Source: Patescibacteria group bacterium (GTDB taxonomy: Bacteria > Patescibacteriota > Saccharimonadia > Saccharimonadales > JAUPVS01). From it: a stretch of 64,000 nt of DNA. The notes under the pieces are model-generated. The model ran no database searches. It worked only from the letters and a program-made list of their open reading frames with translations, and was not told where the DNA came from. The stretch is from contig JAUPVS010000003.1 in NCBI GenBank assembly GCA_030916945.1, positions 6,536-70,535 of the forward strand. Reading direction: 5' to 3'. Position 1 is the stretch's first letter. Each line of letters starts with the position of its first letter. A program made the translations under genes and the position numbers. Shown piece after piece: positions 1 through 64,000 of this stretch.

Positions 1-145
1 AGCTGGCCAAGATGCCTAGAACGGCACCAACTAAGGCAAAAATCCAGGCGTACTGACCAATCCACTTCTTTAAGCCGTCGGGTAACTGAAATGGTGCATC
101 GGTAACGAGCAGTTTGTTTAGTTTAGTTTCGAGATTGTTAAGCAT
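1..145 (-). CDS. hypothetical membrane protein, N-terminal part only (gene runs off the left edge)
   Basis: The reverse strand reads TAAGGAGGAACC-ATG (ATG at 145..143). It then encodes MLNNLETKLNKLLVTDAPFQLPDGLKKWIGQYAWIFALVGAVLGILA and stays open to position 1. It has a strong SD and a hydrophobic segment. It is absent from the ORF track because it is truncated. Confidence 0.5.
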   Translation of the reverse strand, partial: MLNNLETKLNKLLVTDAPFQLPDGLKKWIGQYAWIFALVGAVLGILAS

Positions 146-242
146 GGTTCCTCCTTAAGGATGTTGTATATCTTCAGCATACCCCTGTGGTAACAGTTTA
201 GGCAAGTATTTTGTACAATGAGCGCTAACATCACAAAAGCAG

Positions 243-248
243 TACAAT
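243..248 (+). promoter_or_regulatory. -10 box TACAAT, 8 nt upstream of the helicase ATG (leaderless-type promoter)
   Basis: TACAAT at 243..248, ATG at 257, and no SD in the 8-nt spacer. Confidence 0.5.
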
Positions 249-256
249 AGACCTAC

Positions 257-3200
257 ATGGGAAGCTATAAAGAAGAACTGCACAAACTGAACGCCGCCCA
301 ACGTCAGGCGGTCGAACATATCGACGGCCCGTTGATGGTAATTGCCGGCCCGGGTACCGGTAAAACCCAGCTGCTAAGCATGCGCGTGGCGCAAATTCTG
401 CAAAAAACCGATGCCAACCCGGCTAATATTCTTTGTTTAACTTTTACCGAGGCCGCCGCCCGCAACATGCGCGACCGTTTGAGCCAGCTAATTGGCGAGG
501 CGGCCTACCACGTAGGCATCTATACATTCCATGGCTTTGGCAGCGAGATAATCCAGCGTTACCCCGAGTATTTCATTGAACAGCCTCTGCTTAAACCCGT
601 TGAGGAGCTGGGTTCTTATGAGCTTCTGGCTGATATTTTCCAACATTTACCGCACAGCAACCCCTTGCAAACCAAACTGGGCGATGAGTTCCTACACCTG
701 CGCGCCACCCAGACAACCATCAGTTGGCTCAAGCAGGCTGGCATTGAACCGGACGATTTAGCGTCCATCGTAAAAGGAAACCGCGCCTTTACCAGTTACG
801 CCCAAAACCTCTTACCGGAAACTTTTGCCGACCGGCCTCACCCCAAGCACCTACCGATATATGAGGCACTGCTGGCTCACTTGCGGGCTTTTCCGGCTAA
901 AGAAGCTGATAGCTCCTTGGCACAAATGTGTACCAATGAACTAGCTTCGGCCATCGACGCCATTCAACCAGACGGTCGCTTTGCGCCGTCTATCACCGCT
1001 TGGCGTAACCGCTGGCTGGTGCAGGACTCGTATAAACACTGGCGAATGGCCGATCAGCGACGCACCAGCTTTTTAGAAGCCTTGGGCGTTATTTACAAAC
1101 GCTACCAAAAAGCCCTGGCAGACCGCGGTTGGTACACCTACGACGACATGATCTTGCGCGCCATAAAAGCCCTCGAGCAAGAGCCAGAGTTACGCCTAAC
1201 CCTGCAAGAGCAGTTTCAGTACTTAATGGTCGACGAATACCAAGACACTAATGGAGCCCAGAACCGCCTTTTGGAATTGCTAGCCGACAACCCGGTGCAC
1301 GAAGGCCAGCCGAACCTGATGGTAGTGGGTGATGACGACCAAGCTATCTATCGGTTTCAAGGCGCTGAACTGTCGGTTATGTTGGACTTTTTGAAACGCT
1401 GGCAGAATGTCACTAACATTGTTCTAAACCAGAATTACCGGTCGGGAAGTGAGCTACTGCAGCTAGCTCGGTCGGTAATTGTGCACGGTACCGAACGCCT
1501 CGAAACAGCCGTAGAAGGGGTTAGCAAAGAACTCCAAAGCGGCCATGCCACGCCGCCGCCTGCTAAGGTTGTCCGCATCCAAGGAATGTCGGAGCTTGAC
1601 CAATACGCCTTTGTGGCCAAAGAGGTCGAAAGGCTTATCAAGCAGGGCAAGAAGCCCAGTGACATTGCCATACTGGCCCCCAAACACAGCTATTTACGCG
1701 AAATCGTACCCTTCCTACTAGATAAGCAACTGCCAGTTAGCTACGAACGTCGTGAGCACATTTTAACCCAACCCAAAATTATCGAACTACTTGATCTAGC
1801 CCGCCTTATACAATTAGGTGCCAGCGGTGACTGGGCCGAGGCCAACGCCTTGCTTCCGCAAGTTTTGAGTGCCGACTACTGGCAGTTCGAACCCCAAGTT
1901 TTATGGCAGATTTCACTCGACGCCTACAAACACAAACGCCTGTGGCTCGAAATCATGCTCGATCACCCCGACAAACGTCTGCGCCACTGCGCCGAAGCCA
2001 TCACCACACTGGCCTTTCAGACCAGCACCCGGTCGCTTGATGACGTACTCGACACGCTAATCGGCAATCAACCGGTTACCCTAGCCGATGGCAGCAGCTG
2101 GCAGGTGCCGTACCGCCGTTTCTACTTTAGTAACCAACGTCTGCAAAGCCAAACCCAAGATTACTTTACGTTATTAGGCCAGCTCACCACCTTGCGTGAA
2201 CGCTTGCGCGAGTATCGTCCCGGCCAACCCCTTAATTTAGCTAATCTGGTCGAATTCGTCAGCCTGTACCAGCGCAGCGCCTTAAACTTATTAGACACCA
2301 ACCCGCACACCACCACACCGGAAGCCGTCGAGCTAATGACCGCCTACAAAGCCAAAGGGTTAGAATGGGACACGGTTTTTGTGTTGTCGTGCCACAACGA
2401 CGTCTGGGGCAGCAAAACGCGCAGTGGTTCATTCAGTTTTGGCTTGCCCCACAACCTAGAGTCAATCAAACCTGCCCGGGACAGCCTAGATGACAAGCTT
2501 CGTCTTTTTTACGTTGCTCTAACCCGTGCCAAATCTAATCTGTACCTAACCAGCCATCAGAAGAATCTAAACGGTAAACCGACCGAGTCATTAATCTGGC
2601 TCAATGACCAACCCGCACCTAAGCCACTGCCGGCTGCCCAGACAAACGATCTAATCCACAATCAAGCTGTGTTGTGGGGTCTTACTCAGGTGCAAAAACG
2701 CAGCCTAAAAGATAGCTTGCAAACCTTTTTGACCACCTATCAACTGAGCGCCACCCATCTTAATAGTTTCTTTGACCTAACCCGCGGCGGTCCACAGCAC
2801 TTCTTCTTTAGGCATATTCTGCACTTTCCAGAAGCAATCACTCCTAGTTCGGTGTTTGGATCGGCCGTTCACGAAGCACTACACTATGTTCACACCCAAG
2901 TCATCAAACAAGGCAAGCCACCCAAACTTGCCCAGCTCCAGGCCATTCTTACTAAGTCGCTGCAGAACTCGGCGCTGCCAAACAGTGACAAACAACGCCT
3001 CATCGAACGCGGTTGCGCGGCCTTGGACCATGTTTACCAACAGATCATGCCAACCTTTACAGCCAGCGACAAAAGTGAATACAACTTTAAGAACGAGGGC
3101 GTGGTGCTAGGTGACGCCCGTTTAACTGGTAAGATCGACGTTCTTCGCCAAACCAGCAATAACCAACTTGCCGTGGTCGATTACAAAACCGGTAATGCGC

Positions 3201-3538
3201 TGCAGGAATGGCAAGCCAAGGGGGCTTACCCACAAATACGAGCCCATTTATACCAGCAACAACTAGCTTTTTATAAACTTATGGTCGAAGGGTCGGCCAG
3301 CTATAACAAGCAGCAAGTAACTGAGCTGGCTCTGCAGTTTGTCGAGCCCAACGAAGATGGACAACTGGTATATCTTCCATATCAGCCTAAACCCCAAGAT
3401 CTAGACCGTTTGCAGAAACTGGTTGCTGCCGTCTGGAAGCATGTTATGGAACTAGATTTTCCTGATACTAGCCAGTACAGTCTTGATCTTAAGGGTGTCA
3501 AGCAGTTCGAAGATGATGTTATTGACGGGAAGCTTTAA
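257..3538 (+). CDS. UvrD/PcrA-family superfamily-1 helicase fused to a C-terminal PD-(D/E)XK (RecB/AddB-type) nuclease domain
   Basis: 1093-aa ORF. Helicase motifs: Walker A AGPGTGKTQ, VDEYQDTN, VVGDDDQAIYRFQGA, NYRS, LFYVALTRAK. C-terminal nuclease signature: GKIDVL...LAVVDYKTG. Confidence 0.85.
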   Translation: MGSYKEELHKLNAAQRQAVEHIDGPLMVIAGPGTGKTQLLSMRVAQILQKTDANPANILCLTFTEAAARNMRDRLSQLIGEAAYHVGIYTFHGFGSEIIQRYPEYFIEQPLLKPVEELGSYELLADIFQHLPHSNPLQTKLGDEFLHLRATQTTISWLKQAGIEPDDLASIVKGNRAFTSYAQNLLPETFADRPHPKHLPIYEALLAHLRAFPAKEADSSLAQMCTNELASAIDAIQPDGRFAPSITAWRNRWLVQDSYKHWRMADQRRTSFLEALGVIYKRYQKALADRGWYTYDDMILRAIKALEQEPELRLTLQEQFQYLMVDEYQDTNGAQNRLLELLADNPVHEGQPNLMVVGDDDQAIYRFQGAELSVMLDFLKRWQNVTNIVLNQNYRSGSELLQLARSVIVHGTERLETAVEGVSKELQSGHATPPPAKVVRIQGMSELDQYAFVAKEVERLIKQGKKPSDIAILAPKHSYLREIVPFLLDKQLPVSYERREHILTQPKIIELLDLARLIQLGASGDWAEANALLPQVLSADYWQFEPQVLWQISLDAYKHKRLWLEIMLDHPDKRLRHCAEAITTLAFQTSTRSLDDVLDTLIGNQPVTLADGSSWQVPYRRFYFSNQRLQSQTQDYFTLLGQLTTLRERLREYRPGQPLNLANLVEFVSLYQRSALNLLDTNPHTTTPEAVELMTAYKAKGLEWDTVFVLSCHNDVWGSKTRSGSFSFGLPHNLESIKPARDSLDDKLRLFYVALTRAKSNLYLTSHQKNLNGKPTESLIWLNDQPAPKPLPAAQTNDLIHNQAVLWGLTQVQKRSLKDSLQTFLTTYQLSATHLNSFFDLTRGGPQHFFFRHILHFPEAITPSSVFGSAVHEALHYVHTQVIKQGKPPKLAQLQAILTKSLQNSALPNSDKQRLIERGCAALDHVYQQIMPTFTASDKSEYNFKNEGVVLGDARLTGKIDVLRQTSNNQLAVVDYKTGNALQEWQAKGAYPQIRAHLYQQQLAFYKLMVEGSASYNKQQVTELALQFVEPNEDGQLVYLPYQPKPQDLDRLQKLVAAVWKHVMELDFPDTSQYSLDLKGVKQFEDDVIDGKL

Positions 3539-3540
3539 AA

Positions 3541-4233
3541 CTATTTTTTGCGGCGTGGAGCAGGCTTTTTAACAGCTCGTTTAGCAGGCGCTTTAGCTAC
3601 CGCCATGGCGATTTCTTTACTAGAAGCGAAGAAGTACAAATACAAGTTAGTACCAACAATACCACCAACCAGTGGGCCGGCGACGTAAGCCCAGCTCCAG
3701 TTGCGAACACCAAGAGCCACGGCTGGGTTACCAATACCGTTAGAGCCCAAAGCAGCGATTAGCGTACCAATAAAGATGGCCAAGGCTACGGTAGCGGCGA
3801 ACTGCAGACCTTCGTACTCTTGGTAGATGGCTGATGCCACACCAAAGGCAATCACAAAGCCGGCAATCATTTCGGCCACCAGAATCCGCCAGGCAAAGAC
3901 CATTTCGGTCTTAGGCAATTCCTGCCCAGTTAGGTAGGTGTAAAGCCACCATGCAAAGGCACCACCAGCAAACTGGGCGGCAATATAGGCGACGCCACGT
4001 AGGGTTGAAACCTTACGACTCGACCACAGGCCAAGCGTAACGGCTGGGTTGAACTGCGCACCCGACACCCGTGCCAAAAACAAAGCTGAGCCCAAGAAGG
4101 CCAGGGCCACACCAGTACTCAAAAAGTATGAATAGCCGACACCGGACTTACCAACCGCTAATAGAACCAATGTCAGTGCCGCGACACCGGTAAATTCGGC
4201 CGCTACAGCGGCTAACTTCAATCTTGAAAACAT
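3541..4233 (-). CDS. MIP-family channel (aquaporin/glycerol facilitator type) with a polybasic C-terminal tail
   Basis: 230 aa with six hydrophobic segments and two NPA boxes (QFNPAVTLG and GNPAVALG). The tail is AKAPAKRAVKKPAPRRKK. AAGGAGGG lies 9 nt upstream of the ATG. Confidence 0.85.
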   Translation of the reverse strand: MFSRLKLAAVAAEFTGVAALTLVLLAVGKSGVGYSYFLSTGVALAFLGSALFLARVSGAQFNPAVTLGLWSSRKVSTLRGVAYIAAQFAGGAFAWWLYTYLTGQELPKTEMVFAWRILVAEMIAGFVIAFGVASAIYQEYEGLQFAATVALAIFIGTLIAALGSNGIGNPAVALGVRNWSWAYVAGPLVGGIVGTNLYLYFFASSKEIAMAVAKAPAKRAVKKPAPRRKK

Positions 4234-4308
4234 AGTATGGAACCCTCCTTATGTATATGACCATAGCATAGTACGAAAACCCTAAATTGCCAACTGTGGA
4301 ATCGCTTG

Positions 4309-4737
4309 TTAACGACGAGGGTGACGACGACGCAGACCAGCTACCTGCAAACGAACCGCGTGGCGGTCGATCAAACTCTGGGCTTTGTCGAGCGATACTT
4401 GATCTTTAGCTTCGGCACGCATAGCTTGGGCGCGCTCGTAGGCCTTTTGAACTTCTTGTTCATTAATCTCGTCGCTGCGGTCGGCTTCGTCCACTAGCAC
4501 CCGGACTTTTCCTTCGACAACTTCTATAACACCACCGTTAGTGGCAAACAGTTCAAACTTGGCCGGTGGATCACCAGCCCCACGTTTAACCGTAATAACG
4601 CCAGGCACGGCCACACTAACTAATGGTGCGTGATTGGTAAAAACGCCGATCTCGCCTTGTGGGGTGGGGAGGCGTACTTCGTAAACTTCTTCGGAAAGCT
4701 TGGTTCCGTCTAAGGTAACTAACTCAAATTGCAACAC
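4309..4737 (-). CDS. atpC: F1 ATP synthase epsilon subunit, detached from the rest of the atp operon
   Basis: 142 aa. The N-terminal beta-sandwich pattern is MLQFELVTLDG...GEIGVFTNHAPLVS...G and the C-terminus is helical. GTG start at 4737 with GAGGAGA upstream. A TATAAT on the minus strand lies at 4779..4774. Confidence 0.85.
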   Translation of the reverse strand: MLQFELVTLDGTKLSEEVYEVRLPTPQGEIGVFTNHAPLVSVAVPGVITVKRGAGDPPAKFELFATNGGVIEVVEGKVRVLVDEADRSDEINEQEVQKAYERAQAMRAEAKDQVSLDKAQSLIDRHAVRLQVAGLRRRHPRR

Positions 4738-4788
4738 TGTCTCTATCTCCTCGGAGGTAATTATGTAGTACTATTATAGCAGGACACG

Positions 4789-5748
4789 ATGGCTTATAAC
4801 AGTGTAGTAAGAAGCGAGGGCAGGATGTTACGTAATCCCAAACGATTGTATCCAGTTATGGCAGCGCTAACGGCTTGCTACGTTGTTGCCACGCTTTTGT
4901 TTGTGCCTTCTACCAGCACCCTCAATGCCCTCAATATCTCTAGAGATAAGGCCTATGCCATCATCATAACCTTTGACTTGTTAATGACTATCCTGTGGAG
5001 TGTTGCCGCCTACGGTTTAGTGCAATTGGTAACCTATTGGCGAACGATCAGGCATACCAAAGACGGCGAGGGTATTAAGTATTTAACTTTGGGCCTGGGT
5101 TTAATTGCCTTTAGAATGCCAATAACGTCAATCATTGCCGCCATCTTTGGCAACATGTTCATAACCCATCCCAGTTTGACATCTACGGCAGTCATTTTTA
5201 ACAACTATCTAAGTGTCATCGTGGCTGTAGCCGGGTTTTCATTAATTGGCTTTGGTAGCGAAAAGCTTGTTAACCTGACCAGCAAGCGGCCGCATAAGTT
5301 TGTTACTTTTGGATTGCCGCTACTGGCACTAGCGCTGGTGACAGCCTACACTTTTATGGCAATCGGTAGGGGTGGCTATCAGGTACCGCCACCAAAGAGC
5401 CGAGCAAGTTTTTATTTGCCTGGCTGGTTAATCGTATCGACCATTATCGTACCCTATGCCTACGCCTGGTACCGTGCTTTGACGGCGACCTATAACCTTA
5501 GGGCCTACAGCCTAGGAGTTAAGTGTGTGGTCTACCGCGAGTCCCTGCAATGGATGTCGCGTGGTATTGGCATGGTCGTAGTCAACTCTATTATCCTGCA
5601 ACTAATTGGAGCGCGCGGCGGCCAGCTCAACAAGTTACGCCTGGCGCCGTTGTTATTCATGGGTGTATTTCTGATTTGTAGCATTAGTGCCGGTTATGGC
5701 ATGATCGCGTATGGTGCCAAAAAACTCAAACGCATCGAGGAAGTATAG
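4789..5748 (+). CDS. polytopic membrane protein, unknown function
   Basis: 319 aa with about 8 hydrophobic segments and no recognisable catalytic motif. It is first in a co-oriented run with the PAS kinase. Confidence 0.55.
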   Translation: MAYNSVVRSEGRMLRNPKRLYPVMAALTACYVVATLLFVPSTSTLNALNISRDKAYAIIITFDLLMTILWSVAAYGLVQLVTYWRTIRHTKDGEGIKYLTLGLGLIAFRMPITSIIAAIFGNMFITHPSLTSTAVIFNNYLSVIVAVAGFSLIGFGSEKLVNLTSKRPHKFVTFGLPLLALALVTAYTFMAIGRGGYQVPPPKSRASFYLPGWLIVSTIIVPYAYAWYRALTATYNLRAYSLGVKCVVYRESLQWMSRGIGMVVVNSIILQLIGARGGQLNKLRLAPLLFMGVFLICSISAGYGMIAYGAKKLKRIEEV

Positions 5749-5751
5749 GCT

Positions 5752-6000
5752 ATGCCTACCGCTTGCTACCGGCAGTTGATCAACGCCACGAGCGAACTTT
5801 TAGGTCCGGCCAGCCAACGCTTTATTGATCGGCAAATTCGCAACCACCTAAGCATCGAACCAAGTGACCTAACTAAGGCGGATTTGAAAAAGCTGATACA
5901 ATGGCTACGTTTGTCGGTAGGGGTATTAACCGACGACGAAGCCTTGTTGTATAACTACGATTTAACTCTTAAAAAACTTTGCGACGAGGATAAGTCATGA
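5752..6000 (+). CDS. hypothetical protein (82 aa)
   Basis: The ORF starts 4 nt after the upstream stop. Its TGA overlaps the kinase ATG (ATGA at 5997..6000). Confidence 0.45.
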   Translation: MPTACYRQLINATSELLGPASQRFIDRQIRNHLSIEPSDLTKADLKKLIQWLRLSVGVLTDDEALLYNYDLTLKKLCDEDKS

Positions 6001-7127
6001 AGCCAAATACCAATAAAACCAGCAACCTGCGCCGGCGCATCATCCAACTGGCCCAGCAACAGGCCGAAAACGAAGCTTTATTTGATAGCATCGGCCAGGG
6101 CGCTCTAGCCACTGATCAAGATGGTAAAATTAGTCGCATTAACCAGGTGGCGCTGGAAATACTTGGACTCAAGCGTAGCCAGGCGATTGGTAAATGGTTC
6201 CCAGAAGTCATTATCGCAGAAGATGAAAACGGTCAGGAAATAGAGCTTCTGGATCGACCAATTACAACCGCGTTTTTGACCGGCGAACCAGTTACTACAT
6301 CGATGTATTATCGTCATAAAAAGGGCAGTGTCGTACCAGTCAGCGTAACAGTTTCGCCGATACTTATGAACGGCCACCCAATTGGAGCCGTTGAGGTTTT
6401 TCGTGACACTAGCCATGAGCAAGAAATTGACCGGATGAAGTCAGAGTTTATTTACTTAGCGTCACACCAGTTAAGAACACCTTTAACGGCAATTAAAACC
6501 TATACCCACATACTACAAAACGGCTATAGCGGGCAGTTGACGGCCGATCAAACTGGTTTTATGGACAATATTATAGAATCTGTTGACCGTATGAATGAAA
6601 TTATTAACACCCTCCTGAACATTAGTCGAATTGAGTCCGGAAAACTAGTGCTCGATAGTAAACCATTGCTGTTAGCTAATATCATCGATCGCTGCCTACT
6701 TGAGCTGAAGCCACAAATAAAAGCCAAAAATCTGCAAATACGAACCAATATTCAACATCAGAATACTGTGAATACCGATCCTAACTTTGTTCATGAGGTT
6801 TGCGCCAACTTATTATCTAATGCCGTCAAGTACACGCCGGACGGCGGCAAGGTGTCTGTATCGATTAGACGCAGTGGTAACGAACAAATTATCCGCATAC
6901 AGGATACTGGTTATGGCATACCAATTTCATCCAAGAACCACATCTTTAACAAGTTCTATCGATCACCCAACGTAAAACAAATCGTTAGTGAAGGCACCGG
7001 TTTGGGGCTGTATCTTTCTAGCGGAATCGTCAAAGCCCTGGGTGGACAGCTCTGGTTCGACAGTGAAGAAGGCAAGGGTTCAACCTTTTACTTTGCCTTA
7101 CCCAGCCCAACTCAAGCCAAAAGCTAG
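5997..7127 (+). CDS. cytoplasmic PAS-domain sensor histidine kinase
   Basis: 376 aa. PAS-like N-terminus (ATDQDGKISRINQVALEILG). H-box SHQLRTPLTAI, N-box LLSNAVKYT, G-boxes DTGYGI and GTGLGL. No TM segment. Confidence 0.85.
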   Translation: MKPNTNKTSNLRRRIIQLAQQQAENEALFDSIGQGALATDQDGKISRINQVALEILGLKRSQAIGKWFPEVIIAEDENGQEIELLDRPITTAFLTGEPVTTSMYYRHKKGSVVPVSVTVSPILMNGHPIGAVEVFRDTSHEQEIDRMKSEFIYLASHQLRTPLTAIKTYTHILQNGYSGQLTADQTGFMDNIIESVDRMNEIINTLLNISRIESGKLVLDSKPLLLANIIDRCLLELKPQIKAKNLQIRTNIQHQNTVNTDPNFVHEVCANLLSNAVKYTPDGGKVSVSIRRSGNEQIIRIQDTGYGIPISSKNHIFNKFYRSPNVKQIVSEGTGLGLYLSSGIVKALGGQLWFDSEEGKGSTFYFALPSPTQAKS

Positions 7128-7182
7128 TGGTGTGAATAATCTAATAGCCCGGTTTTGCCACTAGTGATAGTGTGGGGTTACC

Positions 7183-7551
7183 ATGGCTAGAATACTTATT
7201 ATCGAGGATGAGAAAATCTTAAACGCTGCCTATCGTTTAATTCTTGAAAAAGAAGGACACGCAGTGACGACAGCGCATGACGGCCTAGCCGGTCTAAAGT
7301 TAGCCCGCTCGTTTAAACCCGATATAATTTTACTAGACCTATTAATGCCAGTTATGGATGGTGTTGAATTCCTGAAAGCCTATCAGCCCAAACAAAAACA
7401 CCCGCATTGTCATATCATTATCCTGAGTAACATCGATCAAGACACCAATATACAAAAAGCCTACAAGCTTGGCGCCAGTCGCTATGTTCTAAAAGCCGTT
7501 ACATCACCCCAGCAACTTGCCGTACTGGTCAACCACATCGTCAAAAAGTAA
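7183..7551 (+). CDS. single-domain (CheY-like) response regulator
   Basis: 122 aa. Motifs ILIIEDE, DIILLDLLMPVMDG and the conserved Lys region YVLKAV. There is no output domain. Confidence 0.85.
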   Translation: MARILIIEDEKILNAAYRLILEKEGHAVTTAHDGLAGLKLARSFKPDIILLDLLMPVMDGVEFLKAYQPKQKHPHCHIIILSNIDQDTNIQKAYKLGASRYVLKAVTSPQQLAVLVNHIVKK

Positions 7552-7640
7552 CAACCAGGCGCTGTGAGAAAGTTAACAGCCAGCTAAACATAAGCTTGTT
7601 ACTATAGGGGTACAGTTAAGTAATGGGAAGGAGACGAATA

Positions 7641-7805
7641 ATGAAGAGCGCGCAAGCAACAATTAAACGTCTAAAAGGTCGCATCGATAGAGATTACGAT
7701 GCCGATGAGTTCTACGACGAGCTCATGCAAGACTGGCATCCCAAAGCTCAGCGTCTACTAAGCCGCCGCTGGCGCAAGCTGAACCGCAAGCTGGCCGAAT
7801 ACTAG
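7641..7805 (+). CDS. small basic hypothetical protein (54 aa)
   Basis: GGAAGGAGA lies 6 nt upstream of the ATG at 7641, so this start is preferred over the ORF-track start at 7623. The protein is Arg/Lys-rich. Confidence 0.4.
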   Translation: MKSAQATIKRLKGRIDRDYDADEFYDELMQDWHPKAQRLLSRRWRKLNRKLAEY

Positions 7806-8488
7806 AGTTTGGTAGTCTTATCGATTCGGCCTAGCCCATAGTCGATATCAAGCGCTTCGTTTAAACGATCGGTGAAAACGATAAACTGTTTTCGCCGATC
7901 TTGCTTTATTATTCCTTGTTTGATTAAACGGTTTAGCTCAAGACCGGTTGTTTCTCGGGTCAGACCCATGATGTTAGCCAGCTCCTGCTGAGTTAGAGGT
8001 ATGGTTATTTGCACAGTGTCGGCCTTAATCTCGCGGCCAAAACGTAGTGCTAAGTAATGCAGGGTATGTATTATTTTGTCGATGGCCTTGGACTGCTCAA
8101 GCGCGTTGACGCGCATCTGAAAGTATAAATAACTGTCGATGAAATCACGATAAATCTGAAAGTTGAGCTGCGGATTACTTTGGACAAAATCTATATAGTC
8201 CTGTCGCGGAACGCAATACAGTTCACAATCACTAAAAGCACCGTAGTAGTACTGCGACCACTTAATCTTGCTAAAGACCCAACCAATCGGGAATAGCTCA
8301 CCGACAGTATCAAACGAAATTGGCTTTTCAACTCCGTCGGCCGTCAGCGCATAACCTTTAACAATGCCTCGTTTAATTACGTAGGCACAGTTGGGCGCTT
8401 CTCCTTCTACCAATATAAGCTCGCCCTTTAGGCACTTTTTAACAGGGTATTTGGAGGCGAACTCAAGTACTGCAGAGGCCGACGACAT
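7802..8488 (-). CDS. Crp/Fnr-family transcriptional regulator
   Basis: It has a cNMP-binding-type barrel (GELILVEGEAPNCAYVIKRGIVK) and a C-terminal HTH (TQQELANIMGLTRETTGLELNRLIKQG). The start is set at ATG 8488 because a minus-strand TATAAT (8501..8496) lies 7 nt upstream. Confidence 0.8.
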   Translation of the reverse strand: MSSASAVLEFASKYPVKKCLKGELILVEGEAPNCAYVIKRGIVKGYALTADGVEKPISFDTVGELFPIGWVFSKIKWSQYYYGAFSDCELYCVPRQDYIDFVQSNPQLNFQIYRDFIDSYLYFQMRVNALEQSKAIDKIIHTLHYLALRFGREIKADTVQITIPLTQQELANIMGLTRETTGLELNRLIKQGIIKQDRRKQFIVFTDRLNEALDIDYGLGRIDKTTKL

Positions 8489-8523
8489 AACCCCCATTAT
8501 AAACCTTATCCGCCTGGATAGGG

Positions 8524-10823
<2,300 letters not shown>

Positions 10824-10831
<8 letters not shown>

Positions 10832-11108
10832 TCTGTCTTTCCTGGGCGTACAAGGCCTGCTGAGCGCCAACCAGTAAACCACCGTCAACTGCAATTAAAT
10901 CGGCCATTAAGGGGTCGCCGGCAATTTGAACGGCCAAATCGTGGGCGGCTTCGTCGCTTAAACCGGCGGCTCGGGCGCCGGCGAAAAGATCACCACCACG
11001 GGCGCGGCCATCAATATCGGCCAAAGCCTCTAGGGCTATAACATGAGCTCGTTGGTCGATTTCTGGTTTAACATCTGTTTCTAGGTCTGGATTGTGTTCG
11101 CGTAACAT
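10824..11108 (-). CDS. operon-embedded acidic Ala/Gly/Asp-rich hypothetical protein (94 aa) between atpA and atpG
   Basis: Its ATG lies 2 nt after the atpA TAG. AAGGAGA sits inside the last atpA codons, 8 nt upstream. Its TAG overlaps the atpG ATG (AATGGCTAG). No family was recognised. Confidence 0.55.
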
Positions 11109-11110
11109 GG

Positions 11111-12682
11111 CTATTTCTCCTTAGTTTCGCTAGGAACCTTAGTTTGTGCCTTGGTTTCAACATATCCTTTGGCAACCTGTTCGGCCACTTTAAGGATAGT
11201 TTTTTGCATATCGTCGGTTGGCTTATCACCCTTGTTTAGGGTGTCCATCAGCTTGCGGTGGTCGCTGTGCAAACGTTGCAACAAAGCCTTCTCGGCGTCT
11301 TTGATTTTTTCGACTGGTACGTGGTCAAAGGCACCGTTGGTGGCGGCCATTAGGGCAGCCGTTTGCTCCCAAACACTCAGCGGTGAGAACTGCGGTTGCT
11401 TAAGCAGCTCGGTCAGGCGTTGACCGCGGTTAATACGTTGTTTGGTTTCGGTATCAAGATCGGTCGAGAACTGGGCAAAGGCAGCTAGTTCGCGGAACTG
11501 AGCCAGGCTCAGACGCAAGTTACCGGCCACGCTCTTAACGGCTTTGGTTTGGGCCGAGCCACCGACGCGTGACACGCTCAAACCAACCGAGATAGCCGGG
11601 CGGATACCCTGGTAGAACAGGCTGGTTTCCATAAAGATCTGACCGTCGGTAATACTAATCACGTTAGTAGGAATATAAGCCGAGATGTCGCCGGCCTGGG
11701 TTTCGATAATTGGCAGGGCGGTTAGTGAACCGGAACCTTTTTCGTCGCTCAATTTAGCCGAACGCTCTAACAAACGCGAGTGCAGGTAGAAAACATCACC
11801 CGGGTAGGCTTCGCGGCCCGGTGGGCGGCGCAGCAACAGTGACATTTGGCGATAGGCGGCAGCGTGCTTAGTCAGGTCATCATAGATGATTAACGCGTGC
11901 TGGCCGTTGTCGCGGAAGTATTCGCCCATGGCGGTTCCGGCATAGGGGGCCAGGTACTGCAACGAAGCCGGGTCACTGGCGCTGGTGGCGATGACAATGG
12001 TTTGGTCCATGACACCTTCGCGCTTGAGGCGTTCGACCATGCGAGCTACCTTAGACAGCTTTTGACCAACGGCGACGTAAATGTTGATAACACCGGTACC
12101 TTGTTGGTGCTGGTTGATCATGGTGTCGATGGCAATGGCAGTTTTACCGGTTTGGCGGTCGCCAATAATTAACTCACGCTGACCGCGACCAATTGGCACC
12201 ATGCCGTCGATGGCCATAATACCGGTCATGAGTGGTTCGTGCACCGACTTGCGATCTAGCACACCAGGGGCAGTGCGTTCTACCAAACCAGTTAGTTTAG
12301 TTTTAACTGGGCCTTTGTCGTCTAGCGGGTTACCTAATGGGTCAACCACGCGACCAACTAGTTCGGGGCCAACCGGCACTTCGAGCACCTTACCAGTTAG
12401 GCGAGCTTTGGCACCAGCCTTAATGAGCGTGTCTTCGCCCAAAAGTACCGTACCAATTTCGTCTTCCATTAAGTTCAAGGCAAAGGCGGTTACTTTGGTA
12501 CCGTCGGTGGCCTCGATCTCGAGCATTTCGTTATAACCGGCGCTGCTTAGGCCGTAGATCCAGGCGATACCGTCACCAACGCGCGTTACCACACCAACGG
12601 TTTCAAAATCACCAGTTCGTTTAAGATCTTCAATGGCTGCCCGAATGTCGGCGCCGAGTTCCTTGATTGATATATCTGCCAT
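11111..12682 (-). CDS. atpA: F1 ATP synthase alpha subunit
   Basis: 523 aa with Walker [10 protein letters not shown] and an alpha-subunit pattern throughout. It has a short Lys/Glu/Thr-rich C-terminal extension. Confidence 0.95.
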
Positions 12683-12753
12683 GTTATTCCTTCCTATAAA
12701 CTCTAAACACGAATATCTAAATTCTAAACCGTTTAGGATTTAGAAATTATCAT

Positions 12754-13149
12754 TTAGAATTTCCTCGTTAATTTATCTAATTTAGCTTGGGCGGTTTGGT
12801 CGAGCTGCTTGTCGGCCGTCTGCACCTTAATGCCGCTCAACACCTGGGGTTCAACGGTTTCGTCTAAAACAAATTGCTTGGCGGCCGGGTACTCATTCTT
12901 TAGCAACTGCTTCACCTCGGCCTTAACACCGGCACTTAGCGGAAAGGCGGTGGTTAGGTTAGCCTCGATGACACCGTCGCGGGCCCGAGCCGTCAGGACA
13001 TCCCGCAAGATGAGGTCCAAGTCTTTGGTTTGATGTTCTTGGACTAAGTATGCCGCGATCTGGCGAGCCAACTGCTTAGAAGACGCTTGCTTCTGCATCA
13101 TAGTCGCGATTACGCGCGCTAATTCGGTTCGTTGGGTCGCCGTTGCCAT
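12754..13149 (-). CDS. atpH: F1 ATP synthase delta (OSCP) subunit, unusually short (131 aa)
   Basis: Its position between atpF and atpA supports the call. The C-terminal pattern VLSGIKVQTADKQLDQTAQAKL resembles the delta consensus. The start overlaps the atpF stop (TAATG). Confidence 0.7.
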   Translation of the reverse strand: MATATQRTELARVIATMMQKQASSKQLARQIAAYLVQEHQTKDLDLILRDVLTARARDGVIEANLTTAFPLSAGVKAEVKQLLKNEYPAAKQFVLDETVEPQVLSGIKVQTADKQLDQTAQAKLDKLTRKF

Positions 13150-13694
13150 TACTTAACTTCCTCGAGCATCCGTTCAATCAGCTGAGTATCCTTTTTGGCA
13201 TCAACCTTTTCGCGGATAATTGCCGCGGTGGCCATGCCAACCAATTCAACCATATCTTTTTTGAGTTCTTGTTTGGCCTTGTCGATATCTTCGGCAATGC
13301 GGTTGTGGGCGTCGGCTAGCAGGGCATCAGCTTTGTGCTGAGCCTGAGCTTCGGCCTCTTTGAGCATGCTACCGGCTTCTTCGTGTCCTTGGGCGATAAT
13401 GGTGTCGGCTTCTTTACGAGCCTTCTGCAAAAGGGCTTCGACGCGCTCATCAAGATCGGTCTTTTCCTTTTCCATTTCGATACCCAACATAACACCCTTG
13501 TCGATTGTCTTGCGGCGCTCTTCGAGCGTGCCGACAATCTTGGTTAATGCAAACTTCTTAATTAAGAAGAAGAGGACCAAAAAGGTGACAGCCTGCGCCA
13601 AAATGGCCCATGGGTCAATCCCCAAGGCGGCAATACCTTCTGGTTCGGCAGCTGCTTCAGCAGAAGCTATAAATATTGGAACAAATGCTATCAC
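13149..13694 (-). CDS. atpF: Fo ATP synthase b subunit
   Basis: 181 aa with one N-terminal TM (WAILAQAVTFLVLFFLI) followed by a long charged helix. GTG start. Its operon position supports the call. Confidence 0.8.
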   Translation of the reverse strand: MIAFVPIFIASAEAAAEPEGIAALGIDPWAILAQAVTFLVLFFLIKKFALTKIVGTLEERRKTIDKGVMLGIEMEKEKTDLDERVEALLQKARKEADTIIAQGHEEAGSMLKEAEAQAQHKADALLADAHNRIAEDIDKAKQELKKDMVELVGMATAAIIREKVDAKKDTQLIERMLEEVK

Positions 13695-13716
13695 CTTAAT
13701 GAATCCTTTCTAAATA

Positions 13717-13953
13717 TTAACCGAGTAAGAAGGCACCGAGTAGGAAGGCCAACAATGCAGTCACTTCGATCATCGCAGCGATGATGACGATCTGGCTAGC
13801 AGCCTTACCAGCTTCTGGGTTACGACCCAAAGCCTTCATGTAGTTCGCACCAACTAATGCCAAGCCTAATGCGGCTGAAGCAAAAGCGATACCGAGCATA
13901 ATGCCTTTAGAAATCGCTAATGCGCTTTCGGCGTCTGCAAATAATTGAACCAT
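13717..13953 (-). CDS. atpE: Fo ATP synthase c subunit
   Basis: 78-aa helical hairpin with loop GRNPEA and a carboxylate in helix 2 (AAMIEVTAL). No helix-1 Gln, so no obvious Na+ signature. Confidence 0.9.
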   Translation of the reverse strand: MVQLFADAESALAISKGIMLGIAFASAALGLALVGANYMKALGRNPEAGKAASQIVIIAAMIEVTALLAFLLGAFLLG

Positions 13954-14010
13954 GATTTTAACTCCTTAGTTTATCCCTTGTATTGTAACTTGTCCGTGGA
14001 CAAGATGGTT

Positions 14011-14853
14011 CTAACCACTGTTACCCGTTGTTTCGACCTTATTTAACGGTTCAGAGTGGTTATCGTGTGAATCGCCGTGGGCATGCGCAATGGCAAGCCC
14101 CAAATAGGTGCCGGCGAGCACCGTGAATACATAGGCTTGAATGAATGCCACCAAGCCCTCGAACAGAATAATCGGTAAAACGGCCAGCGGCGTGCGGCCA
14201 CCAGCTAACACCATAGAAGTAAAGACAGCAATCAGAATTTCGCCAACGGCGGTATTAAGGAACAAACGTAGGCTCAGGCTAATCACCCGAGTAAACTCAC
14301 CAAACACTTCTAGGACACCAATAAACAGGTTGATCGGATTCTTGGGCTTGTCACTAAAGTAGTGTTGCAGATGCTTTTTAGCGCCTTGTTCTTTAATACT
14401 GAGGTACTGCACCATCAGGATGGCAATTACGGCCAGGGCAATGGTACCGTTGAGGTCGGCCGTAAACGGGCGGAACAGCGGCGATTCACCAAACGTAATG
14501 GCTTCACCTACCACTGGTAGCGGGCCCAGCAGGTTGGAAAAGATAATAAAGAAGAAGTAGACGCCAAAGTAAGGGGCAAAACGAGCCGCCGTTTCGCGGT
14601 TGCCAAATGGTCCTTCTAGCAAGGTCACCACAAAATCGGCCACATAGTCGACCAGGTTACGGAAGAAGCCTTTTTGTGGTCGAACGGTAATTTTACGGGC
14701 GGCGGCGATCATCAATACCACAAGTAAGGCCGAACAGATAAAACCATACAGCATGGCGTTAGTTACTTCGAGCGGTCCAATATGAAACAATGGCTCGGCC
14801 TTAAGGCTAATGTGAATGCCGCTGTCTGATTCGGCAAAGTTTTGTAGCAGCAC
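14011..14853 (-). CDS. atpB: Fo ATP synthase a subunit
   Basis: 280 aa, polytopic. The conserved Arg region is SLSLRLFLNTAVGE. GTG start with AAGGAGGTAATCTCTA upstream. Confidence 0.9.
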   Translation of the reverse strand: MLLQNFAESDSGIHISLKAEPLFHIGPLEVTNAMLYGFICSALLVVLMIAAARKITVRPQKGFFRNLVDYVADFVVTLLEGPFGNRETAARFAPYFGVYFFFIIFSNLLGPLPVVGEAITFGESPLFRPFTADLNGTIALAVIAILMVQYLSIKEQGAKKHLQHYFSDKPKNPINLFIGVLEVFGEFTRVISLSLRLFLNTAVGEILIAVFTSMVLAGGRTPLAVLPIILFEGLVAFIQAYVFTVLAGTYLGLAIAHAHGDSHDNHSEPLNKVETTGNSG

Positions 14854-14866
14854 TAGAGATTACCTC

Positions 14867-14884
14867 CTTGCGATATACCGCAAG
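14867..14884 (-). promoter_or_regulatory. 6-bp hairpin abutting the atpB Shine-Dalgarno
   Basis: The mRNA sense reads CUUGCG-GUAUAU-CGCAAG, followed directly by GAGG. The 3' arm shares AAG with the SD AAGGAGG (14869..14863). Confidence 0.35.
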
Positions 14885-14986
14885 AAGATAGATGCGTCGT
14901 CTTGGCGGCGGCGAAATATCTCTTCATCTCCAAGTAGTATAACAGGAGTGGGGCAGAGGCTGCAAGCGTGATATAATAGATGTACT

Positions 14987-15244
14987 ATGAGTTCTTCTAG
15001 CGCTACCGACAAACCTACCGTCACTATATATAGTGCTACCTGGTGCGCCTTCTGTCATGCCGCCAAGGACTATCTAGATAAGAAAGGCGTCGCCTACACC
15101 GACCTCGACATCGAAAAAGACCCGGCCAATGCCCAAGCCGTTGTTCAGAAGTCCGGCCAGTTAGGCATACCGGTTTTAGACATAAATGGCACGATTATTG
15201 TTGGTTTTGACCGCCCTAAAATAGACGCCGCCCTGGGGGCCTAA
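14987..15244 (+). CDS. glutaredoxin-like / NrdH-type small redoxin
   Basis: 85 aa with a thioredoxin-fold pattern (TIYSATWCAFCHAAKDYLDKKGVAY...IPVL) and a CxxC of CAFC. TATAAT at 14972..14977 lies 9 nt upstream. Confidence 0.8.
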   Translation: MSSSSATDKPTVTIYSATWCAFCHAAKDYLDKKGVAYTDLDIEKDPANAQAVVQKSGQLGIPVLDINGTIIVGFDRPKIDAALGA

Positions 15245-15252
15245 CACCAACC

Positions 15253-15822
15253 ATGGCATTCGAAGATTTTAAACAAAAAGAGGCGGTGGTAATTGTTTAC
15301 ACCGGCGAGAGCAAGGGTAAAACCAGCGCCAGCATGGGTCTGATGACCCGAGCTTTGGGCACCGATTGGTCGGTGGCCTTCATTCAATTTATTAAGCACT
15401 GGGAAGTCGGCGAACATCGTTTTATCGCTAAGATTCAGCCGATTTTTAAAGACAAGCTTTATTTTTATAAGGGTGGCAAAGGCTTTTACAACGCCGGCGA
15501 ACTCAGCGCCGAAGGTGTTACGGAAGATCAGCACAAGCAAGCTGCCCGAGAAACCTATGACGAAGCCTACAAGGCCGCCACCAGCGGCAAGTTCCAACTG
15601 GTAATTTGCGACGAAATCAACAACGCCGTCAACAATGGTTTACTGACGGTTGATCAAATGAAAAAGCTTATCGAGGACCGCGCCAAGGGCACCAGCCTAT
15701 GCTTAACCGGCCGTAACTTTCCGGAAGAACTAATCCCGCTCACCGATATCGCCACCAATATGACCAAAATAAAGCACCACTTTGACGAAAAATACCTGGC
15801 CAACAAGGGTATCGACTACTAG
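15253..15822 (+). CDS. cob(I)yrinic acid a,c-diamide / corrinoid adenosyltransferase (CobO/BtuR family)
   Basis: 189 aa. Family-typical motifs are VYTGESKGKTSASMG, FIQFIK, VICDEINNAV, CLTGRNFPEEL and KIKHHFDEKYLANKGIDY. Confidence 0.85.
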   Translation: MAFEDFKQKEAVVIVYTGESKGKTSASMGLMTRALGTDWSVAFIQFIKHWEVGEHRFIAKIQPIFKDKLYFYKGGKGFYNAGELSAEGVTEDQHKQAARETYDEAYKAATSGKFQLVICDEINNAVNNGLLTVDQMKKLIEDRAKGTSLCLTGRNFPEELIPLTDIATNMTKIKHHFDEKYLANKGIDY

Positions 15823-15824
15823 CA

Positions 15825-16337
15825 ATGACAACGCTCTACCTAATGGTTGGCTATCCCGGAGCCGGTAAAACCACGGCCGCCCAAATACTGCACAATCTAA
15901 CTGGTGCCGAACACCTGTGGGCTGATCATATTCGCAAAGAACAGTTCCAGGCACCGACTTACAGCCAGCAAGAAAGCAATCAGCTATATGAGCAGATGAA
16001 TAAGCAAACCGAAGCTCTCCTGAAGCAAGGCAAGAGCGTCATCTTTGACACCAATTTTAACTTCTATAAAGATCGTCAAAAGCTGCGCCAGATTGCCGAA
16101 CTGGCCGCTGCCAAAACCGTACTTATCTGGGTGCAAGCCCCTCGCCAAGTTGCCAAACAACGCGCCACCACTAATGCCCACCAGCAGGATTCACGCGTCT
16201 TGGGCAATATGACCGATCAAGACTTCGACAGACTCAGCAACCACCTAGAAGAGCCCCAGCCCGATGAGCACGCCATCGTACTAGATGGCACCAATCTGAC
16301 CAAAGAACAAATAAGTTCAGCAGTTCTTAATAATTAG
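15825..16337 (+). CDS. P-loop kinase (AAA_33 / zeta-toxin-like ATPase family)
   Basis: 170 aa with Walker A GYPGAGKTT at the N-terminus. Its size and layout match small nucleotide or gluconate-type kinases. Confidence 0.65.
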   Translation: MTTLYLMVGYPGAGKTTAAQILHNLTGAEHLWADHIRKEQFQAPTYSQQESNQLYEQMNKQTEALLKQGKSVIFDTNFNFYKDRQKLRQIAELAAAKTVLIWVQAPRQVAKQRATTNAHQQDSRVLGNMTDQDFDRLSNHLEEPQPDEHAIVLDGTNLTKEQISSAVLNN

Positions 16338-16353
16338 GGCGTAGGCTAAAGCT

Positions 16354-16908
16354 ATGAAGAAGAAACTTATTGCTATTTTTGTGGCCTTAATTATCGCCGC
16401 TCTAAGCCCTTGGCTGGCTAAACATTTGCCGGATAGTCGGTTGCCGCCAGCACCGCCGGGTTATTATCATGTCGTCGAGTTTGCCGATGGCGACACCATA
16501 ACTGTTGATATGAATGGCACCAAAGAAAAGATCCGCTTTATTGGCGTTGATACGCCCGAAACACATGACCCGCGCAAGGCCGTTCAGTGTTTTGGAGCAG
16601 CCGCGGCCGCTTTTACCAAGCAGCGGATTGGCAATTCACCAGTTCGGCTCGAAGCCGACCCGACCAACACCAATCGCGACCGCTATAAACGCCTGCTCAG
16701 ATATGTCTATTTGCCAGACGGCACCTTAGTTAATGCCGAGATCATCAAGCAGGGCTACGGCTTTGCCTACACCAGCTTTCCGTTTACCAAGCTAGACGAG
16801 TTCAAACAGCTTCAAGCCGAAGCCCAGAACCAAAAACGCGGGCTGTGGGGCAGCTGTACACCACAAACCAATCAGTACGGCGGCTACACTTCTAACGACG
16901 CTCGTTAA
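16354..16908 (+). CDS. membrane-anchored or secreted thermonuclease (staphylococcal nuclease, SNase fold)
   Basis: It has an N-terminal signal or anchor (KKKLIAIFVALIIAALSPWL). SNase motifs are IRFIGVDTPETHDPRK, RDRYKRLLRYVY, NAEIIKQGYGFAY and GLWG. Confidence 0.85.
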   Translation: MKKKLIAIFVALIIAALSPWLAKHLPDSRLPPAPPGYYHVVEFADGDTITVDMNGTKEKIRFIGVDTPETHDPRKAVQCFGAAAAAFTKQRIGNSPVRLEADPTNTNRDRYKRLLRYVYLPDGTLVNAEIIKQGYGFAYTSFPFTKLDEFKQLQAEAQNQKRGLWGSCTPQTNQYGGYTSNDAR

Positions 16909-17716
16909 GCGGCGGACGACCACACCACACCGCAATCCGTTCGGCCGAACGCGGCACAAACTGCATGACATACAAAAAGCCGGCGCCAACATAACTCAAT
17001 GGCCAGCTCTTTTTGTTATGGGCTTGCAGGGTACGGGGCCACATCTTTAGGTAGGGCCACAGCGTGCCATCATGCTCAAAGACATGTGGCATACAAGCAC
17101 CCACTACCAAGGTGGACCAGTAGTGAATCTGGTAACCCTTTTTATGCAGAATAAAAGACAGATCAAGGTCTTCGTGAATATCGTTACGCATCGAGGTGTC
17201 ATTTTTAACAGACTGCCACAGTTTTTTGGGCACAGCCATGTTAGAACCCCACAAGATGTAATGACCCACCAGCAGTCGGTTCATCCTAAAAACAAACTGG
17301 CTAGTAATCCATTGGTCCAGGCGCGGCATCCGTACGTTATAAAAGGCACAGCCACCGGTTAGGGCTGTATTGGCGTGGGCGGGGTCGGCATAAAACCCTT
17401 TAACCCGTTCTACCCAGTCGGTGGGTAAGCGAGTATCGGCGTCAATCCGGCCGATAATCTGGCCTTTGGCGGCGTTAAAGCCGGCCGTGCGCGCCCAGGC
17501 CCGGCCCTGGTTCTTTTCTTCTATAATTCGAACAAATTTAAAGCTGCGGGCAACCTTAACAGTAGCGTCGGTGGAGTTGTTATTTACAACCAGGACTTCA
17601 TCGGGCATATCAGTCTGTTTGGCAATCGCATGCAGGCAGCGTTTAAGATGGTGTTCTTCGTTGTAAGCTGGTATAACTATAGATACCGTTAATGCTTTTT
17701 TTGTCATAAAACTCAT
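16892..17716 (-). CDS. family 2 glycosyltransferase
   Basis: VSIVIPAYNEEHHLKRCL and DxD-like RIDADT. The start is either ATG 17716 or, more likely, ATG 17707 (a minus-strand TATTAT lies 9 nt upstream). Confidence 0.85.
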   Translation of the reverse strand: MSFMTKKALTVSIVIPAYNEEHHLKRCLHAIAKQTDMPDEVLVVNNNSTDATVKVARSFKFVRIIEEKNQGRAWARTAGFNAAKGQIIGRIDADTRLPTDWVERVKGFYADPAHANTALTGGCAFYNVRMPRLDQWITSQFVFRMNRLLVGHYILWGSNMAVPKKLWQSVKNDTSMRNDIHEDLDLSFILHKKGYQIHYWSTLVVGACMPHVFEHDGTLWPYLKMWPRTLQAHNKKSWPLSYVGAGFLYVMQFVPRSAERIAVWCGRPPLNERR

Positions 17717-17721
17717 ATAAT
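17716..17721 (+). promoter_or_regulatory. -10 box TATAAT, 8 nt upstream of ATG 17730
   Basis: TATAAT is followed by AGTATCAA and then ATG, with no SD. It overlaps the minus-strand -10 of the divergent GT2 gene. Confidence 0.5.
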
Positions 17722-17729
17722 AGTATCAA

Positions 17730-18935
17730 ATGCCCCAAGCAAAGAAGAATCCAAAACGTACCACCAGCAAGAAGCGCCGTCCGCCGTTTTACAAACGGCA
17801 CTGGGGTAGTAACGAAGCTCGCCAGCGCACCCGGCTAATTCATCACCTCGAAAAGCTAAAACTCGAAAAGCCGCGCTACTGGTTCCGCGAACGCAAACTA
17901 TTCCATAAGATACTGATTATCCTGGCTGTACTGTTGATGCTTTGGGTTGGCACCATGTATGGCATCGCCCGTTGGTATATGGCCATCCACAGTAAAGAAC
18001 AGGTGCAGTTGGGCACGACCTTTATTTCGACCTATGCCGAGTATTACGGCTTAGACGCCAAAGAAACCTTTAAAGCTCTCAACTACGACATGGGTATGCG
18101 CCACTTTAGGCTGGTTAGCTATTGGGAAGAGATCGAAGAAACACCGGGCGTCTACGACTTTAGCGACCTGGACTGGCAGATGAAGATGGCCGAAGAAAGC
18201 GGTGCCAAGGTGTCGCTATCGCTCGGCTTGCGCCAGCCGCGTTGGCCAGAATGCCACATGCCTACTTGGGCGCGCTACGCACCCAAAGACAAATGGGAAC
18301 CCGCATTAATGACCTTCATTCAAAAAGTAGTTGAGCGCTACAAGGACAGTCCCGCCCTGCAAACCTACCAGCTCGAGAACGAGTTCTTCTTAAAGGCCTT
18401 TGGCGAATGTACCGACTTTGATCGTAACCGTCTCATTAAAGAATTCAACTTGGTTAAACAGCTCGACACCAACACTCCAGTCATCATTACGCGCAGTAAC
18501 AACGCCCTGGGCTTGCCAGTTGGGCAACCGACGCCCGATAAATTTGGTGTGTCGGTCTACAAGCGGGTTTGGGACAAGAACATTACCAAGCGTTATTTTG
18601 AATATCCATTCCCGGCCTGGTTTTACGGCTTTTTGGCTGGTGCTGGCCAGATTGTAACCGGTAAGGATATGATCATCCACGAACTCCAGGCTGAAGCTTG
18701 GCTGCCCGAAGGCTACCTAATGCCGACGGCGCCAATTGAAGAACAGAACAAGTCGATGAATGCCGAACGCCTGCGTGACCGGATTGAATACGGCAAGGCC
18801 ACCGGCATGAAGACAATCGACCTATGGGGCGCCGAATGGTGGTATTGGCGCAAAACCAAACTAAACGACCCCAGCCTGTGGGACACCGTCCGCCAAGAGA
18901 TTCAAGACACCCAGATAACAAACGCCTATCTGTAG
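17730..18935 (+). CDS. membrane-anchored glycoside hydrolase, clan GH-A (TIM-barrel, GH42/GH5-like)
   Basis: 401 aa with a basic N-terminus plus one TM. WEEIEETPGVYDFSDLDWQM and the acid/base-type motif YQLENEF are typical of clan GH-A. The exact family was not resolved. Confidence 0.55.
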   Translation: MPQAKKNPKRTTSKKRRPPFYKRHWGSNEARQRTRLIHHLEKLKLEKPRYWFRERKLFHKILIILAVLLMLWVGTMYGIARWYMAIHSKEQVQLGTTFISTYAEYYGLDAKETFKALNYDMGMRHFRLVSYWEEIEETPGVYDFSDLDWQMKMAEESGAKVSLSLGLRQPRWPECHMPTWARYAPKDKWEPALMTFIQKVVERYKDSPALQTYQLENEFFLKAFGECTDFDRNRLIKEFNLVKQLDTNTPVIITRSNNALGLPVGQPTPDKFGVSVYKRVWDKNITKRYFEYPFPAWFYGFLAGAGQIVTGKDMIIHELQAEAWLPEGYLMPTAPIEEQNKSMNAERLRDRIEYGKATGMKTIDLWGAEWWYWRKTKLNDPSLWDTVRQEIQDTQITNAYL

Positions 18936-18936
18936 G

Positions 18937-19908
18937 CTAGGCGGCTAAGCCTTCAAGCACAACAGCGGCTTGAACGTGAATATCGTTAGCTACGGCGTGA
19001 CCATGACCAACTAGTCGCAGGGTATTGCTACGCTGTCTATAGCCAGGTTTATCTAAGGTCGAACTGAGTATGTCGTCACTGGCTAATTCCGACTCGCTAC
19101 CCCATGCCACCGTGGCACTGGCATTATGGTTAGCCAACAAAGCTTGCCGATAATTAGCAAAGAAACGCCCCTGGCCAATATAGCGCGCAATCGCCAGGTT
19201 AGTTAGGCGAGCTAGTCCGATGTTGTAGCTCAGAGCACCCACCGAGTCTTCGCGGGCATCTTCAAAGGTTGGCAAGTTGCAAGCCTGCACATACTCTTCG
19301 AGCCGTCCGGCCGACTTAGCAAATGCCAAACCAAGCGAAACTAAGTTACGAGACTCCACCGAAGCCGGCTCCAATAGAATAAGACTTTTTACACTGGCAT
19401 GTCCCATGCTAGCAGCTAATGCTTTTTCGACACCATAGGAGTAGCCGTAGTGGTCAACCGTATCAATGCCAGCCTGGCTTAAATAGTGGTCGAGCGGCGC
19501 TACTAGTGGTCGCCCATTACCACGGACTACCTTGTGTCGCTCGGAGTGCATTAGCCAATTACCGTCGTAACCTGGGCCACTGGGGTTGGCAAAGGCAACA
19601 ACACGCTTATTTGGGTTGGTACCGGCGATGGTTGCAATGGCGTACAACTGATTTGCATCGAGCGGATTAGCCATGGGTAAGTGTATCGCCAGTGCTTCAG
19701 CCGGATCGTGTTCAGTTGGACGGATGTCGATGTAAGGCAACCCTTTCTGCTCAAGCATATCTTCGGTGATGCCTTGGCTGGCCAAAAATTCCTGGTAAGT
19801 CTTAAAGCTAGCTTGAAAGTCGGCAAATTCGGCCACCGCATCAACTGCGTCGGGCGAAAACACGCCGTAGCCTTCAAGTCGTTCGGCTGTAGAGTCGGCA
19901 ATATTCAT
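18937..19908 (-). CDS. alpha/beta-hydrolase-fold protein
   Basis: Nucleophile-elbow motif GYSYG, and a late His in GHGHAV. The start is set at ATG 19908 (a minus-strand TATAAT at 19922..19917 lies 8 nt upstream). Confidence 0.55.
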   Translation of the reverse strand: MNIADSTAERLEGYGVFSPDAVDAVAEFADFQASFKTYQEFLASQGITEDMLEQKGLPYIDIRPTEHDPAEALAIHLPMANPLDANQLYAIATIAGTNPNKRVVAFANPSGPGYDGNWLMHSERHKVVRGNGRPLVAPLDHYLSQAGIDTVDHYGYSYGVEKALAASMGHASVKSLILLEPASVESRNLVSLGLAFAKSAGRLEEYVQACNLPTFEDAREDSVGALSYNIGLARLTNLAIARYIGQGRFFANYRQALLANHNASATVAWGSESELASDDILSSTLDKPGYRQRSNTLRLVGHGHAVANDIHVQAAVVLEGLAA

Positions 19909-19973
19909 GATACGCAATTATAACACCAAATAAGGGCTATGTCTAACGAGCGTTATCCGTTACAATAGTGCTT

Positions 19974-20426
19974 ATGAAGAAGAAAAAGACCGCCAGCGGT
20001 AGTATTCAGAACCGTCGCGCCCGCTTCGATTACGATCTGGGCGATTCTTTGGTGGTCGGCATTCAACTTAATGGCCGCGAAACCAAAGCCCTACGCATGG
20101 GTCACGGCCACCTTAAAGGCGCCTACGTAGTGGCCAAAGACGGTGAGCTGTGGCTCTTAAACGCCACTATCACCAGTGTCCCCGGCGTAGCCCTAGAAGA
20201 GAACGAGCAAACGCGCAGCCGCAAGCTACTCGCCAAAAAGCGCGAGATCGCCGAGCTACTGGCCGCCAAAGACCAAGGCCAGAGCATTATTCCTTTAGAA
20301 ATCCTGACACACGGCCGTTACATCAAGCTACGCATCAGTGCCGGTAAGGGCAAAAAGCTGCACGACAAGCGCCAAACCATCAAAGCCCGCGACCAAGCCC
20401 GCGACATCCGCCAGCTCGGCCACTAG
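19974..20426 (+). CDS. smpB: SsrA-binding protein SmpB
   Basis: IQNRRARFDYDLGDSLVVGIQLNGRETKALR, and a basic C-terminal tail. TACAAT at 19961..19966 lies 7 nt before ATG 19974. Confidence 0.9.
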   Translation: MKKKKTASGSIQNRRARFDYDLGDSLVVGIQLNGRETKALRMGHGHLKGAYVVAKDGELWLLNATITSVPGVALEENEQTRSRKLLAKKREIAELLAAKDQGQSIIPLEILTHGRYIKLRISAGKGKKLHDKRQTIKARDQARDIRQLGH

Positions 20427-20507
20427 CCAACCAAGCTGACAAGCGGGGTTATTTACTTTTACAGAGTAAATCGGTAGAATAAGCAGGTTCTTTAACGGTT
20501 AAACTAT

Positions 20508-20582
20508 TCCCGGGTAGCTCAATGGTGGAGCAAGAAGCTGTTAACTTCGAGGTTGTCGGTTCGAGTCCGACCCCGGGAGCCA
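20508..20582 (+). tRNA. tRNA-Asn: tRNA-Asn (anticodon GTT), CCA encoded
   Basis: Manual cloverleaf: TCCCGGG TA GCTC AATGGTG GAGC A AGAAG CTGTTAA CTTCG AGGTT GTCGG TTCGAGT CCGAC CCCGGGA G CCA. It has a 7-bp acceptor stem, T33 and A37, the GGTTCGAGTCC T-arm, and discriminator G as in bacterial tRNA-Asn. Confidence 0.9.
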
Positions 20583-20623
20583 AAAAACCAGAACATAACC
20601 GAATGGTTGTGGCCTGGTTTTTT
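20583..20623. terminator. hairpin plus T-run after tRNA-Asn (A-run on the other side, possibly bidirectional)
   Basis: AAAAACCAG...AACC-GAAT-GGTT...CTGGTTTTTT. Confidence 0.5.
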
Positions 20624-20627
20624 ACTT

Positions 20628-20744
20628 TCTAGGGTAGGAGCAAGAACCGATAGGGCGCAGCCCCGGTTCGGTCAGCCAGCTTGCGCGCAGGAATCTTGCT
20701 CCGAGCACAAGCGCAGCTGCGTGGTTGCCCGACCCCGGGAGCCA
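20628..20744 (+). other. degenerate tRNA-Asn-derived element (pseudo-tRNA, att-like duplicate or structured RNA)
   Basis: The 5' end TCTAGGGTAG-GAGCAAGAA matches tRNA positions TCCCGGGTAG...GAGCAAGAA, with the D-loop deleted. The 3' end CCGACCCCGGGAGCCAA (20729..20745) is identical to tRNA 20567..20583. The 82-nt core is unrelated to the tRNA. It contains a 9-bp stem, GGAGCAAGA (20637..20645) pairing with TCTTGCTCC (20694..20702). Confidence 0.4.
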
Positions 20745-20813
20745 AGTTCTAAGCACGTCCGTTAGCGGCATTCAAAGCAGTCGAAAGGCTTCTTTTTTGT
20801 TATAATCCACAGC

Positions 20814-21203
20814 ATGAGTCAACACACAATGTTTATCGAGTACTTCGTTGATGACATGGATTATTACAAAAAGCTTTTTTGCGATGTACTTGGCTTTAGC
20901 GTCGACAGGGATGATGGTACTTTCGTCCAACTGACACGCGGAAACGATAAGATTCTACTGGATGGCGAAGCCAAAAGCCAGAAGCCGGACTACCATTTTT
21001 ATAACAAAATAGATAAGAACACTAATGGTATCGGTATCGAATCATGCTTTGTGGTTGACGATCTTGACGAGACCTACACCAAAGCTAAAAATTTCCCTGG
21101 TCTTAAATTAACACCAATCAAACACAAGTCATGGGGTGTTAGGGATTTTCGCATTGTTGTACCAGACAACTACTACCTTCGCATCACCGAAATGATCAAC
21201 TAG
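20814..21203 (+). CDS. VOC-family (glyoxalase/bleomycin-resistance fold) protein
   Basis: 129 aa with FCDVLGFSV...WGVRDFRIVVPDNYYLRITE, typical of the VOC family. TATAAT at 20801..20806 lies 7 nt before the ATG. Confidence 0.7.
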   Translation: MSQHTMFIEYFVDDMDYYKKLFCDVLGFSVDRDDGTFVQLTRGNDKILLDGEAKSQKPDYHFYNKIDKNTNGIGIESCFVVDDLDETYTKAKNFPGLKLTPIKHKSWGVRDFRIVVPDNYYLRITEMIN

Positions 21204-21735
21204 CTACTGTGTGCTTATTCACGAAGTCTACGAGCTCGTGACTAAATCGATCTACACGCTCAATAATGTTGTTGTCGGTGATCTCGAACTGCTCATTATA
21301 ATCGCTTTCATCCGTGCAAATGCGAGTCGGTATAGTCACTAACCCTTGTGAACGCGCAACAATCATTAATTGATCGACTGCTTGCGGGCTACGATGGCCA
21401 CCATTACTAGCCAGCCCAACAACCTTGCCCGGAAACTTGGTACTGTGATGCCAGTCTAAGGCGTTCTTAAGCATCGAACTAAAGCTGTTGTGATAGATGG
21501 GGGTAAGCCAGACAAAGGCATCCATCTCGAGACTCTTTTGCAGAAATACTTTAGTTGTTTCGTCCTGTGATTCAGCGCGCTCAATTCGGCGATCATATAG
21601 GGGCAAACCATACTCAACCAGATTAATAAACTCGACAGTAGCTCCAAGTGCTTTAAGCTTTGCCTCAATTGCTTTTCCTAAACCGAGTGAGTGGGACGTA
21701 GCGTCGGCCGAACCGACTAAAATCATAACTTTCAT
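21196..21735 (-). CDS. NADPH-dependent FMN reductase family flavoprotein
   Basis: 179 aa from MKVMILVGSADATSHSLG (flavodoxin-like). The ATG at 21735 lies 4 nt after the MFS stop. The upstream extension in the ORF track is rejected. Confidence 0.75.
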   Translation of the reverse strand: MKVMILVGSADATSHSLGLGKAIEAKLKALGATVEFINLVEYGLPLYDRRIERAESQDETTKVFLQKSLEMDAFVWLTPIYHNSFSSMLKNALDWHHSTKFPGKVVGLASNGGHRSPQAVDQLMIVARSQGLVTIPTRICTDESDYNEQFEITDNNIIERVDRFSHELVDFVNKHTVAS

Positions 21736-21739
21736 AGTA

Positions 21740-22978
21740 TTAATTTGCCAGCTGGGCGGTAACCGCCGGACTGGTATTCTCCTTATGTTTAATCTTGTAT
21801 ATACAGCCGCAACTCCGTATGTACCATACACCAATAATGCCACCAAGGATGAGATAAATACCTTGGGCTATGTAGGTATGTCCCAGACCTATGGCACCAA
21901 TCGAGATACCCAGCAGTACGCGTGCTATAACTTGACCCATGTTCTGCACAAAAGAAATGGCTGAGAGGGTCGTGCTGCGCCGACCCGATTCGATTTGCTG
22001 GTTTACATAGTCGGATATAATCGGCTGTTGTGTGTTTAGCAATCCCTGAATCAACATAAATACTACGACAACAGCCCAGGCCGAACGAGAAAAACCAAGC
22101 AGTACATAGGCCACACCTAAAGCTAGGGTAATCAAAAGTAACAGCTTGTCGACGGTGAAGTACTTCTCGAGTCTGTGCACGTTGCGCATAGTTATAAAGT
22201 TAAGCAAGTTACCAGCCGATAAGGCGAGTCCCAGGAATATTGCCGGTACTGCCGCCTGCTCAAACTGAGGTTGATATGTCTGTCGAAGAAAATATTCACC
22301 ACTCAGTGTTAATAATCCAAAGATCGTCAGCGCTTTAATAGTATGGTTTGTCTTTACAACCTTCATACCTGACTTTATTTGATCTAGAAATTTTGCCTTG
22401 CTGGGATGCTCAGTGTGATGTTTGCAAACACGAAGTGTAAAGCCTAGCAGCATGCTGACGAAGGTCGCAAGAGCAGTGACGAGAATAAGCGGAATATATG
22501 AGCTGGCGCCAAAGAACTGCACGCCAAAACCGGCAACCGCTGTTGCAATCACAAAACCAAGTGTGTCATTAGACAGCATTTTGCCAAAAGCGCGATTATA
22601 GCCTTTACTCGTCCCGTTTTCTTCTACATAACTGTCATAGAGAAGCGCTTCGTCGGCACCGTCACGGGCACCAATAGCCACCCCGCGCACAGCAAAAAAA
22701 GCCAGGAGGGCAGTTGGTGAGCGAAACACAGCAAGGGCAATTATCGGCAACATATCGAGTAGCATACCGAGTAAAATAACTCGCTTTTGACCCCAGCGAT
22801 CGGCCAAAATACCCGTTGGGACCGTGCTGACTAACATACCCACTGTAAAGAGGGTTTGCGCCGCCACAATAAAACCGAGCTGCATGTTCTGTTGCAACAA
22901 AAAGAGCGTAAAGATTGGCGTGTAGAACGTCATACCGCCAATCAGACGAATCGTTTGTAGCTTTTTGACATTTCCCAT
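21740..22978 (-). CDS. MFS transporter
   Basis: 412 aa with about 12 hydrophobic segments and the MFS motif-A-like sequence GILADRWGQKRV. Confidence 0.85.
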   Translation of the reverse strand: MGNVKKLQTIRLIGGMTFYTPIFTLFLLQQNMQLGFIVAAQTLFTVGMLVSTVPTGILADRWGQKRVILLGMLLDMLPIIALAVFRSPTALLAFFAVRGVAIGARDGADEALLYDSYVEENGTSKGYNRAFGKMLSNDTLGFVIATAVAGFGVQFFGASSYIPLILVTALATFVSMLLGFTLRVCKHHTEHPSKAKFLDQIKSGMKVVKTNHTIKALTIFGLLTLSGEYFLRQTYQPQFEQAAVPAIFLGLALSAGNLLNFITMRNVHRLEKYFTVDKLLLLITLALGVAYVLLGFSRSAWAVVVVFMLIQGLLNTQQPIISDYVNQQIESGRRSTTLSAISFVQNMGQVIARVLLGISIGAIGLGHTYIAQGIYLILGGIIGVWYIRSCGCIYKIKHKENTSPAVTAQLAN

Positions 22979-22980
22979 AG

Positions 22981-23298
22981 CTAGTACGGATTCCTGTGAG
23001 CCTGGTCGTAAATATACTTGGTTTGGTCAAGCAAGTACGTGGCGGCGTCTTTGGTTACGTAATGATAACAACGCGTACCAACACTAGTAGATTTAACCAA
23101 ACCAACTTTTTTCAGAGCCTTAACGTGGTTTGAGGCAGTTGGTTGCGGGATACCGACAGTCCGGGAGATTTCAGAAATGCAGCTTTCTTCTTTAGTGGTT
23201 GGAGCAAAGCCGGCCGACTTATCGGCAATATGCATAAACACCCGTAGACGTACGGGATTAGATAACACCCTATAATACTGTGCTAACTTGTCATCCAT
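22981..23298 (-). CDS. ArsR/SmtB-family transcriptional repressor
   Basis: YRVLSNPVRLRVFMHI and ISEISRTVGIPQPTASNHVKALKKVGLV (winged HTH). It is first in a three-gene minus-strand operon with gaps of 2 and 4 nt. Confidence 0.85.
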   Translation of the reverse strand: MDDKLAQYYRVLSNPVRLRVFMHIADKSAGFAPTTKEESCISEISRTVGIPQPTASNHVKALKKVGLVKSTSVGTRCYHYVTKDAATYLLDQTKYIYDQAHRNPY

Positions 23299-23329
23299 GT
23301 AAAATATTGTACAGTATACATTCTAAAAG

Positions 23330-23341
23330 TCAAATATTTGA
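23330..23341. promoter_or_regulatory. perfect 12-bp palindrome TCAAATATTTGA upstream of the ArsR-family operon (candidate operator)
   Basis: It lies 32-43 nt upstream of ATG 23298, in the -35 region of the leaderless-type promoter (minus-strand TACAAT 23311..23306). Confidence 0.4.
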
Positions 23342-23454
23342 TTAACGAAATATCGCAAACCAAACGTGAAGATTCGTCGCTAAAGTTCCGCAAACCAGTC
23401 AAATAGGAGGAGCCAAGTATTTACAAATAATCTATTTTGTGTTATTATACTATC

Positions 23455-24732
23455 ATGAATATCGTGTCTAGTCCGGATAACATTGAGGTTCTACCCGTTG
23501 ATTACTTCAGGAAGCCCCGTGACTTAGTAGCAAATCCACGACTCAGCGAAAGCCAAGTTGAATCCCTGTATCGTCTGGAAACGCTAGACAGCATAACCAG
23601 TGGATCACCGAACGAACCCGCAATTGATCTAATAGATCTTACCGATCAACCCCGTTACTCTTCAGAGGACGCTCTACAAGGACCCGCACTGATTGGTATC
23701 GCCTCGGACGAACAAGGAATTCAATTTAGCTTTTGGGAAAGATTAGGCCATGCAACTATTCACGGACAACACTCCGACCGTATTGACGCGAAAGGTGGCA
23801 GCCACGGCATGTTGGGCGCAATTAAAGGGGCAGAAACAGCAGGGCTCCTCAGGGTAGTTGCCGACACAGACGAACCATGTCTCGTTAAAGTTTCAGGGCA
23901 ATATGATGATTTTTTACTGCAGTGGAACGGCAATAAGCCTCATTATAGTGATCTTCTTGATCTTGGCCCGCTGTTTAGATCAGTCCGAACTCCTGGATCG
24001 AACTTCGTTAGCGAAGCTATTGCGCGTAACTCGGTTTTTGGCAAGCTAGGCACCGTCCTGGCAGGCCCAGTTAGCGATCACCCAGAAAAAGCTCTTTTTG
24101 CTGAAGTACCCGGGTTATTGAGCTATGAACTGGGTAGTTTCAGCATAAGGAACATTGTCCTAAAACGTGAGCTTACCACTGCAGAATTTAACGATGGTAA
24201 GCCATTGTTTTCAAAACTCGATGCACTCGGCAACTCTAGTGAACGACTCAGTAAACTCGAATCAATTAATGGAATTTCGATCGCCGAACTCGAAGAAAGA
24301 ATGCGTCCATCAAGCTTATCAATTGCCGGGTTCCTTGGTGCCAATGAATCACTGGTCGATCGACTAGTAGAGGACAACGATACGGTAGCTAATGCTGGGC
24401 TAACTCACGAGATGGTGGCGGAACCATTACAGAAACTATGCGTCCTAGTAGACCAAGGATTGATCGGTGAAGGGGTTAGCCCGGTTACAATGGCTGGCAA
24501 AACCTACCTAATAGACGTCACACGTTGGATGGGCTCCCAAACAAGTCCGTTCGGCGATGAAGGTCACGGTGCTTCTTACGATGTATGCGCGCAAAGATTA
24601 ACCGACGGAAAGACGCTCTCATTCTCCGCGTTGATCCCCAAAATGATTGCCGCCTATGGCTTTTACGAAGGCGATACTTCATACCGGGTTAGCCCGACCA
24701 GCATCATAGACTTCTTTGGACTCAAAAAATAG
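23455..24732 (+). CDS. hypothetical protein (425 aa), no recognised family
   Basis: A long clean ORF. The start is set at ATG 23455 (TATTAT/TATACT immediately upstream). No TM and no recognisable motif. Confidence 0.5.
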   Translation: MNIVSSPDNIEVLPVDYFRKPRDLVANPRLSESQVESLYRLETLDSITSGSPNEPAIDLIDLTDQPRYSSEDALQGPALIGIASDEQGIQFSFWERLGHATIHGQHSDRIDAKGGSHGMLGAIKGAETAGLLRVVADTDEPCLVKVSGQYDDFLLQWNGNKPHYSDLLDLGPLFRSVRTPGSNFVSEAIARNSVFGKLGTVLAGPVSDHPEKALFAEVPGLLSYELGSFSIRNIVLKRELTTAEFNDGKPLFSKLDALGNSSERLSKLESINGISIAELEERMRPSSLSIAGFLGANESLVDRLVEDNDTVANAGLTHEMVAEPLQKLCVLVDQGLIGEGVSPVTMAGKTYLIDVTRWMGSQTSPFGDEGHGASYDVCAQRLTDGKTLSFSALIPKMIAAYGFYEGDTSYRVSPTSIIDFFGLKK

Positions 24733-24878
24733 AAAGCTAAGCCGTAATATGGTTCCAAATTACGTCCACTAGTGGGAGCCAAATTATCCATTTGACGATG
24801 TATCCAGTAGCTATTAGAGTCATTGGATTTATTATTTTGTGAGCATATAATTAAGCCTATAGATCATTAAAACTATTC

Positions 24879-25373
24879 ATGGGAGTGGTCATGCACGAAT
24901 GGATATTGTGGGTTTTGGTAGCGGCTAGTGCTTTACATGTAATGGAAGAACATGCGCTTGGATGGCAGGGTTGGGCAACATCTGTGATGGGTAAAAAGTT
25001 AGGCGTCAGTTTCTATTGGCAAGATTTTTACGTAACCAATGCGGCACTTTTTATAGTTGGCATATCGACAGCTATGGTGGGTTGGCAATTTGTGGCCTTT
25101 GGCTTATCATTTGCAGCTCTTAATATAATAGATGCGACTCTATTTCATATTCTTCCATCAATACTCGCGAAACGCCTCAATCCTGGGTGCATCACCGCAA
25201 CCGTTATCTACCTTCCGGTTGGCTTTCTGTGTTACTGGGCAGCCAGCACAGATCAAGTCTTAACTGCAGGTACGTTATGGCTGAGTATCCTCATAGGCGC
25301 ATTCTTTATGGCCAGCGCATTGGTTGGACCAAAGCTACGTAACTCACTTGGCTACCCAGACGAATCAAATTAA
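24879..25373 (+). CDS. HXXEE-domain membrane protein
   Basis: 164 aa with 4-5 TM segments and an N-terminal ALHVMEEHALGW that matches the HXXEE motif. Confidence 0.6.
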   Translation: MGVVMHEWILWVLVAASALHVMEEHALGWQGWATSVMGKKLGVSFYWQDFYVTNAALFIVGISTAMVGWQFVAFGLSFAALNIIDATLFHILPSILAKRLNPGCITATVIYLPVGFLCYWAASTDQVLTAGTLWLSILIGAFFMASALVGPKLRNSLGYPDESN

Positions 25374-25458
25374 TTCATACACAAGTCTATGACACTTAGC
25401 CGTTTAGGCGCTAGACCGTTGGCGGGATTTGCTCTACACTTATGCTTAGGTAACTTTA

Positions 25459-26859
25459 ATGGTGGATAAAAGTACAATAGCTTGGTTAAAGAGGGTGCCC
25501 CTGCTGCTAATAGCGGGTGTACTACTACTTGCCCTTGCAGCAGTACGAGCACCACAAGCCCAAGCCAGCACCTTTCCGGGAGCAAACGGAAAAGTCTATT
25601 ATTCTGACGAGTTTGGCATTATTAAAAAGGCTAATCTAGATGGTAGTAATGCCCAGACCGTACTAACTAGCGCTACCGACCACCTCAGTCCATCTCCAAA
25701 TGGCACAAAGTTGGTTTTTGACAACTTTAACGGTGCCGACTTTGATTTGCATATAGCTAACATTGACGGCACCAATAACGTCAAGATACTAGGCGGAAGC
25801 AGTAGTGATTCCCACCCCTCCTGGTCGCCCGACGGCAGCAAAGTGGTCTACGTCTGTAATAGCGGCAGCCAGCAGATCTGTACCGTCAACGCCGATGGCA
25901 GCGGCAGGGTACAGCTAACCAATGAGGCGTTAGACAACGAAAACCCCTCCTGGTCGCCCGACGGCACTAAGATTGTCTACCAAAAAACCGCCGGTGGTAA
26001 CGGCGTCGATATTTACGTGATGAATCCGGACGGCAGCAACAAAACCGCTCTGGCTAATACCTCGGCTCACGAGCAAGAACCCCGCTGGTCACCAGACGGC
26101 AGCAAGATTGTTTACTCACGCTTTATAGACAATACCTACTTGTACGAAGTGTACCGCATGAATGCTGACGGCAGTAGCCAGACCAGAATGACTACCCACA
26201 CCGAATACGACGTTTCGCCAACCTACTCACCAGACGGCACCAAGATATATTACCTAAGCGAGAGTAACGGTTTTGGCCTATACAAGCTGTACCGAATGGA
26301 CAGTGATGGCTCGAACCCTACCAAATTAATCGACTCTCAGACAATCGGCTTTGCTGAACTACAAAGCCTTACCTTAGGCCCTACATCTAGCAACACCAAT
26401 CCCACCGTTCAGCTCGTCAACAAAGTAGCCACCATTGATGTACCCGCCATGTTTTCGGACCCTTACGGCGCCGGCATCGACAACAGTACCGTCACCGTCA
26501 CCAGTACGCCCAGCAGCGGCACCACAGCTGTCAATTTAACGACTGGCGTAATCACCTACAATTACACGGCCGTCAGCGTCAGCCGCAACTGGTTGAGCAC
26601 CATCGGCAATATATTCTTTCCCAAAGTCTCGGCGGCCACCACCGACAGTTTTAATTACCAAGTCTGTTCGCAAAGCAGTGCCAGCCTCTGCTCCAGCGGA
26701 ACCGTAACGGTAAGTTTGATTGGCGTATCGAGTAGTGGTTACGGTTCTAGCGGTAGTCTACTAGCTCCAGTCTTCTTGACCGGCGGTCTGATACTTACTT
26801 TTGTAGGCGGTAGCTTGCTCGTAAAAAACCGCAAAGTCGGCTCCAAACCCCAGGCCTAA
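25459..26859 (+). CDS. secreted PD40/TolB-like beta-propeller protein with Ig-like C-terminal region and C-terminal membrane anchor
   Basis: Signal peptide LLLALAAVRAPQAQAS. Repeats PSWSPDGSKVVY, PSWSPDGTKIVY, PRWSPDGSKIVY and PTYSPDGTKIYY. The C-terminal hydrophobic stretch is followed by KNRK. Confidence 0.8.
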   Translation: MVDKSTIAWLKRVPLLLIAGVLLLALAAVRAPQAQASTFPGANGKVYYSDEFGIIKKANLDGSNAQTVLTSATDHLSPSPNGTKLVFDNFNGADFDLHIANIDGTNNVKILGGSSSDSHPSWSPDGSKVVYVCNSGSQQICTVNADGSGRVQLTNEALDNENPSWSPDGTKIVYQKTAGGNGVDIYVMNPDGSNKTALANTSAHEQEPRWSPDGSKIVYSRFIDNTYLYEVYRMNADGSSQTRMTTHTEYDVSPTYSPDGTKIYYLSESNGFGLYKLYRMDSDGSNPTKLIDSQTIGFAELQSLTLGPTSSNTNPTVQLVNKVATIDVPAMFSDPYGAGIDNSTVTVTSTPSSGTTAVNLTTGVITYNYTAVSVSRNWLSTIGNIFFPKVSAATTDSFNYQVCSQSSASLCSSGTVTVSLIGVSSSGYGSSGSLLAPVFLTGGLILTFVGGSLLVKNRKVGSKPQA

Positions 26860-26861
26860 AT

Positions 26862-27539
26862 TTAGTATTGTTCGGCGAATATGACCACTCGCTTATCAAA
26901 TTCGTGGCTGCCTTTTATCAGCTTGCCCGTGCAGGTGATCAAATTAAGCCCCGGCTTGTCGCTATTTATCGGGCGTAGCACTTTGAGCATGTCCACCTTA
27001 TCGTAGTCGTAGGTCACCTTTTCTTTTACCAAAAAACTATGCCGGCTTCCGTCGCCTTGTTCGACATATACTTTGTCGCCAATCTTAAGGTTTTTTAAGT
27101 CATAAAAAACGCCGGGAGTAGACGAACTGCTAACATGACCATTCATAACCATTACACCGAGCTGCCCCGGCTTACTACTCTGATTAAACCAACCAACATC
27201 GTGGACATTGATTGGCGATGCAATTCGATTTAGTTTATCTGTTCCAACCGCCATGACACGGGCATTAACATTGTTGCTGGGGATCGCAATAATCCGCGGC
27301 AAATCGGCGGCAACCTGGTGGTCAGCGACTTCGTTAGAGCTGGGCTTGGCTGTTTCTGGAGCCGCCGTCGCGGCAGTAAAATTTTGTGGTGTAGCTGTAT
27401 TGTTTTCGCTTGTAAACAAAATTAGTCCACTTATGAGCAAACAGATTCCGACCATAAAGAGCACGAGGGGTACCTTTGGGGGCAGTTTTAGCCTTGGTTG
27501 GGGTATGGATTTTTGAACCACGCTTTCATTATAAATCAA
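26862..27539 (-). CDS. sortase-family transpeptidase
   Basis: N-terminal TM, catalytic-type His (VMVMNGHV), the Cys motif LNLITCTG, and a late Arg (DKRVVIFAEQ). The start is TTG 27539 or GTG 27521 (a TATAAT lies 6 nt upstream of the GTG). Confidence 0.8.
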   Translation of the reverse strand: MIYNESVVQKSIPQPRLKLPPKVPLVLFMVGICLLISGLILFTSENNTATPQNFTAATAAPETAKPSSNEVADHQVAADLPRIIAIPSNNVNARVMAVGTDKLNRIASPINVHDVGWFNQSSKPGQLGVMVMNGHVSSSSTPGVFYDLKNLKIGDKVYVEQGDGSRHSFLVKEKVTYDYDKVDMLKVLRPINSDKPGLNLITCTGKLIKGSHEFDKRVVIFAEQY

Positions 27540-27662
27540 CCTGGTGTCGAGACATCAGGAGCTGTTGGCTGCATTATGGCTTTAGAAAAGTCAGCGCCAA
27601 ACCCCGCCATACTATCAGTGGGAAGTTGTCGAGCGGCTAAAGTTTAATGTAAAGTAACGACT

Positions 27663-27935
27663 ATGGGCAAAACACATAAAGAACAGCTTGAACTTGCTAA
27701 AGAAATCGAAGCGGCTAGGTCAAAGATTACGGTTGGCGCAAAATACTGGCACCACAAGAGTAAAGACAAAGTCTATCTGGTTGTTGGGCTGGGTTTTATT
27801 GAAGCCAACGAAGAACTTTGTGTAATTTATCAAGCGCAATACGGCGAAAAACTGACGTTTATACGACCTTTGCGTGTCTGGCTAGAAAACGTAGAATGGG
27901 AAGGTAAAACCGTCCCGCGCTTTAACAAAATCTAA
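27663..27935 (+). CDS. DUF1653-like small protein
   Basis: KYWHHKSKDKVYLVVG...VIYQAQYGEKLTFIRPLRVW matches the DUF1653 pattern as I remember it. Confidence 0.6.
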   Translation: MGKTHKEQLELAKEIEAARSKITVGAKYWHHKSKDKVYLVVGLGFIEANEELCVIYQAQYGEKLTFIRPLRVWLENVEWEGKTVPRFNKI

Positions 27936-27948
27936 TTCAGGAACACCC

Positions 27949-28329
27949 ATGAAGAAATATAAGTACACCGCCAAGGAAGCCGATAAGTTCAATAAGCATG
28001 GCATCGACCTAACTATTTACGGCCAAAGTGAGCCGTCGGCAAACGTCTGCCATGTTTCGGTCAAGAAAGGCCACTTCCAAGAGTTTTACGACACCAAGAG
28101 TGCCTTTACCTACTACATCATCAAAGGACATGGAACTTTTTATCTTGATGACGAGCCAGTAGAAGTTGAGGCCACCGATTTAGTGGTCATCCCACCCAAC
28201 ACGCGGATTCACTATTTTGGAACCATGGAAATGGTCCTCACCGTATCGCCAGCCTGGAAAGAAGAGAATGAGCGTCACGTCCGCTTTGTCGAAGAAAACG
28301 AAAGCCCCTACGCAAAGGGTCAAAAATAG
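27949..28329 (+). CDS. cupin-fold protein
   Basis: 126 aa. GHFQEFYDTKSAFTYYIIKGHGTFYLDDEPVEVEATDLVVIPPNTRIHY is a two-motif cupin barrel pattern. Confidence 0.6.
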   Translation: MKKYKYTAKEADKFNKHGIDLTIYGQSEPSANVCHVSVKKGHFQEFYDTKSAFTYYIIKGHGTFYLDDEPVEVEATDLVVIPPNTRIHYFGTMEMVLTVSPAWKEENERHVRFVEENESPYAKGQK

Positions 28330-28331
28330 CG

Positions 28332-28991
28332 ATGAACCAGCTTATTACTTACATCGAAAGCCTAGACCCGCTTTTTACTCATATACAGATAGCCAACGGC
28401 TACGACTGGCAAAACTCTATAAAGCTTGACTTAGCCGAGCTGAAATCCCAAGATAACCCACATCTAGACCTGTCAGCTCAAACTGATGTAGCAATTGAGT
28501 TCTTTTTTAACTTTGCAGAAGATCATCAATTCTTTATTGGCTTTAAATATGACCCCGATCAACTAAAAGGTTTGTCGGCACCCGAATTCGTTCAAAAATT
28601 ACTCCGCCTTGCTGCCAAAACCAAGGGGCCGGAGGAACTATTGCGGAAGGCTGGTAAAGCGCTGTTTGACAATCCCAATATGTACCTAGACAGAAATATC
28701 GATCGAGCCGTTGAGCTTGTCGTAAATTACTGGGACGAAGCAGGCACAGCGGTCATCTGGAAACAGGGCGAGAAGCCTCTTGATAGAACCGGCTTACAAC
28801 ATAAACTAGCTGCCAATCGCGAGCTCACCAAGACAAAGAAAAACTCGATAGCCATCGAGATAGATTACGGGGCACCAGCGATGTGGATCGGCATTGATGT
28901 GTCACGAAAAGTTGGTCATGATTTCATTCTACAAAGCGACATCGTTCTGGCCATACTTCAGATTGCCCAACAACAAAGCCAGTGCAAATAG
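28332..28991 (+). CDS. hypothetical protein (219 aa)
   Basis: It starts 3 nt after the upstream stop. No recognised motif. Confidence 0.45.
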   Translation: MNQLITYIESLDPLFTHIQIANGYDWQNSIKLDLAELKSQDNPHLDLSAQTDVAIEFFFNFAEDHQFFIGFKYDPDQLKGLSAPEFVQKLLRLAAKTKGPEELLRKAGKALFDNPNMYLDRNIDRAVELVVNYWDEAGTAVIWKQGEKPLDRTGLQHKLAANRELTKTKKNSIAIEIDYGAPAMWIGIDVSRKVGHDFILQSDIVLAILQIAQQQSQCK

Positions 28992-28998
28992 AAAAATT

Positions 28999-29769
28999 AT
29001 GCAACAGCTAACTGAATACAACGATGTCAACAAAGTCCTAGACTTGTTATCTACCGGGCTGCAAAGCCTGCTTGGAGATAACTTAGTCGGGCTTTATCTT
29101 ACAGGATCACTTACCTATGGGGGCTTTAACAGTGGCAGTAGTGATATAGATTTTCTAGCGGTTCTGAATAGCCAACTCACTGACGAACAATTTACCAAGA
29201 TCGAGGTTCTGCATTCAAAAATAGCCGAGCAAGTTCCTCACTGGGCTAAAAGCCTCGAGGGTTCATACATAACAAAGGCAATGCTGTCGAGTACTGATAA
29301 TCCAAAAGCTGAACGACCTTATGTTAATGGTGGCCGGGTTGTGCGCTGTGCATACGGTAATGAGTGGGTGATTAATCTGTACGCTCTTCAGGAGTGCGGG
29401 AAACTTATACTTGGAGAACCTCTCGATACTATTCTGCCTAGAGTCACTATTGATAAGGTTCGCCAAGCTTCCAAGAAAGACATGCTCGAGGACTGGACAC
29501 CTAAAATCGAAGACCCTAAGGCCTTTAAGCAACCACTTTATGACAGCGAGCACCTTAAGAACTATGCCGTGCTAACCATGTGTCGAATACTTCACAGGGC
29601 CAAGAACGACAATATGGCATCCAAGAAGGCTGCATCCCAATGGACCAAAGAAGCATACCCCCAATGGAAAGATTTGATTGAGCGCGCCGAACAATGGGAA
29701 CATGGCAAGCAGATGGGCGACGAAAGAGAAGTCAAAAACTTCATGAAGTTTACGTTAGCAGAGTTATAG
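28999..29769 (+). CDS. nucleotidyltransferase-domain protein (aminoglycoside adenylyltransferase ANT(3'')-like plus DUF4111-like C-terminus)
   Basis: 256 aa from MQQLTEYNDV. The pol-beta-type NTase motif is GSLTYGGFNSGSSDIDFLAV. The upstream extension in the ORF track overlaps the previous gene and is rejected. Confidence 0.65.
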   Translation: MQQLTEYNDVNKVLDLLSTGLQSLLGDNLVGLYLTGSLTYGGFNSGSSDIDFLAVLNSQLTDEQFTKIEVLHSKIAEQVPHWAKSLEGSYITKAMLSSTDNPKAERPYVNGGRVVRCAYGNEWVINLYALQECGKLILGEPLDTILPRVTIDKVRQASKKDMLEDWTPKIEDPKAFKQPLYDSEHLKNYAVLTMCRILHRAKNDNMASKKAASQWTKEAYPQWKDLIERAEQWEHGKQMGDEREVKNFMKFTLAEL

Positions 29770-29864
29770 CTAAAGCCTGTTTATCTGGCTGTATGTTCGC
29801 ACCACATTTACACTTTATGGATTGCCGAAAAGATAGAGCATTCCAGTGTCTGAAAGTTTGTTAT

Positions 29865-30371
29865 CTATAACTCCTTCTCTTTGTACTTTTGCCACTTGTC
29901 TGACTCGGCTCTTATCTCGCTCTCTAGCTCTTCTTGGCTTAGTCCATTTTCTGAAACGATAAAACTAATGTCATAGTCATCACCAAATATCTTTTGGCAG
30001 ATATATCGCTGTCTTTCGATTTGAAATTTTCCTGTGACAAACAATAATTTACGCCAGTGATTTTTATCGACGATTAGCTTTGAATATTCTGCATTCTCTT
30101 CGGTATCTCTGGCTCGTTCTTCCAATATTATTGCCGCTTCGGGTACGCCACTTTGTATTGCTATATCCGACATTGATTTTGCTTCCGTAATTATGGGCTG
30201 GTAGTTATGCGAATAAGAGACCTTGCCCGTAAAAATAATTTGTTCGGCGTTTTCGGATTTATAAAGCTCAGCTGCTTTTTTAGCACGGTTTATAGATTCT
30301 TTAGGGAGACTTCCATCTTGATAAACATCCCACCCCAACACAATAATCACGTCATACTTTGGCTGTTTCAT
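29865..30371 (-). CDS. DUF218 (YdcF/ElyC/SanA-like) domain protein
   Basis: 168 aa. DVIIVLGWDV...IIFTGK...EENAEYSK...LLFVTGKFQ matches the DUF218 layout. The gene is visibly AT-rich. Confidence 0.65.
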   Translation of the reverse strand: MKQPKYDVIIVLGWDVYQDGSLPKESINRAKKAAELYKSENAEQIIFTGKVSYSHNYQPIITEAKSMSDIAIQSGVPEAAIILEERARDTEENAEYSKLIVDKNHWRKLLFVTGKFQIERQRYICQKIFGDDYDISFIVSENGLSQEELESEIRAESDKWQKYKEKEL

Positions 30372-30491
30372 TAACGGTTATCGTATTTGTGTTTAGTCAT
30401 ATTAGCTACATTCTACTACACAGTTTCGTGATAATGGCACGAACTTCTGACCACTCCTATTCTTTTATATCTCGTAAGCTATACTTAACCT

Positions 30492-31211
30492 ATGACCATC
30501 GAAGAAAAAATTGAACGCTCGAAAAGCCAGGAAAGAATTGATTTTTCAAAATACCAATCCGCTGGGCAAGATGATCCGTTAGTAAAGCTTGAGGACAGTG
30601 AAAAAATTCTTGTTGAACCTTGCTGGACGGTTGATGGGGACTGGGAAGGCGAGCGCTACCGCGACTATATTGCCGATCACCCAGAGTACGACGGCGTTTA
30701 TGTGCGCACAGAGCTAGCAACCAGACTCCAAACAGCCGCCCAATCTCTTCCAAATAATTATCGTCTGGTCGTTCGAGCCGGACATCGCCCAATTGAAGTT
30801 CAAAGAAGAATCTTGATCGACTGTGCCGACGACTATAAAATCGACTACCCCGGAGCTTCTGATAAAGAAGCCCTGGAACACGCCCGAACATTCGTAAGTG
30901 ACCCCGACCTGACACTGCCACCACACGTTTGTGGAGCGGCCGTTGATGTTGAAGTGATGGACACCAAAGAAGGCAAGTTACTCGACTTTGGCAGCACGCT
31001 CAATGACGATAGCGAAAAATCATTCTTGTACTATCCGGACCTAACCAAGGAACAAAAAGACAATCGCCTCATGCTGGTAGCCGCCATGCTCAACGCCGGC
31101 TTGGCTAGCTGCAAACCTGAGTGGTGGCATTTTTCGTACGGCGATCAAGTCTGGGCCTGGTTTTATGAGTATGACCAGAGTCTGTATAGCCCAGTAGACG
31201 TTTTGTTATGA
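30492..31211 (+). CDS. D-alanyl-D-alanine dipeptidase (VanX/DdpX-type, peptidase M15D)
   Basis: The zinc and catalytic motifs are AGHRPIEVQ, PPHVCGAAVDV (H-x-x-G-x-A-x-D) and EWWHFSYGD. TATACT at 30480..30485 lies 6 nt before the ATG. Confidence 0.8.
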   Translation: MTIEEKIERSKSQERIDFSKYQSAGQDDPLVKLEDSEKILVEPCWTVDGDWEGERYRDYIADHPEYDGVYVRTELATRLQTAAQSLPNNYRLVVRAGHRPIEVQRRILIDCADDYKIDYPGASDKEALEHARTFVSDPDLTLPPHVCGAAVDVEVMDTKEGKLLDFGSTLNDDSEKSFLYYPDLTKEQKDNRLMLVAAMLNAGLASCKPEWWHFSYGDQVWAWFYEYDQSLYSPVDVLL

Positions 31212-31218
31212 TATAGCC

Positions 31219-31725
31219 ATGAATGTCCAAGTTATCCAATTGCATATTAGCGCCTATAGATTCGATGGCTCGACCAATCCATATACAGAGCCTCACGGCA
31301 AGGCACCAATTACTCTCAAAGACTTAGCTCAAATTATTTCAAACAAAATTAGTGAGTTAAAGGGTCCAAAAACAATGCTGGTTCGTGGCGTGCAGTCAGG
31401 TAAGCACAGCATCACCAAGTCCGAGCTAATTGCGCTTATAAAAGAAAACGGCAGTGAATACAGCAACTCGGACGAGCCAAATACTATTTTTGCGGCTCCC
31501 TATGACCAACACGCAGTTGAGCATATACTGGAAGGTTTTCATAAATATAAACCTAAGAGCGATGAAAGCCCGCAGCAGTCAATTGACTTATGGTTGATAT
31601 ATAATGCCCGGGCGTACAAAAATGTTCCATACCAACACCCCCGTCACAATGTAGAGGCCAAAGATAAATGGCAAAGGCTATCGCCACAAGAATCTGGTTT
31701 AATTGCGCTAATCGTTCTCAATTAA
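31219..31725 (+). CDS. hypothetical protein (168 aa)
   Basis: Clean ORF. TATGAT at 31207..31212 lies 6 nt before the ATG. No family recognised. Confidence 0.45.
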   Translation: MNVQVIQLHISAYRFDGSTNPYTEPHGKAPITLKDLAQIISNKISELKGPKTMLVRGVQSGKHSITKSELIALIKENGSEYSNSDEPNTIFAAPYDQHAVEHILEGFHKYKPKSDESPQQSIDLWLIYNARAYKNVPYQHPRHNVEAKDKWQRLSPQESGLIALIVLN

Positions 31726-31788
31726 TTGGCTCTGCGACAGCAACAACGTCAATTTACTTTTCTTCTTTTTTATTATATTATTAGCTTT

Positions 31789-32295
31789 ATGTCAGAGCTC
31801 ATAAGTGACCTACATCTATCACGAAGCCAGGCGACGGTTCTGGATAACGAGAACGTACAACGCTTCACGACCTTCATGCGTGCCAAGTGCAGTCAAGCTC
31901 TTGGTAAGGCCTGTGGACTAGAAGTTACTGCCTCACAAACAGACCAAACCGCCTGTGTTAGTTGCGCCGGGTGTGCAGCTCCAGCAGCACATTCTTTGTC
32001 AGCGCGCGAGCTCCCTAATTTTGCCAATGCTTTAATATTGAACTCAGACCTGGTTGAAGAACCCGACCCCAGCGTCAATCTGTCTCAACTAAAAATGGTT
32101 GAAGCGCTTGATTCTGCCATTAACGAAGAGCATCGTGGAGCAGTTATGCTTGGCCGCGCAGCCACCGTTATCGAGCCAACAGGTTACGTTCGTGTGCTAG
32201 CTGATAGCCGAATACTGTTTCCCGTTACGAACCTAGAATGCCAGGGTGGATCAATCGATCCTGGCGTGCCAGTACTAATTGATTTTCCCGCCTAG
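31789..32295 (+). CDS. hypothetical protein (168 aa) with a Cys cluster
   Basis: The start is set at ATG 31789 (TATTAT at 31776..31781, 7 nt upstream). Cys cluster: CSQALGKACGLEVTASQTDQTACVSCAGC. Confidence 0.4.
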   Translation: MSELISDLHLSRSQATVLDNENVQRFTTFMRAKCSQALGKACGLEVTASQTDQTACVSCAGCAAPAAHSLSARELPNFANALILNSDLVEEPDPSVNLSQLKMVEALDSAINEEHRGAVMLGRAATVIEPTGYVRVLADSRILFPVTNLECQGGSIDPGVPVLIDFPA

Positions 32296-32320
32296 ACAGC
32301 GTATTTGTTATACTGCCCGA

Positions 32321-32905
32321 ATGCGCAAGCTAAAAGAACCGTCTACACCACTACCAGCCCTAATCATAGATAGCCCACGTGACATAAAGGTCGATCTAGA
32401 AGGAGTGGTTGACGTTATGGCCTCGCTTGGCCTTTCAGAAAAAACCATTGCCAATACAACACTCTACATAGACAATCATCGCCACATCACCATTCTCGGT
32501 TCGGTTTGGCCAAAATACTTGTCGCGGCTGCGCTACCCACGCTTAAAGCCAACTGGTAGTGTTATTCGCTTGAGCCGCCGGCTCTACTTTACTGGCCCGA
32601 CCTACAAAACCATCAATCACACCCTGGTCCACGAAATTGAACATGCTGCCCAAATCCAACGTAAAGATCCGCGCCTGTTAATCGGCTATCTAACTCAAGT
32701 TGTTGGCGTTGGCGCTGGTATCGCGCTGGGCCTTACCAACCAGTCTGATGTGATCGTATTCAAAGTTATGATACTTTTCATAACCGCACTGTTTGGGTTG
32801 TATGCCGGCTACATGTTTTCGCTGCACGAGATGCAAGCCCGCAAACGATCCATCGGCTACAAACTCAAACAACCACTTATTCAGAAAATTGACTCTGTTA
32901 TCTAA
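32321..32905 (+). CDS. HExxH-motif membrane protein (putative zinc metalloprotease-like)
   Basis: 194 aa from MRKLKEPS (TATACT at 32309..32314, 6 nt upstream). HTLVHEIEHAAQ contains HEIEH. Two C-terminal TM segments. Confidence 0.45.
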   Translation: MRKLKEPSTPLPALIIDSPRDIKVDLEGVVDVMASLGLSEKTIANTTLYIDNHRHITILGSVWPKYLSRLRYPRLKPTGSVIRLSRRLYFTGPTYKTINHTLVHEIEHAAQIQRKDPRLLIGYLTQVVGVGAGIALGLTNQSDVIVFKVMILFITALFGLYAGYMFSLHEMQARKRSIGYKLKQPLIQKIDSVI

Positions 32906-32924
32906 ATGTTTTATTATATCGTTT

Positions 32925-33668
32925 ATGTCTACTCCTTTTTCTGATCAGTTAAATTGTATGGAAAGAATTCGAACGCAAGAGCTCGCAGAGCCTTTTGATA
33001 GAGATGATGTGATCCAAGCATTTGTGTCTCTTACCGATCAGCTTCTGAATAGGTTCATCGACTATGATTTTGTATTAGTCGAGGACACCTCTGGGCGTAT
33101 CCCTGGCTTGGTAATAGGAAAAGTTGCCGCCAACACTAGGGAAGAGTTGGGCCTTGAAAGACCGCAAGTAAAATTTGTTGGCGGGTCTAAGCTTAGCGAC
33201 ACAATTACCTTGCCCACGAATTTTATACCGCCCCAAACGGTGCCAAGCGCGCGAGCACTAATCGTCACTGAAGGGGTATTTACCGGTAAGCAAGCCAGTA
33301 AATTAGCAAACCTTTTTGCCGGCAATCGTGCATCAGAATTTGTCGATATAGCCGCTTTAGGTTCATACTCAGAATTTGCCGACATTCCTGCAGGAGTCAG
33401 CCTCTACAAAGGCGCAAGAGAGAAGGAAGGCGGCAGAGCCGTGGCTGATGCGTTTTACTATAATCGAGCCATCAAAGGCGTAACAAAACACTCAGTTAAT
33501 CGTACGCCATTTGCCACTCCTGACAGGTCTGGTTCAAGCGCAAAACGTCGTGTAAGACACGATGCTTCTGTGGTGGCCGCCCAACTTACTGAACTCGTGT
33601 TAGACGGGCTCATGGCACCGCCGCCCTATCCAGAAGTTACACCAGAAGTATCAAAAGTACTCGTGTAA
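32925..33668 (+). CDS. hypothetical protein with phosphoribosyltransferase-like motifs
   Basis: 247 aa from MSTPFSDQ (TATTAT at 32912..32917, 7 nt upstream). FVLVEDTSGRIPGLVIG and ARALIVTEGVFTGKQA resemble type-I PRTase loops. The assignment is weak. Confidence 0.4.
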   Translation: MSTPFSDQLNCMERIRTQELAEPFDRDDVIQAFVSLTDQLLNRFIDYDFVLVEDTSGRIPGLVIGKVAANTREELGLERPQVKFVGGSKLSDTITLPTNFIPPQTVPSARALIVTEGVFTGKQASKLANLFAGNRASEFVDIAALGSYSEFADIPAGVSLYKGAREKEGGRAVADAFYYNRAIKGVTKHSVNRTPFATPDRSGSSAKRRVRHDASVVAAQLTELVLDGLMAPPPYPEVTPEVSKVLV

Positions 33669-33716
33669 CCCAAAATCGGCACAGTACACTAAGAGTAGTT
33701 TTGCTATACTTCCCGC

Positions 33717-34193
33717 ATGAGCGACGCTATAAACATTGAGGAACTAAAAGCTTTTCTAATTCGCGCCAATGTGCCGCATGCCACTGGCACGGCGCAAACT
33801 AAAACGGAGGCCGACAAATCCCGCACCATCGAATTTGCCGAAGGCGATTATCGTATGCACGACAATTTCTTTGGTGGCGAACCTTACGGCGGCCGCCTGG
33901 TCATATTCCATAAAGAACAGCCTGTGTTTATGGAAGTCTACTATGGCCAAACCACCAAACCAGCCGACAAGGTCTATGGCTTCTTGCGCGAAGCCCTGCA
34001 ACATCCCGGACCTAACAACCCTTACCGCGGTCCGGCCGAATACACCAAAGGCGAGTTAACATACAAAAGCACCGTAAGCGGCGACATGGCTAGTCACACT
34101 GTTAAGGAGTGGATCTACAAGAATAACCAAGAAATCTATTGGGCCGTTGTTGTAGGCGGACTGGTCGACCAGAATGCCCAAGGGGCCATGTAG
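33717..34193 (+). CDS. hypothetical protein (DUF5680-like pattern)
   Basis: 158 aa with FAEGDYRMHDNFFGGEPYGGRLVIFHKEQPVFMEVYYGQ. The family assignment is from memory only. TATACT at 33705..33710 lies 6 nt upstream. Confidence 0.45.
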   Translation: MSDAINIEELKAFLIRANVPHATGTAQTKTEADKSRTIEFAEGDYRMHDNFFGGEPYGGRLVIFHKEQPVFMEVYYGQTTKPADKVYGFLREALQHPGPNNPYRGPAEYTKGELTYKSTVSGDMASHTVKEWIYKNNQEIYWAVVVGGLVDQNAQGAM

Positions 34194-34199
34194 CTCTGT

Positions 34200-34631
34200 T
34201 TACTTAGTCTCGGCCAGTTCTTTGATTCGTTCCATGGCCTTAGGGTAGTTGGCTGTAAAGTAGTCTTCCTGTTCGGGCGGAACATCAAAGGCTACCGTCA
34301 ATGTGGTGCTGCCGGTTTGCTCGGTTAGAGTGTAGCTTTCGGCTCCGCCAGTCCATTCTTTGGCTCGTTCTTGTTTCCCTTTATCTTGAGTGTCGGCACT
34401 GTGTCGCAACTGCAAAAATTCACCAGTCACAAGTTTTTCGACCAGGCTGGTGACGCCATAGCCGTTACCAGAGATAAACTGAACTTCATTTCCTTCTTTC
34501 AGCTCACCAACCATATATGTCCCCGGATCAATCATGCCGGCCCAGTCACGCAAGGTTGCATCTTGCCATAAAGTGTCCCAAACTTTTTGCTTGGCGGCTT
34601 TTATTTGGGTAGTGAAGTGCAATTCTTTCAT
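34200..34631 (-). CDS. SRPBCC/AHSA1-family protein
   Basis: 143 aa with FTTQIKAAKQKVWDTLWQDATLRDWAG, typical of the family. A minus-strand TAGAAT (34643..34638) lies 6 nt before the ATG. Confidence 0.7.
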   Translation of the reverse strand: MKELHFTTQIKAAKQKVWDTLWQDATLRDWAGMIDPGTYMVGELKEGNEVQFISGNGYGVTSLVEKLVTGEFLQLRHSADTQDKGKQERAKEWTGGAESYTLTEQTGSTTLTVAFDVPPEQEDYFTANYPKAMERIKELAETK

Positions 34632-34755
34632 GGCTTTATTCTAACATCCTAAGGAATACTTTATGTACCGGCAGACTACTAGAAATTTTCAGCTTGTAGT
34701 ACCGCCTTAGCCACAAGCATTTTCCTAATTTACTTAGTTATTGTATGATCACGCT

Positions 34756-34962
34756 ATGAAGTTTGAAAACTTATTGTCTAGAATTGATGCCACTATAACC
34801 CCCCGTGAAATTAGGGTTAGCAAAGACCTGGCCGAAGTGGTTGATTTGTCTTCCGAATTAACCGTTGAACAAATCCAGGAGGCATTTAGTGAGGCCTACG
34901 ACGATCCCACCAAAGACAGCATCGTCGACCCCTCGTCTCCATACTATGTTCCAGAGCCGTAA
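34756..34962 (+). CDS. small acidic hypothetical protein (68 aa)
   Basis: ATG 34756 is preferred over TTG 34741 (TATGAT at 34744..34749, 6 nt upstream). Confidence 0.35.
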   Translation: MKFENLLSRIDATITPREIRVSKDLAEVVDLSSELTVEQIQEAFSEAYDDPTKDSIVDPSSPYYVPEP

Positions 34963-35007
34963 TCGCTTGAGCTTGCTTTTAACAATAATCAATGTCTATT
35001 ATTAACC

Positions 35008-35496
35008 ATGCCTATAGTTGAACCACCGATTTATGGATTTTACGATGGTCGCCTAGAGCCACCTTCCAACGAAGATTTTCAGGAGTTCTGTACACTTAGA
35101 ATGCGGGCGGAACGGTTCTGCGACCTTGCCGGCCAAGTTCTAGAACAAGCTGAAGAGGGCCGTACAACCGGCATTACTTTTAACTTTTCGGCTTCTGTCC
35201 TGAGTGGTCTGCGTTTTGCCTTTATGTATCATGACTCGTTTAATAAGCTGGGTCTACCTTATGAAATGTCACCGGACGGTGGTCGCGACGCTTGGGAGCA
35301 AAGAACACTACCCAGTGGTCATGGCTTGCCGCTAGACGAATTGGCGGTCACGGTACGCGGCGATAAGGATTACGATATCAAGGGTCACGGCGAACTTGAC
35401 GGCGGCTTAGTAATGGTAGATTTTGAAAGCCTTACAGACATGTACTCAAAAGTAGCTCTAACGCTAAGACATTTTGACCCGCTGGATTCTAACTAG
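35008..35496 (+). CDS. hypothetical protein (162 aa)
   Basis: Clean ORF with TATTAT at 34997..35002 just upstream. No family recognised. Confidence 0.45.
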   Translation: MPIVEPPIYGFYDGRLEPPSNEDFQEFCTLRMRAERFCDLAGQVLEQAEEGRTTGITFNFSASVLSGLRFAFMYHDSFNKLGLPYEMSPDGGRDAWEQRTLPSGHGLPLDELAVTVRGDKDYDIKGHGELDGGLVMVDFESLTDMYSKVALTLRHFDPLDSN

Positions 35497-35499
35497 TTT

Positions 35500-36126
35500 A
35501 TGACGAAGTACGACTTGGTACGTGAAGATTACGACAACGTCGACACTGGCTTTCATAATAGCTACGATTCTACCCAAGAATTTTCCAGCGCGATTAACAG
35601 TTTCTGTAGCCGGCTCTCGGCCGACGCCAACATCCTTAACGTTGGCGGCACCACTTCGGAATGCAATTACTTTCTGCAACAACACCTAAACGTCACAAAC
35701 ATTGATATCAGCCAGGCCATGCTTGACCAGATCAGCAATAACGTAAACCAGGTTAAGCTCGTAAACGGTAACATCAAAGACTATGTTTCACCCGTATTCG
35801 ACGGTGTTTGGGCCTGCCGATCGCTTATTCATATTCCACCCCCAGACATCAATGAGGTACTTAAGAATATTTGCAGACTAACAAAACCGGGTGGCGTTTT
35901 TGGCGCCGTCTTCTTTGTTTCTTCAACCAACCAAATTGTTGAAGAAGAGCAACCCGAACGGCACACCACTAAAGCAGGCATAAAGTTTTACCGTGCTCTA
36001 TATCCACCAACAGTAATTAAATCAAAAATCGAACAAGCTGGTTTTTCGATCCTAAGAGTAGATAGTTACCTAGACCGCGACAAAGAGGGTGTTATCTATA
36101 TAGAAGCCGTACCGCGCCCACTTTGA
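35500..36126 (+). CDS. class I SAM-dependent methyltransferase
   Basis: Motif I-like ILNVGGTTS, and post-I/II and motif III-like LKNICRLTKPGGVFGAVFF. It starts 4 nt after the upstream stop. Confidence 0.7.
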   Translation: MTKYDLVREDYDNVDTGFHNSYDSTQEFSSAINSFCSRLSADANILNVGGTTSECNYFLQQHLNVTNIDISQAMLDQISNNVNQVKLVNGNIKDYVSPVFDGVWACRSLIHIPPPDINEVLKNICRLTKPGGVFGAVFFVSSTNQIVEEEQPERHTTKAGIKFYRALYPPTVIKSKIEQAGFSILRVDSYLDRDKEGVIYIEAVPRPL

Positions 36127-36131
36127 TATTA

Positions 36132-37556
36132 CTAAACGCCAATTATATGGCGGCATGCAATAGTAGCTACTGTGCCCGGCACTTGAGCCATAATTCCAGG
36201 AATAACCGCCGCATTAGGGTTTCGGCGGCTGGCAGCAACTGCACCGATTGCAAAAACATTAGAGAGGTAGCCTTCATTAAGGGTAGCCACCGCTCCATCG
36301 CAGGGTCGTATAGCCGGCTCGCCACTCTTTTTACCAATCAGCGCATCAATTTCATTAAATAACCGTCCGTCGCGTTGGTAACCAATTAAAGCAAACAGGT
36401 GTGGTTGCTGGAGCTTTATATTTATTCTTGTGCCGCCAATATTCAGAGTATGATCAGCCTCATCATAAATCAAAGTTCGTGCGTCGGTGACAACCAGTTC
36501 TTGCGCCAGCATACGCGAGTAGGTTTGAGCATCACGATCGATATCACCACTAATTCCCGTTAAATAGCTCTTGGCTGGATTCCTAAATAGCGGCCTATCA
36601 CCATCAACCGAGCGAGTCGGATTCTTAACGGCCTGTCTAGAATGGTGAGTGACTACCACGTAGGGAACTGTTTGTAGAGTTCGGTCTTCAAACTCATGGA
36701 TCTGCCGCAACATGGCAATAGTACTATTGCCTAACCCAAGCAGCACAATCGGACGCCCGTTGGACAATTCTTCTTCGGACAAACTACGTTGGTGACGTTC
36801 TATAATTAGTTCGTCGGAAGACAACTCGCCAAGATCGTCTAGGTTTGATCACATGCGTGTGCCATCAATAGGGCGTGGTTCGGTCGCTCCCTGAGCAAAA
36901 ACTAAATAATCACTCTTTAGCTTGGTGCCTTCCTTTGTAATTGCACGCCAGCTACCCTGTGGCTTCCGTTTAGCAGTAGCCAACTCGTCTGCAAGAACAC
37001 GCACATTAGATAGATGGACCGCGGCCACGCCTTGAAGAAAAGTTTCCATACGCCAACCCTCACGATCAGAAATTCCCAATTTACCCTTGCGCCCAAACTT
37101 TAATGCCCGTGGGTTATTAAATCCACCGCTCTGGGCCCACTGCTCGCGCCACATACCGCCTAGGCTTCCTCTTGGATCGACCATTGTAATATTATCAGGT
37201 GATGCGCCACGAATTTTAAGATAGCTGGCCAGTAAAATCGAGGCGGCACCAGCACCGGCAAACACAAACCGACGGTTGGCGAGACCTTCATAATATTCAT
37301 CTGTATCATATGGCATGTCTAGTAAACTAGCGCGAGGTGTCGGTACATCATTATTTGGTGGTAGCACATCATCGCGAAGTGCGTTATTAACGTACCAACG
37401 CTGAATCAGAGCATCCCTGCCAATTGCCAAACCTATATCGGCGCCTAGGGCATCAACATCATTGTCTCTAAGCGAGTAGGCACTGGGGTAATAAGCTGCC
37501 TCGGCCAAGCGCCAGGCTACTTCATAATCTTCTTGTTGATACGGGGAATACGCCAT
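36132..37556 (-). pseudogene. two-dinucleotide-binding-domain flavoprotein (FMO / N-hydroxylating monooxygenase-like) interrupted by a single in-frame TGA (36851..36849)
   Basis: The N-terminal ORF (36849..37556) has the FAD motif FVFAGAGAAS. The C-terminal ORF (36132..36824) has a second Rossmann motif, IVLLGLGNST, and VFAIGAV. I translated the junction by hand as ...GTRM-TGA-SNLDDLGELSSDE, all in one frame. Confidence 0.55.
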
Positions 37557-37735
37557 GATTGCGACAGTATATTACAATCAATAGCTATTTACAATTGTTT
37601 GCTTCTATTGTGTTGGTATCGTGAGATGCTTCCGGCAGCCCATTAGCCAACGTCTTGCTATAATACATTCATGCAGACCGTCCTTCAACAGGTGCCACCC
37701 GGCGTACGTTTATTTAAGAAACTGGGGTATTAGCT

Positions 37736-38278
37736 GTGGAGCTTAGAATATTAGGCCCAATTGGTTTCTTGATTGGCTGGATTGCCATATCGTTATTATT
37801 ACTTATCTGGGAGGTCGACAAGGCCAAGTCAATCAGCCATCATGCCGCCGCCCAAAAATCGTCTTATGTGATGATGGCCATTTTCGAAACAATTTCGATG
37901 ACATTGTTTGCCTTATTCACCATTGGCTGGTTGGCAAACCAGTATGACCTTTCACCTTTATTTGCCTTCTGCAGCCTACTCGTTACTATTGGCCTAACGG
38001 CTGCTGCCTGGATACCGGTCACCGGTAAAAATGGCAAGCTCCACGACTTATTTGCCTGGACGGCCGCCTTGCTATTCATGCCAATGCTACTAATACTAAC
38101 GGCATCTAGCAACGTTCCGTCAAAGGCTAGATTAGTTAATGCCGGATGTTTAACGATTTTATTTATCCTCTTTACGCTCTCTAAAATAAGTAAGTCTGTG
38201 CAACGCCATCACCTTTACGCACAAAGCACCTACATACTAGTTTTTGATATCGGTATTTTAGCAGCTGCCTACTTATAG
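37736..38278 (+). CDS. polytopic membrane protein, unknown function
   Basis: 180 aa with 5-6 hydrophobic segments. GTG start, 2 nt after the stop of a 20-codon upstream micro-ORF. Confidence 0.5.
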   Translation: MELRILGPIGFLIGWIAISLLLLIWEVDKAKSISHHAAAQKSSYVMMAIFETISMTLFALFTIGWLANQYDLSPLFAFCSLLVTIGLTAAAWIPVTGKNGKLHDLFAWTAALLFMPMLLILTASSNVPSKARLVNAGCLTILFILFTLSKISKSVQRHHLYAQSTYILVFDIGILAAAYL

Positions 38279-38530
38279 CTTTTGGCGATGCATGCAGCCG
38301 ACCCAGCAGCAGGGGCGGCGTTTGCCTTCTAGCAGCTCGGTAACAGTTCGCTTGATGTGGTCTTGGCGGGTTTCCGATTTTTTGCAGGTAATACTCCAGC
38401 AAATCCACTCGTTGCGAGCCAGTGGCGTCAAGTCTTGCCAACGCTCCAAGGCCGATTGGTCGGCCAGCAGAGCTTTGCGTAAGTCGGCTGGCACGGTGTG
38501 CACCACCCCGGATGCGATTTTTGTAGTCAT
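38273..38530 (-). CDS. YdeI/OmpD-associated (OmdA) domain protein
   Basis: 85 aa from MTTKIASG with LTPLARNEWICWSITCKKSETRQDHIKRTVTELLEGKRRPCCWVGCMH, typical of the family. The upstream extension in the ORF track is rejected. Confidence 0.7.
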   Translation of the reverse strand: MTTKIASGVVHTVPADLRKALLADQSALERWQDLTPLARNEWICWSITCKKSETRQDHIKRTVTELLEGKRRPCCWVGCMHRQKL

Positions 38531-38534
38531 AGCG

Positions 38535-38921
38535 TTAAAGCCGCACCAGTTCGCCGCGGCGTTTACGAATGTTCTTATAGTCCCATTGAATGGTTTGCGA
38601 TTTCTCGAGCCAACGCTGAAGGCTATCGCTATCGATCTGATCGGCTTGAGTATAGCGGGCTTCGGCCGCCTTAAAACTACCCTCGGCACTTAAACCGGGC
38701 TCGTCAAATGACTGGCCACTCCAAAACAACAGGCGAACGCAGTCTTTGAGGACGTCGTAGCCAACAATTGGGTTATCGTTTATAAACCAAACTGGCGCAC
38801 CATGCCAAATTTTATTCTTAGCAGTGGGCATGGCAGACATAATTTGCGCGGCCAGCTGCTGGCAGATGGCCTTGTTTGGTTCGGTTTGCTGATCGTTATA
38901 GGCGGTGATGTCTTTGTTCAT
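38535..38921 (-). CDS. DUF1801 (YdhG-like) domain protein
   Basis: 128 aa with KIWHGAPVWFINDNPIVGY...CVRLLFWSGQSF. A minus-strand TATACT (38934..38929) lies 7 nt before the ATG. Confidence 0.7.
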   Translation of the reverse strand: MNKDITAYNDQQTEPNKAICQQLAAQIMSAMPTAKNKIWHGAPVWFINDNPIVGYDVLKDCVRLLFWSGQSFDEPGLSAEGSFKAAEARYTQADQIDSDSLQRWLEKSQTIQWDYKNIRKRRGELVRL

Positions 38922-39026
38922 ACCTACCAGTATAACGAACCGATGCCAACGGTCTAGCCTTCTTTAATCTTTTGACTATCTACTCATACCCCTATATCAT
39001 AAGCGTAATAATAAGTAGGGGCGAGA

Positions 39027-39764
39027 ATGGCTAGATTGCCAATTCCAGGATCAGATAAAGGTACGTGGGGTTCGGTACTTAACGACTTCTTGTCGGTTGA
39101 ACTTAATAGCGACGGAACGCTAAAGTCTTCTGGTTCATTAAGTACTAAAGAAAATACTGGCGTCGCGGCCGACCGAACACGAGTAGGTACCCTCGCGGCT
39201 CGCCCGTCGGCGGCTTCATTAAGCAACGGGGTTCGCTATTTTGCCACCGATGACCAAGGTGGAACGGTATATGTAGTATCTTCCGGCGCCTGGGTGGCGG
39301 CTGCCCCAGCTGTATCGGGCATTTCTGGTCAGATTCTGGCATCGGCTTGGCCGAGTGGCACAATTCCCGCTCTTTCGGTTGGCGTCAGCAGCCAAGTTAG
39401 AGTACCGGAACTTACCACTGCTCAGTTTACCGTACCAAATCGTCCAGTTAGGTTTATGGTTCCACAGTTAACAGGAACAATCCCGACCGGTTCAGACACC
39501 GTGTTGTTAGTAAAATGGGACCGTAATGGTGCTGGCACCTATGCGGCCGGCTATACTTCACTTGGTATCCAGATAACCGCCAATAGCGTAGCTAGTGCGC
39601 GCTGGCTAGGTCTACACGGTATGCTTCCAACCGTCTTTACGGCTGGCGATACTGCTCAAGCTGCCATATTTATATCTAGGTCGGGTGTCGCCGCCGACGT
39701 AACCATAAACAACTTCCCAACACTCTTCGGGGTAGCAGCAGGGATTGACGTAGTGGCTCTCTGA
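39027..39764 (+). CDS. phage tail-fibre-like / minor-tail-like protein
   Basis: The N-terminus is MARLPIPGSDKGTWGSVLNDFL, followed by LAARPSAASLSNGVRYFATDDQGGTVYVVSSGAWV. I recognise both as recurring motifs of actinobacteriophage tail fibre or minor tail proteins. This is from memory with no search. Confidence 0.45.
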   Translation: MARLPIPGSDKGTWGSVLNDFLSVELNSDGTLKSSGSLSTKENTGVAADRTRVGTLAARPSAASLSNGVRYFATDDQGGTVYVVSSGAWVAAAPAVSGISGQILASAWPSGTIPALSVGVSSQVRVPELTTAQFTVPNRPVRFMVPQLTGTIPTGSDTVLLVKWDRNGAGTYAAGYTSLGIQITANSVASARWLGLHGMLPTVFTAGDTAQAAIFISRSGVAADVTINNFPTLFGVAAGIDVVAL

Positions 39765-40594
39765 TGCCCACGCTATACACCGCTCACACACCGCTTTACA
39801 CTGCTACCGGTGGTCAGGGTTCAACCCGACTAGTAGCGGCCTGGGGCAGAACCCAGAATAAAAGCTTACCACCAGTTATTGAGTGCGGGGGCTGGCCGGG
39901 CACGGGAGCCTGGAACCCAGCCATTGGCGTATGGTCACGTAAGGCTCTAACGGCCGCTGGCTACACCGTAATTACGGTTTGGACCGGGGCAAACTGGGGC
40001 CACCCAACTGGCTCATCGGCGCCGTCGTCGGGACCAACTGGCACTGGCACTACCGCCATATCTGACGCCCGTACCTGGGCTGGCAGCATCCTTGGCCTGC
40101 AAAACAGCGTAGTACATATTTACGGCACAAGCATGGGTGGCACCAACGCCGCCGCCTGGGCGGCCGCCAACCCATCATTAGTCGGCGGAGTTTATATGAT
40201 GTCACCGGCACTGTCATTGCTGCACATTTGGGACTTATCAGGCACAGCCATTCCTGGGGGTGGCACCTATCCCAACTACGCGTCTTCTATGGCGTCAGCC
40301 TACGGCACAACACCAGGCGATCGGGCGGCTTTTTCAACCGCCAGTCAATCGATTGACCCCGTCCGCAACACAGCCAGCTTTAGTGGAATCGGTAGCCACA
40401 TCTCGATTTTTGCGGCCCGCGACGATGATGTCATCGGCTGGTCCAACTGCGCTAGTTTCGCTAGCGCTACCGGCGCTACTTTGACCGCCTCAGCGCCAGA
40501 AGGTGAACCCGGTGGTGGTCACATAACACCAAACCTGCAAGCCGCTTACAACGAGTTTGATGCCCTCCAACTTTTCGATTCGTTCAATCCATAG
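39764..40594 (+). CDS. alpha/beta-hydrolase (esterase/lipase-like), translationally coupled to the tail-fibre-like gene
   Basis: TGATG overlap at 39762..39766. Nucleophile elbow IYGTSMGG, and a late Asp/His in ARDDDV...GGGHI. Confidence 0.55.
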   Translation: MPTLYTAHTPLYTATGGQGSTRLVAAWGRTQNKSLPPVIECGGWPGTGAWNPAIGVWSRKALTAAGYTVITVWTGANWGHPTGSSAPSSGPTGTGTTAISDARTWAGSILGLQNSVVHIYGTSMGGTNAAAWAAANPSLVGGVYMMSPALSLLHIWDLSGTAIPGGGTYPNYASSMASAYGTTPGDRAAFSTASQSIDPVRNTASFSGIGSHISIFAARDDDVIGWSNCASFASATGATLTASAPEGEPGGGHITPNLQAAYNEFDALQLFDSFNP

Positions 40595-40631
40595 ACTTGA
40601 TTAGTACCGGATATTATTGCATACTTACTTA

Positions 40632-41363
40632 ATGCCCCTAGACAGAACAGCCGAACTTTCGTTTGAAGCAGTTGATGACACAGCCGTTAGCACATTGCTT
40701 TCGGTAGGCGTAGTAGTTATGAAGAATGTCGTCTCGCCGGAAGGCCTAAACGGTATTGCCTGCGCCTACAAGCGTTCTCGACGCCTAGCTTTGCCCCGAC
40801 GCGCCTTAGCCCGAGGCCTGGCCCTAGCTGGAGCCAGCGATAGTACACTACATAACACTGTTAAGGCCAAGCCGGTTGAATCGCGCCTGCCGGGCTTTCC
40901 GGTTCACATGCGCACTGCCAAGCAGGCCTTTACAGAAGTTAACCGGCTGCATGGACAATTCTTTGAACACCCGGCCATTCGACAGCGCTACCCCGGTGCA
41001 GTTGACCTTAACCAGGCGGCTTTCCCCATTAATGTCGGTAGCGAAGCTTTTCCGTTGCATCAAGATACCCAAGGTGTCAGCGGGTTGGGCTTTGCTGTTC
41101 AACCCACCCGTACACGCTGGCAAATCCACCAAGTCATCGACCGTTCGCCCGGACCGGTGGAGTTTACATTTGACACCGAGCCCGGTGACACCACCGTACT
41201 ACTGGAACGTCAGGGGCCGGAGCCAAAACAGATGTGGTCCGAGCAAGGCTACTACGACATGGCACCTGACGGCAGTCTGCCTCACAGCGGCATCAACTTA
41301 GAGGATCGCCACCGCTACGGCATGGGGCTGTTCCACCTCGACTACATCGAAGAAATGCTCTAA
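40632..41363 (+). CDS. hypothetical protein, possibly an Fe(II)/2-oxoglutarate (PhyH-like) dioxygenase
   Basis: 243 aa from MPLDRTAE (CATACT at 40620..40625, 6 nt upstream). It has an HxD-type FPLHQDTQG and a later His in LPHSG. The assignment is weak. Confidence 0.4.
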   Translation: MPLDRTAELSFEAVDDTAVSTLLSVGVVVMKNVVSPEGLNGIACAYKRSRRLALPRRALARGLALAGASDSTLHNTVKAKPVESRLPGFPVHMRTAKQAFTEVNRLHGQFFEHPAIRQRYPGAVDLNQAAFPINVGSEAFPLHQDTQGVSGLGFAVQPTRTRWQIHQVIDRSPGPVEFTFDTEPGDTTVLLERQGPEPKQMWSEQGYYDMAPDGSLPHSGINLEDRHRYGMGLFHLDYIEEML

Positions 41364-41409
41364 GTACTTATGTGCTAACATATACCTAAGTTAAGAAGGG
41401 GAAGAGACG

Positions 41410-41598
41410 ATGGACGGACAACCTAAGAGCGAAGGACTGAGCGAAAAACGGATTGAGGCAATGAGAGATTTTTTTGCCACAATTAACGTAGTAGTGGAGG
41501 CTGGCATTGAAACCGGTGAAACCGAAACTCCAGCCGTTCAGTTATCTGACGAAGCTTTGGACATTGCTCGCCAAAACTACCGCGGAACAGAAGCTTAG
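41410..41598 (+). CDS. small acidic hypothetical protein (62 aa)
   Basis: AGAAGGGGAAGAGACG lies upstream of the ATG. No family recognised. Confidence 0.35.
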   Translation: MDGQPKSEGLSEKRIEAMRDFFATINVVVEAGIETGETETPAVQLSDEALDIARQNYRGTEA

Positions 41599-41660
41599 CA
41601 AGTTAAGATCCCCATTATCTCTGTTTACAATTCCTATTATTGTGTTAAAGTAAGTTCATT

Positions 41661-42179
41661 ATGGGATACCTGCTCAAACACGAAAGAGTGGCTCTGCATG
41701 AACGTCTTGCCGAATATGAGCAACGACAGAAAGCACTCGCCCTAGACAAAGAAGCTGCAGTCGCCGAAGGTGGTGATGGCTGGCACGACAACTCGGCCTT
41801 TGACGCTGTCATTTCGGACTCTAAGCAACTGGCCGAACGAGGACGGCACGTTCTTAGGTTGCTCGAAGAGTCAGAGGACATCGACTATCCTGATCCTTCA
41901 TCTCGTGTAGCTAGTGTAGGAAGCCGCCTGCACATTGATATGTTTGGTGACCTTGTTGTGCTTGATTTAGTTGGTGCCCTCGAAGCCTACCGTGAAATTC
42001 CTGAAATGATTGATGATGCCGAGTATATCTGCACCAGCTATAAGTCACCCCTAGGAGAAGCTGTTTTAGGCTGCATGCCCGACCAGCAGGCAACTTACAG
42101 TGTAGAGGATGGACGAAGCTTTAGCGTTACGATAATCGAGATTGATCAAAATGCCATCCGCGAAGCATTCCAATCCTAG
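41661..42179 (+). CDS. GreA/GreB-family-like protein
   Basis: 172 aa. N-terminal coiled coil with GDGWHDNSAFDAV (compare the Gre acidic-tip region). C-terminal domain VGSRLHIDMFGD...YKSPLGEAVLGCMPDQQATYSVEDGRSFSVTIIEID (compare S.SPLG.ALLGK..GD). Confidence 0.65.
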   Translation: MGYLLKHERVALHERLAEYEQRQKALALDKEAAVAEGGDGWHDNSAFDAVISDSKQLAERGRHVLRLLEESEDIDYPDPSSRVASVGSRLHIDMFGDLVVLDLVGALEAYREIPEMIDDAEYICTSYKSPLGEAVLGCMPDQQATYSVEDGRSFSVTIIEIDQNAIREAFQS

Positions 42180-42732
42180 CGATTTGCTAGTGCCTGAGCT
42201 GGTTGGTATTTGTGGTAGGATTGCGAGCGGTAAAGACACTGGCGCCGCTATACTGGTGGAGGAGTATGGCTATACTCACGTGTCACTTAGTACAGAAGTA
42301 CACCAAGCTGTAGATTACTTTGGCCTTGGCGAGCATAGTCGTGAAAACCTAAAGACAGCTGGCACGCTCATCAGAATGCAGCACGGTGTCTACCATTTAG
42401 TTAACCGCGCCCTCCTTACGCCTGAACGTCCACTTGTTGTAAGTGGAATCTATGCTGTGGAAGAAGCTGAGCGCATCAAACAAGCCGGCGGTTTAGTTGT
42501 TGCCATTGTAGCCGAGCAAACAACTCGTCTGCAAAGAGCAACCGAACGCGCCAGAAGTGGTGCTCAACAGGACACTAACGATTTTGTACGCGCCGACCTA
42601 ATCGACGATTCTGGCAACTATTTGTCGTTGTCTCGTGTAATTGAGTTTGCCGACGTAACAGTAGACTCGAGCACCATGGAATCGCTTCAAGCCGGTATTC
42701 AAGCTCTTACCAGTCAAGGAAGTCCAGAATGA
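42142..42732 (+). CDS. P-loop nucleotide kinase (dNMP-kinase / dephospho-CoA-kinase-like)
   Basis: Walker A GICGRIASGKDT. The start is uncertain: TTG 42142, ATG 42151 or GTG 42190, and only the last avoids overlap with the Gre-like gene. The stop overlaps the next ATG (ATGA). Confidence 0.6.
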   Translation: MIKMPSAKHSNPSDLLVPELVGICGRIASGKDTGAAILVEEYGYTHVSLSTEVHQAVDYFGLGEHSRENLKTAGTLIRMQHGVYHLVNRALLTPERPLVVSGIYAVEEAERIKQAGGLVVAIVAEQTTRLQRATERARSGAQQDTNDFVRADLIDDSGNYLSLSRVIEFADVTVDSSTMESLQAGIQALTSQGSPE

Positions 42733-44108
42733 TAGACCCGAACTACGAACAGCTTTCTCTTGATACAATGCCGCGTGAGCTTGATAACTACGACCAGGTC
42801 TACCGCCTAGAGCGTATCAGTCGTGCCTTAAATCATATCGAAGCGCTCTATTCTCCACCGGACGTCGAGGCCGGAGAATTGCAAATTCAAACGCTACGCG
42901 GTCAACGCCATAGTGCCGAGAGAATTGGCAACCAGTTTGGCGCTCGAGTCGTTCGGGCGTTCTTGCTAGATGACCCCGAAGCAGCCTACGATAGACTCAA
43001 GGGTCTACGCCCAACAACACCTGGGCAAGAAATGGTTACCCTTATCAACCAAGATGAGTTCGCGGCGGCCCACGACACCCTACATACAATTCTTCGACTA
43101 GAAGACCCCGATGTCGCCAGTACTGTTGCCGATCGCCTAGCCATCGGCGGCGCTTTTGCACGAGCCGACCACCACCAGTTTCACGGCCCTGCCACGGCCA
43201 CCATCGATACAATCCGGACAGATGGCGTCACGCTAAAGCTGCCCGCAAAGTCAGTCGGTGATGTAGTTAAACAGGCGCGTATTGCTAACGACGGACCACT
43301 CCCAATTATAGAATTCTTAAAGAATCACAAAACAGCTCATATTAGCGGCTTTGACTCATCAAAAATATCGTTAATGGTACATGATACTGTCGACCATATG
43401 TGGACTTTTGACCTGATAGATAGACTTGGTTACCTTGATAAATTTGCTGAATTATTTAGAAGCGTAGGAAACCCCCAAGATCGTAATATATTCCACCGCG
43501 AGAGTGAAATGGTTGCCAGCATAGCGTTTGGCGTCCGCTACTTTAAAGAAATGGAGCCTGGCCTAATTCCTGTAATTAGTTCCGAGCGGTTACTTAAACT
43601 ATTTGAGGCCCGCCAACAAGCCGGTCAAGTAGAGGAGCGCCATCAGGCAGCTTTAGCAATTTTACGAGATATGCACTATAACCAGTATGGTCAGCTCAAA
43701 CCAACGCTTGAGGCCCGTAGTTTAAGTTTTGTTTTTAGCAACTACGTCTGTGAGCTTAATGAACAGCGAAGAAAGCACGGTAAGATTAAACAGATAGATG
43801 AGGAAGGAGTGGTCGTTGCCGAGTTGTCGCCATTTAACCTTGACTACTTGGCCTTCTTTGTAGAAACTCATCACGAACTATTAGACTCAAAGAACAAACA
43901 TCGCGACTTCCTTGCTAAGTCACATATTCTTATCGAAGAATTTTTTGTTCGCCTACTGGGCGAAAAAATACAGTCGCCATACCAGTTAAATCTGACTCTT
44001 GATAAGGTTCATGCCTACGACCCCGCCACGTCGATTCTGCCGCGTCAACGAATCCATTGGATGCTCAGCAACTACGGATTTACGGCTAACCAAAAAATTA
44101 CAATTTAA
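42729..44108 (+). CDS. hypothetical protein (459 aa), no recognised family
   Basis: A long clean ORF coupled to the kinase. It is His-rich in places (AAHDTLHT, MVHDTVDHMW). Its 3' end overlaps the convergent CYTH gene by 11 nt. Confidence 0.5.
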   Translation: MIDPNYEQLSLDTMPRELDNYDQVYRLERISRALNHIEALYSPPDVEAGELQIQTLRGQRHSAERIGNQFGARVVRAFLLDDPEAAYDRLKGLRPTTPGQEMVTLINQDEFAAAHDTLHTILRLEDPDVASTVADRLAIGGAFARADHHQFHGPATATIDTIRTDGVTLKLPAKSVGDVVKQARIANDGPLPIIEFLKNHKTAHISGFDSSKISLMVHDTVDHMWTFDLIDRLGYLDKFAELFRSVGNPQDRNIFHRESEMVASIAFGVRYFKEMEPGLIPVISSERLLKLFEARQQAGQVEERHQAALAILRDMHYNQYGQLKPTLEARSLSFVFSNYVCELNEQRRKHGKIKQIDEEGVVVAELSPFNLDYLAFFVETHHELLDSKNKHRDFLAKSHILIEEFFVRLLGEKIQSPYQLNLTLDKVHAYDPATSILPRQRIHWMLSNYGFTANQKITI

Positions 44109-44637
44109 AAGACAGCTCCGATTCATTAGCTAAGTCAATGCCACGGTCTTTATATAGTTGGTCAATGTTTTTGCCCGTAAAATCATCAGGATTAAGATCA
44201 AGTTTGTTTATGGCCGTCACAACGCCCTCGGCCGAGTCAGCCTCTACCTCCAGAATAACAGGTAGTTTGGGCCATTGGTCAATGGTTATCGACGCTTCGC
44301 CTAAACGAAATTCCTTGCGGCTGTTCTCTTGGTAGCCGCGCGAAATCAGGCCCATTTTTTCTAGTATTAGCTTTGTTGTGTCAAAATCATCGACCACGGT
44401 TTCCCATTCCTTAGTACCGCTAACCGTTTCATCAACAACTTCTTTAACAGCCAGGGTAGTTTGGCTGCCATCTGTCCGCAGTCTAACCCATCGGTTATTA
44501 TTAACAGGAATGGTGTCAAACACGTGGCGCCTAAGCTTATGATCGGCCACAAAAGTAGCGCCGGCCTTAATGAGTTTCTCTTCAAGCTGCGTCGGGTCTA
44601 TATCTACTAAGCGTAATTCGTGTTCTGTGTCCGACAA
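44098..44637 (-). CDS. CYTH-domain protein (class IV adenylate cyclase / triphosphatase fold)
   Basis: 179 aa. N-terminal EHELRL (ExExK-like), RLRTDG...LAVKE, and ITIDQWPKLPVILEVE. TTG start. Confidence 0.7.
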   Translation of the reverse strand: MSDTEHELRLVDIDPTQLEEKLIKAGATFVADHKLRRHVFDTIPVNNNRWVRLRTDGSQTTLAVKEVVDETVSGTKEWETVVDDFDTTKLILEKMGLISRGYQENSRKEFRLGEASITIDQWPKLPVILEVEADSAEGVVTAINKLDLNPDDFTGKNIDQLYKDRGIDLANESELSFKL

Positions 44638-44711
44638 GTTAGTATCCTTTTACCGTATCTGGAATTGTGTTCTTGTATACGATATAATACTATCATAACT
44701 TTGTCTAATTT

Positions 44712-45305
44712 ATGAGCAAGCCAGAAATACAATTAACCAATCCTCAGACTGCCGATTTTTTATGGTTTGATCTGGAATTTTCTGGTTTATCACTACAGAA
44801 TGACGTCATAATCGAAGTCGGCGCTATAGCTACCCAAGGGCTGTTCGACGAACAGTTTGAGTACCATTCTTTTGTTCAACACGAGCCAAATAACCTCAGA
44901 CGGCTCATGTTAAACAACCCCTGGTGGCGCGCCCAATCAACGAGCTATCGCGAAGATATGATTGAGCGATCACACCAAGAGGGTATAGACCTTGTAGCAA
45001 TTGACGCTAATCTGGCCACACTTGTAAGAGAACATTGCGCTACACCTGTACACCTAGCGGGTAACTCCATTCATAATGACCGCAAATGGGTCGAGCGCTA
45101 CATGCCTCAAACCGAAGGCGTTCTACACTACCGCATGCTAGATGTCAGCAGCTTAAAGTTGGTTGCTAATCAGCTTGGAATAGCCGAATACCGTAAATCA
45201 AATGAGCACCGCAGCCTGGCTGATATTCAGGAGTCAATTTCTGAATTTAGATATTTACTAGCTGGTGGCGGACTGATGCTAACAGATACAATCCCTAAAC
45301 ACTAA
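44712..45305 (+). CDS. orn: oligoribonuclease (DEDDh 3'-5' exonuclease)
   Basis: LWFDLEFSGL, IIEVGAI, LAGNSIHNDRKWV, YRMLDVSS and EHRSLADIQESI (H-x4-D). Confidence 0.8.
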   Translation: MSKPEIQLTNPQTADFLWFDLEFSGLSLQNDVIIEVGAIATQGLFDEQFEYHSFVQHEPNNLRRLMLNNPWWRAQSTSYREDMIERSHQEGIDLVAIDANLATLVREHCATPVHLAGNSIHNDRKWVERYMPQTEGVLHYRMLDVSSLKLVANQLGIAEYRKSNEHRSLADIQESISEFRYLLAGGGLMLTDTIPKH

Positions 45306-45359
45306 CCCTAGCTAACCGATACTTGCATTTTTTGCTGTTTTATAGTACAGTAATCTTTT

Positions 45360-46106
45360 ATGTATGAACGCATCGACCAAGACCCCTTTATAGCCCCACT
45401 GGAACATGTTTCAGCAGGGGCCGTTTCGGAATTCCAAGCCTTTGCTGATAACGACCGTTTTATTGTGCGGGTAAGTTCGCAGATTCCACCGCAAGACTGT
45501 ACTAAAAATGAGCACGCTCTAGAGGTTTTTAAAACCAACAGCGGTCTTGATGTCGTGCCGCACTATAACGTGTACGGCAAAACTCGGCATACCGACAATA
45601 GCCAGGTTGATTTGCACGAAATTGAAGAGGATAGGTTTTATCGGACAATCTTTCATGTAACAGAGCGTATCACCGGCGTAGATTTTGGCGACAGGCATGA
45701 GGTCCCAAACACAGAAATTCCACCAGAACTGGTCGAAACCATGCTATCTGGCATAGTTAGGTCGGCTGTTACTGCCTATGATCTGTTCCAGCCTTATAGC
45801 TACGAGATACGCCCTTACCAATTTATGTACGGTCACACCGCGTTGGACCCAGAAGACAAAATTTACCTGGTTGACGTTGATTATTCATACCTGCCGTCAC
45901 TTTCGACCGACGATGTCGTGGATAGCTTGGAACATGTTGTCAACTTCCTGACAAAGTACCCTGTCAACCACTGTTTCATTCCAACCATAGAAGAAACCCT
46001 AAGTTTTTTGCGACGTCCGGTTTGCCAAGATCTTGGTTGGGATTTGGTAGGACAACTCGAAACAAAGCTACTCGATTACCTGGCCACGCTAGATCACACT
46101 TTGTGA
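45360..46106 (+). CDS. hypothetical protein (248 aa), possibly a kinase-like fold
   Basis: Clean ORF. IRPYQFMYG and IYLVDVDYS vaguely resemble APH/ChoK catalytic and DFG-type segments. The assignment is weak. Confidence 0.4.
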   Translation: MYERIDQDPFIAPLEHVSAGAVSEFQAFADNDRFIVRVSSQIPPQDCTKNEHALEVFKTNSGLDVVPHYNVYGKTRHTDNSQVDLHEIEEDRFYRTIFHVTERITGVDFGDRHEVPNTEIPPELVETMLSGIVRSAVTAYDLFQPYSYEIRPYQFMYGHTALDPEDKIYLVDVDYSYLPSLSTDDVVDSLEHVVNFLTKYPVNHCFIPTIEETLSFLRRPVCQDLGWDLVGQLETKLLDYLATLDHTL

Positions 46107-46176
46107 CGCATATCACACCCATATCGACCCAATCAGGCCTATACTAAGGGCGTAGCAGTTAAAGGGGGATAATACT

Positions 46177-46368
46177 ATGGGAAAATCAAATGACTGGGGT
46201 GGAAGCCGCGGTGGTGGCGATGCCGTCTATGCACTCGGCCTAATTGGCGCCATTGTCTACTACTTTCAGGTGGCCACCAGCTTTTGGCTGGTTGTGCTGG
46301 GCTTCTTTAAGGCGCTGGTCTGGCCGGCCTTTTTAGTCCACGCCTTGCTCAAGTGGCTGCAGATGTAG
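46177..46368 (+). CDS. small membrane protein (63 aa, two TM)
   Basis: AAAGGGGGA lies 9 nt upstream. Two hydrophobic helices. Confidence 0.45.
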   Translation: MGKSNDWGGSRGGGDAVYALGLIGAIVYYFQVATSFWLVVLGFFKALVWPAFLVHALLKWLQM

Positions 46369-46369
46369 G

Positions 46370-47065
46370 TTAATTACCGTTTGCCCGCGCCTTAGGCAGG
46401 TAGTCGGAAACCATTTCAAGAACGTGACGAGCCACACTCAAAGCATGTGTCTTGTCGGCCAGACGGTCGTAGAAACCAAAGGGGACAACAGCCCGGTTTT
46501 CCACCCCTTGGCCGTCTTCTAGAGGATAGGTATAGGTGATAATCCCGGGTTGTGTACGTTTCATCTGCTCCTTAGGCGCCATGTATAAGTTACCATTCTT
46601 GACATAAAAGAATGGCACAGAAGGGTTTCCGGGGTCTCTGCTGACATCACTACGATCTGAATCATCGTCTTTATCAGCCATAGCTGCTTCTTTCGTAATT
46701 GGTCCAACCATGCAAATAGCATCATCTTCGTAATCTACCGTTACATCAGTTGTAAGGAAGACTGCGACACCGTCTACCGCATACTCTTCTGAGCTTAGTA
46801 TTCGTATATGAGACGGCACCTCTCTATCTGGTTCATCGGGTAAGCTAACCCTTGCATGCCACAGACAGACATCAGTCAAAACACCTGCCGGCCAATCAGA
46901 TTCATCGAGCTCAAAGTACGCCCAGCCTGCGTCGTCCGCTTGGCCTAGGGAGGCCATCTTCTCATAATACGAATCCCTAAACTTGGCAACGTCCTCAAGA
47001 TACTGCGCCAGCTGCTCTTCAGTTTCGCCAAAGCCAAATTCACGGGTAAACTCTGCATCAGCCAT
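46370..47065 (-). CDS. hypothetical acidic protein (231 aa)
   Basis: Clean ORF with no recognised motif. Confidence 0.45.
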   Translation of the reverse strand: MADAEFTREFGFGETEEQLAQYLEDVAKFRDSYYEKMASLGQADDAGWAYFELDESDWPAGVLTDVCLWHARVSLPDEPDREVPSHIRILSSEEYAVDGVAVFLTTDVTVDYEDDAICMVGPITKEAAMADKDDDSDRSDVSRDPGNPSVPFFYVKNGNLYMAPKEQMKRTQPGIITYTYPLEDGQGVENRAVVPFGFYDRLADKTHALSVARHVLEMVSDYLPKARANGN

Positions 47066-47188
47066 GAAGCCTATTTAACTACCGAAAGGAAAATATTGCA
47101 AACCACAAACGCTATTGACATAAGCGTTTCATTATGTTAATATTAAGACAACCTAGGGAGGTCCTAGGGTGGAAATAAGGAGATAATT

Positions 47189-47839
47189 ATGAAGATTCGC
47201 AATATGATTAGCGCTGCCGTACTTGTTGTAAGTACTGTCGCCGTTATCGGTGCTGGTCAGGTAAACAAGGTAAGTGCTGCCGAATGTAACGTTGGCGCAT
47301 TAGCCGGTGACCACACTCAAAAGAACATTACTGTTAATGGTACCCAGGCAACCGTTAAGTTCGCTGTTAAGGGCGATCAGGGTTGTACCCAAAACGTAAC
47401 CTTTGCTTCTTGGGAAGCCCCAAGCAAGACTGGTTTACCACTAAGTGGCCAAAAGTTGTATGACTTTAAGACTGGTTCATTCGGTGTTGGTATCCACAGC
47501 CTAACTGTTAACTTGCCAGTTTGTGCAAGTAACCCGAACATTGTTCGTTACTACCAAGCTGACTTGCTACGTGGTAGCAGCCCGACGACCGCTCAAGGTA
47601 CATCTGACTACGCTAAGGCTGGTGAAGCCGGTCGTTTGATCGACTGGAAAGTTGGCGGAGAAGTATGTCCTACACCTGTTACTCCAGTAACTCCTGTAAC
47701 TCCTGCCTCTACCACTCCTGCTAAGACCTTACCTGCAACTGGTCCAGAAGGCGTCATCGCCGTATCAGCTGCCATCGCCATCGCTGCCGCTGCTGCACAC
47801 AACGTGTACCTGCGACGCCGCGCTCTTGGCAACCTTTAA
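47189..47839 (+). CDS. LPXTG-anchored cell-surface protein
   Basis: AGGAGATAATT lies upstream of the ATG. It has a signal peptide (VVSTVAVIGAGQVNKVSA), a PVT repeat linker, and a canonical sorting signal: LPATG, then a hydrophobic stretch, then RRR. Confidence 0.8.
   Translation: MKIRNMISAAVLVVSTVAVIGAGQVNKVSAAECNVGALAGDHTQKNITVNGTQATVKFAVKGDQGCTQNVTFASWEAPSKTGLPLSGQKLYDFKTGSFGVGIHSLTVNLPVCASNPNIVRYYQADLLRGSSPTTAQGTSDYAKAGEAGRLIDWKVGGEVCPTPVTPVTPVTPASTTPAKTLPATGPEGVIAVSAAIAIAAAAAHNVYLRRRALGNL
47675..47701 (+). repeat. 3 x 9-bp tandem coding repeat (Pro-Val-Thr)3
   Basis: CCTGTTACT CCAGTAACT CCTGTAACT, in the stalk of the LPATG protein. Confidence 0.7.
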
Positions 47840-47860
47840 CAAACATTAGTTAAAAAAACG

Positions 47861-47888
47861 AACACCCCGTGCAAGCGGGGTGTTTTTA
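47861..47888 (+). terminator. rho-independent terminator
   Basis: AACACCCCG-TGCAAG-CGGGGTGTT followed by a T-run. Confidence 0.7.
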
Positions 47889-47909
47889 TTGTGTGGTATA
47901 GTGGATGCC

Positions 47910-48413
47910 ATGCCCGAAATATGTATCACACCACTTTACCCCGAATTGGCCGAAGAACACCGTCGCCTGCAACGCCAAATGATCCTAACCGACCCAACGC
48001 TTAATAGCACCCTGGCTAATGAGTTGACTAGTCGCCTGGACGGCATTAATCCAGCCAGGCTTATAGCCGGTGCTCATCATTACATTGCTAATGTTGATAA
48101 CAATATAACTGGTGGTGTTACGCTTCGTCCCGGTGTCGAAAACGCGTTAATTAGCGGTCTATTCGTAGAAGAACCCTACCGCCGACGCGGTATTGCCAGT
48201 GCCCTAATGAGTCATGTTCTAGAAGTCGCTACGCAAACCGGCCAAAGACAAGCCACTTTATGGGTAGCCGACCACAACCAGGTAGCCTATAGTTGGTATC
48301 TAAGACTAGGTTTTGGTTCAACCGAACCGCCCACTCTACGTTTATCCTCCCTTGGGCAAGACGGTTTTGATGAGCTACTAGTAAAACCACTAGGTGAGAC
48401 GCCCGATGCCTGA
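47910..48413 (+). CDS. GNAT-family N-acetyltransferase
   Basis: 167 aa from MPEICITP (TATAGT at 47897..47902, 7 nt upstream). The acetyl-CoA motif is VEEPYRRRGIASALMSHV. Confidence 0.8.
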   Translation: MPEICITPLYPELAEEHRRLQRQMILTDPTLNSTLANELTSRLDGINPARLIAGAHHYIANVDNNITGGVTLRPGVENALISGLFVEEPYRRRGIASALMSHVLEVATQTGQRQATLWVADHNQVAYSWYLRLGFGSTEPPTLRLSSLGQDGFDELLVKPLGETPDA

Positions 48414-48867
48414 ACTGCAACCAGTCCGCGGCGTCATTGTCGAAGATTGCCAAGAAAAGTTTGACGCCTTAAACGCAGCCTTTCAAGAAGCCGGCGGACA
48501 ACTAGTTGCCTGGGCCACCAGCTACGATGCCGCCATTGAACTAATCAACAACCGGGTTCTGTCGCCGCAAAAAACTGATGTTGCCTTTATTGATGCCGAC
48601 CTGGGATTGCGCCGCTCCGAAGGCCGCCAGCTTCACCTCCAATTGTGCCAGCTCGGCCACATTGCAACTAGCCCCCAGACGCCTGACCCAAGAAGTATAG
48701 TTACAGTCGGTGCTAGCTCAGTACCATACATGGCTCAGGAAATTGGCACACCCGCTATACAGGACGGCCAGCCGCTAATCGTAGAGTGGGAATATGTTCC
48801 TTTAGTGGCCGTTAACTTGCCAGAAATCTTACAAGAAGTCCGCTTGCTCAAGCCAGCCCTAAGCTAG
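48394..48867 (+). CDS. hypothetical protein with receiver (CheY)-like N-terminal pattern
   Basis: GVIVEDCQEKFDALNAAFQEAGGQLVAW...DVAFIDADLGL resembles a REC domain. The start is uncertain (48394 or ATG 48406). Confidence 0.4.
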   Translation: MRRPMPELQPVRGVIVEDCQEKFDALNAAFQEAGGQLVAWATSYDAAIELINNRVLSPQKTDVAFIDADLGLRRSEGRQLHLQLCQLGHIATSPQTPDPRSIVTVGASSVPYMAQEIGTPAIQDGQPLIVEWEYVPLVAVNLPEILQEVRLLKPALS

Positions 48868-48987
48868 TCAGCTATTTCTCAACTTGGCCAGTTATTGTAG
48901 TGATGTTGCCTGGCATCCCCCGCCAGCAACCGGTTCATTAACTAAAGAAGGGAGGATATTATTGCTAATACATTAAAGAAAGCTCTT

Positions 48988-49452
48988 ATGGTGGGCGGAG
49001 TGGTTAGCGCCGTTGGCTTAGGAAGTTTGGCCAGCGCCAGCGCCGTCTCGGCCGCCACCAGCCCAAACAACGATACCATCGTTGATAAACTGGCCTCTAA
49101 GTTCAACTTAAATAAAGAGGAGGTTAAACAGGTTTTTGAAGACGAGCGTAAAGCTCACATGGCCGAACGCGAGGCCCGGGTAGCCGACAAGCTCCAGGCC
49201 CTGGTTGATAACAAAACCATTACGGCCGAGCAAAAAACGGCTATCGAAGCCAAGCTAACGGAGCTTAAGTCTAAGCACCAAGCTAACCGTGACGCTATGA
49301 AAGACATGACTCCAGAAGAGCGTAAAGCCAAGTTCGACGCCGAACGCAGTGCGCTCGAAGCCTGGGCTAAAGATCAAGGTTTAGACCTATCTAAGCTTAA
49401 AGGGATATTTATGAGTGAGCGTGGCCATGGTCGCGAGCACGGCAAACACTAG
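48988..49452 (+). CDS. secreted coiled-coil Lys/Glu-rich protein; the true start may be a non-canonical ATT at 48961
   Basis: Signal-peptide-like VGGVVSAVGLGSLASASAVSA, followed by a charged helical region. The only SD (AAGGGAGG ending at 48955) is 32 nt from the ATG but 5 nt from an in-frame ATT. Confidence 0.6.
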   Translation: MVGGVVSAVGLGSLASASAVSAATSPNNDTIVDKLASKFNLNKEEVKQVFEDERKAHMAEREARVADKLQALVDNKTITAEQKTAIEAKLTELKSKHQANRDAMKDMTPEERKAKFDAERSALEAWAKDQGLDLSKLKGIFMSERGHGREHGKH

Positions 49453-49476
49453 AAGGGAGGAGCCTATACAAATTAG

Positions 49477-49506
49477 CCACCGGCCACCATGGTCGGTGGT
49501 TTTTTG
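49477..49506. terminator. bidirectional rho-independent terminator between convergent genes
   Basis: CCACCGGCCACCATGGTCGGTGG followed by TTTTTT. Confidence 0.7.
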
Positions 49507-49515
49507 TGTCTAAAG

Positions 49516-50520
49516 CTAGGCTTTGGGTAGGGAAATTGTAACAGTCGTGCCTTTGCCAAGGCTGCTCTCGGCTGTAATTGAACCGCCGTGCAGCTGGACG
49601 ATGTTCTGGGCAATCGCCAGACCTAAGCCGTAGCCGTCGGTGGTGCCTTTGGTGCGCGACGAGTCAGCCCGGTAAAAACGCTCAAAGATGTGCGGTAATT
49701 CTTCTTCACTAATTCCAGGGCCTTGATCGGTTACGGTAATTATAACGTCACCTCGGCCAGGCTTGGCTACAACCGTAACCTGGGACTTTTTAGGACTATA
49801 TTTAACAGCGTTGTCCAACACCGTTACCAAGGCCTCGGTTAAACCGGCTTGGTCACCCAAAACTTGGGCATCAGCCGGAACAGACTGGCTAACTAAATTG
49901 TGTTTGGGTTCGGCCAGTGGTAAAACCCGGTCAACCGCAGCTTGCACCAAAGTGTGAACCGACACGGCTTCTTTAGGTAAGTCAGAGGCTTCTAGTTGAG
50001 CCAGGCGCAGCAAGCCTTCCGACAGCGCCGTTAGTTTATCTAATTCTTCTAAATTACTCTGCAGCTGATCTTTGGCGTCAGCCAGCTTTAGCTTAGGGTC
50101 GCTCAACGTAACCTCAATTTCGGTGCGCATGGCGGTGATCGGCGTGCGCAATTCGTGGCTGGCATCGGCCGTAAAGCGGCTTTGGGCTTGGTGGGCTTCT
50201 TCTATCGGCTTAAGGGTCCGGCGCGCCAGGTAGTAACTTAAAAAGCCGGCCCCAACCATAATTAGCAGGTTAATAAAGATTAGCTGGGCAATGACGTGGC
50301 CGCGAATGTCGTTATAGATGTCTTCGCGCTGCTGAATATAAGATTGCTGGCGAAACGGGCCGGAACCGAACACGCGCTGGACAACTTCGGTCTGGCGATC
50401 AAAACCACGGTCGACCTCATGCATCGACAGATTGTACAAGGCCACACTAAAGAAGATGCTGATGGCCATAATAATACCCAGATACAAACCAGTCAGACGC
50501 AGCGATGTCTGGTGAAACAC
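49516..50520 (-). CDS. membrane sensor histidine kinase
   Basis: 334 aa with two TM segments flanking a short loop. H-box ASHELRTPIT, N-box LDNAVKYSP, G-boxes DQGPGI and GYGLGLAIA. Confidence 0.85.
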   Translation of the reverse strand: MFHQTSLRLTGLYLGIIMAISIFFSVALYNLSMHEVDRGFDRQTEVVQRVFGSGPFRQQSYIQQREDIYNDIRGHVIAQLIFINLLIMVGAGFLSYYLARRTLKPIEEAHQAQSRFTADASHELRTPITAMRTEIEVTLSDPKLKLADAKDQLQSNLEELDKLTALSEGLLRLAQLEASDLPKEAVSVHTLVQAAVDRVLPLAEPKHNLVSQSVPADAQVLGDQAGLTEALVTVLDNAVKYSPKKSQVTVVAKPGRGDVIITVTDQGPGISEEELPHIFERFYRADSSRTKGTTDGYGLGLAIAQNIVQLHGGSITAESSLGKGTTVTISLPKA

Positions 50521-51200
50521 TAGGGTTGCTCCCCAAACACATAACCAAAACCACGCCGCGTATGGATTAGGTCGGGCGAATCAAACGGCTTGTCGATTTT
50601 ATTACGTAGGTAGCCAATATACACCTCGACGGTGTTGGGCAAGATGTCGGCATCGTAGTTCCAAACATTCTGAATCAGCTGGTCACGGGTGATGACGCGA
50701 CCGGGATTGCGCATTAAATATTCTAGTAAAGAAAATTCCAACGCGGTTAGGGTAATCGGGCTACCTGAGCGGGTGACCACAAAGTTTTCGGGATCAAGCG
50801 TGACGTCACCGTGCACCAACACCGTTCCTAAAGCCTGTTGCGGGCGACGCAACAACGCACGTACCCGGGCAATTAGCTCCACAAAAGCGAACGGTTTAAC
50901 CAAGTAGTCGTCGGCACCGGCGTTGAGCCCTTCGGCCCGGTTGAGTACGTGGTCTTTGGCAGTTAACAGTAGGACCGGTGTGTGGTTGTCGGCCTGACGC
51001 AAGGCTTTAAGAATTCCCATGCCATCTACGGCGCCGGGTAACATTCTATCTAAAATAACCAGGTCATATGGTTCGTTTAAGGCCAGTTCTAAACCCTTGT
51101 CACCGTCGTGAGCCATATCAACGGCATACGACTGGCGCTCTAAGCCGCGCTTAACAGCGGCGGCAATTTTGTGATCATCTTCGACAATAAGTATTCGCAT
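50520..51200 (-). CDS. OmpR-family response regulator
   Basis: MRILIVEDD, DLVILDRMLPG, and a winged-helix C-terminus (LTALEFSLLEYL...RGFGYVF). Its stop overlaps the kinase start. Confidence 0.9.
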   Translation of the reverse strand: MRILIVEDDHKIAAAVKRGLERQSYAVDMAHDGDKGLELALNEPYDLVILDRMLPGAVDGMGILKALRQADNHTPVLLLTAKDHVLNRAEGLNAGADDYLVKPFAFVELIARVRALLRRPQQALGTVLVHGDVTLDPENFVVTRSGSPITLTALEFSLLEYLMRNPGRVITRDQLIQNVWNYDADILPNTVEVYIGYLRNKIDKPFDSPDLIHTRRGFGYVFGEQP

Positions 51201-51283
51201 ATCCTACCAATAGTATACAGCCTGCCTGAGAAACCTCTGATAGTTATTGACTCACTGGCTTATAGGTTGTATAAATAAATCAA

Positions 51284-51754
51284 ATGACGACTCTAGAGGA
51301 GCCCCCGTCCGGGCCCGAATTTCCCGAACCACTGTTAGCACCCCAAGGCTATCTAGCACTTGACGACTGTCAACTGGGACGAATCTATCACGCTGCCGAT
51401 GCCGATAACGATCGGTTTGGCTACCTAACCGTTAATACCCATGAGGTGCCGGTATTTACTACCGTTCACTTGCGTGGCGCCGAAGTAATTACCCACCAGG
51501 AATACCATGCCGACATAGCTGGCTCGTTTAGACCAAGCCGGGCCGTAGAAGTCGACCTAGACGGGCTGGACGAAACCAGCGTCCTGGTACTACTGGCTGT
51601 TTGCGGCTTACATACTGCCCGGCAGCGACTGCGCGAACTCGAAGCCACTGGTAACGGCTGGCAAACACCAGATGAAGCCTTAACTTATGAAGAAGCCGCC
51701 ATGCGTGTTAACTATTACGAGCGACTTTTGAGTGGGCTAACCGAAGCCGATTAG
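51284..51754 (+). CDS. hypothetical acidic protein (156 aa)
   Basis: Clean ORF (TATAAA lies 8 nt before the ATG). No family recognised. Confidence 0.45.
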   Translation: MTTLEEPPSGPEFPEPLLAPQGYLALDDCQLGRIYHAADADNDRFGYLTVNTHEVPVFTTVHLRGAEVITHQEYHADIAGSFRPSRAVEVDLDGLDETSVLVLLAVCGLHTARQRLRELEATGNGWQTPDEALTYEEAAMRVNYYERLLSGLTEAD

Positions 51755-51771
51755 TCTATACTGTAGGGCAG

Positions 51772-54276
51772 ATGATTTGGTACCAGCAAACCCCTCAGGC
51801 AATTCTTAAAGAACTCGAAACCAGCGAGGCCGGCCTAAGCAGCAGTGAGGCTCAAGCCCGCCTAAAAACCTATGGTCCTAACGAGCTGTCTTTAAAGAAA
51901 GAGCCGCTCTGGAAGGTAATTGTCGAGCCGTTCCGCGGAGTCTTTGTAGCCGTCTTGGTGGCGGCCGCCTTTGTCAGCCTAATCAGCCATGAACCACTCG
52001 AAGCCGTTATTATTAGCGTTATCATCTTGGTGGGGGCGGTTATCTTTTACGTTCAACAGTACGCCACCAACCGCGTCTTGCGCAGCCTTAAAAAAACCAG
52101 TGTTCAACAGGTGGCTGTCCAGCGCGACGGTAGCCTGCAGACAATTTCGGCGCTCGACCTCGTGCCGGGCGACATCTTACTGCTGGCCGAAGGCGAACGG
52201 GTACCAGCCGATGCTCGTATCGTTCAGGCCGAAGGCCTCCAGGTCGACGAGTCGGCCTTAACCGGCGAGTCGGTACCGGTTCATAAACACAACTCGGTAC
52301 TTACTAATAAGAAACAGATGTACGAACAAGACAACATGGTCTTTCAGGGCACCTACGTCGTTAGTGGCGGCGGCCAGGCTGTTGTTGTCGAAACTGGCAG
52401 CAAGACAGCTTTTGGTAAGATCGCCCAGTTAGCCGGTGGCGACAAAACCGTTAGCCCGGTCCAAGTTAAAATTGATCACTTAATTTCGTTGATGGTTAAG
52501 GCCATTGGCGTGCTGGCGCTGGTGGTGTTTGCCTTGTCGCTGGCCCGCGGCATTCCGACTTCTGAAGCTCTACGCTTTGTGCTGTCGTTAAGTGTGTCGG
52601 CCGTACCAGAAGGCTTGCCAGTGGCCCTGACCGTTATTATCGTCCTAGGCATGCGCCGTATGGCCAAACACAAGGCACTGGTTCATTCTTTTAAAGCCAT
52701 CGAGGATATTGGTCTAGTTACTACCATTGCCACCGACAAGACCGGCACCCTAACCAAGAACAAGCTAACTATTGTTGACAGCTGGTCCATAGGCAAAGAA
52801 CAGGTGACTACTATTGCCGGTATGACGCTAGACGTTAGCCAGCGCGTCACTGACCCACTCGACCAAGCCATCATCGACAGTATGAAGGCCGAGTCGCACA
52901 CCACCGTTAATCAGGTCTATCCCTTCGACAACGCCCTGCGCATGAGTGGCGCCTACAGCCAGTCACGCCAGACCATCTTCTTTAAGGGTGCGCCAGAGCA
53001 CATTCTGTCGCATTCGACCTTGAGTGATGCTAAGCGCAGCCAAGCCGAGTCAGCCTTGCACAGTTTCGCTTCTAAAGGTTACCGTGTTATTGCCGTCGCC
53101 AAACATAAATTTGCCGGTAAGCCACCTAAGAACCTGACCGGTTTAAAGAATCAGAAGCTCGACTTTATTGGCTTTTTAGCCCTGGCCGATGAGCTACGCG
53201 AAGAGTCCAGTGACGCTATTAAGGCCGCCCAAGCCGCCGGCATTAGTGTCCGGATGATCACCGGCGACCATTACGAAACGGCCTTTAATATTGGTAAAAA
53301 GCTGGGCCTGGCGACACACCCCGACCAAGTAATCCAGGGGACCGAACTGCCTAAAGAAGTTCACGCCCTAGCCCAGACAATTAAAACCAAGACAGTGTTT
53401 GCGCGCATCCTGCCCGAAGATAAGTTCCGCGTCCTGCAGGCGTTAAAACAAACCGAAATCACCGCCATGACGGGCGATGGTGTTAACGATGTACCAGCCC
53501 TAACCAATGCCCATGTTGGCATTGCCATGGGGTCGGGCAGTGACATCGCGCGCGACGCCGGTGGCATCGTCTTGCTCGATGACAACTTTGCCACCATCGT
53601 TAATGCTATCGCCGAAGGGCGCAAAATCTTTGCCAATATCCGGCGCATGCTGTTCTACTTATTAGCCACCTCGATGGGTGAAATGCTAACCATGATCGGT
53701 GCCTTGCTACTGGGCTTTCCACTGCCAATTACCGCTATTCAAATCCTTTGGATCAACCTGGTAACCGATACGGCTTTGGTGCTGCCACTAGGCTTGGAAC
53801 AGGCCGAAGACGGCACTATGCAAAAGCCGCCGCGCCGCCCTAACGAACCGCTACTTAACCGCATCCTACTGAGCCGCCTGGCATTAGTGGCACTGACCAT
53901 GGCAATTGTTACGCTAAGCATCGTGGCCGTCTTAAAAGGGCAGGGGCAGACTACCGAGTACATCCAGACGGTGGCTTTTATGGCCCTGGTTGTCGCCCAG
54001 TGGACCAACGCCTTTAACGCCCGCAGCGAGTACGGTTCGCTCTTAAGCGGCTGGCGCCGACTTAACATCGGTATGCTGGTTGGCTTACTAGTGGGCTTTA
54101 GCCTGCAGATGCTAGTTATGTTTGGGCCGCTGCAAACTGTTTTTGCAATCGCCGATGTACCGCTTGAGGTCTTACTGACCACCTCGGGAATCATGCTTGT
54201 GGCGATAGCCGGTGTGGCCGAAGTTCACAAGTTTGTTAGCCGACTTATTCGCGACGCAGGGCATCAATCGGGTTAA
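51772..54276 (+). CDS. P2-type cation-transporting ATPase (Ca2+/Mg2+-ATPase-like)
   Basis: 834 aa. TGES, the TM4 motif AVPEGLP, the phosphorylation site DKTGTLT, and the hinge TGDGVNDVPAL. Confidence 0.9.
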   Translation: MIWYQQTPQAILKELETSEAGLSSSEAQARLKTYGPNELSLKKEPLWKVIVEPFRGVFVAVLVAAAFVSLISHEPLEAVIISVIILVGAVIFYVQQYATNRVLRSLKKTSVQQVAVQRDGSLQTISALDLVPGDILLLAEGERVPADARIVQAEGLQVDESALTGESVPVHKHNSVLTNKKQMYEQDNMVFQGTYVVSGGGQAVVVETGSKTAFGKIAQLAGGDKTVSPVQVKIDHLISLMVKAIGVLALVVFALSLARGIPTSEALRFVLSLSVSAVPEGLPVALTVIIVLGMRRMAKHKALVHSFKAIEDIGLVTTIATDKTGTLTKNKLTIVDSWSIGKEQVTTIAGMTLDVSQRVTDPLDQAIIDSMKAESHTTVNQVYPFDNALRMSGAYSQSRQTIFFKGAPEHILSHSTLSDAKRSQAESALHSFASKGYRVIAVAKHKFAGKPPKNLTGLKNQKLDFIGFLALADELREESSDAIKAAQAAGISVRMITGDHYETAFNIGKKLGLATHPDQVIQGTELPKEVHALAQTIKTKTVFARILPEDKFRVLQALKQTEITAMTGDGVNDVPALTNAHVGIAMGSGSDIARDAGGIVLLDDNFATIVNAIAEGRKIFANIRRMLFYLLATSMGEMLTMIGALLLGFPLPITAIQILWINLVTDTALVLPLGLEQAEDGTMQKPPRRPNEPLLNRILLSRLALVALTMAIVTLSIVAVLKGQGQTTEYIQTVAFMALVVAQWTNAFNARSEYGSLLSGWRRLNIGMLVGLLVGFSLQMLVMFGPLQTVFAIADVPLEVLLTTSGIMLVAIAGVAEVHKFVSRLIRDAGHQSG

Positions 54277-55483
54277 TCTTGTGGGCACGTTTAGCCGGGA
54301 AGAAAGCTACCAGTAAGCCGACTACCGTCATAAAGCCCACCAAGGCGGCGATCAGCCAGAATGGGGTCGAGAACAGGACAAAACTCTCTTTGACGCCACG
54401 GTTGCGCGCAAAGTTGTTCATTAGCACGTTAACAATCTGACCAGTAGTTACTGCCAAGGTTATACCAATGACAGCGCCAGCTACCGATAGCAAAACGGCT
54501 TCTAATACAAACAACTTGCTCATATCACGGTTACGGCCGCCCAGGGCCATCATCAAACCAATTTCGCGGGTTCTTTCTAGCAATGAGATAGTTAGGGTGT
54601 TAAACATGCCTAGTACGGCCACAATCATGCCAATGGCGCCAAAACCAACCAGTATGACGTTAAAGAACTTGAAGATCTGATTGATCTGTTCGATTGTGTC
54701 GCTCGGTGAACTGGTTTCAAAACCTTGGCTTTGAATTTGCGAACGCAAACCGGCCACATTTTTGGAATTATCAGAAATTAGTTTCATCTGGGTGTAGCTG
54801 GTGACACCAATGTCTGTAAAGATAAAGCTCGGTACATAGACTTCACTGCCGGCCCCTGACTTAACCACGCCAATTACCGTGAACTCATCCTTAACCTCGG
54901 CCTTTTTAGCCTTAGGATCTTTCATTGGTATAACCAGGGTGATCTTTTTATTGATAATCTCACTATTAGACTTGTAGCCGACCGCTTTAACGGCCGCTTC
55001 GTTAAGCATTACGACGCGGTTATCTTCTTTTTTAAGACTGCGACCACCACCCAGCGAAAAGTCAGTTAGCTCCAGATAGCCCTGATCAACACCATAAACA
55101 ATCGTATCAACCGAGCTGCCACGCTGGTTCATGCTACCGGGAAACGAATACTGCAGGCCGTACTTTTCGACATGGGGCAGATTCTTAATTTTATCGACCT
55201 GTTCGTTATTTAGCTGCACCACCTTCGAGTTAGCCGAACTGATGTCAATCGACTTAACCGAACTGTTGCCAACAATTTCTTTGGTAACCAGATTCTGGAT
55301 GCCTAAACCAAACGATAGCAAAAAGAAGATGGCACCGATACCAATAATGACACCGAATATGGTCAAGAAGGTTCGAAGCTTTTTACTTACCAAGTTACGC
55401 CAGGCAATATAGATGACCATGCGCAACGGAATGGCCGTGTAGTGTTTCTTAACGCCGTGGTTATTGGTCTTTTCGGACGGCAT
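54245..55483 (-). CDS. MacB/FtsX-type ABC transporter permease
   Basis: 412 aa. It has an N-terminal TM, a large extracytoplasmic domain of about 230 aa, and a C-terminal FtsX module (LERTREIGLMMALGGRNRDM). Its start overlaps the ATPase gene by 23 nt. Confidence 0.85.
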   Translation of the reverse strand: MPSEKTNNHGVKKHYTAIPLRMVIYIAWRNLVSKKLRTFLTIFGVIIGIGAIFFLLSFGLGIQNLVTKEIVGNSSVKSIDISSANSKVVQLNNEQVDKIKNLPHVEKYGLQYSFPGSMNQRGSSVDTIVYGVDQGYLELTDFSLGGGRSLKKEDNRVVMLNEAAVKAVGYKSNSEIINKKITLVIPMKDPKAKKAEVKDEFTVIGVVKSGAGSEVYVPSFIFTDIGVTSYTQMKLISDNSKNVAGLRSQIQSQGFETSSPSDTIEQINQIFKFFNVILVGFGAIGMIVAVLGMFNTLTISLLERTREIGLMMALGGRNRDMSKLFVLEAVLLSVAGAVIGITLAVTTGQIVNVLMNNFARNRGVKESFVLFSTPFWLIAALVGFMTVVGLLVAFFPAKRAHKINPIDALRRE

Positions 55484-56276
55484 CCATCATCTCCTCGGTT
55501 TTTTTATGCTCCAGGTGCTTGGATCGCGACAGATTATTCAGACGCTGCTTCATGTTATCCAGCAGTTCTTCGGCCGTTTTGGTAATTGAACCGTCGCGCA
55601 TTTCTTGAATCTGGCCATCTTCTATATGGATAAGGTGATCGGCCAGCGGTAAGTATTCCATGTTATGGGTCACCAAAATAATCGTGCGCTTAAACTGGGT
55701 CTGACATTCGCGCAGCAAGTTCATGATCATGTCGCCATTCTTACTATCCAAGCTACCAGTTGGTTCGTCGGCAATAATAAATAGCGGGTCATTAACCAAG
55801 GCTCGGGCTGTGGCGATACGTTGTTGCTCACCACCCGACAGCAGCGACGGGTACTTCTTGGCATACTGACCCATGCTGACGCGGTCTAGGGCGGTCATGG
55901 CAATCTTGGCGGCCTGCGACTTGTTGTAACCCAAAAAGTACAGTGGCATCGACACGTTTTCGATCACACTCAAGCTCTTCACCCAATAGTTAGTCTGGTA
56001 GACAATGCCGATTCGGTTAGCTCTAAAATGAGCTAGTTCGTCGGGCTTAAGCGCGTAGACGTCCTTGCCTTCAAAAAGAACCTGACCCTTGGTGGGCCGC
56101 TGCAAGCCGGTTAAGACGTTCAAGAGGGTAGACTTACCACTACCAGACGGACCATAGATGATGTTAAAACTGTTCTCGGTCAGTTCAAAACTAACTTTCT
56201 GCAAAGGCTTAATGACCTCGTCACCAACCGTAAACTCTTGTTCAATATTAGTAGCTTTAACCAAGATATTTGCCAT
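55461..56276 (-). CDS. ABC transporter ATP-binding protein (MacB/LolD/FtsE-like)
   Basis: [26 protein letters not shown] and [11 protein letters not shown]. It has a C-terminal charged extension of about 45 aa. Its ATG lies 2 nt after the stop of the giant gene. Confidence 0.9.
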
Positions 56277-56278
56277 AG

Positions 56279-59200
56279 CTAGAAACCAAACACTTTCTTG
56301 AGGGTATTAAGTATGATCGTCAAAACGCTGTCCGAGGCCCGGCCAACAATGGCCGACTGAATTTCGCCGGTTCCTGAGTTGCCAGAACGGTCTTTGGACA
56401 CCGGCTGCATACTGTAAACGCGTGAGGTTGGCAGGTCGGATACAATTACGACGTGCTCGGTACTCAGAGCCGAATCTTCGGCCGTCTTGCTGTTAAACAC
56501 GGTGACACCAGCGCCGTCAGCAAAGGCAACCTGGCTGGTCGATGGCTCGTCGGTTCGCCACGACACTACCACTTGGCCGCGAGCTTCGGCGCCAACCCCA
56601 CGGATGGCTGGTTCAATGCTAATATTGCTGATCTTGGGCGGACGAGTATCAAGCGCGGTTCTAAAGGTTTGACGGTCTGACACCGCCAAGTTACCGTCTT
56701 TGTCGCGCGACTGAGCAATTAGGGTGTACTCGCTGTCATCTTCTAGAGCCCTGATCACAATTTCGTGCGACGTAACCTGTTCCGACAACTGAGCGTCAGT
56801 GGTACCACCGCCAACTTTTCCGTATGTAATTAAGGTAGAGGACGGCACGTTGGTATCCCAGGTTATCTTTTGGGTACTGGTCGGTTCGCCGCTAACTGGC
56901 TGGAAGCGCAGATTATTAATCCGCGGGCGAGGTGGGGTAGTAAAGGCAGCTACGCTACCATCGTAGGAGTTGCCTTCGCTGTCCGACGATACCAATTTAT
57001 AGAAGTACTTGCTACCATCGTCCAAGCCCTCGAGCGATACATTATAGACCGACTCACTGAGCGATGTATTAACTGTTTTAAGACCACCGTAACCTTCGTT
57101 CTTGCCGTAATAAACAGCTACCTTGGTAGCGTCCTTAGAAGTAAATTGAATGGTGGCATCGGTTAAACCAACGCGCACGGCTGACACCTCTTTAAGACTT
57201 GGCGCCGGGGAGGTTGTAAAGGTATATTCTTGGCTGGTTCCAGTGTTACCGTCTTCGTCGGTCCACTTAGCCACAAAGTAGTAGGTGGTTCCAGCACTAA
57301 GATTGTCCAGCTCAATGGTGTGGGCGCTAACCTGGGTCGAGTTACCCACTTCCGAAGAAGCGTACTGACCACTGGCCGTACCAATCGCCACCTTGGAGTC
57401 ACTAGCCCGGTCGGTACTCCAACTTATCTTAGCTTTTTTGGTAGTCACGTTGCTAACAGTTGGCTCGGCCACAATCACGGCTGGCGTCGTGAACTTACCA
57501 GTAGGAATCTGGTCGACGTTGCTACTAACCGAACCGCAATTATTAGTGCTGTCACAAGCCTTTACATGGTAGTAGTAGCGTTGCGCCGATAAGCCGGCAT
57601 CGATGTAGGTCGTGCTAGTACTACTACCAACAAAGCTAAAGGTGACATTGTTGGTCGAGCGGTAAACCTTGTAGCTGGCAATTCCAGCACCAGTGTAAGA
57701 CGGCGCGTCCCAGGTTAGCGCTAAGCGCCAGTTACTGGTGGACTTGATTGAAACATCTACGATATCAACGTTCAACGGTATGCCCGGCGACGGCGTATTA
57801 GTCGTAAAGTCGGTTTGGGCGTAGTTAGAGTAGTTAATGTTACCAGACTCGTCCTTGGCCACTAGGTACATCGTGTTCAGGCCGGGCTGCGTACCATAAG
57901 CACCGGTTCCCAGGCTAAGCGCCCCGGCGTTGGTATAAGAGCAGGTGACATCGCTTGGCAGGGTATTAAAGGTGTAGCAGTAAGTCAGGTTGTTGGCGTC
58001 GCCAATAAAGGTATTGGGCGCGAACCAGCTAAACGAGAAGGCGTTGACGGTATTGGTAGAAGGGCTAGGCGCCAAACCTTGCGGTGCGCTGGGTGCCCCC
58101 GAGGTATTAACTTTTAGAGCGGCCGTGACATAACTAGTTGTCACGTTGCCGGCCTGGTCCCAGGTTCGAAACGATACCGTATTGACACCCTCGGCGATGT
58201 TGGCAAAATCGGGCGTGTTTTGGGTGGTATAGCTACCGTCGTTCGCTAGCAAGTCGCTGGAGTCGCCAGTACCACTATGGCTGTCACCGTACCAGGTAGT
58301 ATTACCAATCTTATACTGCAAGCCAGCAATACCACTGTTACTATCGGCCGGCGCGGCAACGCCGCTGGTCGGCCAAGTCAGGCTAGCTGTTTTGGTATTA
58401 ATAAAGCCCGACGGCGCCGTCACATAGCCCGGGTTAGCTGGAGCGGTGTTGTCAAAACGGAAGTAGAACTGGGCACCAGTGTCGGCCACGTTGCCAGCGT
58501 TATCAATTGCCTTAACCGTTAGGTAATAGGCCGAATCACTAGTCGTCAGGGCAGTGCCCAAGTAACTGGCTGTAGCCGTGTCGATGTTTGTTCCAGCAAC
58601 AATAAACTGACAGTTATTACCAGTAGCGACCGGGCTGGTTCCCAATAATCCCTTAGTCGTTACCGGGTCGGCCGTGTTGTCGGTTCCCAAATACAAACAG
58701 TAGCCCTTAATGCCAGAATCAGCATCTGTGCCGGCCGTCCAGCTAAAGTAGGGCGAGGAGCCGTTGGTCCAAGCATTCTGCGCCAGTGACGAGCCACCGG
58801 CGGCTTTAAGAGCCGTCACATTACTGGCGTTAACCGACGGGTCAACACTATCCGAGGTTGACGCCAGGGCCACACCGTCCAGCGTCACTTGCTGAGTGCC
58901 ATCGCCGGTCATAACCGCCTGCCAGGTAATACCACCAAAGGTGACGGGGAATTCATCGATATTGGCGTCGATTGTGGCAATAGCATTAGACATTGACGTA
59001 TCGGTCGACTCTACCCAGGCGCTGCCATTCCAGTGTCGCCAGCTCGAACCACCGTCGTTGGACAGCCGATAGGCAATGGTGCCGCCATTGGCTGTTTCGT
59101 TACTAGTCATATTGTCATAACTTTTAACCCCGGCAGTTCTGACCGCCGATGCCAAAGTTACAGTTTGAGCACTAGCACTATACGGTTTGGTCGTAAGAGT

Positions 59201-62200
59201 CGACCGATAATTATTACTGACGCGAACCTCATCTAAGCGGGCGTCAATGTAGCCAGCGTCTTTAGAAGCGCCGCCACTACCATAGCCACTACCAATGTAG
59301 AGTTTGCTGGTACTGTCGGGCATACTCAAGGTCTTGGTCGCCGAACCGGTAACCGTACCATCAACCACAATCTCCATGGTCGTGCCGTTGTAGCGACCAG
59401 CCACATGATGCCAGTTGGTATCTTGGGTGGTAGCCGAGGCTTGTACAAAACCGTTGTCGCCATAAGACCAAACCATGGCGTCGGTGTTGGCGGTATCACC
59501 CATACCGGCGTAGAGTTTGCCCTGGAAAACTGTCATGGTACCAACGTTTTCAATAATGTTGTTAGTCCAACCAACACCATCACCACCAATTGCCGTCCAA
59601 GTCGTACCGTTGTACTTATAAATCTCACCGTCACCCGTGCTTAGGCCAAGCGAAGCGTAAAGATCGCCGTTATAGACCACCATGCTACGGACTCGTTCGT
59701 AGCCAACGCTTTCTAACCAACCCAAGTTATCGGTCGGCGGGTCAGAACTATCACCACCGATCTTGGTCCAAGACGGCGTCGCATCGCAGGTAGTACATTG
59801 CCAGACTTCGGCATCACTGTTACCAACACCGGCACCGGTTAAGCCAAGTCCGGCCACCAGTTTGTCGTTGTAGACGGCTAGGGAAGCGACTTCTTCATAG
59901 CTGGTGTTCCAACTCGAGTACAAGCCACTACCACCAACTTGTGTCCAAGCTGTGCCGCTGCCGCTGTAGCGATACACCCGGCCTTGGTTGGCGCCGTGTC
60001 CAATACCGGCGTACAGCGTTCCTTTATAAGTAACCAGCGCACCAACGCGAGTGTGCGCCGTGCCCCAGTTGCCAGAAGCGGTGCCACCAATTTGCGTCCA
60101 AGTCGGCGTGCCATCACAGCTGGTACATTCATAGACCCGGGCGTCGCCACCGGCGCTATTGCCAATACCGGCGTAAAGCTTACCGTTGGCAACAGCCAAT
60201 GATTCTACCGTCTCTATGGTAGTGTTCCAGCTCGAACCGGTGCCATCGCCACCAACTTTGGTCCAGGCCGAACCATCGTAACGCCAAACCTCCGAATCGT
60301 TGGTATTGGAGCCAATCCCAACGTAAAGTTTATTCTTATAATTAACCATCGACAGAACTGCCTCGTAGGTATCGGCCGCCCAACCACTATTGATACCTTG
60401 GCCGCCGATCATCGTCCAAACGCTGGTGGCTGGGTCGTATTCCCAAACCGTAGCATTACCGGCGGTGGTATTACCGGTACCAGCGTACAGCTTGCCGCCA
60501 ACCGTAGTCGTAGACTCGACGCTCTGAAAACCAGCTTGACCCCAGCTCTTGTTACGGTACTGACCACCAATTCGGGCACCGCCCCAGGCCGGACTAGTGT
60601 CGCAACTGGTGCAACGCCAAACATGTCCAAGCGTGGCGTTCGACAGCCCAGCGTACAGCGTCGTGCCATCGACTAGCAAGGACTGGACCTGGGTGTGAGT
60701 AGAGTTCCAGCCACTGTTCACGCCATCACCACCAACCTTGGTCCAGGTTGGACTGGTTGAGCAACTAGTACAACGCCAGACTTCATCTTCGTTGGTAGTA
60801 TTGCCTAAGCCAACATAAACCGTCGTGCCATTGGCCACAATATCCCATACTTGGTCGTGGGTGGTACCCCAGTAGGTAACGGTGCTTTCGGCAATCTTGG
60901 TCCAGCCAGCCGTGGCCGTACAAGACGAACTAATATCGCAGCGCCAAACTTGAGCATCGGTCGCGCTGTTTCCAGTTCCGACATATAAGAAGTTACCACT
61001 GGCCGCTAAACCTGTAACGTACTCAAAGGCCGACGCCCAGCTCTGGCCGCCACTGCCGCTGCCGTCGCCACCGCGCTTGGTCCAAACTGGCGTGCCACTG
61101 GCACAGTTGGTAGTACATTGCCAGACTTCGCCATCGCCAGCCGTTAAGCCCAAGCCCACCACTGGGTTGCCGCCAATTAGGGTCATGCTAGAAACAGTTT
61201 CGTAAGTAGTGTTTGCCCAGCTACTATTTACACCATCGCCGCCAATGCGGGCACTACCCCAGTCGGGGGCCGTGTCACAGCTGGTACAGCGCCAGACCTC
61301 AGCCTCGCCGGCGGCGTTCAAGCCTAAACCAACCCATACTGTACTACCGCTAACAGCCATCGAGGCAACCGCCTCGTAACCGCCGGCCGCCGACCAACTA
61401 TTATTTACACTATCACCACCAATCTTGGTCCAGCTAGTGCCATTGAAACGCCACACCTCGGAGTCGGCCCCCGAGTTTTTACCTAAACCAGCATATAGGT
61501 AGGTCGTGCCGTCGGTAGCCATAGACGCCACCGACTCAAAAGCATTGGCTGTTACCTGGTTGGTCCAACTGCCATTAATGCCATCACCAGCGACTTGCTC
61601 CCAGGTACCACCACTGGTGTCATAGCGCCAGATTTCGGCATCGTTACTACTACCACCTAAGGCGGCGTAGACATATGAACCAAGTTTAACCTGCTTGGTA
61701 ACGTTTTGTTTGCCGTTAGTATCCCAGCTACGCTTAATCTTGGCGCCGTTGGCGTTTAATAAATCACCACCGGCTTGCTGGGTCCAGTTCATGCCGCCTG
61801 AGTTTTCTAATTCGTAGGTAACCTTACCAGTTTCGTTATCGTAGTAAAGCTGATACTTACCCTTGTCAATAACGCCCTGCTTATAGGGGTGGCTACCAGC
61901 ACTAAAGGCATTATTAAACTTAACCCAGCCCTCGACGGTATGACTTCCGGTTAGCGACAGCGAGGCCGAGTCGTCGGCGCTGGCATTCTGACTGGAACCG
62001 TTCAGCGCCAGCCCATTATTTAAGTTACCAGTGACAAAACTAGGCGTTCCACTGGTCGTACCGTTGTTACTATTACTACTAGAATCGGTCGCCGTCGTGC
62101 CGCTAGATGAGTCAAGGTGATACAGAGCGGCCGTATTGCCATCATTATCATAATTCTGGGCTTTTAAGCGGGCACTGCTGCCACTGGTCTCGACACCACT

Positions 62201-62683
62201 ACTTAAGTTATATGGAGCAGCGCTAGAAAAGTTCCAAGTATCGTTTAAGTCAGACAGGGCATAGGCTTTTTGGTAAACCCTAAACACTAAAAAGCCAACA
62301 AACAAAATGTAAATCGCTATCAGCGCATAGTGGACTTGTGGATGCTTTTCGTAGTTATGCCAGCGATCGTACCAGGCCACTTTTCGTCTTAAGTGTTCAT
62401 GTGGACGAACTGCCACATGGTGATGGACGACTTTGCTGCCGCGGCGCACGCCCACCGCTGTTACAACGGCGATTTTTTTGGAATGACGACCGGCCGTCGC
62501 GACACCCTTTTTGGCGTGATGAGCCGTTGTCTTGGCTGACCTGACAGCTACTGGCTTGACTACTCGATGTGTGTTTTTAAGGGCTTTTACAGATGAGTTC
62601 TTGGCTACGCGTAACCCAGAACCGGCTTTTTTGGTTGCTTTTTTGACAAAAAGCAAGCTAGCTGTCTGCTTGTTTTTCCCCAT
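56279..62683 (-). CDS. giant membrane-anchored surface protein (2134 aa): basic cytoplasmic tail, one TM, a split LamG-type domain enclosing a 14-blade repeat array, then Ig-like and FN3-like arrays
   Basis: The start is set at ATG 62683 (MGKNKQ). The TM is ALIAIYILFVGFLVFRVY. The Laminin_G_3-type halves are GNLNNGLALNGS...HTVEGWVKFN and TNWHHVAGRYNGTTMEIVVDG...LYIGS...IDARLDEVRVSN. The repeats and C-terminal modules are listed as separate features. Confidence 0.85.
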   Translation of the reverse strand: MGKNKQTASLLFVKKATKKAGSGLRVAKNSSVKALKNTHRVVKPVAVRSAKTTAHHAKKGVATAGRHSKKIAVVTAVGVRRGSKVVHHHVAVRPHEHLRRKVAWYDRWHNYEKHPQVHYALIAIYILFVGFLVFRVYQKAYALSDLNDTWNFSSAAPYNLSSGVETSGSSARLKAQNYDNDGNTAALYHLDSSSGTTATDSSSNSNNGTTSGTPSFVTGNLNNGLALNGSSQNASADDSASLSLTGSHTVEGWVKFNNAFSAGSHPYKQGVIDKGKYQLYYDNETGKVTYELENSGGMNWTQQAGGDLLNANGAKIKRSWDTNGKQNVTKQVKLGSYVYAALGGSSNDAEIWRYDTSGGTWEQVAGDGINGSWTNQVTANAFESVASMATDGTTYLYAGLGKNSGADSEVWRFNGTSWTKIGGDSVNNSWSAAGGYEAVASMAVSGSTVWVGLGLNAAGEAEVWRCTSCDTAPDWGSARIGGDGVNSSWANTTYETVSSMTLIGGNPVVGLGLTAGDGEVWQCTTNCASGTPVWTKRGGDGSGSGGQSWASAFEYVTGLAASGNFLYVGTGNSATDAQVWRCDISSSCTATAGWTKIAESTVTYWGTTHDQVWDIVANGTTVYVGLGNTTNEDEVWRCTSCSTSPTWTKVGGDGVNSGWNSTHTQVQSLLVDGTTLYAGLSNATLGHVWRCTSCDTSPAWGGARIGGQYRNKSWGQAGFQSVESTTTVGGKLYAGTGNTTAGNATVWEYDPATSVWTMIGGQGINSGWAADTYEAVLSMVNYKNKLYVGIGSNTNDSEVWRYDGSAWTKVGGDGTGSSWNTTIETVESLAVANGKLYAGIGNSAGGDARVYECTSCDGTPTWTQIGGTASGNWGTAHTRVGALVTYKGTLYAGIGHGANQGRVYRYSGSGTAWTQVGGSGLYSSWNTSYEEVASLAVYNDKLVAGLGLTGAGVGNSDAEVWQCTTCDATPSWTKIGGDSSDPPTDNLGWLESVGYERVRSMVVYNGDLYASLGLSTGDGEIYKYNGTTWTAIGGDGVGWTNNIIENVGTMTVFQGKLYAGMGDTANTDAMVWSYGDNGFVQASATTQDTNWHHVAGRYNGTTMEIVVDGTVTGSATKTLSMPDSTSKLYIGSGYGSGGASKDAGYIDARLDEVRVSNNYRSTLTTKPYSASAQTVTLASAVRTAGVKSYDNMTSNETANGGTIAYRLSNDGGSSWRHWNGSAWVESTDTSMSNAIATIDANIDEFPVTFGGITWQAVMTGDGTQQVTLDGVALASTSDSVDPSVNASNVTALKAAGGSSLAQNAWTNGSSPYFSWTAGTDADSGIKGYCLYLGTDNTADPVTTKGLLGTSPVATGNNCQFIVAGTNIDTATASYLGTALTTSDSAYYLTVKAIDNAGNVADTGAQFYFRFDNTAPANPGYVTAPSGFINTKTASLTWPTSGVAAPADSNSGIAGLQYKIGNTTWYGDSHSGTGDSSDLLANDGSYTTQNTPDFANIAEGVNTVSFRTWDQAGNVTTSYVTAALKVNTSGAPSAPQGLAPSPSTNTVNAFSFSWFAPNTFIGDANNLTYCYTFNTLPSDVTCSYTNAGALSLGTGAYGTQPGLNTMYLVAKDESGNINYSNYAQTDFTTNTPSPGIPLNVDIVDVSIKSTSNWRLALTWDAPSYTGAGIASYKVYRSTNNVTFSFVGSSTSTTYIDAGLSAQRYYYHVKACDSTNNCGSVSSNVDQIPTGKFTTPAVIVAEPTVSNVTTKKAKISWSTDRASDSKVAIGTASGQYASSEVGNSTQVSAHTIELDNLSAGTTYYFVAKWTDEDGNTGTSQEYTFTTSPAPSLKEVSAVRVGLTDATIQFTSKDATKVAVYYGKNEGYGGLKTVNTSLSESVYNVSLEGLDDGSKYFYKLVSSDSEGNSYDGSVAAFTTPPRPRINNLRFQPVSGEPTSTQKITWDTNVPSSTLITYGKVGGGTTDAQLSEQVTSHEIVIRALEDDSEYTLIAQSRDKDGNLAVSDRQTFRTALDTRPPKISNISIEPAIRGVGAEARGQVVVSWRTDEPSTSQVAFADGAGVTVFNSKTAEDSALSTEHVVIVSDLPTSRVYSMQPVSKDRSGNSGTGEIQSAIVGRASDSVLTIILNTLKKVFGF
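56357..57769 (-). repeat. tandem FN3-like modules of about 95 aa at the C-terminus of the giant protein
   Basis: The recurring pattern is x(I/V)xW(x)TDxxSxSxVxYG...T(H)x(I/V)xLxxLxxxTxYY(F)...D..GN...S....F(T/R)T. At least four copies were seen (KISWSTDRASDSKVAIG, IQFTSKDATKVAVYYG, ITWDTNVPSSTLITYG, VVSWRTDEPSTSQVAFA), preceded by a classic FN3 (ALTWDAPSYTGAGIASYKVYRS). Confidence 0.65.
59456..61795 (-). repeat. 14 tandem protein-level repeats of about 45-65 aa (propeller-blade-like) inside the giant gene
   Basis: Consensus: W(T)x(I/V)GGDG(V/I)NxSW...(V/A)xS(L/M)...G.LYAG(L/I)G......(A/S)EVW(R/Q)(Y/C). It is seen 14 times between ORF-track residues about 313 and 1092. Confidence 0.75.
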
Positions 62684-62841
62684 AATGTTACCTTGTTTAA
62701 TATAGCATAAAAGCAATGAATTTGAATACATTTTTTACACAGTTGCAAGACGATTCAATTTTGCAAATTTTACAATTCTGTTGTCAAATTAACTTTACCT
62801 AGCCCCGCCTGGCAGGCTATACTTAGGTCAAAGGGGGATCT

Positions 62842-63234
62842 ATGACAGAAAAAGATAATTCAGTTCCAGTACCAACTTACTTAACCATCGGGAAGGTAAT
62901 CTCTTACGCCCTGTATGCCTGGGTGATTTTTGGCATCATCGTGCTTGGTTTGCGGGTTTTCTTGTTGGCGTTCTCGGCCAACAGCACAACGCCGTTTGTG
63001 GAGTTTATCTATAATACTTCGGCCAGCTTCTTACAGCCTTTCCGGGGAATCTTTCCACCTAAGCCCATCGGCCAAACTGGCTACCTGGATGTCGCTGCCT
63101 TGTTTGCGATGATTATATACAGTCTACTGGCCTGGGGCTTCTCGGCACTGATCGAGTACATCAAATACAAGATTAACAAGTTCAAACTAGCCAACGAACC
63201 TACCAAACCAGTCAGGAGCCGTAATGCCAACTAA
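62842..63234 (+). CDS. YggT-family-like membrane protein
   Basis: 130 aa. LQPFRGIFPPKPIGQTGYLDVAALFAMIIY resembles the YggT signature. AAAGGGGGA lies upstream. Confidence 0.55.
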   Translation: MTEKDNSVPVPTYLTIGKVISYALYAWVIFGIIVLGLRVFLLAFSANSTTPFVEFIYNTSASFLQPFRGIFPPKPIGQTGYLDVAALFAMIIYSLLAWGFSALIEYIKYKINKFKLANEPTKPVRSRNAN

Positions 63235-63448
63235 TTTCAGCGCCACCATCTTAGGCCAAAGTACCGCTAGCTTTATGCTGGTTTTAGGAATCGTCATTTG
63301 GATATTCATCGCCTTGTGGCCAGCTCGCGTGGCCTACCGCAAAGGTCACAGCTTCTTACTATTCTTTGTCTTTAGCTTGTTCTTCTTTCCGGCGGCCGTT
63401 ATTACCGCCTACGTCGTAAAAGACCGGTCGCACCCAGTCGAAGACTAA
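63224..63448 (+). CDS. small membrane protein (74 aa, two TM)
   Basis: It overlaps the upstream gene by 11 nt. Two hydrophobic helices flank RVAYRKGHS. Confidence 0.45.
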   Translation: MPTNFSATILGQSTASFMLVLGIVIWIFIALWPARVAYRKGHSFLLFFVFSLFFFPAAVITAYVVKDRSHPVED

Positions 63449-63453
63449 ACAGC

Positions 63454-63996
63454 ATGACTGTGGCTATCGCATATGGCTGGTCAGAAGGTCCGTGGCATGG
63501 CAAAAAATTACGCCAGGCCTTGCGGCAAGCTGGCTATACCACGACCAAGAATCTCGCCCAAGCTGACTTAATAATTGCCCACTCCGGTGGCTGTTTTATG
63601 GTTCCCGACGATGTTGACGCCCAACTAATTATGCTGGTAGGCGTACCATACTGGCCCAGTCGCCATCCACTTAAAAGTCTTATCCATAAGGTATCCAAAG
63701 AAAGGAAGGACTGGCGCTGGTTTAAAAAAACCTCGTTTAACACTTTCTACCAACTGGCTCACACTTGGCGCTGGGTGCAAATGTACAAGGCATGGAAGCG
63801 CCTAAAATTGCCCCTGAGCAGTAGTGCTAGTGTGGTGGCCATTCGCAATAGTCATGATGTTTTTTCACACCCTCAAGCTTTAAACGACCTGGCCAACCAG
63901 CATGGCTGGGAACTGATTGGCTTTGACGGTACCCACGATGACATCTGGCTAAATCCTCAGCCCTATGTAAACTTTCTGCTAAACTTACAATTATGA
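63454..63996 (+). CDS. small serine-hydrolase-like protein (RBBP9/YdeN-like alpha/beta fold)
   Basis: 180 aa. LIIAHSGGC resembles the HSxG nucleophile region of the YdeN family, and there is a late GTHDD. The assignment is weak. Confidence 0.45.
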   Translation: MTVAIAYGWSEGPWHGKKLRQALRQAGYTTTKNLAQADLIIAHSGGCFMVPDDVDAQLIMLVGVPYWPSRHPLKSLIHKVSKERKDWRWFKKTSFNTFYQLAHTWRWVQMYKAWKRLKLPLSSSASVVAIRNSHDVFSHPQALNDLANQHGWELIGFDGTHDDIWLNPQPYVNFLLNLQL

Positions 63997-64000
63997 AGAA

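What the first reader, a model, noticed from the sequence alone, without database searches (positions are those of the whole stretch)
59456..61795. Fourteen blade-like repeats in two linker variants, seven carrying a Cys pair
I counted 14 repeats, each ending in (E/Q/H/R)V(W/Y)xx. Seven have a Cys-bracketed loop directly after the VW motif:
- VWRCTSCDTAPDW
- VWQCTTNCASGTPVW
- VWRCDISSSCTATAGW
- VWRCTSCSTSPTW
- VWRCTSCDTSPAW
- VYECTSCDGTPTW
- VWQCTTCDATPSW

The other seven have a short aromatic linker instead: IWRYDTSGGTW, VWRFNGTSW, VWEYDPATSVW, VWRYDGSAW, VYRYSGSGTAW, IYKYNGTTW, VWSYGDNG. Fourteen blades would fit two 7-bladed propellers or one large one. Conserved CxxC-type loops on an extracytoplasmic protein suggest disulfide staples or metal sites at the inter-blade connections.
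Basis: seen in the sequence. Interest (0 to 1): 0.6.

Follow-up and report, generated by a model that had tools for sequence, protein, structure and literature searches.

The report
Double propeller with disulfide-stapled loop variants
The region encodes two seven-bladed beta-propellers inserted into a lectin-like domain of a giant envelope protein from a Saccharibacteria-type ultrasmall bacterium. The "Cys pair" repeats are a longer version of one outer hairpin that always carries exactly two cysteines, which points to a stabilising disulfide rather than a metal or catalytic site.

Summary
One 2150-aa ORF (window 56279-62731, minus strand) holds 14 repeats of about 55 aa at aa 313-1092. Seven carry the quoted Cys-bracketed loops.

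- **Fold:** structure prediction gives four strands per repeat and two seven-bladed propellers, not one large ring. The array is inserted inside a split LamG/ConA-like jelly roll.
- **Position of the Cys loop:** it is the hairpin between the third and fourth (outermost) strand of a blade. It is not an inter-blade connector.
- **The 0-or-2 rule:** in 83 related loci (1054 hairpins), 822 have no Cys, 232 have exactly two and none has one. All 814 short loops lack Cys, and 232 of 240 long loops carry the pair.
- **Variability:** Cys-Cys spacing varies from x2 to x7. The number of paired blades per orthologue runs from 0 to 9, and hairpins 8, 9 and 13 essentially never carry the pair.

This fits optional structural disulfides stapling expanded surface loops and argues against metal knuckles. 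Cys-Cys distances could not be measured.

The gene lies directly upstream of a MacB/FtsX-type ABC transporter. That order holds in nearly all related loci long enough to show it. No curated family covers the repeat. Function is inferred, not shown.

The parts
56279..62731 (-). Whole gene: 2150-aa envelope protein. Order: basic tail, TM/signal anchor, LamG N-half, 14 blades, LamG C-half, then fn3-like and PAP_N-like domains.
   Evidence: ORF; Pfam domains; orthologues with the same order.
62330..62731 (-). N-terminal Lys/Arg/His-rich tail (aa 1-134), presumed cytoplasmic, with a conserved RPH..L....WY..WH.W..H..VH motif.
   Evidence: Sequence; the same motif in P0001, P0003, P0006, P0012 and P0016. 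Topology is inferred.
62273..62329 (-). Single hydrophobic helix (aa 135-153, YALIAIYILFVGFLVFRVY) followed by AYA|L. This is a signal anchor or a cleavable signal peptide.
   Evidence: Homologues have VYA|S, IFA|A and TYA|A at the same place. Cleavage is inferred.
61796..62239 (-). N-terminal half of a LamG/ConA-like jelly roll (aa 165-312).
   Evidence: Pfam Laminin_G_3 matches in 2 stretches. Predicted strands at aa 264-308 have pLDDT 80-93.
59456..61795 (-). Array of 14 Kelch-like four-stranded blades (aa 313-1092), predicted to form two seven-bladed beta-propellers.
61766..61786 (-). Orphan outer strand D0 (WTQQAGG, aa 316-322), which must complete a blade elsewhere (velcro closure).
   Evidence: Predicted strand. 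The total of 28 strands = 7x4 requires it. Which blade it joins is not resolved.
61259..61297 (-). Cys-pair hairpin 3, VWRCTSCDTAPDW (C482/C485).
61082..61126 (-). Cys-pair hairpin 4, VWQCTTNCASGTPVW (C539/C543).
60902..60949 (-). Cys-pair hairpin 5, VWRCDISSSCTATAGW (C598/C604).
60743..60781 (-). Cys-pair hairpin 6, VWRCTSCSTSPTW (C654/C657).
60584..60622 (-). Cys-pair hairpin 7, VWRCTSCDTSPAW (C707/C710), next to the most conserved stretch of the array (aa 716-784), the likely junction between the two rings.
60098..60136 (-). Cys-pair hairpin 10, VYECTSCDGTPTW (C869/C872).
59768..59806 (-). Cys-pair hairpin 12, VWQCTTCDATPSW (C979/C982).
59201..59455 (-). C-terminal half of the LamG/ConA-like jelly roll (aa 1093-1177).
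   Evidence: Pfam Laminin_G_3, best stretch aa 1072-1177, 41.7 bits against a cut-off of 27.6. Predicted strands have pLDDT 79-94.
56282..59200 (-). C-terminal 970 aa: fn3 and three Pur_ac_phosph_N-type Ig-like domains plus unassigned stretches. It holds three further Cys pairs (1345/1374, 1585/1597, 1726/1732).
   Evidence: It is more conserved than the propellers, up to 75% against 41-49% for most non-close orthologues.
55461..56276 (-). ABC transporter ATPase immediately downstream on the same strand (LolD/FtsE/MacB-like).
   Evidence: Pfam ABC_tran; NCBIfam best hits below cut-offs; conserved neighbour.
54245..55483 (-). MacB_PCD + FtsX permease, overlapping the ATPase gene.
   Evidence: conserved neighbour.

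Best explanation
**What it is.** aa 313-1092 of a 2150-aa extracytoplasmic envelope protein fold into two seven-bladed beta-propellers. They are built from 14 Kelch-like blades of about 55 aa. Each blade has four strands: A (VxS[LM]), B (LYAGLG), C (DAEVW) and D (WTKIGG). The whole array is inserted into a loop of a LamG/ConA-like jelly roll. The organism is a Saccharibacteria-type member of the Patescibacteria.

**The two 'linker variants'.** These are two alternative states of one structural element, the hairpin from strand C to the outermost strand D.
- **State 1:** a tight five-residue turn, [W/Y/F]-[N/D]-G-[S/T]-x, then W.
- **State 2:** a 9-12-residue Thr/Ser-rich loop. The aromatic residue is replaced by Cys1. 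Cys2 follows 2-7 residues later (Cx2C, Cx3-4C or Cx5C types).

**How it most likely works.** The two cysteines form an intra-loop disulfide that closes the base of the expanded loop. This replaces the packing lost with the aromatic residue and holds a protruding surface loop rigid outside the cell.

**Evolution.** The cassette is optional and labile. It is gained and lost as a unit on 10 of the 13 hairpins. It is excluded from hairpins 8, 9 and 13. Those blades form an arc around blade 14 of the second ring, where the LamG domain is attached.

**Shown versus inferred.**
- Shown: repeat anatomy, the predicted fold, the split LamG, the strict pairing statistics, the blade-specific occupancy and the conserved synteny.
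- Inferred: disulfide chemistry, extracellular location, the face of the propeller that carries the loops, and any ligand-binding role.

**Function of the whole module.** It is most likely a ligand-binding (probably glycan-binding) envelope component that works with the adjacent MacB-type ABC transporter.
For: **Fold**
- Four predicted strands per repeat. The full model (aa 160-1195) has pLDDT 76.9 and pTM 0.71.
- aa 313-718 alone has pLDDT 88.4, pTM 0.92 and 28 strands.
- Foldseek hits at probability 1.0 are mostly tandem 7-bladed propellers, including GH74, Elp2 and Utp21. The single-ring model hits generic propellers.
- Family repeat counts cluster at 7, 14 and 21.

**Split LamG**
- Pfam Laminin_G_3 matches in two stretches flanking the array.
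- 14 of 22 homologues hit Laminin_G_3. Flanking sequence is conserved in orthologues.

**Pairing**
- 1054 hairpins from 83 related loci: 822 have 0 Cys, 232 have 2 Cys and 0 have 1 Cys. Random placement of the same cysteines gives about 304 singles, with a minimum of 253 in 1000 trials.
- All 814 short loops lack Cys. 232 of 240 long loops carry the pair.
- Cys1 sits at the aromatic position in 109 of 111 paired loops in a broader set.
- The extracellular Cys count is even in 58 of 66 full-length orthologues. In the query it is 20, or 10 pairs.

**Variable spacing and occupancy**
- Different cassette types occur at the same hairpin in different lineages.
- Occupancy is 0, 1 and 0 of 65 at hairpins 8, 9 and 13, against 12-28 of 65 at the others.

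**Extracytoplasmic setting**
- The N-terminal hydrophobic helix is followed by a small-x-small motif.
Against: - No coordinates were available, so Cys-Cys distances and ring closure were not measured.
- The AlphaFold alignments were shallow (22 and 39 sequences). The ring junction (aa 703-730) has pLDDT of only about 65.
- A Cx2C disulfide is strained and could instead be redox-active.
- No Dsb/VKOR-type oxidase was seen in the 64-kb window. Many Patescibacteria live in anoxic habitats.
- 22 orthologues manage with no Cys pair at all, so the cassette is dispensable for core function.
- The repeat profile was built from the query's own units.
- Blade indices in orthologues were assigned by order, not by phylogeny.
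- Some MAG taxon labels among the related loci (Gammaproteobacteria, Bdellovibrionales) were not verified.
Confidence: 0.7

Rival explanations
1. The Cys pairs are metal ligands. Zn or Fe knuckles would form when pairs on neighbouring blades combine into Cys4 sites at the rim.
For: CxxC is the classic metal-knuckle spacing. In the query five consecutive hairpins (3-7) carry pairs, so neighbouring pairs could in principle combine. An acidic residue often follows Cys2, as in CTSCD and CTGCE.
Against: Spacing ranges from x2 to x7 at equivalent hairpins. 28 orthologues have one isolated pair, and hairpins 10 and 12 of the query have no paired neighbour. No conserved His accompanies the pairs. Metal-binding Cys clusters are unusual in extracytoplasmic bacterial proteins (general knowledge).
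Confidence: 0.07
2. The CxxC loops are redox-active, thioredoxin-like motifs. They would carry out thiol-disulfide exchange with envelope or host-surface proteins.
For: Cx2C is the commonest cassette. Cx2C disulfides are strained and often reactive (general knowledge).
Against: There is no thioredoxin fold. The motif lies in a beta-hairpin, not at a helix N-terminus. It is interchangeable with Cx3C to Cx7C loops and with a Cys-free turn at the same hairpin. 22 orthologues have none.
Confidence: 0.05
3. The 14 blades form a single large 14-bladed ring or an open solenoid, not two closed 7-bladed rings.
For: The repeats are uniform. The orphan strand at the start and the missing D strand at the end would suit one closure across the whole array.
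Against: The top structural neighbours are mostly tandem 7-bladed propellers. Seven blades plus the orphan strand fold as one compact domain with pTM 0.92. Family members have 7, 14 or 21 repeats. A uniquely conserved segment sits exactly at blades 7/8.
Confidence: 0.05
4. The cysteines are substrates of another cross-link, such as a thioether or lanthionine-like bridge to the neighbouring Ser/Thr or a lipid or haem attachment. Alternatively they stay reduced and the loops alone matter.
For: The loops are rich in Thr/Ser next to Cys, as in CTSC and CTTC. Many CPR habitats are anoxic, and no oxidase was found in the window.
Against: A strict 0-or-2 rule is what Cys-Cys pairing predicts, whereas Cys-Ser/Thr bridges would tolerate single Cys. 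No modifying enzyme lies in the conserved neighbourhood, which holds only an ABC ATPase and a permease.
Confidence: 0.05

Closest known systems
Kelch-repeat beta-propellers (Pfam Kelch_1 to Kelch_6; galactose oxidase and KLHL-type domains)
   Same: Four-stranded blade of about 50 aa. A hydrophobic run plus Gly doublet (LYAGLG) is followed by spaced aromatics in the next two strands (VW...W). Weak Kelch_6, Kelch_4, Kelch_2 and Kelch_1 hits fall on the first repeat. Kelch domains appear among the structural neighbours.
   Different: Scores are below every Kelch gathering cut-off (best 18.3-20.3 bits against 25.3), and only 1 of 14 repeats is detected. The family has its own motifs, GGDGxNSSW in the D-to-A loop and GDAEVW. 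The rings have seven blades and come in tandem. The array is inserted in a LamG domain. The C-D hairpin exists in two states.
Tandem seven-bladed propellers (GH74 xyloglucanases 6mgl/5fkt, Elp2, Utp21 4nsx)
   Same: Best structural matches to the full model: two 7-bladed rings in one chain, Foldseek probability 1.0.
   Different: Identity is 9-14% and TM-score only 0.3-0.6. There is no sequence match to any solved structure and no BNR/Asp-box or WD40 Pfam hit. No catalytic residues can be proposed.
Asp-box (BNR) hairpins of sialidase/GH74-type propellers
   Same: From general knowledge, the Asp-box SxDxGxTW is a conserved hairpin between the third and fourth strands of a blade and ends in Trp. 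That is the same topological place as [WYF]-[ND]-G-[ST]-x-W here.
   Different: The consensus and register differ (D/N-G adjacent, no leading Ser). No BNR hit appears in Pfam. Asp-boxes are not known to alternate with disulfide-stapled insertions.
LamG / concanavalin-A-like lectin domains (PF13385 Laminin_G_3)
   Same: The flanking halves match above the curated cut-off, 41.7 bits against 27.6. Databases name the homologues 'LamG domain-containing protein'.
   Different: Here the jelly roll is interrupted by a 780-aa double propeller between two of its strands. The annotation therefore describes under 15% of the head region.
MacB/FtsEX/LolCDE-type ABC systems with an extracytoplasmic partner protein
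   Same: The two genes downstream encode an ABC ATPase and a MacB_PCD+FtsX permease. The three genes travel together in nearly all related loci. In known systems of this class, ATP hydrolysis moves an extracytoplasmic domain that acts on a partner (general knowledge).
   Different: Neither protein reaches any equivalog cut-off. No partner of this size or fold is described for the class. A physical link is only suggested by synteny and by one fusion of uncertain integrity (L003).

Membership tests
Beta-propeller fold (closed, 7-bladed) | Four-stranded antiparallel blades arranged in a closed ring. | tested here: met
   DSSP gives 4 strands per repeat. aa 313-718 gives 28 strands with pTM 0.92. 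Foldseek probability is 1.0 to many propellers, TM 0.4-0.68. This rests on prediction only, and no coordinates were inspected.
Tandem double propeller | Two separate rings in one chain. | tested here: met
   The top PDB neighbours are mostly tandem 7-bladed propellers. Repeat counts in the family are 7, 14 or 21. A conserved junction sits at blades 7/8.
Kelch repeat (Pfam Kelch_1..6) | Score at or above the Pfam gathering threshold. | tested here: not met
   Best is Kelch_6 at 18.3-20.3 bits against a cut-off of 25.3, on one repeat only. Only 3 of 22 homologues hit Kelch_4 at E <= 0.01.
Kelch repeat (Pfam Kelch_1..6) | Hydrophobic run plus GG, then spaced Tyr/Trp in the next two strands. | tested here: met
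   The consensus over 1143 blades is LYAGLG ... DAEVW ... W(100%)TKIGG.
WD40 / BNR (Asp-box) repeats | Pfam repeat models, or the SxDxGxTW or GH...WD motifs. | tested here: not met
   No WD40 or BNR family appears at E <= 1 in Pfam. The only similarity is at the fold level.
LamG / ConA-like jelly roll (PF13385) | Score above the gathering threshold and a jelly-roll strand pattern. | tested here: met
   41.7 bits against 27.6, in two stretches. Predicted strands on both sides of the insert have pLDDT 79-94. 14 of 22 homologues match.
Structural disulfide pair | The cysteines co-occur, being gained and lost together. | tested here: met
   232 hairpins with two Cys and 0 with one, out of 1054. 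The null expectation is about 304 singles.
Structural disulfide pair | Sulfur atoms within bonding distance in the folded protein. | not testable with these tools
   Structure prediction returns no coordinates. Only the positions are known: Cys1 at the end of strand C and Cys2 in the C-D loop.
Structural disulfide pair | Location in an oxidising (extracytoplasmic) compartment with an oxidase available. | tested here: inconclusive
   An N-terminal hydrophobic helix with an AxA-like site implies export. No Dsb/VKOR candidate lies in the 64-kb window; the only hit was a cytoplasmic YruB-type glutaredoxin-like ORF.
Cys4 / CxxC metal knuckle | Fixed ligand spacing and four ligands per site. | tested here: not met
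   Spacings of x2 to x7 occur at equivalent hairpins. 28 orthologues have one isolated pair.
MacB/FtsX-type (type VII) ABC transporter, neighbouring genes | ABC_tran ATPase plus a permease with MacB_PCD and FtsX domains. | tested here: met
   Pfam scores are above cut-offs: 105.3, 77.6 and 71.1 bits. No NCBIfam equivalog cut-off is reached.

The most novel reading that the evidence does not exclude
The giant LamG/double-propeller protein and its MacB-type ABC transporter may form a previously undescribed envelope machine shared across Patescibacteria. ATP-driven mechanotransmission by the permease would act on the membrane-proximal propeller head. The disulfide-stapled, lineage-variable rim loops would then be a fast-evolving recognition or evasion surface facing hosts or phages. 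The same blade repeat occurs on phage-tail proteins.
Probability: 0.2. Interest if true: 0.8.

Novelty: new variant of a known kind. Interest (0 to 1): 0.5.

Why it matters
Patescibacteria make up a large share of bacterial diversity, and the cultivated ones live attached to other cells. How their envelope binds and exploits hosts is largely unknown.

This analysis turns an opaque 'LamG domain-containing protein' into a defined architecture. It is a double propeller inserted in a lectin-like domain, with a clear rule for an optional disulfide-stapled loop. It also shows that the gene sits beside a MacB-type ABC transporter in dozens of species. That gives experimenters a concrete, conserved three-gene target.

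The repeat itself has no curated model, so a new profile would improve annotation of hundreds of proteins, including phage tail proteins. The short-turn versus Cys-stapled-loop switch is a clean natural example of how loop expansion is coupled to disulfide gain. That may interest propeller design work.

Tried and rejected
- **Sequence search of solved structures.** The 780-aa region gave nothing. The repeat profile gave only BamB at E >= 0.11.
- **PHROGs scan** of both halves of the protein gave no family.
- **Exact look-up** of the window protein in public assemblies found no record.
It worked with the blade 7/8 junction alignment A4.
- **Cys-Cys distances and ring closure.** The structure tool returns no coordinates and /data holds none, so these could not be measured.
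- **DNA-level tandem repeats:** none, so recent duplication is rejected.
- **Other copies of the repeat in the window:** none.
- **Dsb/VKOR-type oxidase in the window.** A CxxC screen found only a cytoplasmic glutaredoxin-like ORF.
- **Literature searches.** Terms covered LamG, propeller, MacB and S-layer in Saccharibacteria/Patescibacteria. No description of this family or module was found.
- **S. epibionticum annotation table.** It has no PF13385 entry in the text held. This is uninformative, because the file may be cut or the clade may lack the gene.
- **L003 fusion as proof of interaction.** L003 joins the propeller to an FtsX domain. I rejected it as proof because it has a frameshift and could equally arise from a deletion reaching into the downstream permease gene.
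Full report
**1. What is in the sequence**

The finding lies entirely within one ORF on the minus strand, 56279-62731, encoding 2150 aa. Coordinates 59456-61795 correspond to aa 313-1092.

- The motif (E/Q/H/R/T/M)-(V/I)-(W/Y)-x-(C/Y/F) occurs 14 times with spacing of 50-61 aa.
- The 13 complete units are 27-45% identical to the first unit.
- There is no DNA-level tandem repeat, and no other ORF in the window carries the repeat.
- The repeats are not a chance pattern. 74 database proteins match, the best at E = 1e-187. A profile of the units finds 888 of 1.84 billion representative proteins at E <= 1e-3.

**2. Fold**

AlphaFold2 on aa 160-1195, with 21 homologues in the alignment, gave pLDDT 76.9 and pTM 0.71. 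DSSP on the model gives four strands per repeat:

| Strand | Consensus |
|---|---|
| A | VxS(L/M)xV |
| B | LYAGLG |
| C | (D)AEVWx |
| D | WTKIGG |

- The best Foldseek matches to solved structures are dominated by tandem seven-bladed propellers: GH74 xyloglucanases, Elp2 and Utp21. Probability is 1.0, but TM-scores are only 0.3-0.6 and identity 9-14%.
- aa 313-718 alone gave pLDDT 88.4 and pTM 0.92 with 28 strands, which is 7 x 4. Its neighbours are generic propellers (WD40, Kelch, YncE, BamB, PL24 lyase) at TM 0.4-0.68.
- In the wider family the number of repeats per protein clusters at 7, 14 and 21.
- The most conserved stretch of the array is at blades 7/8, aa 716-784. This fits a ring-to-ring junction.

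Two seven-bladed rings is therefore the supported reading.

Which blade the orphan first strand (WTQQAGG, aa 316-322) completes could not be determined, because no coordinates are returned. In most orthologues hairpin 7 is the same tight turn as the other hairpins. I therefore favour the orphan strand pairing with the last blade, whose D strand is missing. That would bring both ends of the insert together at the LamG domain. This is inference.

**3. Context within the protein**

- Pfam places Laminin_G_3 in two stretches on either side of the array, 41.7 bits against a cut-off of 27.6. The model shows jelly-roll strands on both sides. The 780-aa double propeller is thus an insertion inside a LamG/ConA-like domain.
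- Upstream is a basic tail of about 130 aa and one hydrophobic helix followed by AYA|L. Homologues have VYA|S, IFA|A and TYA|A at the same place.
- Downstream are fn3 and purple-acid-phosphatase-N-type Ig-like domains.
- No curated family covers the repeat. Kelch models give only sub-threshold hits on one unit. NCBIfam gives nothing, and neither PHROGs nor PDB sequences give a significant match.

**4. The two linker variants**

Cys1 is the last residue of strand C, and Cys2 lies in the loop leading to strand D. In a propeller, consecutive strands C and D normally belong to the same blade. The element is therefore the outer intra-blade hairpin, not an inter-blade connector. The inter-blade link is the D-to-A loop, GGDGxNSSW....YE.

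I collected 83 related loci, 80 of them species-representative genomes and 3 fetched earlier (L001-L003). I then extracted every C-D hairpin with a repeat HMM.

| Hairpin class | Number (of 1054) |
|---|---|
| No Cys | 822 |
| Exactly two Cys | 232 |
| Exactly one Cys | 0 |

- Random placement of the same 464 cysteines gives about 304 single-Cys loops, never fewer than 253 in 1000 trials.
- Loop length and Cys content are tied together. All 814 loops shorter than 8 residues lack Cys, and 232 of 240 longer loops have the pair.
- Short loops are almost always five residues, beginning with W, Y or F in 94% of cases and followed by N/D-G-S/T. Cys loops are 9-12 residues.
- In a broader, more divergent set, 109 of 111 paired loops have Cys1 exactly at the aromatic position.
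- Spacings include Cx2C-x5/6-W, Cx3/4C-x5/7-W, Cx5C-x5-W and Cx5C-x2-W. The same hairpin carries different types in different lineages.
- Outside the propellers the protein has three more Cys pairs. The only unpaired Cys is in the N-terminal tail. 58 of 66 full-length orthologues have an even extracellular Cys count.

**5. Conservation**

- The near-identical relative L004 (a Saccharibacteria MAG, 93-98% aa identity, same flanking genes) keeps all seven pairs.
- Relatives at about 57-62% identity (L006, L008-L010) keep six, having lost the pair at hairpin 6.
- Beyond that, the number of paired hairpins per orthologue ranges from 0 (22 loci) to 9 (4 loci).
- Many Saccharimonadia have a single Cx5Cx2W loop at hairpin 2, which the query lacks.
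- Among 65 orthologues with 13 hairpins, pairs occur at hairpins 1-7 and 10-12 in 12-28 loci each. At hairpins 8, 9 and 13 they occur in 0, 1 and 0 loci.

In a seven-membered second ring (blades 8-14), blades 13, 14, 8 and 9 are neighbours, and blade 14 is where the chain returns to LamG. The simplest reading is that LamG packs on that arc and leaves no room for expanded loops. This is inference.

**6. Mechanism**

The strict 0-or-2 rule, the coupling to loop expansion, the replacement of a packing aromatic by Cys1, the variable spacing and the export signal together point to intra-loop disulfides. These would staple protruding rim loops.

- Metal knuckles are disfavoured by the variable spacing and by isolated single pairs.
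- A thioredoxin-like redox role is disfavoured by the hairpin context and by free interchange with Cys-free turns.
- The missing decisive evidence is the Cys-Cys geometry and chemistry.

By the usual propeller convention (general knowledge), C-D hairpins lie on the face opposite the D-A and B-C loops. Those loops carry the most conserved polar residues of the repeat over 1143 blades: D19 72%, N22 77%, W25 94%, E31 72%, D54 83% and E56 95%. I therefore suggest a conserved face that binds a repetitive ligand, possibly a glycan. This would fit the LamG context and the presence of the repeat on phage-tail proteins. The opposite rim would be variable and disulfide-braced. This functional step is a hypothesis.

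**7. Neighbourhood**

Immediately downstream on the same strand are an ABC ATPase (55461-56276) and a MacB_PCD+FtsX permease (54245-55483). Both are LolD/FtsE/MacB-like but fall below every equivalog cut-off.

The order LamG-N, propellers, C-terminal region, ABC ATPase, permease recurs in nearly every related locus that is long enough (gene calls). The records are labelled Saccharibacteria, WWE3, Woesebacteria, Moraniibacteriota and 'Patescibacteria group'. Some MAGs carry other labels that I did not verify.

One locus (L003) joins TM + LamG-N + blades directly to an FtsX TM2-4 domain. It has a frameshift and could be a deletion product.

**8. Comparison with what is known, and novelty**

- The fold is a known kind.
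- The repeat is Kelch-like in motif but fails Kelch membership.
- The closest structures are tandem propellers with no detectable sequence relationship.
- My literature searches found no description of this family or of the three-gene module.

I rate it a new variant of a known kind. It is an uncurated propeller family with a LamG-insertion architecture, a two-state hairpin and a conserved ABC partnership.

**9. Limits**

- The structures are predictions from shallow alignments.
- No coordinates, distances or interfaces were inspected.
- The HMM was built from the query's own repeats.
- Blade indices in orthologues were assigned by order.
- Function, topology, signal cleavage and disulfide formation are all inferred.

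Noticed in passing
window 54245-56276 (-), with L001, L002 and L004-L083: An ABC ATPase and a MacB_PCD+FtsX permease follow the giant gene on the same strand. The same three-gene order is seen in nearly all related loci long enough to show it, across several Patescibacteria lineages.
   Followed up: partly
L003:7235-10283 (protein P0023): TM helix + LamG N-half + about 12-14 blades run straight into an FtsX TM2-4 domain, with a 1-nt frameshift in the first blade. This is either a real fusion linking the propeller to the permease or a deletion/pseudogene.
   Followed up: partly
proteins P0041, P0043, P0044, P0050, P0052: The same blade repeat is fused to phage-tail domains (PF13550/PF23666). 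This suggests the propeller can serve as a receptor-binding module in phages.
   Followed up: no
window 62273-62731 (-), aa 1-153: There is an unusually long Lys/Arg/His-rich N-terminal tail (~130 aa) with a conserved RPH..L....WY..WH.W..H..VH motif just before the single hydrophobic helix. After the helix comes a small-x-small motif (AYA|L) that looks like a signal-peptidase site. The motif is shared by P0001, P0003, P0006, P0012 and P0016.
   Followed up: partly
window 56279-56330 (-), C-terminal end: The protein ends ...LNTLKKVFGF. P0045 ends ...ISNLQQVFGFIRR. This is a conserved C-terminal motif of unknown role, possibly for sorting or anchoring.
   Followed up: no
window 59456-60556 (-), hairpins 8, 9 and 13: These three hairpins essentially never carry the Cys loop in 65 orthologues (0, 1 and 0), against 12-28 at the other ten. 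Together with blade 14 they form a contiguous arc of the second ring, probably the LamG docking site.
   Followed up: partly
window 56282-59200 (-): The C-terminal fn3/Ig-like region is more conserved among orthologues (up to 75% identity) than the propellers (41-49% for most non-close orthologues). It has three further Cys pairs: 1345/1374, 1585/1597 and 1726/1732.
   Followed up: partly
window 14987-15244 (+): An 85-aa YruB-family glutaredoxin-like protein (WCAFC), 93.9 bits against a cut-off of 88.55. It was the only thiol-oxidoreductase-like candidate among the short ORFs (<500 aa) with a CxxC motif in the window. No Dsb/VKOR candidate was seen.
   Followed up: partly
window 49516-54276: A two-component pair (HisKA/HATPase_c kinase and OmpR-type regulator) and a P-type cation ATPase lie just downstream of the module. 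The ATPase and the upstream YGGT-family gene are syntenic only in the near-identical MAG L004.
   Followed up: no
window 59878-60676, both strands: Four ORFs of 86-104 aa overlap the propeller gene in other frames. They have biased composition and lie inside a gene with strong homology support, so they are almost certainly spurious.
   Followed up: no
loci L014, L019, L021, L023, L031 and others: Many records carrying this Patescibacteria-type module are labelled Gammaproteobacteria, Bdellovibrionales, Pseudomonadales or Bacillota in TPA MAG titles. The labels may be wrong.
   Followed up: no
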